A stretch of DNA of 54,505 nt from a virus. The position numbers were made by a program, and so were the translations under genes. This document shows positions 1-54,505 of the stretch, one piece after another. Each line of letters begins with the position of its first letter. The first letter of the stretch is position 1. Location of the stretch: IMG/VR virus record IMGVR_UViG_3300006169_000038, positions 1-54,505 of that record; one strand, written 5' to 3'. Below the pieces are notes generated by a model that saw only the letters and a list, made by a program, of their open reading frames with translations, did no database searches and was not told the origin of the DNA.

Positions 1-87
1 GCAGCAAGTCAAGGTCAACGCCTTGCTTGCCGCCGAACGGAAGAAGGCAGAGGACGCCACGGCGCTCCGGCTCAAGCAGGAGGCGGA
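1..87. repeat. Terminal overlap identical to 54419..54505; indicates a circular or terminally redundant complete genome
   Basis: Read by eye: gcagcaagtcaaggtcaacgcc...caagcaggaggcgga occurs at both ends of the window. Confidence 0.95.
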
Positions 88-478
88 GGAGGCGAAGCGC
101 AAGGCCGACGCCGATGCAGATCGCAAGCGGCAAGAGGAAGCCGGTGAATACGAGACGGTCAAGGCGGCGCTGACCGATGAGCGGGATACCGCTGTTGCGG
201 AACGCGACACGCTTAAGGCGGAAAACGAGTCACTGGTTGCCTATTTCACCACGCAGTACGACGCGGCGATGAAGGACCTGCCCGAGACGATCCTCGCCTT
301 CCAGCCGGATGCCGACGCCCCGTTCGCCACGAAGGCGGCGTGGCTGGCGAAGGCCCAGGAGCAGGCGAAGAAGCTCGGGGCGACGACGGCGGGAGGCTCC
401 CGCCAGAACCCGCCCGCGAACGGTGCGGCGAAGCCGAAGGTGCCGAGCGTGCTGTCACCCAAACGGATCATGAACTAG
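2..478 (+). CDS. Scaffolding-like protein, C-terminal part; the ORF starts at 54279 and crosses the circular junction
   Basis: Frame is open from base 2. Ala/Glu/Lys/Arg-rich coiled-coil text (AERKKAEDATALRLKQEAEEAKRKADADADRKRQEE). Lies directly upstream of the decoration and major capsid genes. Confidence 0.6.
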   Translation, partial: QQVKVNALLAAERKKAEDATALRLKQEAEEAKRKADADADRKRQEEAGEYETVKAALTDERDTAVAERDTLKAENESLVAYFTTQYDAAMKDLPETILAFQPDADAPFATKAAWLAKAQEQAKKLGATTAGGSRQNPPANGAAKPKVPSVLSPKRIMN

Positions 479-494
479 CGGGGAGCAGACCCTT

Positions 495-908
495 ATGGCC
501 GATCTGACGGTCACCGCAGCGCAACTGCGGCCCATTGAATCCATCGAGCTCCGCACTGTCTCGATGATCGCTGCCGAGGCGATCACGAAGGGGCAGGCGG
601 TCTACCAGAACACCTCCGGCAACGCCGCGCTGGCCGACGCCAGCGCCTCGGGCACCGTCGCCACGCTGGTCGGCATCGCGACGGAAGACGCCGCCGCCGG
701 CAGGGCCGTGACCGTGCTGCACTACGGCCGGCTCGCGGGCTACACCCTGACCGGGCTCAACGGCGGTGCCGCCGTCTACGTCTCGGACACCGCCGGCGCG
801 CTGGCCGATGCCGCCGGCACGGTCAGCAAGATCGTCGGCCGCGTCTTCCGCATGAACGACATCGACCGGACCAAGTTCCTGTTCGTTGACGTTCGCTTCA
901 ACGTGTAG
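495..908 (+). CDS. Head decoration-like protein (DUF2190-like)
   Basis: 137 aa with ITKGQAVY...LVGIATEDAAAGRAVTVLHYG, a pattern typical of DUF2190 proteins. Sits between scaffold and capsid genes. Confidence 0.55.
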   Translation: MADLTVTAAQLRPIESIELRTVSMIAAEAITKGQAVYQNTSGNAALADASASGTVATLVGIATEDAAAGRAVTVLHYGRLAGYTLTGLNGGAAVYVSDTAGALADAAGTVSKIVGRVFRMNDIDRTKFLFVDVRFNV

Positions 909-923
909 AAAGGGGGATGATCC

Positions 924-1976
924 ATGAGTCTCTTCGCAGGCATCCTCCGCACCGAGGACACCAACGCCGCCCTCACCTCGTTCGATCCCGAGATCATCGA
1001 GGAGGGCATCAACAGCATCCTGGCCACCTACGTGGCCGAGCGCAACGCCGCGCAATCCCTGTTCGTCGCCAGCGAAGTTACCGTCGCCTCCCAGCGCATC
1101 CGCGCCGGCGCGATTGACGAGGGGCAGGAACTGGGAGCGGACGGCCGCCCGCTCGAAACCCACGTCGGCGGCTACTACGACGTCGGGTTCCCGCTCAAGC
1201 GCGTCGGCTGGGCCGTCGGCTGGAACCGGGAGACCTTCGCCCACATGACCGTGGCCGACCTCGACCGTGAGGTGGGGGCCAAGGTGGCCGGCAACGCCCG
1301 CCGCCATACCCGCGAGATCATGCGCGCGCTGATGGCCGACAACGCCAACTTCACCTACACCGACGAGCTGGCCGGCAACGTCACCGTGCGCCGCCTCGCC
1401 AACACTGACGGCACCTCGTTCTACTACGGCGGGTCGGAGCAGGAGGATAACCACTACCTGTCCTCCGGCTACGCCAACACCGCGCTGAGCGCGACGAACA
1501 ACCCGTTCGTGACGCTGGCCGCCGAGATTCGCGAGCACTTCGACACCACGACCCGGATCGTCGCCTTCATCAATTCGGCGCAGCGCGCCGAGGTGCTGGC
1601 CGACCTGACGACGTTCGTGGACACGGCGGTGGTCGGGATCGAGCCGGCCAACGATACGGCGGTCGCCCTCGACCAGGGCATCAACGTGCCGGGCGACTTC
1701 CTCGGCATCGACTCGGCCTCCGGCGTGTTCGTCTACGTCTGGGACCGGATCCCGGCGTCGTACGTCTACGCGCAGGCGGTCGACGAAGCGCGCCCGGTCT
1801 CGCGGCGCGTACCGTCCCCGGAATCGCTGCGGGGGTTCACGCTCCTGCCCGAGGAATCGCACATCCCGTTCTACAAGCGGACCTGGCTCGAACTGTTCGG
1901 CTACGGCGTCAGCAACCGCCTCAGCGCGGCCGTGATGTTCCTCGACGCCGGCGCCTGGGCTGATCCGACGATCTAG
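924..1976 (+). CDS. Major capsid protein
   Basis: 350 aa, at the position after scaffold and decoration genes, with high GC3. Assigned from size and synteny. Confidence 0.7.
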   Translation: MSLFAGILRTEDTNAALTSFDPEIIEEGINSILATYVAERNAAQSLFVASEVTVASQRIRAGAIDEGQELGADGRPLETHVGGYYDVGFPLKRVGWAVGWNRETFAHMTVADLDREVGAKVAGNARRHTREIMRALMADNANFTYTDELAGNVTVRRLANTDGTSFYYGGSEQEDNHYLSSGYANTALSATNNPFVTLAAEIREHFDTTTRIVAFINSAQRAEVLADLTTFVDTAVVGIEPANDTAVALDQGINVPGDFLGIDSASGVFVYVWDRIPASYVYAQAVDEARPVSRRVPSPESLRGFTLLPEESHIPFYKRTWLELFGYGVSNRLSAAVMFLDAGAWADPTI

Positions 1977-1990
1977 GAAGGGGTGACCTG

Positions 1991-2329
1991 ATGGCATCGA
2001 AGATCGGGATGGCCCGGCGCAATGAAGCCGCCCAGGCGCGGATTGACGCAGCGCTGGAGTCGATCGTCGCGGATGCCGGACTCGCCCTGCCCGAGCGCCC
2101 TGCCCGATCGCGGGATGCGGTGTGGGACGAAACGCAACGGCTGGAATGGCAGGCTGATCTCCTGGAAACCGTGCGTCGCGCACTGGTTCAGGATGAACCA
2201 GACCTTGCCTCACTCAAGCGCGCGGAGCTCGACGCCTACGCGGAAGCGCACGGGGTCACCGATCCCGGCGCGCTGCCGAACAAGGATGCCGTGCTTGCCG
2301 CAATTGCCGCCGCAGAGGTGCCGGCATGA
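1991..2329 (+). CDS. Small head-module protein with a Rho-N/SAP-like helix-extension-helix C-terminus
   Basis: LKRAELDAYAEAHGVTDPGALPNKDAVLAAIAAAE. Confidence 0.5.
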   Translation: MASKIGMARRNEAAQARIDAALESIVADAGLALPERPARSRDAVWDETQRLEWQADLLETVRRALVQDEPDLASLKRAELDAYAEAHGVTDPGALPNKDAVLAAIAAAEVPA

Positions 2330-2709
2330 CCTACGACCCGGCCCGCCTGACGCCGCTCGATGAAATCCGGTTCCTCGCCTATGACACGGGCGCGACCGAG
2401 ATCTGCTCCGATACGGAGTACGAGGCGAGCATCGCCAAGTACACCAACTGGAAGTATGCGGCCGCCGAAATGATCGAGGCGGTGGCGGATCGGGTGGACC
2501 AGAAGCGAACGTCATTCACGGCGCCGGGTGATGTTGCGCTGTCGTGGTCACCGCAACGGACAGCCGGCCTTCGCAAGAAGGCCACGCTGCTCCGAGCGGA
2601 GGCTGACGCGGAAGAGAACCCGAGCACGGTCGGAACGGTGACGACGCTCACCATGCCCTACCTGACCGGCGGCGAGTACGCCGTCGATGCGGAGGATTTG
2701 GCATGGTAG
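2326..2709 (+). CDS. Head-tail connector/adaptor (putative)
   Basis: 127 aa; ATGA overlap with the upstream gene; synteny. Confidence 0.45.
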   Translation: MTYDPARLTPLDEIRFLAYDTGATEICSDTEYEASIAKYTNWKYAAAEMIEAVADRVDQKRTSFTAPGDVALSWSPQRTAGLRKKATLLRAEADAEENPSTVGTVTTLTMPYLTGGEYAVDAEDLAW

Positions 2710-3098
2710 ACGGAACTTCCACGCTGACCGATGCCGAGATTGCGGAGTTGCGGCAGGACTACGCCGACGGCATGGCGACGCTCCAAGCATGGACGCACGG
2801 CCCGGTGATCGTGCTCTCCCGGCTCGGGGAGGCGACGACCGACACCGTGACCTGCATCACGATCCGGCTCGCCGACCGGCAGGAGGAAACGACCGGCTTT
2901 GGCACGGCGACCACCGGCACCGAGCAGAGCGGCATCTTCAAGGCGTGGGCGACCGAGTTCAGCCGGCCCCCGCGCAGCGGCGACACCTTCACCTGGGGCG
3001 CGTTCACCTGCACGGTGGCGCTTGACCGCGGGGAGGAGTTGAAGGATTCCGGCGTGTGGGCGGTGAACTTCATCGCAAGGCAAAGGAACCGGACGTAA
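2703..3098 (+). CDS. Head closure / head-tail joining protein (putative)
   Basis: 131 aa; synteny. Confidence 0.4.
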   Translation: MVDGTSTLTDAEIAELRQDYADGMATLQAWTHGPVIVLSRLGEATTDTVTCITIRLADRQEETTGFGTATTGTEQSGIFKAWATEFSRPPRSGDTFTWGAFTCTVALDRGEELKDSGVWAVNFIARQRNRT

Positions 3099-3466
3099 TG
3101 GCCGTGTTCTGGACGAAGCCGCCGACGATCATCGCGGCGGCGATCAACTACCGCAAGAACCGGGCGCGCACGCGCATTTTCGCTGCGGCGGCGACACACG
3201 CGGCGCGGGGTGAGGCGGCGATGAAGGCCGGCGCGCCGTGGAACGACCGGACCGGCAATGCCCGGCAGGGGTTGTTCGGGCAGGCGGAGATCAGCGGTGC
3301 GGCGGCCACGATCACGCTCGGGCACACCGTCAGTTACGGCCCGTACCTCGAGTTGGGCACGAGCAAGATGGCCCCCCGGCCGATCGTGGTGCCGACCGTG
3401 ACCGAGATCGCGGCGGCGTTCGTCAAGGAATCGGCCGTGATCGTCCGTAGCGAGTTCGGGGGCTAG
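3098..3466 (+). CDS. HK97 gp10-like tail component
   Basis: APWNDRTGNARQGL...YGPYLELGTSKMAPRPIVVP matches the gp10-family pattern. Internal ATG at 3098 overlaps the previous stop. Confidence 0.65.
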   Translation: MAVFWTKPPTIIAAAINYRKNRARTRIFAAAATHAARGEAAMKAGAPWNDRTGNARQGLFGQAEISGAAATITLGHTVSYGPYLELGTSKMAPRPIVVPTVTEIAAAFVKESAVIVRSEFGG

Positions 3467-3468
3467 CG

Positions 3469-3921
3469 ATGGCCGCGACCGCGACGCTGATCCGGGACTA
3501 CCTGCTGCAGGACGCGACGATCACGGCGCTGACCGCCACCCGCATCTATGACCGCGACGTGCGGACGGCCGGGCCGGATACGCCCTCCACGTTCCCCTAC
3601 GCGGATTCGGGGGTGCCGCTGACGCACCTGATCGTCGATGACAGCGGCGGCACGGCGGCGCCATTGGGGCCGTCGGGCGCGTATCAGGATCAGGTACGGG
3701 TCTGGATCATCGGGCCGAACACGGCCACCGGGCGGGGTGAGGTGGAACTGCTGACGCAGCGGGTGCGGGTCCGGCTCCACCGCTGGCAGGAGGGCACGAG
3801 TCGCGTGTTCGCGACCTACGCCAGCCGGACCGGGTTCGTCGCCGATCCACCGCCGCACCTCGGCGTGATGGACGTGCTCACGTTCGCAGTTGCCGGCCTC
3901 ACGGTTGGCGCAAGGAGCTAA
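3469..3921 (+). CDS. Tail completion/terminator-like protein (DUF3168-like)
   Basis: N-terminus LIRDYLLQDATITALTATRIYDRDV; synteny. Confidence 0.5.
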   Translation: MAATATLIRDYLLQDATITALTATRIYDRDVRTAGPDTPSTFPYADSGVPLTHLIVDDSGGTAAPLGPSGAYQDQVRVWIIGPNTATGRGEVELLTQRVRVRLHRWQEGTSRVFATYASRTGFVADPPPHLGVMDVLTFAVAGLTVGARS

Positions 3922-3925
3922 CGGA

Positions 3926-4087
3926 ATGACCGACAAGGAACCGACCAAGAGCGAGCAGGACAAGCTCGACCGGCTCGCCAAGGAATTCGCGGAAACCGGC
4001 AAGTACGAGCCGGGCTACGAGTACCAGTACGTCACCAACGGCGGCGAGACCCGCGTGGTGGCGAAGAAGATCGAACGGAAGGGCTAA
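3926..4087 (+). CDS. Hypothetical small protein
   Basis: AAGGAG Shine-Dalgarno sequence 8 nt upstream of ATG 3926; 53 aa. Confidence 0.5.
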   Translation: MTDKEPTKSEQDKLDRLAKEFAETGKYEPGYEYQYVTNGGETRVVAKKIERKG

Positions 4088-4091
4088 CGCC

Positions 4092-4760
4092 ATGCCACGC
4101 ATCGAGCTGGCGCCACTCGGCCCGTTCCACGACCTGGAGGCGACGGTCGCGAGGATTCGCGCCGCGCATCCGGGGATCACGGACCGGGGGGTGAACCAGG
4201 CGGTCAAGCGGATGCTGAACGGGTACAAGCCGCGCCACAAGGGGCGGATCGTCTACCTGTTCGGGGCCGACATCATGACCGCCCAGATCGATGCGATCCC
4301 GGCATGGCGGTGGCTCTCCGACGGCGCGAAAGCGCGGTTGCTGGAACACCCGACCGAGGGCGGCACCTGCCTCCCCGAGACGGTCGACGGCGACGACGAC
4401 CAGACGCGGATCGACCTCGTGCAAGCGGGGCTGATCAATGAGCACTACCGCAAGGGCGTGAACCGCTCGGTCCTGATCAGCCCGCGCGGGTTGTCGCAGA
4501 CCTACGTCTGGCGGATCGAGAACGACTGGCTGCAGGAGGTGACGCCCGCCGACTACCGGCTGATCTTCGCCCACCCGGCCAGCCGCCGGCGGTTCCGCGA
4601 CCCCGACCGGCACGGCCCGTACCAGGACGTGCGGTCGTACGACGGGCCCAACATCGTCACCCATCGCGAGGTGTCCCGGTCAATGCGGGACGTGGAGTAC
4701 ATGCTGCGGCAGACCACCGCCGCCAAGAACTGGCAGGGTTCGGACCTGCCGAAGCAGTAA
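4092..4760 (+). CDS. Hypothetical protein (222 aa) between tail completion and major tail genes
   Basis: Long ORF with protein-like composition; no motif recognised. Confidence 0.6.
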   Translation: MPRIELAPLGPFHDLEATVARIRAAHPGITDRGVNQAVKRMLNGYKPRHKGRIVYLFGADIMTAQIDAIPAWRWLSDGAKARLLEHPTEGGTCLPETVDGDDDQTRIDLVQAGLINEHYRKGVNRSVLISPRGLSQTYVWRIENDWLQEVTPADYRLIFAHPASRRRFRDPDRHGPYQDVRSYDGPNIVTHREVSRSMRDVEYMLRQTTAAKNWQGSDLPKQ

Positions 4761-4772
4761 CGGAGGAACGCA

Positions 4773-5339
4773 ATGGCTGGAGCACCAGTTACCGGCTACA
4801 ACCTCAATCACCTGCAGGTGGCGGCCAAGTCCGGCTCGCCCACCTACAAGGACATCAACTACGCGCAGACGATCGAGTTCCCGATCACGCAGGACTCGGA
4901 GACGCTGCGGGCCGACGGCGCGGCGGTCGTGACCGCGCAGAGCGCCCCCGAGGGTGGCGGCTCGATCCAGTTCGCCAGCATCGACCTCGCCACGATGGCG
5001 GTCATGACCGGCGGCACCACGAGCGAGTCCGGCACCGCTGGCACCCGCATTACGCGGCTGGAGATTCCGTCCGATTACAGCCCGCCGGCCGTGATCGTGG
5101 TCGCGTGGATCCCGAACGTGGACGGCAACAGCACGTCCGCCGGCCTCCGCGTCACGATCCCCAACGGCAAGCTCACGATGCCGTCCGGCACCTTCGGCCA
5201 GGAATCCTGGTCGGAGATGTCGTCCGACCTCTCGTTCGTCGGTGACGACAACGACGTGATGCTGATCTGGGAAGAGCTCGCGACCGCGCCGACGTTCACC
5301 AGTGGCGTGATCCCGACCAACCTGACCCCGCCGGCCTAA
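4773..5339 (+). CDS. Major tail protein
   Basis: 188 aa, upstream of the chaperone pair and tape measure gene, followed by a strong hairpin. Confidence 0.65.
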   Translation: MAGAPVTGYNLNHLQVAAKSGSPTYKDINYAQTIEFPITQDSETLRADGAAVVTAQSAPEGGGSIQFASIDLATMAVMTGGTTSESGTAGTRITRLEIPSDYSPPAVIVVAWIPNVDGNSTSAGLRVTIPNGKLTMPSGTFGQESWSEMSSDLSFVGDDNDVMLIWEELATAPTFTSGVIPTNLTPPA

Positions 5340-5356
5340 CGGCTGACGGCTGACCC

Positions 5357-5385
5357 GATGGGGGCGGGAATGGCCCGCCCCCATC
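5357..5385 (+). terminator. Strong hairpin after the major tail gene (12-bp perfect stem)
   Basis: gatgggggcggg-aatgg-cccgcccccatc. Confidence 0.6.
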
Positions 5386-5405
5386 CCACAAAAGGATAGC
5401 GACCG

Positions 5406-5957
5406 ATGGCATTCAATCTTCCCACCCGTGACGCGCTCCGTGAACACAAGTTGCGTGTCCTGGAGGACGGCTACGAATTCCCCCTCGCCGCCACCTCCCT
5501 CGTCTACGGGCAGAAACTGACCGCCCGCGCCCACCGCCTGAGCACTACCGACAAGGCCGCGATCGACGCCCTCCCCACCACGTTGCAGGACACCGTGTGG
5601 TCGGGCATCAAGCAGTTTGCCGAGCTCGTGAAGGACGGTCGCGAACCGGCCAGCCTGGCCGAGGCGGCGGCCCGCAACGACGAAATTCGCAAGGCCGCTA
5701 ATGGCTTCTGCATCGCCGCCTTCATCGAGCCGCGCCTGGTCGCGACCGAGGCGGAACTGGCCGGCAATCCCGGTGCCTACGTCGTGGACGACATCGAGGC
5801 TGAGGACCGCATCTCGTTCATGTATGCCTGTCTCGACGCCGATTCCGCGCAGGCGAAGCAACTGCGTCCTTTTCGTCGCGAACGCGCGCATGACGTACCT
5901 CACGATGCGGCTGTGCCAGTTGCCGCGGCTTCCATCGGAATTGTGGAACCTGCGTAG
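5406..5957 (+). CDS. Tail assembly chaperone (gpG-like)
   Basis: Lies between the major tail and tape measure genes. GC3 collapses after about 5866 while the overlapping frame becomes coding. Confidence 0.65.
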   Translation: MAFNLPTRDALREHKLRVLEDGYEFPLAATSLVYGQKLTARAHRLSTTDKAAIDALPTTLQDTVWSGIKQFAELVKDGREPASLAEAAARNDEIRKAANGFCIAAFIEPRLVATEAELAGNPGAYVVDDIEAEDRISFMYACLDADSAQAKQLRPFRRERAHDVPHDAAVPVAAASIGIVEPA

Positions 5958-6252
5958 CGCGGGGTACGACGAGGAAACGTGCCTCGACTTCGACCTCGCG
6001 CACATCACGTTCTGGGACGATTTCGAGGGTCACCGCAACGAGCGCAAAAAGGTCACGGTGCCACAGTCGCAACGGCTGGGGCCGAACCAGGCATGGGTGC
6101 CGACGTATGCCGGCGACGGCGACATCCTCCGCAGCTTCTACGGCGTGGGCCGACCGGCGGCGGACGCACCAGACCCGATCGTGGCCGCGTTGACCGATGA
6201 CGACCTCGCCACGTTCCTGCCGGAGTGGGACGCGCCGGAGATGCAGGCATGA
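5872..6252 (+). CDS. gpT-like extension of the tail assembly chaperone; reached by a +1 shift at 5868-5876 or started independently at ATG 5890
   Basis: High-GC3 frame reading LFVANARMTYL...GYDEETCLDFDLAHITFWDDFEG. It overlaps the 3' end of the gpG-like ORF. Confidence 0.55.
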   Translation, partial: FVANARMTYLTMRLCQLPRLPSELWNLRSAGYDEETCLDFDLAHITFWDDFEGHRNERKKVTVPQSQRLGPNQAWVPTYAGDGDILRSFYGVGRPAADAPDPIVAALTDDDLATFLPEWDAPEMQA

Positions 6253-6485
6253 GCGAACGGGACCGCCACAACCGAACCCAGGCGGTCCCGTTCGGCGCGC
6301 CGGGCCATGTTGACTTTGTCGTGATCGATGGGCGTTACGTGCGCTACCGCTGCAAGCACCGCACCTGCCCCGAGCGGGAGGCGGCGCGGCTGCGGGGCGA
6401 GTACGCCTACCACGTCGTGGACGTGGTGACGCACCTGGCATGGTTCGAGTACGAGCCGATCCCGCCCAAGCGGCGCGTGGCCTAA
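6249..6485 (+). CDS. Hypothetical small protein (78 aa, Cys/His-containing)
   Basis: ATGA overlap with the previous stop; high GC3; CKHRTCPERE. Confidence 0.55.
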   Translation: MSERDRHNRTQAVPFGAPGHVDFVVIDGRYVRYRCKHRTCPEREAARLRGEYAYHVVDVVTHLAWFEYEPIPPKRRVA

Positions 6486-7123
6486 GTGTCCACCTCGGTC
6501 ATGCCGGCCGGTACATCGGACAGGGTCGGCAGGGCATCCGTGAGCGCATCGCCTGGCCAGCGGTCGATCATCCCCTCGGCTATCGCGATGGTGGGCGTCA
6601 TGGCCCCGGCCCGCGTTTGCCCCACCATCACCTGCACCTCGCGATCCTGCCGAATGATGCAGATGCCGAATGCCCACGCTTCATCCTCATCCTTCAGGAC
6701 CACCAGTGACCGCGCCAGCCGATCGTCACCAAGCGGCGGCATCGACACATCCCGCGCCCGGAATGTCGCGTTGGCATAGTCGGCGTCGGCCAGGACCACC
6801 GATTCATAATACGCCTGCACCATATCGGCCAGTGGCTCGACCGCATCCCGCGCGTCGAGGCGGCGGACGAACGCCAGCGCCGCCGCCTCGATCATCACCA
6901 GCGTGCCGGCGATGAGATCGCTAAAGCCAGGATCGGCCAGCGCGAACGCGACCGCCTCCCCGCCATCGAACCCCTCCAGGCTCCAGTAGTCGATTGGTGC
7001 CGGGGCGGGTCGTGGAGTGGCTTGTGCCATGACCGGAACCGGCAGGACGGCGACAACGGCACCGGAAACGAGGGCACGGCGGGTGATGCGTGGCATGAGG
7101 TGTCCTTCGGTAGGGCGGCTCAT
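6482..7123 (-). CDS. Exported protein with a twin-arginine (Tat) signal peptide; reverse-strand insertion in the tail module
   Basis: MPRITRRALVSGAVVAVLPVPVMAQA signal. Alternative start at 7096 with an AAGGA Shine-Dalgarno sequence. Its own promoter lies at 7130-7157. Confidence 0.7.
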   Translation of the reverse strand: MSRPTEGHLMPRITRRALVSGAVVAVLPVPVMAQATPRPAPAPIDYWSLEGFDGGEAVAFALADPGFSDLIAGTLVMIEAAALAFVRRLDARDAVEPLADMVQAYYESVVLADADYANATFRARDVSMPPLGDDRLARSLVVLKDEDEAWAFGICIIRQDREVQVMVGQTRAGAMTPTIAIAEGMIDRWPGDALTDALPTLSDVPAGMTEVDT

Positions 7124-7129
7124 GCGGCC

Positions 7130-7157
7130 ATCTTACCAGCGAACCAGCGATTGCGAA
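7130..7157 (-). promoter_or_regulatory. Sigma70-like promoter for the Tat-signal gene; likely gives a leaderless mRNA
   Basis: On the minus strand: TTCGCA, 16-nt spacer, TAAGAT, then 6 nt to ATG 7123. Confidence 0.5.
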
Positions 7158-7189
7158 TAATGGCTGGCGCCGCTATACTGAACGTACAG
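7151..7189 (+). promoter_or_regulatory. Sigma70-like promoter upstream of the tape measure gene, overlapped by the ACTGAACGTACAG motif
   Basis: TTGCGA (7151-7156), 17-nt spacer, TATACT (7174-7179); motif at 7177-7189. Confidence 0.55.
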
Positions 7190-7287
7190 GGCTATCGGCT
7201 CGCCGGCAGCCACAAGACAGAGCGCTAGATTGGCGCGGTTTCTGGAGCAGTCCAGATGCCGCGCCATTTGTGTTTTAAGGCACACGC

Positions 7288-10200
7288 ATGGCGATGCTGC
7301 TCGGGACGGCCTCGGCGCAAGTCACGCTGGACGTCTCCCAATTCATGGCCGCCGCTGGTCAGGCCGAAGGCGCGATGAACAATCTCGCCAACGCCGGCGG
7401 GAAGGGCACGCCTGGCTTCCTGTCGAGTCTCAACAAGGGCGCGCTTGGTCTCGGCACGGCACTGATCGCGCCAATGACGCTCGGGCTCTCGGCGGCGGTC
7501 GATCTGGAGCAAGGGCTGGCGAACGTCGATGCCGCGCTCGGCGACATCTCCGACGCCGACCTCTCCGTGCTCTCCACCGGGATTCAGCAGATAGGCGTGG
7601 ACTCGCAGTACAGCGCGGTCCAGGTCGCGGCGGTCTCCGAGGAACTGGCGAAGGCCGGATTCAGCACGACCGAAATCATTGGGGCAACGCGGGCCACGGT
7701 TGATCTCGCACAGGCGACCGGCACGGACCTGCCCACGGCGGTGGGGGCGGTCACGCAGGCGATGAGCGTCTGGCAGGACGGGATCGTGGACACCTCGATC
7801 GCGCTCACGGACGCCAGCCGCGTCGCCGACATCTATACGGTGGCAGCGAACAACTCCAGCGCCTCCGTGCAGGACATCGCGGTCGGCATGCGCTCACTCG
7901 GCCCTGTTGCCGCATCGATGGGGATCTCGTTCGAGGATTCCGCGGCGGCGATCGCGCTCTTTACGAACTACGGCCTGACCGGCGCCGACGCCGGCATTTC
8001 GTTGGCGCGCGGCATCCAGGAACTCTCCAACCCCTCCAGCGCGGCATCGGCGGCAATGGCCGAACTCGGTATCACGGCGTTCGACGCGCAGGGGCAGTTC
8101 GTCGGCTTCTCGTCCCTGTTTGACCAACTGAACACCAGCATGGCCGGGATGACCGACCAGCAGAAGATCGCCACGCTCTCGCTGATCTTCGGCGCAGAAG
8201 CGGTCGACGTCATGGGGCTGGCCGTGCTGACGGGTGCGGAGGCGTACGACGAACTCACCGGGCAGATGGATGAGTCCGGCGCGGCGGCGGAGCAGTCCGC
8301 GATCAGGATGGATACCCTCGGCGCGCAGTTCGGGACGCTGGTGGAGGGCGTCAACACCTTCCTCGGTTCGCTTGTTTCCGGCCTGATTCCGGGGCTGCGG
8401 TTGCTGGTCGATGGGGCCAATGCGGCGATCAATGCGCTCATGAAGTTGCCTGAAGCGGTCAAGACGGTGGTGGGCGCCGTCGCCGGCCTCCTGGCGGTAT
8501 ACGCCGGCATCACGCGGGCGGTGCAGGCGTTCCGGCTCGTCAACGGGCTGGTGAGCACGATGTCGGCCGGAACGGTTGTGGCGAACGCCACCAGCCGGGG
8601 CCTCCTGGCAACCGTGCTGCGGTTTGTGCCGGCGCTGGCCCTGGTGGGTGCCGGGTTCCTGATCTGGCAGCACAACATGTTCGACGTGCAGGGCAAGTTC
8701 AAGGCCTTTGTCGGCGGCATCAAGCGTTTCGGCAAGTCGTTCACCGACTCATTCAACAACCTCACGGATTCCGTCTATGAGTGGCACGGCGGCGTGACTT
8801 CGGTGATGACCTCGGCCGGGATGAAGAAGCTGCCGGCCTTCTTCCTCGCCCTCGGCAACGCGATCGCAACGATCGGCGGGCCGGGCGGGCTGCCGATCCT
8901 GCGGGACATTGGCGGGTTCCTGATGGACACCGGCACCAACATCCTGCACCTGACCGAGGCGTTCGATCACTTCCGGGGCATGGGGCTCGACCCGGTACAG
9001 GCCGGACTCCGCGCAATGGGCGTGATGTTCCCAGAGATCAGCGGGCTCATGGATGACATGCAGATCATCGTGGGCCAGGTGACCGAAGGGTTCAGGAGTT
9101 TCCTTGCCGGCGATTTCCAGGCGGGGCTGGTCAGCATCGGCGCGGCGGCACAGACGGCGTTCGGCGCGCTCTCGGACTTCGCCGGGGTCGCCCTCGACTG
9201 GACGCTCGATGTCGCGGTGCCGACGATCACCGGCTGGCTGGCCGATGTTGCCGGTGACGTGTGGGCGGGGCTGACGGCGGCGGCCGGGTTTGCCTGGGAT
9301 GGGCTGGTCCGTCTTGGCAGCGTCACGATCTCGATCGCCGGCTGGGTGTTCAGCGCGGCAATTGACGTCGCCACCGACCTGATGACCTGGATCCGGGACA
9401 ACGGGCTGGATGTGGCGCAGGACATCGGAAACGTCGCCGTCACGGTCGGCGCAATCATCTGGAACGCCACAGCCGACATTTTCGGCGGCTTCGTGACGTG
9501 GGTCTCCCAGTCGATCGCGCTCGAGGATTTCGGCATCGTCGGCGATACGCTCGGGGAGAAGATCAGAAGCGCGCTGAGCCTGGCGTTCACCTCCGGCCGT
9601 GGTCTCGGTGGGGCGGTCGGAGCCGGGGTGGCCGGGGCCGGGCAGATCGCGCAATGGCTTGCCGACCAGATCAATGGCATGGACTTCGCTGCCGTGGGCG
9701 AGGCAGTGGGGCGCAAGCTGACCCAGGCGATTGCGCTCGTGTTCGCCGGCGGCGTCGGATTCGAGGCGCTGAAGGCATCATTCCTCGCCGGGGTCAGTGC
9801 CGCGATTAGTGACATGGACTGGGCCACGATTGGCACGCAGTTCTGGAATCTCTTTACGGCTGTGATGACCGCGCCGCAGGAGTTCATGCAGGGTGTCCTG
9901 ACTGGCGTGGGCGGCGCGATTTCCGATGCGGTGGCCGAGATCGATTGGGGCACGATTGCGTCCGACATTGGCACGGAACTGAGCAGCGCGATTGAGGGCG
10001 CCTCCGACTTCGCCGCCGGGATCGGAAGCAAGCTCAACACGGAACTGAACCAGGCCCTCAACAGCATCGACTTCGGGAGCCTCGCCGGCACGATCGGGAG
10101 CAAGCTGAGTGCCGCGATCGAGGGCGTGGAGGGGTTCGCCACCAACCTCGGCGGCAAGATCTATAACGAGTTCATTCAGGCGTTCAACGGCATCAATTGG

Positions 10201-11526
10201 ACCCTTCTCGCCGGCAGCATCGCGGTCGGACTAGGGGACGGCATTTCCAGCGCAGTGAACTTCGCCGCCAGCATTGGTTCCAAGTTGCTGGATGAATTCA
10301 CGCAGGCATTCAACGGAATCGACTGGAGCGGTGCGGCATCGTCCATCAAGGATGGCTTGCTTGGCGCCGTGGTGGGCATTGGTACCGAGATCGGTCAGGC
10401 GATCCTGGACGAGATTCAGGCCAAGCTCGGGGACCTCTGGGACTGGATTCCTGGCACGGATTCCGGTCAGGATCCAACCCTTGCTTTTGCCGGCCTGAAC
10501 ACTGGCCTCGACTTGGTGATCTCCAAGGCCCGCGAGGCACAGGGCGCCCTCGCTGGTGTGTTCGGCGGTGGTGGCCGGGGCGCGGCCGGTGGTGGCGGAG
10601 GCCCGTCGGCGGGCGGCATGGTCGCCTCGATTACGGCGATCCAGACCGCGCTCACGTCCCTGACGACGACGGCGCAGACAGCGGCGCTGGCGCTAGGCCT
10701 GGCCGGCCTCCAGGCGGGCCAGGCGTTCACCACGGGCATTTCGGCGGGGATCACGGCCGGCGTGGCGGTGGTCGCCAACAGCATGGCGATCATCGTGACC
10801 GTGACCGCATCGAGCATGGCGGGCATGGCGGCGGCGGCCACGACCGGGATGGCGCTGGTGCGGGCGGCGGTGGTGTCCGGCATCACCTCGGCCCGCTCGG
10901 CGATCACGACCGGGATGACGGCAGCGGTGGGCGTGGTCCGTTCCGGTGTGGCCAGCATGGCGTCGTCGATGGTGGCCGGGATGGCTGTCTTCCGGGGTGC
11001 CGTCACCTCCGGGATGGCGGCGGCGGTGTCAGCGGTCCGTTCCGGCGTCGCGGCGATGGTCGCGGCGGCAAGCGCCGGCCGGGGTCAAATGATGAGCGCC
11101 GGGCTCGGAATCGGGGCGGCACTGGGGCAGGGGATCGCGGCCGGCATCCGGGGCCAGATCGGGGCCGTGGCGGCGGCCGCGGCGGCGCTGGTCAGTGCGG
11201 CGGTCGGAGCCGCCCGTGCGGCCGGGGCGATCAGTTCCCCCTCGCGGGTGATGCGTGACGAGATCGGGATGAACCTCGCGCTCGGCGTCGCCTCCGGCAT
11301 TTACGCGGGCCTGCCGGCGATCTACCGGGCCGGTGAGCGAATGATCCCCGATGTGCCGCTCTCCGCCTATCGCGCCAATGCCGCGCCGTACGGGGGGAGC
11401 GTCATCACGAACACGATCAATACCTACGTCGATGCGAACGGCATCACCGACCCGGAGGCGGTGGCCGAACTGGCTTCCATCCGCACGATGCAGGCGATCA
11501 CGCTGGTGATGGAGAAGGCCCGATGA
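7288..11526 (+). CDS. Tail tape measure protein
   Basis: 1412 aa. TP901-type core text (SVQDIAVGMRSLGPVAASMGISFEDSAAAIALFTNYGLTGADAG). Internal repeats and an Ala/Gly/Met-rich C-terminal third. Confidence 0.9.
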   Translation: MAMLLGTASAQVTLDVSQFMAAAGQAEGAMNNLANAGGKGTPGFLSSLNKGALGLGTALIAPMTLGLSAAVDLEQGLANVDAALGDISDADLSVLSTGIQQIGVDSQYSAVQVAAVSEELAKAGFSTTEIIGATRATVDLAQATGTDLPTAVGAVTQAMSVWQDGIVDTSIALTDASRVADIYTVAANNSSASVQDIAVGMRSLGPVAASMGISFEDSAAAIALFTNYGLTGADAGISLARGIQELSNPSSAASAAMAELGITAFDAQGQFVGFSSLFDQLNTSMAGMTDQQKIATLSLIFGAEAVDVMGLAVLTGAEAYDELTGQMDESGAAAEQSAIRMDTLGAQFGTLVEGVNTFLGSLVSGLIPGLRLLVDGANAAINALMKLPEAVKTVVGAVAGLLAVYAGITRAVQAFRLVNGLVSTMSAGTVVANATSRGLLATVLRFVPALALVGAGFLIWQHNMFDVQGKFKAFVGGIKRFGKSFTDSFNNLTDSVYEWHGGVTSVMTSAGMKKLPAFFLALGNAIATIGGPGGLPILRDIGGFLMDTGTNILHLTEAFDHFRGMGLDPVQAGLRAMGVMFPEISGLMDDMQIIVGQVTEGFRSFLAGDFQAGLVSIGAAAQTAFGALSDFAGVALDWTLDVAVPTITGWLADVAGDVWAGLTAAAGFAWDGLVRLGSVTISIAGWVFSAAIDVATDLMTWIRDNGLDVAQDIGNVAVTVGAIIWNATADIFGGFVTWVSQSIALEDFGIVGDTLGEKIRSALSLAFTSGRGLGGAVGAGVAGAGQIAQWLADQINGMDFAAVGEAVGRKLTQAIALVFAGGVGFEALKASFLAGVSAAISDMDWATIGTQFWNLFTAVMTAPQEFMQGVLTGVGGAISDAVAEIDWGTIASDIGTELSSAIEGASDFAAGIGSKLNTELNQALNSIDFGSLAGTIGSKLSAAIEGVEGFATNLGGKIYNEFIQAFNGINWTLLAGSIAVGLGDGISSAVNFAASIGSKLLDEFTQAFNGIDWSGAASSIKDGLLGAVVGIGTEIGQAILDEIQAKLGDLWDWIPGTDSGQDPTLAFAGLNTGLDLVISKAREAQGALAGVFGGGGRGAAGGGGGPSAGGMVASITAIQTALTSLTTTAQTAALALGLAGLQAGQAFTTGISAGITAGVAVVANSMAIIVTVTASSMAGMAAAATTGMALVRAAVVSGITSARSAITTGMTAAVGVVRSGVASMASSMVAGMAVFRGAVTSGMAAAVSAVRSGVAAMVAAASAGRGQMMSAGLGIGAALGQGIAAGIRGQIGAVAAAAAALVSAAVGAARAAGAISSPSRVMRDEIGMNLALGVASGIYAGLPAIYRAGERMIPDVPLSAYRANAAPYGGSVITNTINTYVDANGITDPEAVAELASIRTMQAITLVMEKAR

Positions 11527-11960
11527 CCGGACCCTTCTCCTTCCCACCCAGCACCGTCTGGGGCGACAGCGCCTTCTACTGGATCCAGCGCGGCAACGAC
11601 CGCAGCGACTGGGCCAACGACCTGATCTCCGCCGAAGGGCATGTCGCCTCGAGCAACACCACCATCGTCCAGTACGACGGCTACACGCTGTGGGAATTGA
11701 CGATCGAATGCTGGTTCCTGGGGCGGGACGCCTGGCAGGCGTTCAACGCGCTGCGGGGCACGGCGGCGACGATGCGCCACCCGGCGGCGCTGACGGCGCA
11801 GGCGCCACGCACGGCGATCCGGCAGTACCCGGACGGACCGTACGCGGTGTTCGACAACGTGACCCTGCACGCCACCCGCGACGCTCGGCCGCACCCGGCC
11901 TATCCCGACGTGATGATGGCGACGGCAACGTTCCGCCGCACCTACGAAGGAGACGCCTAG
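11523..11960 (+). CDS. Distal tail protein (putative)
   Basis: 145 aa, directly after the tape measure gene with an ATGA overlap. Confidence 0.4.
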   Translation: MTGPFSFPPSTVWGDSAFYWIQRGNDRSDWANDLISAEGHVASSNTTIVQYDGYTLWELTIECWFLGRDAWQAFNALRGTAATMRHPAALTAQAPRTAIRQYPDGPYAVFDNVTLHATRDARPHPAYPDVMMATATFRRTYEGDA

Positions 11961-13832
11961 ATGGCCCGTGGGACACAGGTATTCGTCAGTCGCAACCGCG
12001 GACCGTCGCGCGAGGAGTTCGCCGCCGTCAAGGACCGCGCGCTCGACGTGCGCGACTACGGCGCGGCGGGCGGCGGGCTTGGCACCACGATCGCGGACGG
12101 CGGCGGCGATCTTGTCGGCATCCGCGCCGAGACCGGGCAGGACTGGATGGAAAGCACCGACAGCATGGACCTCGCCGCGTTCTACCGGGCGCAGGCGGCG
12201 GCGGAAGCGACCGGGCGGGGCATCCTGTTCCCGAAGGATACGTACGTCTTCACCGCTCCGGCGTTTCTCCATGCCGGGGTCCGGGTCGACCTTGGCGGCT
12301 CGATCGTACGCGGCATCGCCACCGATGCGACCCGCTTCCCGCGCGGCAACCGGGTGTTCGTGCTCGGCATCCTCGCCCGCGAGGACTTCGACCGTTTCGA
12401 CGCCGCCGGTTGGACGCAGCAGGCCGACAGCGCGGCACAGGACGCCACCACCCTCACCAACGTCACCGGCACGATGCCGGCGGTGGGCGACGTGCTGATG
12501 CTGCGTACGCTGGGGTCATCCTCGACGCCGACCTTGCCCGACTACACGACGTGGAACGAGGTGAAGGCAGTCTCGGGCACGACGGTCACGCTGCGCTACC
12601 CGCTGGAGCGGGCGATCACGAGCGTCCGGTTCGTCAACTACAACGTCATCACGACACGAAAGGACGCGATGCCGGGCCTCTCGGTAGGATCGGCAGAACC
12701 GCATGTCTACTACTGCTGCGCCAACGCCAGCCTCACCAATGGCACGCTCGCGCCGGCCGACGGCCCGGCCTTCGAGTTCAATGCCGCGCTCAACACCGAC
12801 ATCGACCTGCGGATCGACGCGCCAAAGGGGCAGGCGGTCTACGGCAACTCGCTCAACCGCTGCCGGGTCCGTGTGGCCGGCACGTTCGGCGGGCCGAAGG
12901 GCCCGGTTGAGCTGGCCGTCGGCTCGGCGCTCTCGACCGTGGACGTGGACCTCCAGTACTCCGGTGATGACCAGGCGTCGGCGATGGGGTCCGGCTCCGG
13001 GGCGTACTCGCTGGTGCAGTGCGGCGAGTACACCGAATCCTGCATCGTGCGTGGCCGGATCGATGGCGGCACCAAGCCGACCACGCTTGGCATCACCTTC
13101 CCGACCGGGAGCCGCAACCGGATCATGTGTGACACGATCCAGCGCGGGAACACGACCTATGCCGTCACCTTCCCGAGCAATGCCGGGAGCGGCAACCGCG
13201 TCGGCGGGCACCACATCATCGGGACCGCGACCGACGAATACGCGCGGTGGTCATCCGGCGGCGGCGGCGACAACTGGCTGGAAAATGCCACCTTCGCCGG
13301 CGACCAGGAAACGGCGGTCGCCTTCAACTTCCTCGCCTCGAGCCTCGGCGGCATCATCGGCGGCCGCGCCCCTGAGGGCAAGCTGCAATTCGCGGCCGGC
13401 ACCTCGGGCAACGTCGTCAAGGGCGCGTACATCCGCGAGGGCCTGACCAGTGCCGGTCCGCTCAGCAACCGGGTTGACATCCAGACCGAACTCGGGCGTT
13501 ACCCGGAAGACGACGTGATCGCCGCCACCAATCTGACCGGGACCAACCTCGCGTCCGAATCGTACGGGCGGACGTGGACCAACACCGGGGCGACCGCGAT
13601 CCGCACGCGCATCCTGCCGGTCAGCGTGCCCGGCATGTGGAACCGCTACGTTTGCAACAATGCGTCGTTCGTGTTCCGGGTCGACCCCAACGGCACGGAG
13701 GTGATCCAGGGCGGCGGGGCCGGCAAGTACCTGCAGCTGGCGAACGGGGCGTGGGTGCTGCTGCGCTGCCACATCGCCGGGACCTGGGCGATTGAAGCGC
13801 AGAGCCCGTCCGGCGTGAGTTACGAAGCATGA
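11961..13832 (+). CDS. Tail protein with a pectate-lyase-like beta-helix (putative depolymerase)
   Basis: LDVRDYGAAGGG motif and Gly/Asn-rich repeats typical of a right-handed beta-helix. Confidence 0.55.
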   Translation: MARGTQVFVSRNRGPSREEFAAVKDRALDVRDYGAAGGGLGTTIADGGGDLVGIRAETGQDWMESTDSMDLAAFYRAQAAAEATGRGILFPKDTYVFTAPAFLHAGVRVDLGGSIVRGIATDATRFPRGNRVFVLGILAREDFDRFDAAGWTQQADSAAQDATTLTNVTGTMPAVGDVLMLRTLGSSSTPTLPDYTTWNEVKAVSGTTVTLRYPLERAITSVRFVNYNVITTRKDAMPGLSVGSAEPHVYYCCANASLTNGTLAPADGPAFEFNAALNTDIDLRIDAPKGQAVYGNSLNRCRVRVAGTFGGPKGPVELAVGSALSTVDVDLQYSGDDQASAMGSGSGAYSLVQCGEYTESCIVRGRIDGGTKPTTLGITFPTGSRNRIMCDTIQRGNTTYAVTFPSNAGSGNRVGGHHIIGTATDEYARWSSGGGGDNWLENATFAGDQETAVAFNFLASSLGGIIGGRAPEGKLQFAAGTSGNVVKGAYIREGLTSAGPLSNRVDIQTELGRYPEDDVIAATNLTGTNLASESYGRTWTNTGATAIRTRILPVSVPGMWNRYVCNNASFVFRVDPNGTEVIQGGGAGKYLQLANGAWVLLRCHIAGTWAIEAQSPSGVSYEA

Positions 13833-15436
13833 CCGCGCTCACCTTCGCCACCCCCGATGAGGCGATCCGCGCCCCGGTCAAATGGACGCAACGGATCGTG
13901 CTGGTCGATGGCACGCCGACCGCCTGCACCGATGTCAGCACGCAGCACAGCGTCAACGGTAACGGGATCGGCACCGCCACGCTGGTGATGGAGACGCCCT
14001 ACCCGGCGCATGTCGTGACCGGGGCGACGGTGGAGGTCCAGGCCGGCTATTCGGGGCAGGTGGCGACCGTCTTCTCCGGCACGATCCCGAAGGTGTCCGC
14101 GACGGTGGGCGATCGGGGTCGCTGGGGCACCGTCACCGGGCGGGGCCACCTCGACCGCCTGTCCGACCCCCACCCAACGGCGCTCACATTCGCCGGGCCG
14201 ATCGACCTGCGCGAGATCGTGCGCGCGATCCTCGCCCTCCGCGGCGTGCCGTACACGCTGGTCGACGACATCACATGGGCCGACGGCTCGACCGTCACGC
14301 TCGGCACCGAGCCGCTGGCGAACGGCGGCGCGATCACGATCCCGGCCACGGCGGGGCTGCGCCAATGGCTGCAGGCCGCGCTGGCCCTGCCCGGCTACCG
14401 CCTGTTCGACACGCCCGCCGGCGTCGTCCGCTGCCAGCGCATCTCCGGCCTGCCGGTGGGCGATCCGGTGATCGACGTGACCGAAGGTGAACTGGGCTAC
14501 CGCTTTGACCGCACGTCCGACCTCGACCCGATGGTGACGTACCACGTCGTCAAGGGGGCGCGCTACACCGACGCCGATGGGGTCAATATCGAGATCAGGA
14601 GCATCCCGCTCACGGTGGAGCTGGACGCCCGGCTCGCCCCGCTCGGTTACCGCAAGCACGAAACCTCGTCCGACCTGCTGGTGTCGACGGCGCTGGCCGA
14701 CAAGGCACGCAACGTGCTCGAAATCGACCAGGCCGCGCCGCACGAGCCGGTGAGCTGGCAGTCCGACCTCGCGCCGCACATCCAGCCCGGCGATGTGGCG
14801 ACCGTGACGAGCGCGACGGTCGGCGCAGTGGGCGACCTCTGGATCACCGACGTGGCGCACACGATGGGCGCGACCGGGCTGAAGACGACCACGTTCGACG
14901 GCATCCGCGGCAACGGCGAGGCGTTGCCGGCCGGGCAGGACTGTATTGAGGTCGACCTGTTCACCGGACCGTACCACCTCGGGGACGAGGCGATCTCCTG
15001 GTACAAGCACCCGGCTCCCCAGGGCAAGCAGATCGACATCCCGTTCACGGTGCCGGACGACTACTCCTCGATGTCGCTGGCGATCCGCCTGCACAGCACG
15101 AACAGCTACATGTTGGGCGGCAAGAACGCCGATTCGACCGTGAGCAAGGTGGAGTTCTGGCAGGGCGGGGAGAAGATCGGGGAAACCGTACTGCCGGTGC
15201 TGGCCGAGAACTACGGCACCCGGCCCAATTACGCCGGCGACCCAAGCACCTGGCAGGACAAGAGCCTGCCCGTGACGGGGTCCATCAAGGCCGGGGCGGC
15301 GATCGCGCGCCTGATCTCTGGTGCCGATACCCGGTTGCCGTCCAGCACCCGCTATGACGATTACGAACTGGAAGCCGCGAAGTTGCGCCTCTGCGGCGTC
15401 GGCGAGCCGGTCTTCATCGATCTGGAGGTGGGCTAG
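13829..15436 (+). CDS. Tail hub / Tal-like protein (gpD or gp27-like N-terminus)
   Basis: 535 aa; VEVQAGYSGQVATVFSGTIPKV pattern; synteny. Confidence 0.5.
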   Translation: MTALTFATPDEAIRAPVKWTQRIVLVDGTPTACTDVSTQHSVNGNGIGTATLVMETPYPAHVVTGATVEVQAGYSGQVATVFSGTIPKVSATVGDRGRWGTVTGRGHLDRLSDPHPTALTFAGPIDLREIVRAILALRGVPYTLVDDITWADGSTVTLGTEPLANGGAITIPATAGLRQWLQAALALPGYRLFDTPAGVVRCQRISGLPVGDPVIDVTEGELGYRFDRTSDLDPMVTYHVVKGARYTDADGVNIEIRSIPLTVELDARLAPLGYRKHETSSDLLVSTALADKARNVLEIDQAAPHEPVSWQSDLAPHIQPGDVATVTSATVGAVGDLWITDVAHTMGATGLKTTTFDGIRGNGEALPAGQDCIEVDLFTGPYHLGDEAISWYKHPAPQGKQIDIPFTVPDDYSSMSLAIRLHSTNSYMLGGKNADSTVSKVEFWQGGEKIGETVLPVLAENYGTRPNYAGDPSTWQDKSLPVTGSIKAGAAIARLISGADTRLPSSTRYDDYELEAAKLRLCGVGEPVFIDLEVG

Positions 15437-15952
15437 ATGGCACCCCAGCAGCCCGGCACGACGCTGATCCGCCTGGTCCAGGAAGCGAAGCGGTTGCGGC
15501 TTGACGAGGCGATCAAACCGGCCGACGTGCGCCACGCGGCGACCACGGCCCGGATCGCGCTCGACGGCAACGGCAACGCCGTCCCCACCGCCGTGCAGCC
15601 GATCATCCCGCTCCAGTCGATCGGCTGGTTCATCTCTGGCTGGGTGGTGGTTAGCAGCAACGCCCGCGAGGAACTGACCCTGCCACAGGCCGCGACGGCG
15701 GTGCGGCTGGTCGCCTACTGCAAGATCGCGCCCGCCTCCGGCCCAATGACCGCCGAACTCTTCAGCAACGGCACGTACGTCGAGAGTGTCAGCATCAGCG
15801 TCGGCGAGACGGTGGGGCAATCGCAACTCTCCGGCCCGCGGGCCACCCTGCCCGCGCTGGCCCGGCTGCACCTCGCGGTCACGTCCCACGGCAATGCGTC
15901 CGACGCATCGATCAACCTGCTCTTTCAACCACTCTTGGGGGGAACGTCATGA
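15437..15952 (+). CDS. Tail/baseplate-associated hypothetical protein
   Basis: 171-aa ORF, contiguous with the tail genes. Confidence 0.5.
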   Translation: MAPQQPGTTLIRLVQEAKRLRLDEAIKPADVRHAATTARIALDGNGNAVPTAVQPIIPLQSIGWFISGWVVVSSNAREELTLPQAATAVRLVAYCKIAPASGPMTAELFSNGTYVESVSISVGETVGQSQLSGPRATLPALARLHLAVTSHGNASDASINLLFQPLLGGTS

Positions 15953-16251
15953 GCGAGCCGATCCGCGGCAGCCTCGAACTGATCACCGGCACCGGCCCGG
16001 ACGCCGAGAGCCGCGGGCTCGTCGTGGCCGGCGCGACCGTCGATACCGTGCCGATCATCCTCACCGCCGTGCATGGCCTGACCGATGTGGCGACGGCCAT
16101 CGCGGAGGCGGGGCAGGAAGCGGCGTGGACCGCGACTGATGCCCGGCAGCGCCCGGTCCGGGTCGTGTTATGGCGCGAGCCGGACATCGCGGACACGCTG
16201 ATCGGCCAGATCATCCAGAACATCGTGCAGCAACAGGAGGGCGGGCAATGA
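15949..16251 (+). CDS. Hypothetical protein
   Basis: 100 aa; ATGA overlap. Confidence 0.5.
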   Translation: MSEPIRGSLELITGTGPDAESRGLVVAGATVDTVPIILTAVHGLTDVATAIAEAGQEAAWTATDARQRPVRVVLWREPDIADTLIGQIIQNIVQQQEGGQ

Positions 16252-16862
16252 AGCGCACCGACAGCGACCCGCATGTGATCGAGGAGGGCATCGACTGGTA
16301 CCTTGCCCGCGCGATCTGGTACGACGAGGCGCTGACCCTGATGCCGGACCTCTCGACCTGGACAGCCACCTACACCGTGTTCCCGGCCGGCGACGCCAAC
16401 GAGGTGCCGGTGATCGGGCTGGCGCCGGCCCCGGTGCCGACAATCACGCTCGGGATCGGGGGCGACGAACAGGCGGCGACCACGCTCGCCAGTAGTGCCG
16501 CCGCCGGCGCGGCCACGGTCACGCTCGCCAGCGCGGCGGGAATCAGCGACGGCGACCAGATCGCGGTCTTCCTCGACAATGACCTGATCCACGTCACGAC
16601 GGTGGATGGCGCGCCGGCGGGGGCGGTGGTGACCCTGGCCCGGCCGTTGCCCGAGGCGGCGGCGTCCGGCAACGCGGTGAAGGCGTACGACCCGGCGTTC
16701 GCGCTGCACAACACCCTGGTCCACCTCGACAGCGCCGTCACGTCGGCGCTCGAGGCGTGGGGGCAGGGCACGTACAACCTCGACCTGGTGGATCCGTTCG
16801 GCCGGCCGGTGCTGCGCTTCGACGGCGACTGCACGCTGGAGGAGGGCCGTGACCATGCCTAA
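16248..16862 (+). CDS. Hypothetical tail-module protein
   Basis: Internal ATG 16248 overlaps the previous stop; 204 aa. Confidence 0.5.
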   Translation: MKRTDSDPHVIEEGIDWYLARAIWYDEALTLMPDLSTWTATYTVFPAGDANEVPVIGLAPAPVPTITLGIGGDEQAATTLASSAAAGAATVTLASAAGISDGDQIAVFLDNDLIHVTTVDGAPAGAVVTLARPLPEAAASGNAVKAYDPAFALHNTLVHLDSAVTSALEAWGQGTYNLDLVDPFGRPVLRFDGDCTLEEGRDHA

Positions 16863-17661
16863 CCCGTACGACCTGGAGGTGATCGCCTACGTCATCCCCC
16901 AACCGGCCACGGTCCCGCCGGGCACCGTCACCGCGCCGGACTGGACCGCGCTGCAGGGTCGGGTCACGACGCTGGAGGAGGGGCAGGCGCTGGACGACCT
17001 CACCGACGTGACGACGGCCGGCGCGACCGATGGGCAGACGATCGTGTTCGACGCCGCCACCTCGACCTGGGCGCCGGGCACGACCACCGGCGCGATCCAG
17101 TACGTCAAGGACGGACACACCACCGTCATCGTCACCAGCGCCGACCGGCTGAACTTCGACGCCGGGATCAGCGTCACCCAGAACGGTAGCATCGCGACGC
17201 AGGCCGACATCAACGTGATCTATGCCGGGACCGGCTCGGCGGACAGCGCCGCCCGCTCCGACCACAGCCACAGCGCGGAGGTGGGAGCGATCCTGACCGG
17301 CACCGCGACCGGCGTGCTCTCATCCGGCACGCGCTCGCTCTCGACGGCCACGCTTGGCGTGCTCTCGTCCGGCATCGTCTACGACCTCGAAGCCGAGGCG
17401 GTGGTGCGCTGCCGGAACAACGTCAACAGCGGCACAGCGAACCTGCTGCTGCGGATCGGCACCGATGCCAGCTACCCCGAGCGCAGCCGCAACGTGCAGA
17501 CCGTGGGCGGCGTGCCGGTGGACCAGATCATCAAATTCCGCGGCGTCTTCACCGGCGCGGGCTCGGGGCTGCCACTCTCGTGGCGAATTCAGTTCAGCAC
17601 CGGTGACGCCGTGGACGTGCGCGACTGGGAGCTTTCGTACGCATTCCGGCCACGGCGTTAG
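16849..17661 (+). CDS. Tail fibre protein
   Basis: GTGSADSAARSDHSHS motif, common in phage fibres; GGAGG upstream. Confidence 0.55.
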   Translation: MTMPNPYDLEVIAYVIPQPATVPPGTVTAPDWTALQGRVTTLEEGQALDDLTDVTTAGATDGQTIVFDAATSTWAPGTTTGAIQYVKDGHTTVIVTSADRLNFDAGISVTQNGSIATQADINVIYAGTGSADSAARSDHSHSAEVGAILTGTATGVLSSGTRSLSTATLGVLSSGIVYDLEAEAVVRCRNNVNSGTANLLLRIGTDASYPERSRNVQTVGGVPVDQIIKFRGVFTGAGSGLPLSWRIQFSTGDAVDVRDWELSYAFRPRR

Positions 17662-17674
17662 GAGGAGGTGAGGA

Positions 17675-19516
17675 ATGGCACGCGCGACGTACATCATCAA
17701 CAAGCCGGCGGCCGTGCCCGGACCGCAGGGACCGCCGGGCGATACCGGCCCGGAAGGGCCCCAGGGACCGCAGGGCGACGGCGTGCCGGTGGGTGGCACG
17801 AACCGGCAACTGCTGAAGGTCATCGGCGGCGTGCCCGCATGGCAGGCCGACCGCGTCTTCGATGTGCGGGACTACGGCGCGGTCGGGGATGGCGTCACTG
17901 ATGACCGGGCGGCGTTCCAGCTCGCGCTCGACGCGATCCAGGCCAACGGCGGCGGGACGCTCTACGTGCCGCACGGCTACACGTTCCTGCTCGGGTTCCG
18001 GGCGGGCACCTACTTCTCGTCGTTCAAGGTTTGCTGCTGGCTCTACGGCTCCAACGTCACGATCGAGGGCGGCGGCACGATCAGGGTCACGACTGGCAAC
18101 GCGGCGGGATTTGCCGTATTCGCCAGCACCGGCGACAGCGCCATCAGCAGCGCCACCGTCGACACCGGAACCTGGTGGAACGACAACGACTACGTGGACC
18201 GCTCCAACAGCGGCAGCAATTACCCCGTCTACGCCATCGCGGCGGCAAGCGCGGGTGATGGCTCGGTCACGCTTTCGACCCCGGCCCAACACAGCAACTT
18301 CGCGGTCGGGGACGGCGTGCTTATCCGCACCGGCCAGACGCTTTCGCAGGCTGGGGAGGGCCAACCGGACGCGGAGCTCAACGAGATTGCCGCGATCAAC
18401 ACCGGCACCGGCGAACTCACCCTCAAATACCCGCTGGCGAAGGATTACGTCCAGGAGTATTTCGCCACCGCCAGCAAGGACACGGCGACCACGACCAGCA
18501 GCACGGCCTGGCCCGCTGACTTCGGCATCCAGAACGTCGAGGACACCATCTCCCGCAACCTCACAGTGCGCGACGTGACGTTCGACGTGGTGCAGTCTAC
18601 CGGGCAGGGTTACTGCCTCGCCTTCGGCTCGGTACTGGGCTACACCATCGACCGCGTGCGGCTGACCGGCACGAATGTTTCGCTCCAGACGGGCGGTCCC
18701 TATCGCCGGGCGCGGTTCGACGCCGACGTGGACGTGGCGCTGAACCTCCAGGCCGACGTGTTCCTCTCGGCGGACCGGGGCTGTGGCGACGTGACCATGA
18801 CCGGCACGTTCACCAACCGGGGCAGCCAGGTCGGGTTGTTCCACATCCACGAGGGGACCTATCGCGTCACCCTCGACCGGCCCCGGATCAGCAACCCGCC
18901 CAGCAGCAGCGCCAACCACGCCATCCAGATCATCGGTCGGTCCTACGACGCGGCGATCATCGAGCCGGACATCGAGCATGACACGTCCAGCGCGTTCGCG
19001 ATTTACATCGCCGACGCGACGTGCAAGCGGACAAAGATCATCAATCCCCGGCGACTGATCAATCCGTTCGGGATCAGCAATTCGGGATCAGACACGATGC
19101 TCCGGGGTTGCGACTCGCGGATCGAGAACTACGCACCAGTCGCGGGAGGGCCGATCACCCGGAGCGTGGCGATCTATCACAACAGTCCGCAGGAGAACAT
19201 CATCGGCACGATCCCCGCCGGATACACCGTGCTGCCGGGCGGGATCACCGTGCAGGTGCTGGAGCAGTTCAATGGTGCCGGCGCAGAGATTCTTGTCGGC
19301 AAGAGCATCGTGTTTTACACCTGGTTTACCTCTGCCGCCGCCAGTATCGACATCTCGCCCGGCATGGCGACCGATCTCGTGCAGACGGCCACGACCGGGT
19401 TCTACCAGCCCAACCCCGCCGACATCGACGTGATCTACACCGCCAACGGCAGCACGGCGGGCAAGGCGCTGGTGCGCGTGGTCTACGAGCCTGTAATGCG
19501 AGTGCTGGGAGTCTAG
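17675..19516 (+). CDS. Tail fibre with a collagen-like repeat and a pectate-lyase-like beta-helix
   Basis: GPQGPPGDTGPEGPQGPQGDG followed by FDVRDYGAVGDGVTDDRAAFQLALDAI. Confidence 0.7.
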   Translation: MARATYIINKPAAVPGPQGPPGDTGPEGPQGPQGDGVPVGGTNRQLLKVIGGVPAWQADRVFDVRDYGAVGDGVTDDRAAFQLALDAIQANGGGTLYVPHGYTFLLGFRAGTYFSSFKVCCWLYGSNVTIEGGGTIRVTTGNAAGFAVFASTGDSAISSATVDTGTWWNDNDYVDRSNSGSNYPVYAIAAASAGDGSVTLSTPAQHSNFAVGDGVLIRTGQTLSQAGEGQPDAELNEIAAINTGTGELTLKYPLAKDYVQEYFATASKDTATTTSSTAWPADFGIQNVEDTISRNLTVRDVTFDVVQSTGQGYCLAFGSVLGYTIDRVRLTGTNVSLQTGGPYRRARFDADVDVALNLQADVFLSADRGCGDVTMTGTFTNRGSQVGLFHIHEGTYRVTLDRPRISNPPSSSANHAIQIIGRSYDAAIIEPDIEHDTSSAFAIYIADATCKRTKIINPRRLINPFGISNSGSDTMLRGCDSRIENYAPVAGGPITRSVAIYHNSPQENIIGTIPAGYTVLPGGITVQVLEQFNGAGAEILVGKSIVFYTWFTSAAASIDISPGMATDLVQTATTGFYQPNPADIDVIYTANGSTAGKALVRVVYEPVMRVLGV

Positions 19517-19805
19517 CGATGGCCACCAGACCCCTTTCCGCCACCATCGCCAGCGTCACCGGCACGTCCCGTGAGGGGGAGCGGATGAATGTACGGGATA
19601 GAATGGCGTAACGGCCAATCGCCGGGATGCCCGTAACCCGGCCAGGGACACAAGCAGAGCGCAGAAGCGCCACGGGAACGACGGTCGTCAGGCCGGTGCG
19701 TCAGCCGACAGGGAACCGGCCAGCGCGTCAGCCCAGCGTACCAGCAGAGCTGGGGAGCAAGGAGCACATGGATGCGCGTCTCACCGAACACCATCTGGGA
19801 GGCCG

Positions 19806-20051
19806 ATGATGGACGCGAGTGGCGCGGTCCAGATCATCGCCGCCATTTTCGGCCCGGCGGGCGTGGCCGGGGCGACGCTTGGCCTCGCCCGCGCCTATCG
19901 CGCCTCGCTGGATCGCGCCCGCGAGGAAGGCCGGGCGAAGCTGCTGCAGGAACAGGCGGCCGAAACCATCACCACGCTCAAGGCGGAGATCGTCGAGCTC
20001 AAGGCGGAGAACGGCAAGCTGTGGGCACTGGTGGGGGACCGTCCCTCATGA
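19806..20051 (+). CDS. Small membrane/coiled-coil protein of the lysis cassette
   Basis: Hydrophobic N-terminus (VQIIAAIFGPAGVAGATLGLA) followed by a coiled coil. Confidence 0.5.
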   Translation: MMDASGAVQIIAAIFGPAGVAGATLGLARAYRASLDRAREEGRAKLLQEQAAETITTLKAEIVELKAENGKLWALVGDRPS

Positions 20052-20272
20052 GCCGCTTCCTCGAGACCGTGCATGACGCCTGGTGCGAGTTGACCCGCCG
20101 CTGCCGCCTGCCGGCCCAGCCGCCGCCGCCCGAGATGATCGATGAGGATCACTACCTGTCGTGGCTCAAGTCCGAACGCGAGCAGTCACGGGCACGGGTG
20201 GCCGAACGCAAGCCGACGCGGGACTTCCTCGACACGCTGCTGACGGGGAGGGACGGCCATGGTGACCTATGA
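20048..20272 (+). CDS. Hypothetical protein (lysis cassette)
   Basis: ATGA overlap; 74 aa. Confidence 0.45.
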   Translation: MSRFLETVHDAWCELTRRCRLPAQPPPPEMIDEDHYLSWLKSEREQSRARVAERKPTRDFLDTLLTGRDGHGDL

Positions 20273-20627
20273 CGCGGTGGAGCGGTTCGACCACGCCCTG
20301 CTTCTGCTGGCCGCCCTCTGGCTGGCAACCAAGATCGTGACCTACGGCGAGTTGTGGCGGCTGGGGCGGAAGACGCCCGGTCACCAGCGCAGCACGATCA
20401 GCCGCGCCGCCGGCGTGCTCTTCGTCTCGTTGGCGCTGGCGAACGTGCCGCTCTGCATCCTGTTCGCGCTCCGGTTTCTCTCCGGCCCCGAGACCCCGAT
20501 CGAGCCGCCGTGGGTGGCCGCCCTGCTCCGGCTCTGGTTCGTGGCCGGGCTTGCCTGGAACTTCGTGGCCGAGGTCCGGCTGATCCGCGTCACCCGCCGC
20601 TGGATCGCCCAGGGCCGGGCGGTATGA
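20259..20627 (+). CDS. Holin-like multi-pass membrane protein
   Basis: 122 aa with 3-4 hydrophobic segments, upstream of the endolysin. Confidence 0.55.
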   Translation: MVTYDAVERFDHALLLLAALWLATKIVTYGELWRLGRKTPGHQRSTISRAAGVLFVSLALANVPLCILFALRFLSGPETPIEPPWVAALLRLWFVAGLAWNFVAEVRLIRVTRRWIAQGRAV

Positions 20628-20710
20628 CGTGGGAGCGGGTCGTGCTCGTGGCGATCGTGCTGCTCGTGGTGCTTGCCGTCTGGTGGCTGCCCGAGGACGG
20701 TGAGGACTGA
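20624..20710 (+). CDS. Small single-pass membrane peptide (28 aa)
   Basis: MTWERVVLVAIVLLVVLAVWWLPEDGED; ATGA overlap. Confidence 0.4.
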   Translation: MTWERVVLVAIVLLVVLAVWWLPEDGED

Positions 20711-20743
20711 ACGTACAGCCTGATATACTGGGATTGACGTAAC
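20706..20743 (+). promoter_or_regulatory. Composite regulatory element upstream of the endolysin gene
   Basis: ACTGAACGTACAG, then CCTGA, then TATACT (extended -10, TGaTATACT), then GGGA, then TTGACGTAAC. Confidence 0.5.
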
Positions 20744-20768
20744 GGGCTAACGTTCGCACGAGGGTTAC

Positions 20769-22244
20769 ATGCCGTACGACGCACAGACCGCACTCAGGGG
20801 CTCAGGACGCGGCAACCCTGCTGCTATCGCCTCGTGGGCCATTGCGCGCGGCGCAGCCCGGTCGGACGACGTACGGGCATATCTCGATACGGTCTATCGC
20901 ATGGCGCCGGTGCTCGGGATCAATCCTGATGTGGTCGTGGCACAGTCGCATCTCGAGACCGATGGATGGCGGTCACTGTGGTGGGTATCGCGGGTCAACG
21001 CGGCCGGCATCGGCATTACCGGCGACCCGGTCCAGAACGCGGCATCTCGAGACTTTGGCACCGGCGAGGCCAGTGCTCGAGCGCACCTGCTCCATCTCCA
21101 TCTCTACGTCAACGGCGCTACGGTCCCGACCGGATTTCTCGAGACGGACGATCCCCGGTGGGACGCCGCGATCCGTGCGGGCTACGCGGGTATCGCGGAC
21201 ACGCTGGACGATCTCAACGGACGCTGGGCGATCGATCCCGACAACGCATACGGGGAGAAGATCGCGGGGCGGCTCAACCTGATGGAAGCGGCCGGGTTGC
21301 TCCCGGCCACCGTGGAGGCTTCACCGATGGCACTGAAACGCTATGACTGGCCGGGGCTGGCGAACCCGGTCTATCTCCCCGACTGGATCACGGTCGAGGT
21401 CAAACTCATCACCAACAATCGGGTCCGTTCGTTCCAGAAGTCGAGCGCCCACAAGTTCACGACGTTCCACGACACCGGCAACCCGAACACCACTGCCGAT
21501 GGGGAATGGACCTGGGCCAACAATGGTCGACAGGGCGCCGGCGTGGGTGGCTACAACGGCATCTTCGATTCCCGGAAGGTCATCATCTGCCAGCCGTTCG
21601 ATGAAGTGATCTGGGCAGCCGGCACCGATCTCGGGAACCGTACGTCGTATCACTTCGAGATGGCCTATGGCGGCGGGCAGGACTACAGCAAGGTGCTGGC
21701 AGTCGGCTACGCCGTGCATGGAGCTGTCTGCGCGGCGAAGGGCTGGAACGTCGACACCGCGCTTGTCAAGCACCAGTACTGGTACGGGAAGTGGTGCCCG
21801 GCCACGATCCTCAACCGTGGAATCTGGTCGCAGGTGATCAAGGGCGTGAGTGACGCCGCCGCAACTGCCCGCGCGGCCGCCGGCGGGGATGGCACGGGTG
21901 GGGCGCCGGTGGTCTACGCCAAGCCGTCGCCCATCGCCGTGCTGGATGCGATCAGCAAGGGCAGTGGCCTCGCCCCGCAGCGGATTCACGACGATTCCAG
22001 CGGCGTCGATTTCATCTGGTGTGGAGATCGTGGCCGGGTGATTCGGAATACTCCTCGATACCGATATGCCGTGCGGAACGGTGAGAAGATCGGCCCTGAT
22101 CTCCAGAAAGGGGAGGAGTTCGATTATGACTGGCTGTTCCAGGCTCAGGATGGCAACTGGTGGTTAATGACTCCCTACGGCACCAGGGTCTTTGCCGACG
22201 ACGTCGAGCGCATCAGCGACAGCAAGGGCGAGGCAGCCGCATGA
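20769..22244 (+). CDS. Endolysin: glucosaminidase-like N-terminus, amidase_2/PGRP-like centre and a C-terminal binding domain
   Basis: VVAQSHLETDGW; FHDTGNPNTTADGEW...NRTSYHFEMAY...HQYWYGKWCP; C-terminal SH3-like text (NWWLMTPYGTRVF). Confidence 0.8.
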   Translation: MPYDAQTALRGSGRGNPAAIASWAIARGAARSDDVRAYLDTVYRMAPVLGINPDVVVAQSHLETDGWRSLWWVSRVNAAGIGITGDPVQNAASRDFGTGEASARAHLLHLHLYVNGATVPTGFLETDDPRWDAAIRAGYAGIADTLDDLNGRWAIDPDNAYGEKIAGRLNLMEAAGLLPATVEASPMALKRYDWPGLANPVYLPDWITVEVKLITNNRVRSFQKSSAHKFTTFHDTGNPNTTADGEWTWANNGRQGAGVGGYNGIFDSRKVIICQPFDEVIWAAGTDLGNRTSYHFEMAYGGGQDYSKVLAVGYAVHGAVCAAKGWNVDTALVKHQYWYGKWCPATILNRGIWSQVIKGVSDAAATARAAAGGDGTGGAPVVYAKPSPIAVLDAISKGSGLAPQRIHDDSSGVDFIWCGDRGRVIRNTPRYRYAVRNGEKIGPDLQKGEEFDYDWLFQAQDGNWWLMTPYGTRVFADDVERISDSKGEAAA

Positions 22245-22265
22245 CGGCGCGTGACCTGTTCTGGT

Positions 22266-22865
22266 TCACCCGGAGGATTTAGCAGTATGCCAACGCTTTC
22301 GAGCCATCTCTCGCGCGCACTTGCGGCAACGTCGATGGCCATCCGTGGAGATATATGTATTCTCGTCCGTGTACTCATGTCCACGGCCACACGTATTGGT
22401 GCGGTGTACAACCGCCCAATGGATATTCCCGCGTCGCAAGTTTTCATGTGTCGTCACAGGCTCCAAGTGGGCCGGATTGACACACTCTGTGTTTCGACAG
22501 AGGTGATCCAGATAAAACCCATCGGGGATTGTTCCATACTCCCGTTCGTAAAATACTCTATGGGCCTGCTGCATTTTGCGACCGATCTTGATCCTTCCGT
22601 ACCCATTCGATTTCGCCCTCTGCCAAATCCAGCATGGCGTCGCAAAGCCTCGATCCTCCTCAATGTACTCAAGGTGCGACAAGCGCGTGTGGTGACCAAC
22701 GATAAAGCGCCTTGGATGGCCCTTGTACAATCCACGCTTCTTGGCTGTGCTCGTGACAATCGATGTTGGCTGACCACAGCCACACATGCACAACCCGCTT
22801 GGGTTCGGGTCTTCATCGAAATAACGAGAGGGGGTATCCTTGGAGGGCATTCGATGTCCTTTCAT
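22266..22865 (-). CDS. HNH homing-type endonuclease (HNH_3-like)
   Basis: CWIWQRAKSNGYGRIKIG...AHRVFYE...LDHLCRNTECVNPAHLEPVTTHEN; lower-GC region. Confidence 0.85.
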   Translation of the reverse strand: MKGHRMPSKDTPSRYFDEDPNPSGLCMCGCGQPTSIVTSTAKKRGLYKGHPRRFIVGHHTRLSHLEYIEEDRGFATPCWIWQRAKSNGYGRIKIGRKMQQAHRVFYEREYGTIPDGFYLDHLCRNTECVNPAHLEPVTTHENLRRGNIHWAVVHRTNTCGRGHEYTDENTYISTDGHRRCRKCAREMARKRWHTAKSSG

Positions 22866-22929
22866 CGGGTGCCGCGCCTCGGGAGCCTGCCAGCTCGCCG
22901 GGGCACTTCGCGTGACCCAATTATAGCAG

Positions 22930-22954
22930 AAAGCCCCGCCATTCCGGGGCTTTT
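22930..22954. terminator. Bidirectional rho-independent terminator between the two HNH genes
   Basis: aaagccccg-ccattc-cggggctttt. Confidence 0.6.
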
Positions 22955-23091
22955 GGCGTGAGTGGGGGTGATGTAATCATGCTTACCGTCTGGGCGCTGG
23001 TGCTGGCGCTCATGGCGTGGCTCGTGTGGCGCGCGGTGAGGGGGTAGGGATGTACTTCGACGGGGGACTTGTGACGCTCCTGGTGGTTGTG

Positions 23092-23691
23092 CTATGCGGA
23101 TCGCCTGCGTTTCTCTGGCCAGCCAATCACTGCCCTGTGCCGATAGTGGCAGTCCTGAGAGCAGTAGATTCCCTTCCCGCGACCCGGAAGCCAATCAAAT
23201 TGCACACCACAGTGCTGGCACGTTCTCTGTTCTCGGGGCTTCGTTTTATGAAGCGAGATGTGTTCGGCATGGGACAGGATGCGAAGGTTCTCTGGCCGGT
23301 TATCCGTTCGCACCTCGTTGATGTGATGAACATGCTCGTCAGTACGAAGTGGCCTACCAATGTGATGTTCCATCACAAGCCGATGTTCGAGTATGTGCCG
23401 ATCCCCATCCCATACACGGATGTACCCGTCTCCGTCGATGGTGGCCTTTCGCTGGTGTTGGTACCAGCAGGAACGGGAGCAGTACATCCCCGCTCCATCT
23501 CCTGGACGCCAGTCAAACGCCCTGCCGCAATGCTGGCAAGATCGTTGAATCCGGGGCACACGCAGTTTTCGCCTTTCGGGCGATGCGAAGTAACAGGCGC
23601 GTCCGCAGTACTTGGCACGGTCGGAAGGGCTGGCATAAAAGGGCTTGCCGCACTGTGCACAAACGCAATTCGGGGTACGATTGGGGTGCAT
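23092..23691 (-). CDS. HNH endonuclease with repeated zinc-ribbon modules
   Basis: EHRLVMEHHIGRPLRTDEHVHHINEVRTDNRPENL...HAEH; three CxxCG...YCSxxC units. Confidence 0.85.
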   Translation of the reverse strand: MHPNRTPNCVCAQCGKPFYASPSDRAKYCGRACYFASPERRKLRVPRIQRSCQHCGRAFDWRPGDGAGMYCSRSCWYQHQRKATIDGDGYIRVWDGDRHILEHRLVMEHHIGRPLRTDEHVHHINEVRTDNRPENLRILSHAEHISLHKTKPREQRTCQHCGVQFDWLPGRGKGIYCSQDCHYRHRAVIGWPEKRRRSA

Positions 23692-23813
23692 GAACTTGAC
23701 CTCCTATACAGGTCGGGGGACTGCCGTGCCGGGGGTGCTACCAACACCGCCCGGCTTTCGCATGCCTCAATTATACCAAATTCCCCGGAATGGCGGGGAG
23801 ATTGGAGAGATTT

Positions 23814-23885
23814 ATGGACCCTATCTATCTTCTGGTTCTGATCGTTCTCATCCTTCTGGCGGTCTACCTGATCCGCCGTATCTGA
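23814..23885 (+). CDS. Possible 23-aa hydrophobic peptide
   Basis: GGAGAG Shine-Dalgarno sequence 4 nt upstream; MDPIYLLVLIVLILLAVYLIRRI. Confidence 0.3.
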   Translation: MDPIYLLVLIVLILLAVYLIRRI

Positions 23886-23922
23886 CTGGCCATCATTGGC
23901 CGTATCCGGTAGGGGGGAGCCC

Positions 23923-24216
23923 ATGTCCATGCAGAAATGCCCGGTATGCGAGGGACGAAAGACGGTTCCCGCAGGATTCTATAGCGGCACTGAGAAGGAA
24001 GGCTCCACCGAGCGGGAAACCTGTCAGACCTGCTTTGGGACAGGCACGATCAACTCTTGGGAGCCACCTGGAGGTGAGAGGTGGGAATGGCCGCGATCCG
24101 CGGTCAACGTCATGCGCTGCGACCACGGCGTGAACACCGTTGCCGAACAGGCGGCGGCGATGATCGCGGACAGCATGACCAGGGAACTCGCCAGGCACAA
24201 GGAGCGTTCGCTGTGA
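23923..24216 (+). CDS. Small protein with a DnaJ-type CxxCxGxG zinc finger
   Basis: CPVCEGRKTV...CQTCFGTGTI; G-rich Shine-Dalgarno sequence upstream. Confidence 0.5.
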   Translation: MSMQKCPVCEGRKTVPAGFYSGTEKEGSTERETCQTCFGTGTINSWEPPGGERWEWPRSAVNVMRCDHGVNTVAEQAAAMIADSMTRELARHKERSL

Positions 24217-24548
24217 ATGATGCGCTCTCCAACGACCTAACCGCCTACTTCGCGATCATCGTGCTGGTGTCCGTTGCCTACGGCAAGACATTTGGCGGCA
24301 CTCAGGAGGCGATCACGCAGGCGGTGGTGGATGCGCTGGCGATCCGGTCACGGTATCGCCGGGTGACCAATCTCGCGGTCGGCATGGCGATTGCGCTGCT
24401 GATCGCCGGCGCGGCGGCGTGGAAGCTCCAGACGTGGGACGTGCTGCCGATCGGGATCATCGCTGGCCTCATGGCCAGCGTCGAGGCTGCCAAGGCACAC
24501 GAGACGCCCCAGGCTCCGCCACCGACGAAACCCGCCGCCGAGGCGTGA
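24213..24548 (+). CDS. Membrane protein (about 3 TM segments)
   Basis: GTGA overlap; YFAIIVLVSVAY, LAVGMAIALLIAGAAAW, LPIGIIAGLMA. Confidence 0.5.
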   Translation: MNDALSNDLTAYFAIIVLVSVAYGKTFGGTQEAITQAVVDALAIRSRYRRVTNLAVGMAIALLIAGAAAWKLQTWDVLPIGIIAGLMASVEAAKAHETPQAPPPTKPAAEA

Positions 24549-24644
24549 TACGCTCTCCCTGAGCCCAGTGGGCTCCCCCAATCGTGCTTTCCCTTGCGAG
24601 AGCGGGCCGCTGGCATCCCGTCCCGGCAGAAATGGATGCCACAC

Positions 24645-24675
24645 CAACGCCCCGGTCAATGCGACTGGGGCGTTG
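24645..24675. terminator. Hairpin between convergent transcription units
   Basis: caacgcccc, 13-nt loop, ggggcgttg; no clear U-tract. Confidence 0.4.
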
Positions 24676-24693
24676 CACTGCGGGGTGGTGGGA

Positions 24694-24951
24694 TTAGGAC
24701 GGAAAATCGCTGGCATCGAAGCGATCAGCAATCTCTCCGGCTGCCTTGGCAAGCGCCCGCCAGCCAATCCGATCGAGATCCACGCGAACGGATTGCCCAT
24801 CCTCACGGCACACAGCACTGATGTAGCCGTATCGTTCCCCCTCGTACATCTCGGCCTCGATGTCGATCGAGCATTGCCGGGTTTCTTCCTCCCAACTCGC
24901 CCCGGTCTGGATGCCCTCGATGTGGGCCAGCGTTGACCGTGCCTCACGCAT
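24694..24951 (-). CDS. Hypothetical protein (last gene of the leftward early operon)
   Basis: 85 aa with protein-like composition. Confidence 0.5.
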   Translation of the reverse strand: MREARSTLAHIEGIQTGASWEEETRQCSIDIEAEMYEGERYGYISAVCREDGQSVRVDLDRIGWRALAKAAGEIADRFDASDFPS

Positions 24952-24988
24952 CCCGCCATCCTCCTGGCCAGCTTCCGCCGGCCCGCTG

Positions 24989-25612
24989 TCAATCGTCGCT
25001 CATGTCCTCGGTGGCCGGATCGATGAACGCCCACCACTGCCGCCGCACGGCCGGCTCCGGCATCGGCAGCGTGCCTGCCTCCATGCTGGACACCTGCGCC
25101 TCTGTCAGGTGAAGATGGTCCGCCACCCGGCGAAGCGACAGGCGTGCCCGCTCGCGGCGCTGACGGAACCGCTCGCCGAGCGCGGGGTCTCGGGGCGGGG
25201 TGGGTGGGTGGTCCTCCAGCGCGTTGGCGATCGCGGCCGTGTAGGACTCCTGCCATGTTTTTCCCGTACCGGTTGCGGACTCCAGTTTGCAGGCGTCAGG
25301 TCTCCAGCGCCGCAGGTAGGTGGCGAATCCGACCCGCACATCCGGTTGGATTTGTCGCAGCTCCCACCCCTCCGGCAGTTCCGGCGTGACCGCCACCCCG
25401 GCCAGCCGCTCTCGCAATGTGCGTACCAACTGCACCACTCGCTCGGCGAACTCGCCAATGTCGGCAGCGTCCTTGCCGTCGATGTTGCATTCGCCCCGGT
25501 AGTAGTTGTTGTCATCCTCAATGGCAGGCAGGAAATGCTTGTGCCACTGAGTTGCCCATTCCTCCAAGTGGTCAAGAGCATCCGGGTTGACGATCGCAGG
25601 TGTAGCCATCAT
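24989..25612 (-). CDS. Protein with a C-terminal XRE-type helix-turn-helix
   Basis: LGERFRQRRERARLSLRRVADHLHLTEAQVSSMEAG. Confidence 0.6.
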   Translation of the reverse strand: MMATPAIVNPDALDHLEEWATQWHKHFLPAIEDDNNYYRGECNIDGKDAADIGEFAERVVQLVRTLRERLAGVAVTPELPEGWELRQIQPDVRVGFATYLRRWRPDACKLESATGTGKTWQESYTAAIANALEDHPPTPPRDPALGERFRQRRERARLSLRRVADHLHLTEAQVSSMEAGTLPMPEPAVRRQWWAFIDPATEDMSDD

Positions 25613-25620
25613 TCCCTCCC

Positions 25621-25833
25621 TCAGAATGGTTCATCGCCGGGATCGCTCGCCGGCAGGTCGTCCAGCACGCTCCAACTGAACGGCGTCGTCGCCTCCGCCA
25701 TCGCCAGGTCCCACTCCGCCTCCAGCATCGCCTCGTAGATCGCGTGCTCCTCGTCGGTGAGCAGGGCCGGGTCGATCTCGTCCGGCTCGGCCCCCATCTC
25801 CGCCTGCGACACGTCGTAGCCGCGCATCGTCAT
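25621..25833 (-). CDS. Hypothetical acidic protein
   Basis: The start MTMRGYD overlaps the upstream stop as TGATG. Confidence 0.5.
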   Translation of the reverse strand: MTMRGYDVSQAEMGAEPDEIDPALLTDEEHAIYEAMLEAEWDLAMAEATTPFSWSVLDDLPASDPGDEPF

Positions 25834-26018
25834 CACGCCCTCCCGTCCTTGCCGAGCTTCGGTTCCCAGCCGCTCAGGTGCCGGCACGTCGCGTCGCTCT
25901 CGCCGCAGTAGGCCATCTCCAGCGCCCGGAAGATGCGGGTCGCCTCGTCGGCGTCGCCCGCCGCCTTCGCCTCGCGGTAGGCGTCCTGGGCTTTCCGGAT
26001 GAATCGCTTGCTGGCCAT
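25833..26018 (-). CDS. Hypothetical small protein (first gene of the leftward early operon)
   Basis: 61 aa; AGGAGA Shine-Dalgarno sequence upstream. Confidence 0.55.
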   Translation of the reverse strand: MASKRFIRKAQDAYREAKAAGDADEATRIFRALEMAYCGESDATCRHLSGWEPKLGKDGRA

Positions 26019-26062
26019 CGTGGTGTCTCCTGCGGGTCTGTCGTGTCGTCCTCTATGTACGT

Positions 26063-26091
26063 ATTATACTCAACGTCAGCATGATTGTAAA
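26063..26091 (-). promoter_or_regulatory. Leftward early promoter, near consensus
   Basis: On the minus strand: TTTACA, 17-nt spacer, TATAAT. Confidence 0.65.
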
Positions 26092-26112
26092 GCGCCCAAC
26101 GTCGGGTATAAT
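26085..26112 (+). promoter_or_regulatory. Rightward promoter, near consensus; its -35 overlaps the leftward -35
   Basis: TTGTAA, 16-nt spacer, TATAAT; AGGAGG then ATG 26134 downstream. Confidence 0.6.
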
Positions 26113-26133
26113 CAGGGTCAGCAGGAGGACGCG

Positions 26134-26334
26134 ATGCAGGGGTACTACACCGCCAAGCAAGTCGGGGACCGTTTGGGAATCTCGGAAAGCCGGGTACGGG
26201 ATCTGGCGCGAACGCTGAGCCTGGGGCTTAAGGTGAATCCACGGCTCTGGATGTTCACCGAGGCCGACATCGAGCAGATGCGTCAGCGCGATACGAAGCG
26301 CGGGCCGAAGTCACGGAAGGGGCGGGCGGAATGA
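26134..26334 (+). CDS. MerR/excisionase-type helix-turn-helix protein (Cro-like regulator or recombination directionality factor candidate)
   Basis: YYTAKQVGDRLGISESRVRDLAR...MFTEADIEQM. Confidence 0.6.
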   Translation: MQGYYTAKQVGDRLGISESRVRDLARTLSLGLKVNPRLWMFTEADIEQMRQRDTKRGPKSRKGRAE

Positions 26335-26555
26335 GTGAGAGTATGGATCGATCGACTGGGTGGGAACACCGTGTACCACTACAGGAACAACTAGATGAGG
26401 CCGAAGCCGAGATCGAACGCCTCACCGCCCAGCGTGACCGGCTGCGGAAGTATATCCTTGTCAATATCTGGCAGGGCCTCGAAGGCGTCTACGATGCGCG
26501 CGAGGTCGAACTCAACATCGCTAGTCTCCACGAAGGGGACCTGACCGCCCCATGA
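26331..26555 (+). CDS. Hypothetical coiled-coil protein
   Basis: 74 aa; ATGA overlap. Confidence 0.5.
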   Translation: MSESMDRSTGWEHRVPLQEQLDEAEAEIERLTAQRDRLRKYILVNIWQGLEGVYDAREVELNIASLHEGDLTAP

Positions 26556-26905
26556 ATCGCGCACCCGCCTGGTGGCCGCTCGACGGCGAGCCGATCGGCC
26601 CGGAGCGCGTGGACGAGCTCTTCGCGTTCCTCCAGCGCGCCGCCCCGCGTGCCGTGGAGGCAGCCCGCGCCCATCTCGCCGCCCGCTATCCCGGCACCGA
26701 GCCCAGCGTCTACGCCTTGCCACGGGACCAGCTCGCCGGCCTCGTGCTCGACCCCACCATGACCGGCATCTCCGTGGGCTCGGTCAGTGTCCGCCGGCCC
26801 GACGAGGGGATCGAGGTGGTCAGCATCATGCTCATGCGATCCGGGCACATGGGCATCGGCTACCGGGACGAGGCGCGCCGTGCGGTCACGGTGGTGGTGG
26901 GATAG
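26552..26905 (+). CDS. Hypothetical protein
   Basis: 117 aa; ATGA overlap. Confidence 0.5.
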   Translation: MNRAPAWWPLDGEPIGPERVDELFAFLQRAAPRAVEAARAHLAARYPGTEPSVYALPRDQLAGLVLDPTMTGISVGSVSVRRPDEGIEVVSIMLMRSGHMGIGYRDEARRAVTVVVG

Positions 26906-26960
26906 CCGAGTATCATTGCCAATACCCATCGGTGTTTCGTGATGTAGGCGGTAGTTTGCC

Positions 26961-28463
26961 TCATGAAATACGGATGAGGGTGGCGTATGGCGGGGCGTAG
27001 GTGATCGTCACCGTCGGCGCAAGGTGGGACCGTCCGCGCAATGGTGGCCGGGCATCGATGGTAATCCGCGCGCCCACCTCCAGGAGGAACCGCCGCAGCG
27101 CCGTGTCGAGTTCGGCCTGGGTCGCTGGATCGTTGGACGTGAGTGGGACCCACTGCGCCGCATCGCCCAGCACCGCCGCTGCCCGGTGGTACGTCGCGGG
27201 ATCGGGTGGAGCGGGCAGGGTGGCCAGTTCGGCATCGATCACGGCGACCTGGGCCGCTGCCTCACGATCGGCCTCCAGCCAGCGGTCGGCGTCGAGCCGG
27301 CCATCCCGGTAGAGTGCCAGGAGCCGATCCTGCCCATCCTGCGCCTTGCGCCGTTGCCGCTCCAGGGCCACCCGCCGACGCTGCGCCGTATCGCTCCCGG
27401 CCTGCGTCCGGGCGTGTGCGATTGCCGTTTCGGGCGTGGCTCTCCCGGCGAGGTCAGCGGCAAGCCGGACCCGCACAGCATCCTCGATCCAGTCCGCGCG
27501 GAAGGTTTGCTGGTGCGCCGGGTAAGTTTCCCCGTAGTTCGCCGTGCGTCCCTTCGCGCTGCATTGCCAGGAGCGCGGGTAGACGTTGCCCTTGGCGCCG
27601 CCCGGCGTGAGCGTATGCAGGTGCATCGGCAGGCCGCATCCGCCACAGGTGACCAGTTCTTCCAGCGGAGAACTGATCGTCTTTGCCTGTCGCGTGCGCT
27701 GTCGGGTGAGCCGGCGCTGGACAGCATCGAACACCGCCCGGTCGACCAGCGGCGGGTGCGCGTCCTCCATCTCCGACGTGTGCCCCAGATAGGCGCGGTT
27801 ATGCAGGATGCCGGCCACCGATCGCCACGACCAGGACCGGCCGCCGCGGAACTCAGCCAGCGCCGGGTCATGGCGGATCCAGCGCACAATCTCCATCACC
27901 GTCGCCCCACCGGCCACGCGATCGAAGACCTCGGCCACGAACGCCGCCGGCACCGGGTCCGGTACTAACCGCTGCGTCGGGCCGTCACGGACGTAGCCGA
28001 ACGGTACCCGGCCATGCCAGCCGCCCCGCCGCATCTTCTGGCGCACGGCCGCGCTGACATACTCGGCGAGGTCCGTGGAGTACCAGTCGGCGATCAGGGC
28101 CGACATCTGGACCATCCGCGTATCGGCGCTCTCGGTGGCACTCAGGAGCGCCACGCCCCGGTCCTGCAGCTCACCGTGCCCGTTGGCGAAGACGCGGACG
28201 CTGCGGGCGAACCGGCTGTACTTGTAGGTGATGACGGCGGCCACGTCGCGCCGGTCTCGGATGTCGGACAGCAGTTGCCGGTAGGCCGGCCGGTTATCGG
28301 TGCGGCCCGAAATGTCCTGATCCTCGTAGACATGCACGATCTCGTACCCATGGCCGGCGGCCCACCGTCGAATCTGGTCGGCCTGCATCGCGCAACTGAG
28401 CGAGTCGCCCTCGTCCTCGGCCTTGGTCTTCGATTGCCGGACGTAGCCGAACGCCGGCGTCAC
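26961..28463 (-). CDS. int: Large serine recombinase (integrase)
   Basis: AFGYVRQSKTK...SLSCAMQ...RTDNRPAYRQLL, followed by a recombinase domain and a zinc ribbon (CGGCGLPMH...WQC). The GTG 28463 start forms a GTGA overlap with the upstream ORF. The longest ORF starts at 28502. Confidence 0.9.
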   Translation of the reverse strand: MTPAFGYVRQSKTKAEDEGDSLSCAMQADQIRRWAAGHGYEIVHVYEDQDISGRTDNRPAYRQLLSDIRDRRDVAAVITYKYSRFARSVRVFANGHGELQDRGVALLSATESADTRMVQMSALIADWYSTDLAEYVSAAVRQKMRRGGWHGRVPFGYVRDGPTQRLVPDPVPAAFVAEVFDRVAGGATVMEIVRWIRHDPALAEFRGGRSWSWRSVAGILHNRAYLGHTSEMEDAHPPLVDRAVFDAVQRRLTRQRTRQAKTISSPLEELVTCGGCGLPMHLHTLTPGGAKGNVYPRSWQCSAKGRTANYGETYPAHQQTFRADWIEDAVRVRLAADLAGRATPETAIAHARTQAGSDTAQRRRVALERQRRKAQDGQDRLLALYRDGRLDADRWLEADREAAAQVAVIDAELATLPAPPDPATYHRAAAVLGDAAQWVPLTSNDPATQAELDTALRRFLLEVGARITIDARPPLRGRSHLAPTVTITYAPPYATLIRIS

Positions 28464-28705
28464 GCGATCTTCCGCTTTGCGTAGAGCGCCTGGACCAGGC
28501 ATTCCAGTTCCCCGTTCGTGATGTGGGCGAGCACGATGCGCATGGCCGCGTCATCGTCGGGATTCCGCATGATCAGGGTGCCGCGTGGGGTTGTTTCCAC
28601 GACACAGGTGTACGCGTCACTAATATTGCCGCTCTCGCCAAAATGCAAATAGATCCCGACCGGGGTACGAAACACTGCGTGCGAATCCATGCGGACAACC
28701 CTCAC
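28460..28705 (-). CDS. Hypothetical protein translationally coupled to the integrase
   Basis: 81 aa; GTGA overlap. Confidence 0.5.
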   Translation of the reverse strand: MRVVRMDSHAVFRTPVGIYLHFGESGNISDAYTCVVETTPRGTLIMRNPDDDAAMRIVLAHITNGELECLVQALYAKRKIA

Positions 28706-28743
28706 GGGATAGGCACTGCCGCCGGGTGGCGGGTCCCGTGCGG

Positions 28744-29184
28744 TCAGGCTGTTCGGTTGGTAGAACGGTCTTCAACGGATGGTGCCGGACGGTCACGCCG
28801 CGTGCCATAGGCCTTTTGGGCTAGACCGATCGCGAGCTCAGCGTGCCGGGTCACAACCTCCACCTCGGCATCAGTCGCGCCGGCCAGCACATCGAGCAAC
28901 TGGGCGCGGGACGTTCCCTTCTCAACGGCATGGGCGATCCCCGGTTCCGCCGCTTCCGGGTCGAGGTAGCCCAACTCCTCTAATTGCGTACGCATCGAAA
29001 GCCCCAAAACACGCCACATTGCCCGAACCAACCATGGTTCAGGCGGTGTTGTGGGCCGACCCAGCTCCCATCGGGACACGAACGACTTGTCCCGCCCGAT
29101 CTCGCGGCCGAGACGGTCCTGGTCCCATCCCTTTGCTTCGCGCGCTGCCCGGATCAGGGCACCGTACTTCTCGTTCTCATTCAT
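28744..29184 (-). CDS. XRE-family repressor (CI-like); probably leaderless
   Basis: GALIRAAREAKGWDQDRLGREIGRDKSFVSRWELG. Start ATG 29184 lies 6 nt after a -10 element. The longest ORF extends to 29241. Confidence 0.7.
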   Translation of the reverse strand: MNENEKYGALIRAAREAKGWDQDRLGREIGRDKSFVSRWELGRPTTPPEPWLVRAMWRVLGLSMRTQLEELGYLDPEAAEPGIAHAVEKGTSRAQLLDVLAGATDAEVEVVTRHAELAIGLAQKAYGTRRDRPAPSVEDRSTNRTA

Positions 29185-29190
29185 GGCGTC

Positions 29191-29219
29191 AATATCACGG
29201 TCTTGGTATCGAGTTGCAA
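29191..29219 (-). promoter_or_regulatory. Repressor promoter
   Basis: On the minus strand: TTGCAA, 17-nt spacer, GATATT, then 6 nt to the ATG. Confidence 0.55.
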
Positions 29220-29222
29220 GAC

Positions 29223-29251
29223 TTGACGTCGGGATTCGCATAGGTTACTAT
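29223..29251 (+). promoter_or_regulatory. Rightward early promoter
   Basis: TTGACG, 17-nt spacer, TACTAT; its -35 lies 3 bp from the divergent -35. Confidence 0.55.
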
Positions 29252-29291
29252 CCACGTAGCACGACACGAGACACACGACAGGAGATTGACC

Positions 29292-29516
29292 ATGGCCTAC
29301 CCCTCGATCCCGGAGAAACGCCGCAAGCGTGGAATCGGGTTAGCGCTTGAAGCCGAGACGCTGGAGCAGGTCGAAGCGCTTGCAGGGGGAACCGGCAAGC
29401 GATCCGAGTTCCTTCGCGAGACGATCGACGCTGGCCTGATCGTCCGGTTCGGGACCAACTGGCGAGAGATCGCCAACGAGTTGATCGCCACGAACACCGA
29501 CCTGAGGGCCGCCTAG
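29292..29516 (+). CDS. Ribbon-helix-helix (CopG/Arc-like) regulator; Cro analogue
   Basis: KRRKRGIGLALEAETLEQVEALAG...KRSEFLRETI. Confidence 0.6.
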   Translation: MAYPSIPEKRRKRGIGLALEAETLEQVEALAGGTGKRSEFLRETIDAGLIVRFGTNWREIANELIATNTDLRAA

Positions 29517-29518
29517 CC

Positions 29519-29737
29519 ATGATGGACTGCCCGACGTGCGGCCCGGTGCCGCACCAACTCCAGCACGACCTCACCCGTTGCCGCCTCGTCTGCCGCACCT
29601 GCGGCTATCAGCACCCGTGGATGACCGCCGATGAAGGGCGCGCCATGGTCGATGTCGCCATCGCGGTCCTGCGCGGCTTGCCGGGGGCGTTGCGTGCCAC
29701 GGCGGATGCCGCAGCCGCCGAACGGACGGCCGCGTGA
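29519..29737 (+). CDS. Small zinc-ribbon protein
   Basis: CPTCG...CRTCG. Confidence 0.5.
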   Translation: MMDCPTCGPVPHQLQHDLTRCRLVCRTCGYQHPWMTADEGRAMVDVAIAVLRGLPGALRATADAAAAERTAA

Positions 29738-30234
29738 GCGCCCCGGTTCGTCCCTTCCAGTGCCGTCTCGCCACCGCGTCACCTTCCGTGATTGCGTTTC
29801 CACTGGCGGGCCTGAGCGACGGCGGCATTGGGACGGGCGAAGCGTGCAGCCACACGCGTCCGAGCACACCCACCCCCCTCCATTCCCTCTTCACGCGCCG
29901 CACCCTCGGCGTAGGGTCCAACCTCCACACCACCCCTCTGAGCCGGCCGGCCTGCTTGACAAGCGGGCCCGGTCGCACCTGGACGGCGCCCATCAGCCCA
30001 GCCGGTGGCGTCCAGATGCGAACGATCCGCCGCGTAGTTCCAGCCACAGAAAGGCCTCCATATCGAACAGACGCGCTGACAACGAAAGCACCGCAGTGGA
30101 CCGGGGCGGCGGGTGTCCTGCACGCCGCAGGGCGATCAATCGGCCTGACCGCCCCGATCACCACCATTGGGACCATCATGCACGCGCTGGAGGGCGTGCA
30201 CATTATTGGCACCTCACCCCGCAAAGGTTCCGCC

Positions 30235-30555
30235 ATGAACACCCCGCACGCGCTCGATGAATCCCTTATCGATTTCGCCGTGTTCCGCCGGAAGATGCTC
30301 CGGCACTTCCTCAAGGACCGCACCCTCGATCCCGACGAACGTGCCCTCCTCGACGAGTTCGACGGCGAGCACGAAGACCTCGCCGCCTACCGGGCCCGCC
30401 AAGTCGCGGCCCAGTCGTACGAGCGCAACGGGGACACCCGCCGCACCCGCGAGGCGTTCCGCCACGCCGGGCGCGAGTTGGTCGACCTCGATGCCGAGCG
30501 CCGCCGCCGTGGCGCGAACGTGATCGCCTTCCCCAGCCGGCAAGACGCCGGGTAG
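30235..30555 (+). CDS. Hypothetical protein; the ORF is open from GTG 29734 but the upstream 500 nt look non-coding
   Basis: Protein-like text begins at MNTPHALDESLIDFAVFRRKML. Confidence 0.5.
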   Translation: MNTPHALDESLIDFAVFRRKMLRHFLKDRTLDPDERALLDEFDGEHEDLAAYRARQVAAQSYERNGDTRRTREAFRHAGRELVDLDAERRRRGANVIAFPSRQDAG

Positions 30556-30599
30556 CAGAACGCCCTCACGGCGGCAACCGTGGGGCGCTCACAGGAGCT

Positions 30600-30878
30600 A
30601 TGAGAATGCTTCACCGACATGATACCAGACCCGCGCTCAGCATCACCCACTACCCCGCGTACGACACGCGGTTCGGGCTGGTCCCGGAAAAGACCTGCAT
30701 CACCACTGGCTACGTCTCTGGGGATTGGTGGGTGCACGGCACGCGCGCCGGGGACGACCTCCGCATCTTCTTCGGCGGGTGCCTCGTCGACCTCGATCCC
30801 GGCATCGTCAGCCACCAGGACGCCGTGGCGTTCTGCGTGCGGCAGTTCGGCCGGACGGAAGGGCGGGTGGCGGCGTGA
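30600..30878 (+). CDS. Hypothetical protein
   Basis: 92-aa ORF. Confidence 0.5.
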   Translation: MRMLHRHDTRPALSITHYPAYDTRFGLVPEKTCITTGYVSGDWWVHGTRAGDDLRIFFGGCLVDLDPGIVSHQDAVAFCVRQFGRTEGRVAA

Positions 30879-31183
30879 GCAGGCCCACATACACCGACGA
30901 GGACGTGACGGAAATCGTAGAGGCCAGCAAGGTCATGCTGAACATCCACGCCGCGTCCATTGCCCCTGCAATGAGGGGCAGGCTCAAACGTGCCCTCGCC
31001 CCCTTCCAGCCCGACCCCGACGAGGCGCTGATCGAGGCAATTGCGCAGGAGGTCTACAACCTGCACCGCCAGCCGCATTGGAGCACCTGGGAAGCGACGA
31101 GTGAGAGTGGTCGGCGCATGTCCTATGACACGGCCCGCGCTGCCCTCGCCGCCTATCGCGCGCACGAAGGGGGCGGCAAGTGA
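30875..31183 (+). CDS. Hypothetical protein
   Basis: GTGA overlap; 102 aa. Confidence 0.5.
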   Translation: MSRPTYTDEDVTEIVEASKVMLNIHAASIAPAMRGRLKRALAPFQPDPDEALIEAIAQEVYNLHRQPHWSTWEATSESGRRMSYDTARAALAAYRAHEGGGK

Positions 31184-31542
31184 GCCGCGCGCGCAAGACC
31201 GAGCGCAACGCGGCCATCGTCGCCATGCGCGACGCCGGCGAGAGCTACGTCGCAATTGCCCGCGCGTTCGGGATCTGCACCAGGACCGCGCGCGACGTGT
31301 ACGAGCGCTCCTGTGACGACCGGGCCACGCCCCGCCGCCGCATTTCGATGCTCTCGTTCGACGCGCTCATTGACACCTGGAATCACCTCAACGCCCGCGA
31401 GCGGGCTGCCCGCGCCGCCGAGTGCCGCACGAAGGGCCATGACTATCGCGAGTGCCCGTTCAGCACACCCGGCGACCCGGTGCTGGTCTGCCGCAGGTGT
31501 CTCAACTACGTGCATCCCGAAGAACGACAGGCGGCCGCATGA
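31180..31542 (+). CDS. Helix-turn-helix DNA-binding protein (Hin or sigma region-4 like) with a Cys-rich C-terminus
   Basis: RNAAIVAMRDAGESYVAIARAFGICTRTARDVY. Confidence 0.55.
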   Translation: MSRARKTERNAAIVAMRDAGESYVAIARAFGICTRTARDVYERSCDDRATPRRRISMLSFDALIDTWNHLNARERAARAAECRTKGHDYRECPFSTPGDPVLVCRRCLNYVHPEERQAAA

Positions 31543-31636
31543 TCTGGCCCCGCCTCACCTGGCTCTGCCACTGCGGTCCGTGGTGGCCGCGCGTCCACTG
31601 GGTGATTACCGACACCATCCGAAAGGATTCTGCACG

Positions 31637-31930
31637 ATGACCGACACCTCGCAGCCGTCCCCATTCGCCGCTCGCCTGCTCGGCGCGACCCATCGCCCCA
31701 GGTACAAGGGCGTCTCGCAAGCGGTGATCGAACGGTGGCGCCTCAACATCGCGCGCGACCTCATCAGCCGGTGCGAGATGGCGCGGTTGCTCGGCATTCA
31801 CCGGGACACCGTCTACCGGATGCTGCGCGACGGCACGATCCCGCTGACGCCAAAGGTGATCAACGGCGAGCCGTACTACGACCGGGCCGGATTCAACGAC
31901 TGGCTGGCCGGGCAGGAGCAGGCGGCGTGA
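31637..31930 (+). CDS. Excisionase-family helix-turn-helix protein
   Basis: EMARLLGIHRDTVYRMLRDGTIPLTPKVINGEPYYDRAGFNDWL. Confidence 0.6.
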   Translation: MTDTSQPSPFAARLLGATHRPRYKGVSQAVIERWRLNIARDLISRCEMARLLGIHRDTVYRMLRDGTIPLTPKVINGEPYYDRAGFNDWLAGQEQAA

Positions 31931-32205
31931 CCGCCTACATAGCCGGGGACCGGGTGCGCGTGATCGCAGCCGTGTTCCCCAAGGTGGCGGGCACCGTGAC
32001 CGATCCCGCCTACGCCCTGAGCTGGTTGACCGTGCTGGTGCGCACCGACCAGGACGACCGCGAATGGCCGTTCGCCCCTGAAGAACTGGAGCCCATCGAT
32101 GACCGAGAACACCCCCAAGGCATTCGACCCGAGCCGCTTCCTGACGCTGGTGAGCGGCAAGGAGTATCTGGAAGTGAAGTGGCGCCTCGTCTGGCTGCGG
32201 AGTGA
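31927..32205 (+). CDS. Hypothetical protein; its 3' end overlaps the next gene by about 107 nt
   Basis: GTGA overlap; GC3 drops after about 32100. Confidence 0.4.
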   Translation: MTAYIAGDRVRVIAAVFPKVAGTVTDPAYALSWLTVLVRTDQDDREWPFAPEELEPIDDREHPQGIRPEPLPDAGERQGVSGSEVAPRLAAE

Positions 32206-32725
32206 ACAACCCGATGCCGTGATCGACACCGAGTTGGTGAGCCACGCCAACAATGCCGCCGTCTTCAAGGCGTACGTCAAGATCCCCGATGGTGGCAGCG
32301 CGACAGGCTACGGCTCCGAGGACGCGCAGGGATTCGGGGACTACCTGGAGAAAGCCGAGACCAAGGCCATCGGACGCGCGCTCTCCGCGCTCGGCTTCGG
32401 CACCCAGTTCGCCTACGACCACGACTACGGGTCCGCATCCGGCCGGGTCGTGGATGCCCCGGTGGCCCTTTCCTCGCGTCAGGGACCGCCACAACGCGAT
32501 TCGGGGCCGTCGTACGACCGCCCCGGCCCGTCAAGTGATCTCGCCGCCACCGAACGACAGCGGAGTTTGATCCAGACCCTCGCCCGCGAACAGAAGATCA
32601 GCAGCCAGGCGCTGGACGACATCGCCCGCGAGCGCACCGGACAGGCATACGCCGAGATCACCCGCAAGGATGCCTCCACCTTGATCGAGCACCTGCGGGA
32701 AGCGTTGCCAGCGGCGAGGGCGTAG
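32099..32725 (+). CDS. Rad52/Sak-like single-strand annealing protein (probable)
   Basis: YLEVKWRLVWLR...ATGYGSE...EKAETKAIGRALSALGFG pattern. Confidence 0.5.
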   Translation: MTENTPKAFDPSRFLTLVSGKEYLEVKWRLVWLRSEQPDAVIDTELVSHANNAAVFKAYVKIPDGGSATGYGSEDAQGFGDYLEKAETKAIGRALSALGFGTQFAYDHDYGSASGRVVDAPVALSSRQGPPQRDSGPSYDRPGPSSDLAATERQRSLIQTLAREQKISSQALDDIARERTGQAYAEITRKDASTLIEHLREALPAARA

Positions 32726-32727
32726 CC

Positions 32728-33225
32728 ATGACCGCATCACAACGCGCGATCGCGCTGGACATGATCGAACAGTTCTGGAGTCAGGTTCTGCAATCTGACA
32801 TGGACTCATGTTGGATTTGGTTGGGTCGCAGCGGCCACCACGGTTACGGCCAATTTACCTACAAGGGGTGGCGCATCTACGCCCACCGGGCCGCGTTCAT
32901 GCTCAGCAACGACGCAGACATCAGCGAGATGTGCGTCTGCCATCACTGCGATAACCCGAGCTGCGTGAATCCCGCCCACCTATTCCTCGGCACCACTGCC
33001 GAAAACTTGCGGGACATGACGAGCAAGGGCCGGCGGGTTCATGGTGAGCGTCATGGGCAGTCACGACTGACCACGGGGCAGGTACACCGGATTTTTGACC
33101 TTAGGGAATCCGGCATGTCCCACGGAAAGATTGCCGAAGAGATCGGTATATGTCGCCAACATGTCACCGACATCCTCGCAGGAAAGAGGTGGAATCACAT
33201 TCACCGGGAGAGGATCGCCGCATGA
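32728..33225 (+). CDS. HNH_3-type endonuclease with a C-terminal helix-turn-helix
   Basis: CWIWLGRSGHHGYGQF...AHRAAF...CHHCDNPSCVNPAHLFLGTTAEN. Confidence 0.85.
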   Translation: MTASQRAIALDMIEQFWSQVLQSDMDSCWIWLGRSGHHGYGQFTYKGWRIYAHRAAFMLSNDADISEMCVCHHCDNPSCVNPAHLFLGTTAENLRDMTSKGRRVHGERHGQSRLTTGQVHRIFDLRESGMSHGKIAEEIGICRQHVTDILAGKRWNHIHRERIAA

Positions 33226-33590
33226 ACGGAGCATCCCCAAGAGCAATGAAGCACATTCACGCCGCCGCGAAGGATGCCGGGGTCGGGGACACCTCCCAGG
33301 CGATCCACAACCGCCTCCACGGCTGGGCCGCTTCGCTCGGCTACGCCAGCCTCTCGGACATGAGCGATCACGAGCTCGACAGCATGGCGTGGGAGATCAA
33401 GGCCGATCCCGAGGTCATGGCCGCCTGGTTTGACGGCTTTATCCCGGAGCCGTGGGAGGCGATGGACCCCACCGAGAACGCCGAGCCCGGAGATTCCGCC
33501 ACCCTGTTCGGCCGATACGCGCCGGACTTCCTCGCCGACCTCAACGCCGAGGCCGACCGCATCCAGCGCGCCAACCACTATCGCGACTAG
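33222..33590 (+). CDS. Hypothetical protein
   Basis: ATGA overlap; 122 aa. Confidence 0.5.
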   Translation: MNGASPRAMKHIHAAAKDAGVGDTSQAIHNRLHGWAASLGYASLSDMSDHELDSMAWEIKADPEVMAAWFDGFIPEPWEAMDPTENAEPGDSATLFGRYAPDFLADLNAEADRIQRANHYRD

Positions 33591-33599
33591 GAGCCACCG

Positions 33600-33899
33600 A
33601 TGGCACGTAGCGACGCCTCCGACCCCATGCTGCCGCTCGGCACCAACCGATGCAAGTGCGTGAAGTGCAGCCGGTACTTCTCGACCGTCAGCACCTTCGA
33701 CAAGCACCAGCGCACCCGTGCTGATGGCCGCCCCGAGTGCCGCGACCCGGAAACGGTTGGCCTGGTGCGTTCCGAGGCCGGGTACTGGCAGGGTCCATCC
33801 CCGGAAGTGCCCCGATTTGCATCAGCGGAACGTGAGGGCGCGACGGAAGGGGCGGGAGTGGTATCCGGAGCCACATCGCCCCAACGACCCCTGTTTTGA
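33600..33899 (+). CDS. Small zinc-finger protein
   Basis: CKCVKCSRYFSTVSTFDKHQR. Confidence 0.5.
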   Translation: MARSDASDPMLPLGTNRCKCVKCSRYFSTVSTFDKHQRTRADGRPECRDPETVGLVRSEAGYWQGPSPEVPRFASAEREGATEGAGVVSGATSPQRPLF

Positions 33900-33934
33900 C
33901 CCCGTTTTCCGGTTACGAAAGGGAACTACCCACC

Positions 33935-34207
33935 ATGACCTACCAGCCCCAGTCCGCCGCCTACGGCATCACGATCGCCGTCGATGACCGCGTGCGCCAT
34001 CTCGACACCGGCCGCGACGCGCGGGTGGTCAGCCCTCGCGTGAAGGATCGCGTCAACGTCCGCGTGCACTACGAGGATGCCGAGGGCGGCTACGCCAGCC
34101 TCTCGCCGAGCCGCCTGCTGTTCCTCGACCGCGCCGTGGGCGGGTCGGGTGCGCCGGCGCCGTGCCTCGCCGCGTTGCGGGATCGCCGGGAAGGGGTACC
34201 GGCATGA
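33935..34207 (+). CDS. Hypothetical protein
   Basis: 90-aa ORF. Confidence 0.45.
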   Translation: MTYQPQSAAYGITIAVDDRVRHLDTGRDARVVSPRVKDRVNVRVHYEDAEGGYASLSPSRLLFLDRAVGGSGAPAPCLAALRDRREGVPA

Positions 34208-34515
34208 CGTTCGATCCTGCCGACTACCACCCGGATTGGCGCTGGATCGTGCGCCAGATCAACGACCAGGCCGGCAATCGCTGCGAATGGTGCGGGATCG
34301 GCAACGGCGAGATAGCGCGCAGTGGCGCGGTGGTGGTGCTCACCACCGCACACGCCTGCCACGACAAGCCCTGCATCGATCCTTCCCACCTGTTCGCGCT
34401 TTGCCAGCGCTGCCACCTGAACTACGACCGCGACCATCACATCGCCAATGCCCGCGAAACGCGCCGCCGCCGAATGATCGAAGCAGGACAGGCCACGCTA
34501 GGAGTGATCGCATGA
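34204..34515 (+). CDS. Small HNH endonuclease
   Basis: CEWCG...TTAHACHD...LCQRCHLNYDRDHH. Confidence 0.75.
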   Translation: MTFDPADYHPDWRWIVRQINDQAGNRCEWCGIGNGEIARSGAVVVLTTAHACHDKPCIDPSHLFALCQRCHLNYDRDHHIANARETRRRRMIEAGQATLGVIA

Positions 34516-34796
34516 CCACCACTGACATCGAGTCCGCCGCCCGCGCGGGGTACGAAACGTATTTCGGCAACCGCCGCACCTGGGATCGTGATCGGCCCAA
34601 TGTGCAGAAGCATTGGCTCGACGCCGCCGCCCGCGTGCTCAACGGGGAGGTCACGAACGGCCGCCATCTGCGGGCTGCCTACCTCGTGGACTGGGCGTCT
34701 TTGGCTTGGCAGGAATTGCGCCGACACGACCGCAACCTGTGGTCCGAGGTGCTAGCCGCGATGCGGAGCGCTGCGACGACGGAGGCGGCAGCGTGA
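34512..34796 (+). CDS. Hypothetical protein
   Basis: ATGA overlap; 94 aa. Confidence 0.5.
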   Translation: MTTTDIESAARAGYETYFGNRRTWDRDRPNVQKHWLDAAARVLNGEVTNGRHLRAAYLVDWASLAWQELRRHDRNLWSEVLAAMRSAATTEAAA

Positions 34797-34943
34797 ACCT
34801 TCCCGAAATCATCGTGTTCGTGGTAATGCCGGCGGTTGGGTTTGTTGGTGGCTGGGTGTGCGGGTGGCAGCACCGGAACATCTGGAACTTCCACCGATGG
34901 ATAACCCGGAGCGCGGCGTAGGCCGCGAACGTACGCGAAGGAA

Positions 34944-35150
34944 ATGGCCGAAATGGCGGGGAAAGTGGTATACTTGGACTCAAGTAAAGAACGAGGGCCG
35001 GCGGCACTGGACATGCCATCCGACCCTCTGACGGACTCGCTTGATGTAGCCAAGGAGCCGCTGATGCCTAATCATGGCATACCCCGCCCATCCGGGCAAT
35101 ATTCGTACACCCCTCACAATGAAATGTCCTGGTCAGGCGGTGTCGCGTGA
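34944..35150 (+). CDS. Hypothetical protein (lower-GC segment)
   Basis: 68-aa ORF. Confidence 0.4.
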   Translation: MAEMAGKVVYLDSSKERGPAALDMPSDPLTDSLDVAKEPLMPNHGIPRPSGQYSYTPHNEMSWSGGVA

Positions 35151-36127
35151 GTCACGCGGCCACCAAGTGGGCATGGGACCAGCTCGACCTTGCCGGCTCC
35201 GAAAAGCTGGTACTGGTTCGCCTTGCTGACCATGCCGAGCCCGACGGCACTTCGATACATCCCGGCATGGACTCGCTGATAGCCTATACCGGCTTGAGCG
35301 AACGGCAGATTCGCCGGTATATCCAGGGCTTCCTCGACCGTGGATTGATCGCTTACGAGTCGAACGAAAAGGGCGGCCGGGGCAAGATTCCGACGTTCTA
35401 CATCCCTGCCGTAAAGGCGGACGCCGACGACCGCCTTTCGGACCACAAAAGGCGGACACCCACGTCCCCCAAAAAATCGAAAAGGCGGACACCCACGTCA
35501 CAAAAGGCGGACACCCATGACCGGACTCTTAAGGAGGACCCGTCATTAACCGTCATTACACAAGTGGCCGACGAAAAATCCGAGCCGGTTCCGTCCGAGA
35601 AAAATAACCTCGTCCATGTAGCCGCTCCAGCACCCGAGAAACAGCCCAACCACAAGCGCCCGGAACATGGCCCCGCGCAGCGGATCATGGCCGCGTTTTG
35701 TGATGCCGTCGGCATCGACCGATTGCCGGACTACAAGATGGCCGGCGGGCAGGCGCAAAACCTGGTGAAGGCCGGCGTCACAGCCGAGGACATTCCCGAC
35801 ATGGTGGCGTGGTGCTTCGAGCAATCCTGGATGAACGGCGGCATCGACCTCGGGACGTTGTACCGGCACATGGTCAAGTGGCGCACCGATCGTGCGGGCC
35901 GTCAGCGGAAGCCGACTGGCCCGGCGGGTGTCGAGTTATTGCCCGGCGAGGTGGCGCACGACCTGAGCGGCGGCAAGTGGGAACTGGTGGGCGTCGATGG
36001 CTACAAGCGCCTGATCGACCCCCGGTACAACGGCGTGGTCTACGACGAGCGCACGGACCGGCTCGACCTGCCGGCGTTCTATGCCCGTGTCCGAGCGGCC
36101 GGGCCGAAGCAGGAGGAAGCAGCGTGA
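35147..36127 (+). CDS. Replication initiator with an N-terminal winged-helix domain; iterons lie inside the gene
   Basis: ATKWAWDQLDLAGSEKLVLVRLADHAEPDG...LSERQIRRYIQGFLDRGLI; located upstream of DnaB. Confidence 0.7.
   Translation: MSHAATKWAWDQLDLAGSEKLVLVRLADHAEPDGTSIHPGMDSLIAYTGLSERQIRRYIQGFLDRGLIAYESNEKGGRGKIPTFYIPAVKADADDRLSDHKRRTPTSPKKSKRRTPTSQKADTHDRTLKEDPSLTVITQVADEKSEPVPSEKNNLVHVAAPAPEKQPNHKRPEHGPAQRIMAAFCDAVGIDRLPDYKMAGGQAQNLVKAGVTAEDIPDMVAWCFEQSWMNGGIDLGTLYRHMVKWRTDRAGRQRKPTGPAGVELLPGEVAHDLSGGKWELVGVDGYKRLIDPRYNGVVYDERTDRLDLPAFYARVRAAGPKQEEAA
35413..35521 (+). repeat. Iterons; putative origin of replication
   Basis: AAAAGGCGGACACCCA(C/T)G(T/A)C at 35447, 35480 and 35502. A partial copy plus inverted copy lies at 35413-35438 (AAAGGCGG...CCGCCTTT), with an A-tract between. 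Confidence 0.7.
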
Positions 36128-37491
36128 GCATGAACGAGATGACCGCGGAAGCGGCCGAGAAGTCCCTGATCGGCGCGCTGGTCTGGGACCGGGACGCGAT
36201 CGCGTCCGTGGCCGAGCGCATCACCGTCGATGCGTTCCTGACCCCGAAATGGCGCGCGATCTATGCCGCGGTCGAGCGGTGCTGGGAGAAGCGCATCCCG
36301 CCCGACATCATGACCGTCCATGCGGAACTGGCGAATGATCCGCTGTACGCCGGCGACGACTGGCCGGCCGGCGCGCTCGACCTGACCGCGGCGATCCAGC
36401 ACGTCAACGATACCGGCTGGTTCACCCACGCCCCGCACTACGCCGACATGGTAGTGGGGTTCGCCCGGAAGCGGGCCCTGAGTGATGCCGGCGCGCGGAT
36501 CGTGCAGTTGGCGCACGACGGCGGTGATCTGGACGCCGGCGCGGCGATGCACGAGGTGCTGTCCGGCCTCGATCGGTTCGGCGCCACAGCCGAGCGGACC
36601 GGGCCACGCTCGTACGACGACCTGATCCCGGAGTATCAGGACCGGATCATGCGGATGCGGTCGGGCGAGATCCCGAACCGGGTGACGGCGACCGGGTTCC
36701 GGGGTGTTGATCGCAAGCTGGCCGGCGGGTTCTATCCCGGCGAACTGGTGATCCTTGCCGCCCGGCCTTCGATGGGCAAGACGGCCTACGCCCTCCAGAC
36801 CGCGCACAACGTCGCCAAGCGCGGCCAGGCAGTGATCGTGTTCAGCGCCGAAATGAGCAAGGAGGCGTTGCTCAAACGGGCGGTCTCCGAGCGCAACGGG
36901 CAGCCGGCCGACCGCAGTGAATACGACTTCACACCGCAGCAGTTCGACACGTTCCTGCAAACCCTGGAGGCGCTCCGGGCCCTCCCGGTCAGCATTGACG
37001 ACACGCCGGGCATCACCACCGCGCAAATGCAGGTCCGCATCCAGGCGGCACAACGCCGCGGCCCGGTAGGCCTCGTGGTGTTCGACTACATCGAGCTTGC
37101 CGGCGACCAGGTGAAAAGCGATTCCGAGGAACGCCGGATCGACGGCATCGTGAAGGCGCTGAAACGGATTGCCCGCGTCTGTGACGTGCCGGTGATGGCG
37201 CTCTGCCAACTCAATCGCCAGGTGGAAAGCCGCCACAACAAACGGCCGCAACTGGCTGACCTCCGCTTCTCGGGATCGCTCGAGCAGGACGCCGACAAGG
37301 TGCTGTTCCTGTACCGGCACGACTACTACGTGCAGATGCAATCGGCAACACCGGAACCCGGAACCGAAGGCACGGCGGAAGTGATCGTGGGGAAGCACCG
37401 GAACGGGGCGACCGGGCCGGTGGTGCTGCACTTCACACCGGAAACGATGAAGTTCCACGACATCGACATGACCCTGCGAGGTGCTGCATGA
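36124..37491 (+). CDS. dnaB: DnaB-family replicative helicase
   Basis: AEKSLIGALVWD...GELVILAARPSMGKTAYAL...DYIELAG...LCQLNRQVE. Confidence 0.9.
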   Translation: MSMNEMTAEAAEKSLIGALVWDRDAIASVAERITVDAFLTPKWRAIYAAVERCWEKRIPPDIMTVHAELANDPLYAGDDWPAGALDLTAAIQHVNDTGWFTHAPHYADMVVGFARKRALSDAGARIVQLAHDGGDLDAGAAMHEVLSGLDRFGATAERTGPRSYDDLIPEYQDRIMRMRSGEIPNRVTATGFRGVDRKLAGGFYPGELVILAARPSMGKTAYALQTAHNVAKRGQAVIVFSAEMSKEALLKRAVSERNGQPADRSEYDFTPQQFDTFLQTLEALRALPVSIDDTPGITTAQMQVRIQAAQRRGPVGLVVFDYIELAGDQVKSDSEERRIDGIVKALKRIARVCDVPVMALCQLNRQVESRHNKRPQLADLRFSGSLEQDADKVLFLYRHDYYVQMQSATPEPGTEGTAEVIVGKHRNGATGPVVLHFTPETMKFHDIDMTLRGAA

Positions 37492-37697
37492 GCCACAAGC
37501 GTCAGGCAGAGCGCAAGCACCTTCGCTGCCAAGCCATCGTCTCAACCGAGGTTTCCTACCGGCAGCAATGCAACAAGGTGGCTACGGGTCACGTCCGGCT
37601 ACCGGCCAAAGCGTTTGTGTGTGCCGAGCATCGACGGCTGTGGAAGGTCGCGCCTAGTGCGATGGCTTTTGCCCATGAAACGGAGCGTGCGGCATGA
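37488..37697 (+). CDS. Small Cys-containing protein
   Basis: 69 aa; ATGA overlap. Confidence 0.45.
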   Translation: MSHKRQAERKHLRCQAIVSTEVSYRQQCNKVATGHVRLPAKAFVCAEHRRLWKVAPSAMAFAHETERAA

Positions 37698-38059
37698 ACC
37701 CGTTTTCCGAGATCGAACTGGACCTGATCACCGGCTTCGCCCTCGTCATCGCCTACGGCATCACGATCTGGGGCGGCGTGATGTGCGCCGTGATCGTGCT
37801 CCGGCACGCGCTGGAATGGATCGACCGCCGGTTCCCCGATCCGGAGCCCGAGCCGACCCCGGTCACCGGCACGCGGCGGCGGGAAGCCGGGACCACAACC
37901 ACCACGGCGCGGGTGTCGCTCTACATCGTGCCACCCGCGCCGCACCGGCCGTGGGTGGAGGAGGCGGATTACGACCTGCTGGAGATCGTCGACCCGAAGC
38001 GCGAGGGGTTGCGCTGCCCGCAAGGCTTGCGGGTGATTCATCGGGGAGGGGCGAAGTGA
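37694..38059 (+). CDS. Small N-terminally membrane-anchored protein, paralogue A
   Basis: IELDLITGFALVIAYGITIWGGVMCAVIVL...PHRPWVEEADYDLLEIVDPKREGLRCPQGLRVIHRGGAK; paralogue of 39638..40009. Confidence 0.65.
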   Translation: MNPFSEIELDLITGFALVIAYGITIWGGVMCAVIVLRHALEWIDRRFPDPEPEPTPVTGTRRREAGTTTTTARVSLYIVPPAPHRPWVEEADYDLLEIVDPKREGLRCPQGLRVIHRGGAK

Positions 38060-39249
38060 TGATTACCCATCTCGATCTCTTCGCAGGCATCGGCGGCTTC
38101 TCCCGCGCCGTTCACTGGCTCGGCGGGACCACCGTGGGCTTCGTCGAATGGGATAGCTGGAATCGCCGGGTGTTGGCGAAGCACTGGCCGGAGGCACGCT
38201 TTCATGGGGACATCCGAACCTTCACAGCCGCCACTCTTCGAGACTGGGGAATCACCGCGCCCGGCGTCAGCCAGGCTGACGCCGGGCGCTCACGAGGACC
38301 GGGCGGAGAAGTACACGCCGGAGACGAGCTACCGGCATTTCACGGAGGGCAGGCAAGTCCATCTGTCACAGGTGGTGCGGGACGATCGCATGTTGCCGTT
38401 GACCTCATCACCGGGGGGTACCCCTGCCAGCCATTCTCACTCGCCGGGCAGCGACTGGGCGCGGCGGATGACCGCCATCTCTGGCCGGAGATGCGCCGGG
38501 TGGTCAACCTTGTCCGGCCCCGTTGGGTCCTGGCTGAAAACGTTGCTGGGCACATCACGATGGGCCTCGACACTGTTCTGGCTGAGCTGGAAGCGGACGG
38601 CTACGCCTGCGGGGCGGTCGTTGTACCGGCTTGTGCCGTCAACGCCCTCCACCGGCGCGACCGGGTTTGGATCATGGCCCACGCCGGACAAGGGGATGGC
38701 GGACGGTGGCCGAGTATTGCCGGAAGGGACGACGCCAACGGGCAAGACCCCGGACGGCCGGAAGGTGCAGGTGGGCCTGACGAACGCGGTTCGTTCGTGG
38801 CCGACGCCGAGGCACGAGGGGTTCGACGCGGGCGCGCACCGGGGAACGACGGACAGCCTGCACAGCGCGGTGAAGGCGTGGGCGACGCCATGCGCGACCG
38901 AAGCCCGGCAGGGCTGGCAGGATCGCACTCGGGGGAAGAAAGGCGTGCAGGAATCGCTGTCTACGCAGGTGGCGAAGCCGACACACGATACCGCGCCAAA
39001 CCTCAAACTCCATGGCCGCTGGACGCTTCAACTCATGGGCTTTCCGCCGGACTGGTGCGACGACCTGCCGCCGGACCCGCTGAGCCCGACCTGATCCGGG
39101 CCGCGTGGGCGGACGGATCATGGGAAGCCGGCCTGCCCCGCGTGGTGACCGAGGAACCGGAACGCCGCCAGAAGCTCCAGGCGGCCGGGAACGCGATCGT
39201 GCCCCTCGTCGCCTACGAAATCCTGCGCGTGATGATGGAGGTGGCGTGA
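38059..39249 (+). CDS. C5-cytosine DNA methyltransferase with coding signal split between two reading frames (possible pseudogene, recoded gene or local indel errors)
   Basis: In the open frame: DLFAGIGGF, GGYPCQPFS, ENV, HRRDRVWI, GNAIVP. In the +1 frame: WPTP modules and LMGFPPDWCD. GC3 switches between frames. Confidence 0.8.
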   Translation: MITHLDLFAGIGGFSRAVHWLGGTTVGFVEWDSWNRRVLAKHWPEARFHGDIRTFTAATLRDWGITAPGVSQADAGRSRGPGGEVHAGDELPAFHGGQASPSVTGGAGRSHVAVDLITGGYPCQPFSLAGQRLGAADDRHLWPEMRRVVNLVRPRWVLAENVAGHITMGLDTVLAELEADGYACGAVVVPACAVNALHRRDRVWIMAHAGQGDGGRWPSIAGRDDANGQDPGRPEGAGGPDERGSFVADAEARGVRRGRAPGNDGQPAQRGEGVGDAMRDRSPAGLAGSHSGEERRAGIAVYAGGEADTRYRAKPQTPWPLDASTHGLSAGLVRRPAAGPAEPDLIRAAWADGSWEAGLPRVVTEEPERRQKLQAAGNAIVPLVAYEILRVMMEVA

Positions 39250-39641
39250 TGGACCGCACCGCTTCCGCCCTCACCGCCACCTTCACCCGGATGCAGCCCG
39301 CCGAGGGCCGGCGCGCCTTGGAGCCGTGGGAAGCAGACTCACTGGAGGACGTGCTGGACGCCGCCGCCGCGTGGGACGCCGGCCAACTCGACCTCAACAC
39401 CGCCGCCAAGACCGGCGTGATCGAGTACGAGGGCCGGCCCTCCCCGAGATATAGCCGTTTCATCGCCCTGACGATCACGCCCCGCGACGATCCCCGCTGG
39501 CACGCGCTCGACCGGCTGATCTGCACGATCGTCGGCAAGCAAATGATCGTCACCACCCAGGGCGTCTACGACTCGGCCGATCTCCACATCCACGACCAGG
39601 CGCGGGCCTGGATCGCCAACCACGAAAGGGCGGCAGCATGA
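39249..39641 (+). CDS. Hypothetical protein
   Basis: 130 aa; its start overlaps the methyltransferase stop. Confidence 0.5.
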   Translation: MDRTASALTATFTRMQPAEGRRALEPWEADSLEDVLDAAAAWDAGQLDLNTAAKTGVIEYEGRPSPRYSRFIALTITPRDDPRWHALDRLICTIVGKQMIVTTQGVYDSADLHIHDQARAWIANHERAAA

Positions 39642-40009
39642 GCGCCATCGAACTGGACCTGATCACCGGATTCGCCCTCGTCGTCGCCTACCTGCTCACG
39701 TTCGGGACGGTGCTGTACGGCGCCGGCCTGCTCACCTGGCACGCGCTGGAGTGGATCGAGGCATGGCGGGAACGGCGGCGGATGGCCCGCCTGCCCGCGC
39801 CGACCCCGATCACCGTCACGCAGCGGCGGGCGGGTGGCACCGTCACGACCACGGCGCGGGTGCGCCACCTCGTGATCGTGCCCGAGTCGCCGCACCGGCC
39901 GTGGGTGGAGGAGGCGGACATGGACCTGCTGGAGGTGGTCGACCCGAAGCGCGAGGGGCTGCGCTGCCCGCAGGGGCTACGGGTGATTCACCGGGGAGGG
40001 GCGAAGTGA
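39638..40009 (+). CDS. Small N-terminally membrane-anchored protein, paralogue B
   Basis: IELDLITGFALVVAYLLTFGTVLYGAGLL...PHRPWVEEADMDLLEVVDPKREGLRCPQGLRVIHRGGAK. Confidence 0.65.
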   Translation: MSAIELDLITGFALVVAYLLTFGTVLYGAGLLTWHALEWIEAWRERRRMARLPAPTPITVTQRRAGGTVTTTARVRHLVIVPESPHRPWVEEADMDLLEVVDPKREGLRCPQGLRVIHRGGAK

Positions 40010-40446
40010 TGCTCCGCCTGCAACCCATCACCTACCCGGAGGCGTGCGCGTTCATCGCTGAGCATCATCGGCACCATCTCCCTCCACAGGGCTGGAAGTG
40101 GGGAATCGCGGTCAACGATGGCGCGAAGGTGGTCGGCGTGATCACCGTGGGCCGGCCAGTTGCTCGGATGCTCGATGACGGGTGGACGCTGGAAGTCACC
40201 CGATGCTGCACCGATGGCACGAAGAACGCCGCCTCGATGCTCTACGGAGCTGCATGGCGGGCGGCCAAGGCCCTCGGCTATCAGCGGATGATCACGTACA
40301 CGCTGGTGGAGGAACCAGGAACAACATTGCGAGCGGCTGGCTGGAAGGAACTGTACACGAGTGCGGGTGGCAGTTGGTCGCGACCATCACGCCCGGAAGT
40401 GGACAAGCATCCACTCGGCCAGAAGCGACTTTGGGAGGCGGCATGA
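40009..40446 (+). CDS. GNAT-fold-like phage protein; from memory it resembles the XF1762 / Mom-related acyltransferase-like family
   Basis: ACAFIAEHHRHHLPPQGWKWGIAV...VVGVITVGRPVARMLDDGWTLEVTRCCTDGTKNAASMLYGAAWRAAKALGYQRMITYT...TLRAAGW. Confidence 0.45.
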   Translation: MLRLQPITYPEACAFIAEHHRHHLPPQGWKWGIAVNDGAKVVGVITVGRPVARMLDDGWTLEVTRCCTDGTKNAASMLYGAAWRAAKALGYQRMITYTLVEEPGTTLRAAGWKELYTSAGGSWSRPSRPEVDKHPLGQKRLWEAA

Positions 40447-40748
40447 TGACCACGATCACGCACGTGCCGGATGCCTACGATTCTGACGCTTGGATTTGGG
40501 GTGTCGAACTCAAATGCAATGCCTGCAAAACACGGTGGAAGCTCTCGCGGTTTGACAAGCCGGCAAGCTTCTGGCGGTGGTTCACTGGCATCCTGCCGAA
40601 ACCGCGAGCCGAGGTGATGGGACCGGGCGTCATCACCACGTCTACCTACATCGTCAAGGATTACCCGGCTGAGTCCGGTATTTCCGGGACTCACCTCACG
40701 ACACGATGCCCGCACTGCGGTGCGTATCACCTGGAGCGAAAACCATGA
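40443..40748 (+). CDS. Hypothetical zinc-ribbon protein (lower-GC segment)
   Basis: CNACK...CPHCG. Confidence 0.5.
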   Translation: MMTTITHVPDAYDSDAWIWGVELKCNACKTRWKLSRFDKPASFWRWFTGILPKPRAEVMGPGVITTSTYIVKDYPAESGISGTHLTTRCPHCGAYHLERKP

Positions 40749-41098
40749 TCACTCAGGAAAGCAAAAGGTTCCACGAACTCTCGCAATATGGCAAGTACAA
40801 CGACGCTTACCGCGCGCAATGGCGAGAGCTCGCACGCGGTGGTGGTGAGCGACGCGTGTACTTCAAGCGTGGGCGCGTGATTTGGACGCCACGAGGCATC
40901 TTGCGACTGTTGCGTGGCAATGGGTGGAATGCGCGGTGGGCATCCAATCCCGGATTGAACCACCGGGCAGCGGTATACCGATCGTTTGGCCCGGTCATTA
41001 TCAGCCGAACAGCGACGCGATGGAGCGATGGCATGGGCGATGAGTCTGTGTTGTTTCCCAATGCTCCCGCCAACGGGAAGCGTGGGGTGCGGCTGTGA
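40745..41098 (+). CDS. Hypothetical protein (lower-GC segment)
   Basis: 117 aa; ATGA overlap. Confidence 0.5.
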   Translation: MITQESKRFHELSQYGKYNDAYRAQWRELARGGGERRVYFKRGRVIWTPRGILRLLRGNGWNARWASNPGLNHRAAVYRSFGPVIISRTATRWSDGMGDESVLFPNAPANGKRGVRL

Positions 41099-41601
41099 CC
41101 ACAACCGCCACCTACACCGTGACCACGACGCCATTCGGCCTGGCGCTCCGCACCTTCCGCGAGGCGCGGCGGCTCTCGCAGACCAGGCTCGCGCTACGGG
41201 CAGGTGTCGAGCATAGCTACGTCTCAAGGCTCGAGGGTGGCACGCGCAACCCCAGCCGAGATGCCGTGCAGACGCTTGCCGCCGCGCTCAACCTCGACGC
41301 CGCCGAACGGGACGAGTTGGTGCTGGCCGCCGGCTACATGCCCGACGATCCTGACAGCCTGCTCCGCGACGAACCGGAGGTGGTGGAGGTTCTGGCGCTG
41401 CTGAGGGATGCGGCAATCCCGGCAGAGTACCGCGAGTCGATCCGGCATGTGCTGCGGATGCTGGCCGGGCAGGCGAGGATGTACGCCGCCGTAATGCCAG
41501 GATCGCCGGAGCGCGCGGAACGCGGCGAAAACGGGTCGGGAGCCGTACGGACGGTACTGACACCGGCACAGGGCGAATCAGCGCGAAAGGCGGCGGCGTG
41601 A
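41095..41601 (+). CDS. XRE-family helix-turn-helix regulator
   Basis: LRTFREARRLSQTRLALRAGVEHSYVSRLEGGTRNPSRDAV. Confidence 0.7.
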   Translation: MTTTATYTVTTTPFGLALRTFREARRLSQTRLALRAGVEHSYVSRLEGGTRNPSRDAVQTLAAALNLDAAERDELVLAAGYMPDDPDSLLRDEPEVVEVLALLRDAAIPAEYRESIRHVLRMLAGQARMYAAVMPGSPERAERGENGSGAVRTVLTPAQGESARKAAA

Positions 41602-41951
41602 GCAAGGTGATCCGGCCCAAAGGCCGAAAACGGTTCCCGGAAGGCGTCGCCATTGGCATCTGCTCTTTGTGCGAAAGGCCGGATGCGACCTTCGGCCAAC
41701 AGTACGTGGGGGGTATTCGGTGGTGTCGGGAGTGCATCAAGCACTCGCTGGGCTGGGTTCAGTTCTCTCCCGAGGATCGCGTCAAGGTGATGGGGATGAT
41801 GGACGAATGCGCGTCTGCGGATGGCTCGCTGTTGCGAGAGTGTCAGGCGTTCCCGCCAGAGCACTGGCACAACTATGCGATCGGTGAATCACGGCGAAGG
41901 CTGATGGATGCCGACATGAAGGATGCAGGCGGGAAGGGGATCATGCCATGA
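41598..41951 (+). CDS. Cys-rich hypothetical protein
   Basis: CSLCERP...CRECIKH. Confidence 0.5.
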   Translation: MSKVIRPKGRKRFPEGVAIGICSLCERPDATFGQQYVGGIRWCRECIKHSLGWVQFSPEDRVKVMGMMDECASADGSLLRECQAFPPEHWHNYAIGESRRRLMDADMKDAGGKGIMP

Positions 41952-42478
41952 CTGAACGTACCGGCGTACGGACACCTGCTACAATGGACATCACAACCCA
42001 CGAGAATGGGCCGGCCAGCGTTGGAGCGCTGCCGACCCGTGACACCACGGAGGAGACCGTGATGCCTCACAATCCTACCCGCATTGCCGGGAATCCCTCA
42101 ACCACCCCCAGCACAACCAAAGTCATTCACGTCAAGGACATGCCGAACTACCCCGACGCCGTATATATCGGGCGGGCGATGCCGAGGCAAGGGCTCAAGG
42201 GGAGTCCTTTCGGCAACCCGTTCAAGTCGCCCCGCGATGCGGATCCGATCGGCAAGTTCCACGAATACATCACCAACGGGACTGGTCGTCACCTTCTGGC
42301 CCGGCTTCCCGAGTTGCGCGGCAAGCCATTGGCGTGTTGGTGCGTACGCGACAGCGACCCTCCCTTTGGTGACGAGGACGATTGGCGCTGCCACGGCGAT
42401 GTGTTGATGGACCTGCTCAACGACTACAGCGACGACGAGCTGATGTACCTGGCAGTGTCCGACGAGGTGTTGCCATGA
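41948..42478 (+). CDS. DUF4326-domain protein
   Basis: VYIGRAMPRQGLKGSPFGNPF...GKPLACWC...CHGDVL. Confidence 0.65.
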   Translation: MTERTGVRTPATMDITTHENGPASVGALPTRDTTEETVMPHNPTRIAGNPSTTPSTTKVIHVKDMPNYPDAVYIGRAMPRQGLKGSPFGNPFKSPRDADPIGKFHEYITNGTGRHLLARLPELRGKPLACWCVRDSDPPFGDEDDWRCHGDVLMDLLNDYSDDELMYLAVSDEVLP

Positions 42479-42969
42479 CCACCCACCCCGTCGGTGCAAC
42501 CGTCCGCGTCCGTGATGGTGTCAGCAGCCGCCACGCTGGCAAGACCGGCGTCGTCGACCATCGCATCGAGGCGATCCCCGGCGATCCCCGGACGGTGCTG
42601 GTGCGCTTTGGCGATGCGACGGCGCTGTATACCGATGCCGACCTGGAGGGAGTGACCGCCCCGCCGAAGCGCGAACCGATGCTCCACGACGTCGATCGCG
42701 CCAACCCCAACCCGGCCCGCGCCTGGCACGCGGGCGAGCCGCCGGTCTGCCCCGAGTGCGGATGCGATGCGAGCTACGCCAAGTGGGAGCAACGGGACTA
42801 CGCGAAGGCGCTGCACCGGCAGAACGCGGCGCTGCGGGAACGGGTGGCGCGGTTGCGGGCGTGGGGTGAGTACTGGCATGGATGCGCCGATGCGTTCTAC
42901 TACGAGCGCGACGGTGATGCGCCAAAACTCCAACACGGCGACCTCGTGGGCGGGGAGGGGGACCAGTGA
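42475..42969 (+). CDS. Hypothetical protein
   Basis: ATGA overlap; 164 aa. Confidence 0.5.
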   Translation: MTTHPVGATVRVRDGVSSRHAGKTGVVDHRIEAIPGDPRTVLVRFGDATALYTDADLEGVTAPPKREPMLHDVDRANPNPARAWHAGEPPVCPECGCDASYAKWEQRDYAKALHRQNAALRERVARLRAWGEYWHGCADAFYYERDGDAPKLQHGDLVGGEGDQ

Positions 42970-43415
42970 AAGCCCTGACGATCCTCCAGCCGTGGGCCTC
43001 CCTGATTGCCGGCGGCGCCAAGCGTATCGAGACCCGATCCTGGTACACCCCGTACCGGGGACCAATCGCCATCCATGCCGGGAAGCGCCTGACGCCTGAC
43101 GTACGCGAGTGGCTGGCCGAAGATGACGAACTGGCGGTTGACCTGTGGATGGGTGGACTGGGCATGAGTGCCGATGCCTTGCCACTTGGGTGCGTCCTCG
43201 CCACAGCGACCCTCACGCATTGCGTCCGGTTCGAGCGCGGTGCCGCCGAGCGTATCCGTACCAGCGGCAAGTACCCCGAGCACGAAACGGCATACGGCGA
43301 TTTCGCGGCGGGACGGTTCGGCTGGGTGCTGGCGGACGTGGTGCCGCTGCCGGATCCGATCCCGGCACGGGGACAGCAAGGGCTCTGGGAATGGGAGGGA
43401 AACGCCGATGGGTAA
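42966..43415 (+). CDS. ASCH (PUA-like) domain protein
   Basis: LTILQPWASLIAGGAKRIETRSW...GPIAIHAG. Confidence 0.65.
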   Translation: MKALTILQPWASLIAGGAKRIETRSWYTPYRGPIAIHAGKRLTPDVREWLAEDDELAVDLWMGGLGMSADALPLGCVLATATLTHCVRFERGAAERIRTSGKYPEHETAYGDFAAGRFGWVLADVVPLPDPIPARGQQGLWEWEGNADG

Positions 43416-43812
43416 GCCGCTGGTGGTCACGATCCCGGCAACACCGACCCGTACGCTGTCACCGAATGGCCGGGCGCATTGGCGACGCAAGCACGCGGAT
43501 GCGAAGGACCTCAAATCCGCCGCCCGCTGGGCGACCGTCAACGCGCTCTTCGCCAATCAGGGCGGGCGTGGGAACTGGACCGGCACGAGCATCACCCTGA
43601 ACTGGCTGGTCGCGTGGGAGAAGGGGCGGCGGCGCATGGATAGCGACAACCTCATTGCCGCGTTGAAGGCGGCGCAGGACGGCATTGCCGATGCCCTCGG
43701 CATTGACGACAAGGCGTTCACCGTGGGCACCGTCACCCAGGAACGGGACATCGATGGCATGGGGTATATCAAGTGCGCCATCGAGCAGGAAGACGAGAGG
43801 CAGACCGCGTGA
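43408..43812 (+). CDS. rusA: RusA-like Holliday junction resolvase
   Basis: TLSPNGRAHWRRKHA...MDSDNLIAALKAAQDGIADALGIDDKAF. Confidence 0.7.
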   Translation: MGKPLVVTIPATPTRTLSPNGRAHWRRKHADAKDLKSAARWATVNALFANQGGRGNWTGTSITLNWLVAWEKGRRRMDSDNLIAALKAAQDGIADALGIDDKAFTVGTVTQERDIDGMGYIKCAIEQEDERQTA

Positions 43813-44477
43813 ACGATTCAACGCAAACCCAGATCGACAAGCTGACCGAGCGGGTGGCGCGGTTGGAGGGTCATGACCGGAAGCTCGCCTATCAGCGCCA
43901 ACTCCCGTCATTGCTCGACAACATCACCGAACGGCTGGTACGGCTGGAGAACGGAGGACGCCTCCCCGGAGTGGTTGACCCCACCCCGCCGCCCGCCGCT
44001 GCGCCGGAGCTGGAAGAGGCGGCGAAGTGGGGAACCGTCTGTTCGGTCTATATCGATGAAGGACTGGAAGCGGCGATACGTGAGGCTCGCGCACAGGGGC
44101 TTGGCCTCGCCTCGCCCGCCAAATCCCGTGATCCGCACCGGTTGTATCGCGACGGCGACCACGATGGGCAGATCAGCATCGTGTGCCAAGAGTGCGGTTC
44201 ACAGGAATATTGGGACTTGGAAAACGGCGAACTGCACCTCTCGCCACAGGAAATGGGCTGCTCCTGCGCCGTGCCCGCCGACCGGGTGGTGTGCAAGGTT
44301 CCAGAAGTGACGATGGACATGCTGGATGTAGCTATCGCGAAGGATCGGCAAGAGCGAACCATGGTCATCCGCACCCTGCCTGATGACCTGTTCGACCTGG
44401 CCGAAGTGAGACGGATCGCACAGCGTATCGTGGACGCCTACTGGACCGCCCCAGCCGGGGCCGAGGGGGAGAAGTGA
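43809..44477 (+). CDS. Hypothetical protein
   Basis: GTGA overlap; 222 aa. Confidence 0.5.
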   Translation: MNDSTQTQIDKLTERVARLEGHDRKLAYQRQLPSLLDNITERLVRLENGGRLPGVVDPTPPPAAAPELEEAAKWGTVCSVYIDEGLEAAIREARAQGLGLASPAKSRDPHRLYRDGDHDGQISIVCQECGSQEYWDLENGELHLSPQEMGCSCAVPADRVVCKVPEVTMDMLDVAIAKDRQERTMVIRTLPDDLFDLAEVRRIAQRIVDAYWTAPAGAEGEK

Positions 44478-44617
44478 TGCACTGGCTTTGCCGACTGATC
44501 GGACACCGCTTCTCGATCCACTGGCGATACTGCGATGAGGATGGGAAGTGGCAGACCTACGACATGCAGTGTTCGCGCTGTGGGGTCATGGCCAGCAAGG
44601 AAGGGGGGATGGACTGA
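44477..44617 (+). CDS. Small Cys-rich protein (DUF1660-like), 46 aa; not in the ORF track
   Basis: MHWLCRLIGHRF...CSRCG; TGATG overlaps at both ends. Confidence 0.45.
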   Translation: MHWLCRLIGHRFSIHWRYCDEDGKWQTYDMQCSRCGVMASKEGGMD

Positions 44618-44874
44618 TGGCGACCCCGACCACGGCCCGGCACCGGGCGATCGTCAAGCTCCACGCCCGCGCGGCCGCCCTCCATGCCGACGTGCAGCGC
44701 GACCTGCGCCCCGGCGACGATGCGGTGCCTCTGGCGTACGTCCAGGTATCGGAACTCGCCGAGCGGCTGGCTCAGTCGCTGGCGACGTGCTTGAGCACCC
44801 TCACTGTCGAGGACGACGTTGAGCGGTGGAAGGCCCTGGACCCGACGCGGGGCAGGAAGGAGCGGGCGGCGTGA
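44617..44874 (+). CDS. Hypothetical protein
   Basis: 85 aa. Confidence 0.5.
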   Translation: MATPTTARHRAIVKLHARAAALHADVQRDLRPGDDAVPLAYVQVSELAERLAQSLATCLSTLTVEDDVERWKALDPTRGRKERAA

Positions 44875-44961
44875 GTGACCTGTTCTGGCTCGCGATCGGC
44901 TTCGTGGCGGGCTTTGCGGTGTGCAACCGGGGGTGGGTGGTCGTGCAGCGGAGGCGGGACA

Positions 44962-45210
44962 ATGACTGACCTGCGGGAAGTGGTGGCGGATGCGATGTGG
45001 GACGAACTGCGGTTCGCCCAGGATCGTCAGGACTTCGAGGACGCGGCCACAGTGGTGTGTGCCGCCGTGATCGAGACGCTGGCGGCGGCGGCGGATGCGG
45101 CTGGCGACTACGGGCTGTCTTTCTGCTCCGTTTGCGATTGTGGGGGCAGAGCGTCCGACTGGCTGCGTGCGCACATCGACGCCGGGCGCGCGGGGGAGGC
45201 GGGGAGGTGA
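44962..45210 (+). CDS. Hypothetical acidic protein
   Basis: MTDLREVVADAMWDELRF...; 82 aa. Confidence 0.5.
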   Translation: MTDLREVVADAMWDELRFAQDRQDFEDAATVVCAAVIETLAAAADAAGDYGLSFCSVCDCGGRASDWLRAHIDAGRAGEAGR

Positions 45211-45383
45211 GTGACAAAGACGCGCAACCCCGCAAGCCGTCCCTGACCGACCTGGCGCGGCAGTTGCAGCGGGGCGAGATCACCCGGCGAGAGTTCATCA
45301 TGCAAGCATCGGTTGCTGGCGCATCGGCTGGGATGGCCGCGATCATCGCCAATCGCTACGCGCTAAAGGAGGCGGGGACGTGA
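45207..45383 (+). CDS. 58-aa protein with a Tat-signal-like segment
   Basis: ITRREFIMQASVAGASAGMAAIIA. Confidence 0.4.
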   Translation: MSDKDAQPRKPSLTDLARQLQRGEITRREFIMQASVAGASAGMAAIIANRYALKEAGT

Positions 45384-45577
45384 GTGACTGGACCTTGGCG
45401 CTGGCCTACGTCATTGAGCATGAGTGGGACGTGGTGCGCACACTGAGCATTGACGATTGCACCGGGTACCTGGATGCAATCGCCGACACGTTCGCGTTCG
45501 TCATCTGGCGGGAGTTGTGGCTGGCGCTTCCTGATCTGGCGTTGCGCCCTGACCGCTACATCGGCGACCTGATCTAG
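45380..45577 (+). CDS. Hypothetical protein
   Basis: 65 aa; GTGA overlap. Confidence 0.45.
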   Translation: MSDWTLALAYVIEHEWDVVRTLSIDDCTGYLDAIADTFAFVIWRELWLALPDLALRPDRYIGDLI

Positions 45578-45659
45578 CTCCGAGCTGTAACGCCCTATCG
45601 CGCAATAGCCCGTGGTAGACTACGGACATGATGCCGCTGTACGGACACTGAGGCGCGCC

Positions 45660-46808
45660 ATGCCTGCGGATTACACACTCGATCCCCACAACGCGAACAA
45701 GGGCACCGTGCGCGGTGTCGGCATGGTCGAGCGGTCCCTGCAACAGTACGGCGCCGGCCGCTCCATCCTGGCCTCATCCGATGGCGTGATCCTGGCCGGC
45801 AACAAGACGTACGAGCGGGCGCAGGAACTCGGCATCCCGGTTCAGGAGATCGAGTCGGACGGGACCACCCTCTACGTCATCAAGCGCACCGACCTGCCGT
45901 ACGACGATCCCCGCGCCAAGGAACTCGCGATTGCCGACAACCGGGCATCGGAGACCGGGCTGGAGTGGGACGCCGATGTGTTGCAGGCGTTCCTCGATGA
46001 CGGGCTCGACCTGGAGCAGTTCTGGTTCCCGGAGGAACTGGAGGCGGTGCTGGCCGGTGACGATGCGCCCGTACCCGGCCAGACCGATCCCGACGAGGTG
46101 CCGGAGCCGCCGGCCGATCCGATCACTAAGCCCGGCGACCTGTGGCTGCTGGGAGAGCATCGGCTCCTGTGCGGGGATAGCACGGTCGTCACGGACGTGA
46201 ACCGGCTGATGGACGGGCGGAAGGCGGACATGGTGTTCACCGACCCGCCGTACAACGTTGGTTATGACTACGCCACCTATGACGACACCAAGACGCAGGC
46301 CGAGTACATCCAGTTCTTGCGCGATGCGATCCCGATGGACACCAAGGCAATCGTCAACAACGGCAACACCAAAATCCTCGAGATGATCGAGGCGTTCGGC
46401 AAGCCGTATCACGTCGGCATCTGGCTAAAGACCAACGCCATGTCACCATCGGCCATTTCGAGCTTTTCGGTATGGGAGCCGGTGTTCTTTTACGGTAAGT
46501 TCAAGCGCCGGCCCGGCAATGACCTGTTCGACTATCCGATCTCCAATCAACAGGATACCGGCGGCCACACCTGTCCCAAGCCGTTGCAGATGTGCGTAGA
46601 CATGATCCAGACGTTTGCTGATGGTGATCTTGTCTATGATCCATTCCTCGGCTCTGGATCGACGTTGATCGCTTGCCACCAAGCAGGACGGACCTGCTAC
46701 GGCATCGAGGTAGACCCGAAGTACTGCGATGTCATAGTCGCGAGGTACGAGGCGCACACCGGGCAGACCGCCACCCGCGAGGCACTCCACGACCAGGCGG
46801 CGGACTAG
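45660..46808 (+). CDS. ParB-like nuclease domain fused to an N6A/N4C DNA methyltransferase (beta class)
   Basis: ParB-like N-terminus; VFTDPPYNVGYDY (motif IV) precedes DPFLGSGSTLIACHQ (motif I). GAGG lies 6 nt before ATG 45660. The longest ORF starts at 45612. Confidence 0.85.
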   Translation: MPADYTLDPHNANKGTVRGVGMVERSLQQYGAGRSILASSDGVILAGNKTYERAQELGIPVQEIESDGTTLYVIKRTDLPYDDPRAKELAIADNRASETGLEWDADVLQAFLDDGLDLEQFWFPEELEAVLAGDDAPVPGQTDPDEVPEPPADPITKPGDLWLLGEHRLLCGDSTVVTDVNRLMDGRKADMVFTDPPYNVGYDYATYDDTKTQAEYIQFLRDAIPMDTKAIVNNGNTKILEMIEAFGKPYHVGIWLKTNAMSPSAISSFSVWEPVFFYGKFKRRPGNDLFDYPISNQQDTGGHTCPKPLQMCVDMIQTFADGDLVYDPFLGSGSTLIACHQAGRTCYGIEVDPKYCDVIVARYEAHTGQTATREALHDQAAD

Positions 46809-46846
46809 ATGACCCTCATGGTGGTGAGGCACCCTCATGGTGACGA

Positions 46847-47488
46847 ATGAGCCAATGCACGGCCACATCCAAAGCCAGCGGGAAGCAGTGCCAGCGTGCG
46901 GCCATGCACGGCCGGACCGTCTGCTACATGCACGGCGGGAAGACCCCGCGCGGCTTCGCCCTCCCGCAAACTCGCCACGGCCGGCACTCCAAGGACTTGC
47001 CGACGCGACTCCAGGGCCGTTACCTCGAATCCCTCAACGATGCCGACCTGCTGAACCTCACCGACGAGATCGCGCTGACCGACGCCTTCATCGAGGACGC
47101 CCGGCGTGGCCTGGATCATGGCGAGTCGGGTCGGCTCTTCGCGGACCTGAAAGCGGCGTGGGACACCCTCACGGCGGCGCAACGAGCGAAGGATGCGGCG
47201 GCGGTCTCGCAGGCGATCGGAGAGATCGGGCAACTCATCAAGTACGGCGTCTCCGCCTACGCGGCGCGCACCGAGGCGGCCGACCTGGTGGAGCGCCGGC
47301 GCAAGTTGGTGGAGTCCGAGAGCAAGCGGCGCGTCCAGATGCAGGACATGATAACCTCCGAGCGGGCGATGCTCCTGATCAGCGCGCTCCTGGACGCGGT
47401 GAGCCGCCATGTTGACCCGCGCACCCTTGCCGCCATCAGTGCCGAGTTTGGAGCACTTACTACGCGAGACGATCCTGCGGCGGCTTGA
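46847..47488 (+). CDS. terS: Terminase small subunit (putative)
   Basis: Lies immediately upstream of the large terminase gene; N-terminal Cys/His motif CQRAAMHGRTVCYMHGG. Confidence 0.5.
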   Translation: MSQCTATSKASGKQCQRAAMHGRTVCYMHGGKTPRGFALPQTRHGRHSKDLPTRLQGRYLESLNDADLLNLTDEIALTDAFIEDARRGLDHGESGRLFADLKAAWDTLTAAQRAKDAAAVSQAIGEIGQLIKYGVSAYAARTEAADLVERRRKLVESESKRRVQMQDMITSERAMLLISALLDAVSRHVDPRTLAAISAEFGALTTRDDPAAA

Positions 47489-48947
47489 CCCGGTGACGCA
47501 CGCGCCGACCGACTGGCGGACCTGGCTGGCCCGGCACTTCGCCGCCTACACCACCGCGCCATTCGCCGAACGACACGAACGGTTCTGGGCATGGGTAAGT
47601 GACCTGGCTCCGGACCGGCGACCAGCACCGCGGGTGGAAGTCTGGCCTCGGGGTGGGGCGAAGTCGACCACCGTTGAACTCGGCTGCGCCTACCTCGGCG
47701 CGCAACCCCACCCGGCGCGGCACTTTGTGCTGTACGTGTCAGAGAACCAGGCGCAAGCCAACAAGCACGTCCAGGCCATCGCGGCGATGCTGGAGACCGC
47801 CGGCGTCGGCCGGGCCGTCAACCAGTACGGCGCGTCGAAGGGCTGGACGCAGACACAAATCCGCACCACGACCGGGTTCAACGTGAGCGCGTTTGGTCTC
47901 GACGCCGGCATGCGCGGCATCAAGCTCGACCAGTACCGCCCGGACGTGATCGTGTTCGACGACATCGACGGTCGCCACGACACCGCTGACACCACCCGCA
48001 AGAAGATCGAGACCATCACCACGTCCATCCTGCCGGCCGAATCCGCCGACTGCGCGATCATCGTCGTCCAGAACAAGATCGCGCAGGACTCCATCGTCTC
48101 CCAGCTCTGTGACGGCCGCGCCGACTTCCTCCACGACCGCTTGCCGGCGACGGTCGAACCAGCGGTACGGGATCTCGAGTACGAGCGGGTGATCGAGGAT
48201 GGCCGGCCGAAGTACCGGATCACGGGCGGCACGGAGACGTGGGCGGGGCAGGACCTAGCGACGTGCGAGCGGCAGATCAACGCCTGGGGCCTCGGCGCGT
48301 TCCTGCGGGAAGCGCAGCACGAGGTGGAGGAGGTCGAGGGTGGGCTGTGGAACCGGGCGCGGGACATCGACCCGTTCCGGGTGTCGCCGGGGCAGGTGCC
48401 GCTCGGCGCCGATATGCACCTCGTGGCGGTGTCCGTTGACCCAAACACCGAGGGCGGCGACGAGGCCGGGATCATCGTCACCGGCGTGTCGTACGAGTAT
48501 CAGGGCATCCGGCACGCGCACCCGCACGGCTACGTGCTGGCGGACCGCACTGTGTCGGGCGGGCCAAAGCGATGGGCTGAGGCGGCGGTGGCGGCGTACC
48601 ACGATTTCGGCGCCGACCTGCTGGTTGCTGAAAAGAACCAGGGCGGGAAGATGGTAGCGATCACGATCGGCACGATTCCCGGTGCGCCGGGCGTGACGCT
48701 GGTGTGGGCCAGCCGCGGCAAGCGGACCCGCGCCGAACCGGTGCAGAAGATGGCCGAGGATGGCCGGATTCACCACGTCGGCACTTTCCCTGAACTGGAG
48801 AAGGAGCTCTGTATGTGGGTGCCGGGCGATCCCTCGCCGAACCGGCTCGACGCGTACGTGTGGGGCTTCACGAAGACCTTGCTGGGCGGAGCGGGCGATC
48901 TCGCGGGCGCCGTGTCGGCTTACGCGCTGGAACTGGATGACCTGTGA
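47409..48947 (+). CDS. terL: Terminase large subunit
   Basis: VWPRGGAKST (Walker A-like), VIVFDDIDG, and a C-terminal nuclease region. The start is uncertain (ATG 47409 or GTG 47493). Confidence 0.85.
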   Translation: MLTRAPLPPSVPSLEHLLRETILRRLDPVTHAPTDWRTWLARHFAAYTTAPFAERHERFWAWVSDLAPDRRPAPRVEVWPRGGAKSTTVELGCAYLGAQPHPARHFVLYVSENQAQANKHVQAIAAMLETAGVGRAVNQYGASKGWTQTQIRTTTGFNVSAFGLDAGMRGIKLDQYRPDVIVFDDIDGRHDTADTTRKKIETITTSILPAESADCAIIVVQNKIAQDSIVSQLCDGRADFLHDRLPATVEPAVRDLEYERVIEDGRPKYRITGGTETWAGQDLATCERQINAWGLGAFLREAQHEVEEVEGGLWNRARDIDPFRVSPGQVPLGADMHLVAVSVDPNTEGGDEAGIIVTGVSYEYQGIRHAHPHGYVLADRTVSGGPKRWAEAAVAAYHDFGADLLVAEKNQGGKMVAITIGTIPGAPGVTLVWASRGKRTRAEPVQKMAEDGRIHHVGTFPELEKELCMWVPGDPSPNRLDAYVWGFTKTLLGGAGDLAGAVSAYALELDDL

Positions 48948-50452
48948 GCATCAAGGGGAGACTTATGGCGGCGGTGGAGGCGTGGCGCACCTATAGCGCG
49001 CCGGTGGGTCCGGATTCCCTCAACGACCAGTACGAGGCGTACCTCGCGCTCTACGATGGCACCGCGTTCCGGTTGCTTTCCGGTCGCCGGCAGGGCGTGT
49101 TCCGTGACCAGCGGGTGTACCGCAATACGCGCCTGATCTACTCACACGCCGCGAGTGTGGTCGATTTCTACCGGGCGGTGACCTACCAGGGCCAGCTCGC
49201 GACGGACGGCAAGCGGCTGCCGGACGGCTCCCGCGGCGCGATCCCGATCGACCCGCAAACCGGCAACGATGCCACCGACGAGCAGTTGCGGGCCGCGATT
49301 GCCGGTTTGTGGTCGCTCTGGAACTGGCAGGAGGGGATGACGATCCGGCCGCAGTTCGTGCCGATGCTCGGGGACGGCATGACCGAACTGATCGACGATC
49401 CCGTCCGGCACGCGGCGTGGCCGCAGTTCGTCTGGCCCGGTTTCGTCAATGACCTGACCCTCGACATCACCGGCACGAATGTGACCGCCTATGCCCTGGA
49501 ATACCAGGTGACGCGCCCGACACCGCGCGGTGAGGACACGTTCACGTTTCGCAAGGAAGTGGACAAGAAGGCGTATCGCTACTACCGGAACGATGCACCC
49601 TGGGACGATCCGGACGGCCATGGCGCGTGGGAGCAGGAGAACCCCTACGGATTCGTGCCGGCGATCTGGGACCGCTACAAGCGGACGCGGGGCGACCGCG
49701 GCCTGTCGGCGATCGCCAACACGCGGCAGGCGCTGTACGAGCTCAACAGTACGTTCAGCCACAGCATGGACTACCAGCGCAAGGCGTTCGCCGCGCCGGT
49801 TGGTGTCAAGGGTGCCGGCGGCATCGCCTCGCAAATCATCGGCCCCTCGCGGATCAGTGACCCCGCCGCGCTCGGGGAATCGCTGGGCCTGGTGGACCTC
49901 GGCGAAAACGGTTCGTTCGAGCACATCACGTTCGACATCGGCAAGACGCTGGAGATGCTGCGGGAGGCGAAGGCCGGCATCCTGGAGTCCAACCCCGAGG
50001 CGAGCTTTTACCACGACCTGCGGCAGATGAGCACGCTCACCGGGCCCGCCGTGGAGCGTGCGCTGGGGGATGCCGTGGGTCGCGCCACACTGTTCCGGGC
50101 TGGCATGGACGTGAACACGATCAAGCTCCAGCAGATGGCGCTGGCGATCATGGGCTTCCGGCTCAATACCGGCACCTGGGGCACGCTGAATCCGCGTGAC
50201 GAGGTGTACCGCCCGTACGGGCTCGACTCGTACAAGGCGGGGCTGATGGACATGACGATCCTCGGCCGGCCGGTGGTGCCGCAGACGATGGACGAGCGGC
50301 TGGACGAACTGGCCAGGCAGGAGGCGCTGCAGACGCGCTGGGCGCTGGGCGAAACGGGGCTGGACAAGGACACGATCACCGGGATCCGGGACGACATGGC
50401 GGGGACGGTGGTGGCCGACTTCGGGCGCGACGTGGAAGGGCAGGTGGCGTAA
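48944..50452 (+). CDS. Portal protein
   Basis: About 500 aa, directly after the large terminase gene. Alternative start at ATG 48965, preceded by GGGGAG. Confidence 0.75.
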   Translation: MSIKGRLMAAVEAWRTYSAPVGPDSLNDQYEAYLALYDGTAFRLLSGRRQGVFRDQRVYRNTRLIYSHAASVVDFYRAVTYQGQLATDGKRLPDGSRGAIPIDPQTGNDATDEQLRAAIAGLWSLWNWQEGMTIRPQFVPMLGDGMTELIDDPVRHAAWPQFVWPGFVNDLTLDITGTNVTAYALEYQVTRPTPRGEDTFTFRKEVDKKAYRYYRNDAPWDDPDGHGAWEQENPYGFVPAIWDRYKRTRGDRGLSAIANTRQALYELNSTFSHSMDYQRKAFAAPVGVKGAGGIASQIIGPSRISDPAALGESLGLVDLGENGSFEHITFDIGKTLEMLREAKAGILESNPEASFYHDLRQMSTLTGPAVERALGDAVGRATLFRAGMDVNTIKLQQMALAIMGFRLNTGTWGTLNPRDEVYRPYGLDSYKAGLMDMTILGRPVVPQTMDERLDELARQEALQTRWALGETGLDKDTITGIRDDMAGTVVADFGRDVEGQVA

Positions 50453-50698
50453 GTGAAGGTCATAAGCATTTCGGTCACGGTGGCCGACTGTGACGGCGTG
50501 GATCGGCTGGCGCAGGACATCCTGGAAGCCGTGTCGGCGCTGGCACTGACCGATACCGTCACCGTGGAGATCGGCGAGGTCGAGCGGCACTATCCGTTTT
50601 CCATCCGCGTCAAGGGATACTCCGTGCATGACGCCGCCCTCGCCGTCCTGGAAGCCGCGAATGGCGCGGTGGCGCGATTCTGCGGGGTTTCGGTCTAG
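50453..50698 (+). CDS. Hypothetical protein
   Basis: 81-aa ORF. Confidence 0.45.
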   Translation: MKVISISVTVADCDGVDRLAQDILEAVSALALTDTVTVEIGEVERHYPFSIRVKGYSVHDAALAVLEAANGAVARFCGVSV

Positions 50699-50700
50699 CC

Positions 50701-51690
50701 ATGCCCACCGAGCGCGATCACCTGCGCGAGGCCGTGATCGCCGGCGTCCGGGACGTGGACGCTGTCTTCCGGCGCCTCACGTCCGAGGTGCTGGCGATCG
50801 TGCGCCGGTTGCCCTCGCCATTGGACCTGCTCGGTAAGCGGCGGGCGATGCGGCTGATCGATCGCACGCTGGACCGGGTGTTCGGGCTGACCCGAAACGC
50901 GGCCCTCACGTCGGAACTGTTCGGCGTGATCGTACGATCGACCGACGCGACGGCGGGCGGGGTGCTGGACCGGGCCATCGGCCGGGTGCGGGAGGCGATG
51001 GAGGACGTGCGACCCGGCTGGTGGCAGCGCGTGACGCTGCGGCCGCCGGTGGACCCGTTCACGCAGACGGTGCGCGACTTGGGAGGATCGGTGCTGGACC
51101 GACAACGGGCGCTCCGGGCGGGGCTGCTCGACCCGAACCGCATGTGGGTCAAGGGTGACGGCACACCGTACCGCTTGAGTGACCGCATCTGGCGTGGCGG
51201 ACGCGAAGTGCGCCGGGAGATCGACGCCGTGTTGCGCGACGGCATCCGCAAGGGAGCGAGCGCGGTGGAGGTGGCAGAGCGGCTGGAGCCGTACCTGAAC
51301 CCGGACAAGGCGCCGGTGTCGTACCGCAAGGACGGCCGGATCGTCCGCAAGCACCAGACGAAGACGCCGTACGGCAAGCACGGCAGCACGTATGCTCGCA
51401 CCCTGGCTCGTACGGAAATCAGCCGGGTGCATGCGGTGGCAACACAGCGGGCGGCTCTGGAGACGCCGGGCGTGATCGGCCTGAAGTACGCGCTCTCCGG
51501 TTCCCATCCTGCCCCGGATTCCTGCAACCCGCGGGCCGAGCAAGACCTGTACGACCTTGGAGCGGGTGTCTATCCGGCGAAGGAGTGTCCGCTGCCGCCC
51601 ACTCACCCGAACTGCGTCTGCCATGTTCGCCCTGTGGTGGCTCCGATGGCTGACGTGATCGCTGAACTGGAGCGGAGCTACGGCGGATGA
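50701..51690 (+). CDS. Head morphogenesis protein (Mu F / SPP1 gp7-like)
   Basis: YARTLARTEISRVH...PLPPTHPNCVCHVRPV. Confidence 0.8.
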   Translation: MPTERDHLREAVIAGVRDVDAVFRRLTSEVLAIVRRLPSPLDLLGKRRAMRLIDRTLDRVFGLTRNAALTSELFGVIVRSTDATAGGVLDRAIGRVREAMEDVRPGWWQRVTLRPPVDPFTQTVRDLGGSVLDRQRALRAGLLDPNRMWVKGDGTPYRLSDRIWRGGREVRREIDAVLRDGIRKGASAVEVAERLEPYLNPDKAPVSYRKDGRIVRKHQTKTPYGKHGSTYARTLARTEISRVHAVATQRAALETPGVIGLKYALSGSHPAPDSCNPRAEQDLYDLGAGVYPAKECPLPPTHPNCVCHVRPVVAPMADVIAELERSYGG

Positions 51691-51908
51691 AGCCGCTCGG
51701 CGTCCACGTGTTTCGAAACGGCTACCGAGCGGTCAAGATCGCGCTCACGCCGGACGACGTGCGGCGACTGGAAGCGGACCTGGCGGCGATGTGCGAGGCG
51801 TGGGAGCGGGCGGCACGGGAAGCGATGGCCGATCCCGAGGTGTGGCGGAAACTGCGAAACCTGTGGCCCTCGCCGGCCAGCATCGAAGGGTGGAACGGGC
51901 ATGACTGA
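51687..51908 (+). CDS. Hypothetical protein
   Basis: 73 aa; ATGA overlap. Confidence 0.5.
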   Translation: MKPLGVHVFRNGYRAVKIALTPDDVRRLEADLAAMCEAWERAAREAMADPEVWRKLRNLWPSPASIEGWNGHD

Positions 51909-52125
51909 CATCGACCAGCAACTCAAGAACGTCGACAAGGCGCTGTTGGACATCACCCAGTTTATGGATGCGGCAGCCAAGGCGGAGGCAGCGATGAACC
52001 GACTGCAAAAGGACCATGCTCGCGTTGCCCCGCCGCACGACCTCAATGATGCCGAGATCGCGGCGGTGAAGGAAGAGCTTCGGAAGGCGGGGCTAGACCC
52101 TGATGCTCTGGAGGGTGCCAAGTGA
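51901..52125 (+). CDS. Hypothetical coiled-coil protein
   Basis: 74 aa. Confidence 0.5.
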   Translation: MTDIDQQLKNVDKALLDITQFMDAAAKAEAAMNRLQKDHARVAPPHDLNDAEIAAVKEELRKAGLDPDALEGAK

Positions 52126-52514
52126 CCAATCCGACCATTCAGCACATCGAGATACCCGCCGATCACACGCCGCTCGACACGGCGACCTGGATCATGAGGA
52201 CGTTGGGCGCGTCTCGGGAAGATGCCGACCGCGTGATGCAGCGCGTGGCGGACGAGGCGATGGCGTACTACGCCGACCACCAGCCGGCCACCACGATCGC
52301 CAACGTCGGGCTCGATGACCAGATTCATGCCGCCGTGCAGCGGGTGAGCGCCGCCGTCGCCGCCCACTACAAGACGCTGCGGGAGGCGGGGATGCCGGAC
52401 AAGCGGGCGGCGCAGTTGTGCGCACAGATGCAGGAGCAATGGTTGGCCGGGGTGCTGCCGATGAACGAGGCGGTGGTGGACCTGATGCGAGAGGATGCGG
52501 AGGGCGGGCTGTGA
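52122..52514 (+). CDS. Hypothetical protein
   Basis: 130 aa. Confidence 0.5.
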   Translation: MTNPTIQHIEIPADHTPLDTATWIMRTLGASREDADRVMQRVADEAMAYYADHQPATTIANVGLDDQIHAAVQRVSAAVAAHYKTLREAGMPDKRAAQLCAQMQEQWLAGVLPMNEAVVDLMREDAEGGL

Positions 52515-52693
52515 GCATAAACCCAGTCGTGTGGGCTGAGCATCGGCGACGATGGGACATAGCGTCTGCCTTGCCTGACAGTGATCCCGATACCAAATTG
52601 CGCGCCTACTGCTGGGCCATTGCGGCATTACGTGAGCCATCTCGCTGGCAACGGGCGCGGCGGTGGGTGGCGAACCTGGTGCGATGGAAATGA
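52511..52693 (+). CDS. Hypothetical protein
   Basis: GTGA overlap; 60 aa. Confidence 0.4.
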   Translation: MSINPVVWAEHRRRWDIASALPDSDPDTKLRAYCWAIAALREPSRWQRARRWVANLVRWK

Positions 52694-52857
52694 CTACCAA
52701 GCCGCCGATCCGCCTCGATGCGCCCGCGTCCCGGCCCACAGACGATGCCGCAGCGCGGCGCAAGGCATTGGAGACGCTGCGACGCAATCTGCTCTCGGCG
52801 GCGAAACAGGTTGAGGTGTTGCAGGCGATCGAGGACCGGAAGGAGACGGCGGCGTAG
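52690..52857 (+). CDS. Hypothetical protein
   Basis: ATGA overlap; 55 aa. Confidence 0.4.
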   Translation: MTTKPPIRLDAPASRPTDDAAARRKALETLRRNLLSAAKQVEVLQAIEDRKETAA

Positions 52858-52930
52858 TATACTATTGGCAACGAATGGCCCCGCGATGCGGAAACATCCG
52901 GGGCCGTGGCACACAGTCTAGGAGGACTGC

Positions 52931-54010
52931 ATGCACCAGGATTCTACCCCAATAACAAAGCAAGATGTTGTGGTGGTCAAGGGCGCTGTAGATGATGCTA
53001 TTGCAGCAAGGCCCATCTGGCACTTACGGGCACTCATGCGTGATTACCCCGATTTGGGTAGTCAGGTAGATCGCTTGCGATCCATGCGAGGGAAACAGGT
53101 TCCCGACTGGCCGTCGTGGTGCCTGATGCCGATGGGTCTATGGATGCACATTGCAGACCCCGGAGGAACATTCAACCCTGTAGCTTTGATGAACGCCCCA
53201 CGTTTGTCTGGCTATGGAACATGGCGGTACACACAGGGCGTATATCGCATCGATCCATCTCTTCTTGACGCGCTGACTGATACTCCACTCACCGGAGATT
53301 TGCCATCGGATTCCTTGCTCAGACTGCCGCAGTGGTCCGTCTATGTTGTTACCCCAGGTATGAAACATGGAGCCGCACCATTGCACGGTTTTCTGGCATT
53401 CTTGGACTGGAATCCAGAAACCAAGTCTGCCGACCTCTGTATCATCCCGGATATTGATGTTCCTGACTTTGACCATTTACAAATGGCGACGCCGATCCCT
53501 ATTGGGAAGTGGTCACTCCCAGACGCCTTTGCGCGAATGGCGAGTCGTGGCGCACGCGCCCTCGAAAGCGATCCCGATTTAGCGCAAAAAGCGGGCATCG
53601 GGCAACAGGCGATTGACTGGCTGGGTCTCCCAAATCCTGAGAGATACAATCAGATGGCGGAACTGTTCTCGCCACTGGTGTCCATCCTTCTGTACCTTTG
53701 CAGTGAGGAACCGGAGATTGACCCTGACCGTGAGCCCGGCACGTCGCCACACAATCCCTTTCCCAAACGCGTTAAGCGAGGGTGGCGATTGTTCCCACCA
53801 CAGCATGCTCGTGTGTGGCATGTGGGGCGCGGGGTCGGTGAGCAATTGCGTGTCGATCGGCTTTCATGGCAAGGAACAGGTAGAACCGTTCGACCACACA
53901 TCCGGCGAGGCCATTGGCATGGGTATTGGTTTGGTCCAAGAACGGGTAAGCGTCGGTTCGTGTACCGATGGCTTCCGCCTATGCTGGTTGCATCCCCTCC
54001 GGAAGAATGA
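52931..54010 (+). CDS. Hypothetical 359-aa protein in a lower-GC insertion with its own flanking signals
   Basis: GGAGGA Shine-Dalgarno sequence. Visibly AT-richer than its neighbours. Basic C-terminus RPHIRRGHWHGYWFGPRTGKRRFVYRWLPP. Confidence 0.7.
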   Translation: MHQDSTPITKQDVVVVKGAVDDAIAARPIWHLRALMRDYPDLGSQVDRLRSMRGKQVPDWPSWCLMPMGLWMHIADPGGTFNPVALMNAPRLSGYGTWRYTQGVYRIDPSLLDALTDTPLTGDLPSDSLLRLPQWSVYVVTPGMKHGAAPLHGFLAFLDWNPETKSADLCIIPDIDVPDFDHLQMATPIPIGKWSLPDAFARMASRGARALESDPDLAQKAGIGQQAIDWLGLPNPERYNQMAELFSPLVSILLYLCSEEPEIDPDREPGTSPHNPFPKRVKRGWRLFPPQHARVWHVGRGVGEQLRVDRLSWQGTGRTVRPHIRRGHWHGYWFGPRTGKRRFVYRWLPPMLVASPPEE

Positions 54011-54041
54011 GGTAACGTCCTAACCTCCTGACACCCGTTTC

Positions 54042-54076
54042 CTGTACGTTCACCCTGTGCTATGATTTGACGTAAC
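54042..54076 (+). promoter_or_regulatory. Composite regulatory element upstream of the scaffold gene; same architecture as 20706-20743
   Basis: CTGTACGTTCAC, then CCTGTGC, then TATGAT (extended -10, TGcTATGAT), then T, then TTGACGTAAC. Confidence 0.5.
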
Positions 54077-54146
54077 CGAAGACGGCCATCCCGGCAGCAA
54101 TGCCGGCACCGCCCCTGTAGTCGCAGGCACCAGCGTTCATGCGCTC

Positions 54147-54171
54147 GCCCCTGTCGATGGCAGGGGCTTTT
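54147..54171 (+). terminator. Rho-independent terminator-like hairpin
   Basis: gcccctg-tcgatgg-caggggc-tttt. Confidence 0.55.
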
Positions 54172-54278
54172 CGCGTTTCGTCGGCCACCGCCAGCCGCAA
54201 TGGCGGGACTACCAGCGCACCGGCCGCTTCGCCGGGGTTCCCGTACCGATCCGGGTCATGGTCGGGGGAGATTGCCCG

Positions 54279-54505
54279 ATGCTCACGCGCTCACGTTTGC
54301 CGCTCGCGTTGTCCCTGCCGTTGCTCCAGGCCGACCCACCTCCAGGTGGGGGAGGGAATCCGCCGGCTACACCGCCCGCCGATCCCCCGAAGCCGGACGA
54401 GGTGACGTTCGACGAGAAGCAGCAAGTCAAGGTCAACGCCTTGCTTGCCGCCGAACGGAAGAAGGCAGAGGACGCCACGGCGCTCCGGCTCAAGCAGGAG
54501 GCGGA
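54279..54505 (+). CDS. Scaffolding-like protein, N-terminal part; continues at base 2 of the window
   Basis: GGGGGAG lies 8 nt before ATG 54279. The frame runs off the window end and is in phase with 2..478. Confidence 0.6.
   Translation, partial: MLTRSRLPLALSLPLLQADPPPGGGGNPPATPPADPPKPDEVTFDEKQQVKVNALLAAERKKAEDATALRLKQEA
54419..54505. repeat. Terminal overlap identical to 1..87
   Basis: Exact 87-nt identity read by eye. Confidence 0.95.

Follow-up and report, generated by a model that had tools for sequence, protein, structure and literature searches.

A duplicated small gene beside variable downstream genes in a phage early operon

In phage Mu, translational activation by Com, a cytoplasmic zinc-finger protein, involves the opening of an mRNA hairpin. 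HNH homing endonuclease genes of the free-standing kind occur as insertions between phage genes, and mosaicism at gene boundaries and "moron"-type cargo slots are known from lambdoid phages and actinobacteriophages (the Hendrix and Hatfull literature). The Mom protein of Mu adopts a GNAT fold and hypermodifies adenine in DNA; its HTH-like insertion (residues ~175–209) is required for momylation (PMC13219725). M.EcoHK31I is a natural heterodimeric C5 methyltransferase whose alpha gene also contains, in a different frame, the coding sequence of the beta chain (PMC2836561). Here we compare with these systems a phage locus in which one small gene occurs twice, each copy followed by a different gene. 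The window, i.e., the whole stretch of viral DNA analyzed, is 54,505 nt long, and all features described below lie on its plus strand.

Copy A (37694–38059, 121 aa) and copy B (39638–40009, 123 aa) share 82 identities over 123 aligned positions (67% amino acid identity; BLASTP E 2e-52), which establishes them as the paralogues proposed in the earlier note, at the same coordinates and with the same common architecture of an N-terminal helix, a variable linker, and a conserved C-terminus. The last 121 nt, previously put at about 12 differences, differ at exactly 12 positions, and both genes end in the identical junction GGGGAGGGGCGAAGTGATG, in which the stop codon and the next ATG share 1 nt. 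The spacing of 1944 nt given earlier matches the distance between the two ORF starts; that between the 3′ repeats is 1950 nt. Direct repeats between A and B run along the whole gene length, the longest of which (D1) comprises 137 nt with 88% identity (37925–38061 in A and 39875–40011 in B) and contains the constrained C-terminal tail, the Shine-Dalgarno sequence GGAGG, and the TGATG junction; the three longest stretches without a mismatch measure 31, 21, and 20 nt. As the similarity begins at the start codon and ends right after TGATG, the duplication comprises just the gene, and the very high third-position GC content (GC3) of both copies (0.89 and 0.93) indicates that both are to be read as genes. 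Judged from the repeats, homologous deletion between the copies is plausible.

Both copies lie within a long operon. Copy A is preceded by the DnaB helicase gene (36124–37491) and orf69 (37488–37697; GC3 0.66), and copy B directly by orf130 (39249–39641; GC3 0.89). From the replication initiator gene through the DUF4326 gene, each junction has a stop/start overlap (ATGA, GTGA, or TGATG), and neither a promoter nor a terminator was detected inside this operon. The overlap of each copy with its enzyme gene, from which translational coupling had been proposed, is therefore real but operon-wide, so that coupling is no special property of the small gene/enzyme pairs. Analysis of base composition revealed a GC3 of 0.86–0.93 in DnaB, A, orf130, and B, in contrast to 0.65–0.72 in the methyltransferase gene downstream of A (0.69), the XF1762-family gene downstream of B (0.72), a zinc-ribbon ORF, and orf117. 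The zinc-ribbon ORF (40443–40748, 101 aa; GC3 0.70) has weak zinc-ribbon matches in Pfam and represents further low-GC3 cargo. DnaB is a conserved anchor upstream of the variable genes, with 83% amino acid and 80% nucleotide identity to DnaB of the related phage L081, and collinearity with L081 stops at 37471; orf69 occupies the same position as a 66-aa zinc-ribbon ORF of L081 but is dissimilar in sequence. orf130, with no family match in Pfam, PHROGs, or NCBIfam, is the conserved 5′ partner of B: it shares 54% identity with orf131 of phage L082, which is likewise directly 5′ of a small gene, and a blastn block against phage L084 (39237–39688) spans orf130 into B. The window phage is temperate and of high GC; no close phage relative of the window was found, and searches with DnaB and orf130 gave none close either.

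The gene downstream of A (38059–39249, 396 aa) encodes a C5 cytosine DNA methyltransferase, as first noticed (PF00145, E 6e-30, 105 bits against a cut-off of 22; phrog_363, E 1e-65). Its frame 0 corresponds to an alpha-like large chain, with motifs I (FAGIGG), IV (PCQPFS), VI (ENV), and VIII (RRDR) within 38059–38682 and motif X (GNAIVP) within 39097–39246, and the frame-0 stretches 38221–38394 and 38683–39090 appear non-native. A second, beta-like polypeptide of 296 aa is predicted wholly inside this gene in the +1 frame (38204–39094; phrog_1008, E 5e-17), with GGAGG 9 nt 5′ of its ATG, and GC3 favors this frame at 38200–38400 and 38650–39090. The nested ORF has 151 homologues, with up to 58% identity across about 99% of its length, and the frame is conserved in phages C72C1, Lily, Gudmit, L021, and L049, being annotated in Lily as "g62 internal gene". 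Frameshift errors in the methyltransferase gene were rejected as an explanation, since a nested gene better accounts for both frames being open and conserved in lower-GC phages (45–52% GC). By gene layout, motifs I–VIII and X in one frame and a conserved +1 nested ORF resemble M.EcoHK31I. The EcoHK31I type is defined by a second polypeptide inside the alpha gene in another frame, as predicted here, and further by motif IX on the beta chain, with both chains required for activity; the nested ORF carries a C-terminal LMGFPPDW resembling motif IX, and its LQLMGFPPDW aligns weakly (E 0.13) with EWMMMLPAGW, directly 5′ of motif X in the single-chain Gudmit gp58. The nested ORF of the window differs from its M.EcoHK31I counterpart in being much longer and in containing WPTP repeats, and the alpha frame apparently has no recognizable target-recognition domain. 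Pfam gave no match to the nested ORF, and its AF2 model was poor (pLDDT 58). Gene callers choose either of the two frames, so this widespread type of phage methyltransferase is routinely mis-annotated, and the nested ORF matters for annotation.

Downstream of B, the gene at 40009–40446 (145 aa) had been described as GNAT-like. The GNAT type was borne out and sharpened to the XF1762 family, a short GNAT-type relative of Mu Mom (NF045478, E 4.6e-62, 208 bits against a cut-off of 50, with residues 4–143 covering profile positions 2–143 of 143), and the product also matches phrog_1384 "Mom-like" (E 8.6e-36); its label as a modification enzyme stays putative, being drawn from these family matches. 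The match to Pfam Mom (PF25680) reached 22.0 bits, below the gathering cut-off of 27.1, and covered only profile positions 2–127 of 202, and at 145 aa the protein has no room for the HTH-like insertion of Mom. Relatives of up to 80% amino acid identity occur on viral contigs of 49–59% GC, and 80 viral XF1762 loci were found without the small gene. A hydrophobic small ORF is located upstream in only 2–3 of these 80 loci, none of them homologous, and a small membrane ORF was thus rejected as a general XF1762 partner. Blastn homology of the methyltransferase gene to the loci L088 and L089 is limited to 38062–39238, in different genomic contexts and with the small gene absent. Since both enzymes occur without the small gene, neither of them needs it.

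The small-protein family itself comprises four members in all. Among 1.8 billion representative proteins, standing for about 15 billion predicted proteins, a word-indexed search recovered only A and B, a full HMM scan added two members in two related phage lineages, and a profile search for further relatives added only a relic within an HNH gene. Scans of IMG/VR, JGI metagenome contigs, and GTDB genomes yielded no further members. A and B are sister copies (69% identity), and the L081 member (53–55% identity) and the L082 member (39–41%) are each equally distant from both. L081 stems from sample ERZ27250276, and L082–L084 from JGI samples 3300063066, 3300063015, and 3300063017. The protein has nothing significant in Pfam (best E 0.24) or PHROGs (best E 0.009) and zero matches in NCBIfam, PADLOC, or PDB sequences, so that no known anti-phage defence, structural, or curated family was matched significantly in these profile searches. 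The AF2 model of copy A shows a confident helix at residues 3–46 (pLDDT 90–94), and the remainder, including the C-terminal tail, is of low confidence (below 50). One hydrophobic helix of membrane-spanning length is predicted, with 0 Lys/Arg and 2–3 Asp/Glu in its N-flank and 1–5 Lys/Arg in its C-flank, a charge bias as in bitopic membrane proteins. The small protein is thus probably a single-pass membrane protein with the N-terminus outside and the C-terminus inside.

Comparison of the small-gene loci revealed that the immediate 3′ neighbor differs across all three lineages known to have the gene: an EcoHK31I-like methyltransferase gene after A and an XF1762 gene after B in the window, a short, different C5 methyltransferase gene in L081, and an HNH nuclease gene in L082/L084. 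The homologues therefore do adjoin enzyme genes, and other cargo, which the earlier note proposed to look for in relatives, follows the small gene in each lineage. On the 5′ side, L081 has the order DnaB, short ORF, small gene, as around copy A, and L082/L084 have orf131 followed by the small gene, as orf130 and B in the window. A 129-nt gap separates the small gene from the HNH gene in L082/L084, and the last 22 residues of the HNH product resemble the small-protein C-terminus and overlap the start of the following gene. This relic was found by a motif model built without the HNH sequence (E 8.6e-5, with 22 bits where noise reached at most 11.7 bits), and HNH homologues align to residues 2–116 only. 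Because the relic still overlaps the next start, the small-gene 3′ end recurs as a junction beside variable cargo.

The conserved 3′ end was further analyzed for the cause of its conservation. The synonymous divergence (dS) between A and B is 0.30 in the C-terminus and 0.31 and 0.46 elsewhere (about 0.36 overall), and omega is 0.22 in the last 40 codons (Fisher p 0.008) and about 1 in the transmembrane helix and linker, indicating that the 3′ conservation is due to purifying selection on the protein. We propose from this pattern that the tail of about 40 residues is the selectively constrained, functional part of the small protein. Recent gene conversion of the 3′ end was ruled out, as its synonymous divergence equals that of the rest of the gene, a soft conclusion because GC3 near 0.9 compresses dS. 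An RNA element at the junction was rejected as unsupported: single-sequence folds were no better than shuffles (z-scores −0.72 to +1.28), the alifold consensus had an unfavorable covariation term (+0.44), and Rfam had no match. The Shine-Dalgarno sequence of the downstream enzyme gene is embedded in the final codons of the small gene.

On balance, we favor the explanation that the small gene forms the border of a variable cargo slot and that the two copies result from joining "small gene + cargo" modules. A and B would be diverged paralogues of a lineage-restricted early-operon gene that, in a small clade of temperate high-GC phages, would border a hypervariable slot on the upstream side; in this slot, single genes acting on DNA would be swapped gene-precisely by recombination. 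The two copies in the window would then stem from two modules joined in tandem: the first (DnaB-orf69-A-methyltransferase) resembles L081, and the second consists of orf130-B-XF1762, of which the orf130-B part is common to L082/L084. The join may have arisen by recombination with a close relative, or by duplication followed by cargo replacement; this order of events is read from four family members only. The stop/start overlap and the embedded Shine-Dalgarno sequence would maintain expression of each cargo gene in this long operon of overlapping early genes. The locus is similar to moron slots in that genes of foreign composition sit singly beside conserved genes at gene-precise joints, related phages carry different genes in the same slot, and homology blocks stop at start and stop codons. 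It is unlike them in that the bordering gene itself is duplicated, one copy per cargo in the window, and in that a 22-residue relic of this gene is fused to a third cargo in another lineage. The arrangement resembles the usual exchange of phage genes at a variable position and not a special swapping device: of the reusable leader-gene/junction module suggested earlier, the 3′ end beside variable cargo stands, and the dedicated device for swapping or co-regulation is not supported.

The HNH relic may also mean that insertions are targeted to the 3′ end, not merely tolerated there. The 3′ end of the small gene would then be an insertion or homing target, an explanation we consider rather unlikely, in which single-gene cassettes enter its last ~70–140 nt and duplicate the segment, the next-gene junction is kept through this duplication, and the second copy in the window reflects a larger event of the same type. 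Conceivably, though we doubt it, these ~70–140 nt serve as a portable docking site whose 3′-end copy is carried or regenerated by each entering cassette, so that every cargo inherits a ready ribosome-binding and stop/start junction, and the L082/L084 HNH enzyme may recognize the conserved sequence as its homing site. Several observations are consistent with such targeting: the HNH gene lies between an intact small gene and the 22-residue relic, to which the homology of other HNH proteins (residues 2–116) does not extend; the core DNA of the relic is nearer to A/B than to the small gene of L082 itself; the 129-nt gap is of lower GC and, read by eye, contains an apparent extended −10 box (TGnTATGAT); and the 137-nt direct repeats flank the cargo block of the window. 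The HNH gene resembles free-standing HNH genes in its position right after the small gene and its apparent own promoter, and differs from them in that its frame ends in the C-terminal motif of a neighboring gene; homing or cleavage by its product is putative. Against targeting, the relic is a single example, the window duplicated the whole gene beyond its 3′ end, and the copies are old, as judged from their overall dS. No recombinase or cleavage site was identified, and neither the window nor 145 loci contained an additional copy of the C-terminal motif, nor did scanning IMG/VR and JGI contigs with a degenerate DNA pattern for GL(R/H/Q)CxQG..(V/I)(V/I) reveal one, as this pattern matched only unrelated proteins. 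If shown, targeted insertion would be the more interesting outcome, because gene-precise mosaic joints would gain a mechanistic explanation.

The neighbors of the small gene could instead reflect a functional link. Three of the four members lie, with overlapping stop and start, directly 5′ of DNA-modification-type genes of three unrelated families, which is above random expectation and also counts against the favored reading; the small protein could accordingly assist or regulate specifically the DNA-modifying enzyme encoded next to it, either by limiting or timing translation of the enzyme through coupling or by tethering it to the membrane, in a com-mom-like manner. The Shine-Dalgarno sequence inside its last codons and the retention of an own small-gene copy by each window enzyme fit this possibility, and the locus shares with Mu com-mom a small upstream ORF that overlaps the start of a Mom-related GNAT gene. 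We nevertheless judge such a role improbable, as the same methyltransferase and XF1762 genes are found elsewhere without the small gene, the L082/L084 neighbor is an HNH gene beyond a 129-nt gap, and the overlaps are generic in the operon. Unlike Com, the small protein is predicted to be membrane-anchored, has one conserved Cys and no sequence similarity to Com, and precedes no supported hairpin; unlike Mu Mom, the XF1762 protein is only 145 aa long and falls below the Pfam Mom cut-off. The small protein does not qualify as a Com-like translational activator, with neither a Cys4 zinc finger nor an occluding mRNA hairpin supported.

That assembly merged two strain variants into a chimeric tandem via their common 3′ segment is very improbable, even though the window is probably a metagenomic contig with no close relative among isolated phages and the methyltransferase-orf130 junction is seen in the window alone, since the longest identical run of 31 nt is below the usual final assembly k-mers, A and B differ throughout, both flanking adjacencies are independently present in L081 and L084, and the overlapping stop/start junctions are as clean as elsewhere in the operon.

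Under the favored reading of module joining at a variable slot, the small protein would be a membrane-anchored early accessory factor that acts via its tail, independently of the neighboring enzymes. It is a true orphan with a sharply constrained C-terminal tail. If this reading is true, the locus would provide a clean small example of one-gene-at-a-time exchange of anti-restriction/DNA-modification genes at a fixed slot, and would show duplication of the bordering gene during cargo exchange in temperate phages.

Two copies of the small membrane-protein gene, A (37694-38059, plus strand) and B (39638-40009, plus strand), are present in the window where the earlier note had placed them. Alignment of the encoded proteins, of 121 and 123 aa, gave 82 identical residues out of 123 (E 2e-52), which identifies them as clear paralogues by sequence, as had been proposed. 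Repeat detection resolved four collinear direct-repeat blocks that span the gene, the longest being the 3'-end block (137 nt, 88% identity). Over the final 121 nt, the copies show exactly 12 differences, in agreement with the earlier estimate of about 12, and the junction reported as identical, in which the stop overlaps the following ATG, was seen after both copies (GGGGAGGGGCGAAGTGATG). Because the similarity runs from the start codon to immediately past TGATG, the repeated unit is the gene. From the sequence, it is plausible that the block between the repeats, comprising the methyltransferase (MTase) gene and orf130, can be deleted through recombination.

AlphaFold predicted a helix at residues 3-46 of the small protein (pLDDT 90-94), with no confident structure beyond it. 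The N-terminal flank of the helix contains no Lys/Arg and two to three acidic residues, and the following flank contains one to five Lys/Arg, which by the positive-inside rule suggests an N-out/C-in topology. Codon analysis of A and B revealed even synonymous divergence (dS 0.31, 0.46, and 0.30 in the N-terminus, linker, and C-terminus), with omega about 1 (near neutral) in the helix and linker and 0.22 in the last 40 codons (Fisher p 0.008). The C-terminus differs from the rest of the gene in non-synonymous (p 1e-5) but not synonymous changes (p 0.8). Even dS together with low C-terminal omega indicates that the 3' conservation reflects selection on the peptide; the same even divergence and the purely non-synonymous deficit speak against a recently converted or DNA-level element. 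RNA fold z-scores ranged from -0.72 to +1.28 without covariation support, and Rfam gave no match. The GGAGG ribosome-binding site of the downstream gene sits within the terminal R-G-G codons of the small gene.

Among 5.8 billion proteins searched by word index, A and B were the sole matches; two further members, P0003 and P0004, came from an HMM scan run in full over 1.8 billion cluster representatives. No small-protein homologue was found in IMG/VR, JGI metagenome contigs, or GTDB genomes, the motif, written as a degenerate DNA pattern, matched unrelated proteins only, and no significant family match was obtained in Pfam, PHROG, NCBIfam, PADLOC, or PDB. Related phages carry the small gene with other cargo, a short C5 methyltransferase or an HNH nuclease. 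P0003 lies in locus L081, a close relative (DnaB 83% identical in amino acids). There DnaB is followed by a 66-aa zinc-ribbon ORF, the small gene, a short C5 methyltransferase of 218 aa (PF00145, E 3e-5) that overlaps it, and an HTH gene. This methyltransferase-like protein (L081 2660-3316) carries PPCQGYS and ENV, is far below the usual length, and has no obvious target-recognition region. P0004 lies in another temperate phage (loci L082, L083, and L084), where orf131, 54% identical to orf130 of the window, precedes the small gene, a 129-nt gap, and the HNH nuclease gene. A and B are mutually closest (69% identity) and equidistant from the copies in L081 (53-55%) and L082 (39-41%).

The final 22 residues of the HNH protein in L082/L084, DPRATGLHCPQGHRVIRERGGR, match the small protein tail, DPKREGLRCPQGLRVIHRGGAK. 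A motif model from which the HNH protein had been left out detected this relic (L082 1977-2045, equal to L084 10457-10525) at 22 bits (E 8.6e-5), against 11.7 bits for the best noise among 18,322 six-frame pieces. Alignment to phage HNH homologues is confined to residues 2-116, and the relic, like A and B, overlaps the start of the next gene. In DNA, its core is nearer to A and B than to the small gene that L082 itself carries. No further small-gene segments were detectable near the HNH gene. The relic, together with the direct repeats flanking the cargo in the window, would fit targeted insertion of cargo, which we regard as unlikely though deserving consideration.

The window is a temperate phage with a large serine integrase (26961-28502, minus strand), a terminase, and a replication module of an HTH_36 initiator and DnaB; a comparison with 50,697 deposited phage genomes found no close relative. 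The initiator gene contains, at 35409-35522, four copies of a direct repeat of about 24 nt (CACAAAAGGCGGACACCCACGTCC-like; spacing 35, 33, and 22 nt), which look like iterons of an embedded replication origin. An N6_N4 methyltransferase gene (45612-46808) is the third DNA-modification-type gene of this phage. In the stretch that starts with the replication initiator (35147) and ends with DUF4326 (42478), all gene junctions overlap as ATGA, GTGA, or TGATG, and no plus-strand promoter-like or terminator-like site occurs there; translational coupling is thus the general style of the operon.

GC3 splits residents from cargo. DnaB (36124-37491; 0.86), A (0.89), orf130 (39249-39641; 0.89), and B (0.93) are residents, the values of A and B being typical for residents in this genome, which has 66% GC. 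The cargo blocks at 38059-39249 and 40009-41098 are lower, at 0.65-0.72 where their neighbours reach 0.86-0.93 (MTase, 0.69; XF1762, 0.72; the zinc-ribbon ORF Zn101 at 40443-40748, 0.70; orf117, 0.65). Nucleotide homology of the MTase gene to a further temperate phage, L088, and to a prophage within a 490-kb contig, L089, is limited to 38062-39238, the gene itself, and both neighbourhoods differ from the window's and lack the small gene. The gene after B (40009-40446), called GNAT-like in the earlier note, encodes a full-length XF1762-family protein that is labelled Mom-like in PHROG but scores under the Pfam Mom threshold. Mu Mom activity needs an HTH-like insertion (PMC13219725), whereas the 145-aa protein is too short to hold one. 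Its identity of up to 80% to genes of viral contigs with 49-59% GC suggests a fairly recent import.

The MTase gene (38059-39249) contains a nested 296-aa ORF in the +1 frame (38204-39094) with its own GGAGG. GC3 prefers the +1 frame at 38200-38400 and 38650-39090 and is high in both frames at 38400-38650, and methyltransferase-profile matches of the frame-0 protein are confined to 38059-38682 and 39097-39246. Its +1 counterpart has a phrog_1008 match (E 5e-17) and 151 homologues, most of them 250-330 aa long. The nested frame is open and conserved in the MTase genes of C72C1 (52% GC), Gordonia phage Gudmit, L021, L049, and Paenibacillus phage Lily (45% GC), where it is annotated 'g62 internal gene', and the same position is kept in L088 and L089. 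In C72C1, one DNA stretch encodes EWLMGYPEGWTD in the +1 frame and GIPRRVDRLKGLGNAIVP in frame 0, so these motifs cannot be parts of a single polypeptide. By architecture this matches M.EcoHK31I, in which an alternative frame within the alpha gene encodes the beta chain with motif IX (PMC2836561). The annotated 461-aa 'DNA methylase' gp58 of Gudmit (L085 2290-3675) runs through about 90 low-complexity residues, where the +1 frame has three well-formed LLPTP repeats; a nested ORF has probably been missed in, or merged into, the deposited annotation. P0057 (309 aa, from a 1917-bp JGI contig) fuses a methyltransferase N-terminus (motif I) directly to +1-frame sequence (…PASHSHSPGSDWARRMTA…); the fusion reflects either natural frameshift variation or an indel from sequencing.

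The junction recurs beside variable cargo, which in part bears out the earlier note, but the MTase and XF1762 genes both occur without the small gene, which is absent upstream of XF1762-type genes at all 80 loci; this weakens the idea of a dedicated swapping device. It also makes it improbable, more so than targeted insertion, that the small protein is a direct functional partner of the enzymes. An assembly chimera is unlikely, since the longest run common to A and B is 31 nt and both adjacencies were observed independently. The evidence favours ordinary mosaic recombination with selection for intact overlapping junctions over a dedicated device. On this reading, the small gene forms the upstream border of a slot with gene-precise exchange of single DNA-acting genes, and the window looks like a tandem of two modules of small gene plus cargo, one L081-like and one whose orf130-small-gene part is shared with L084.
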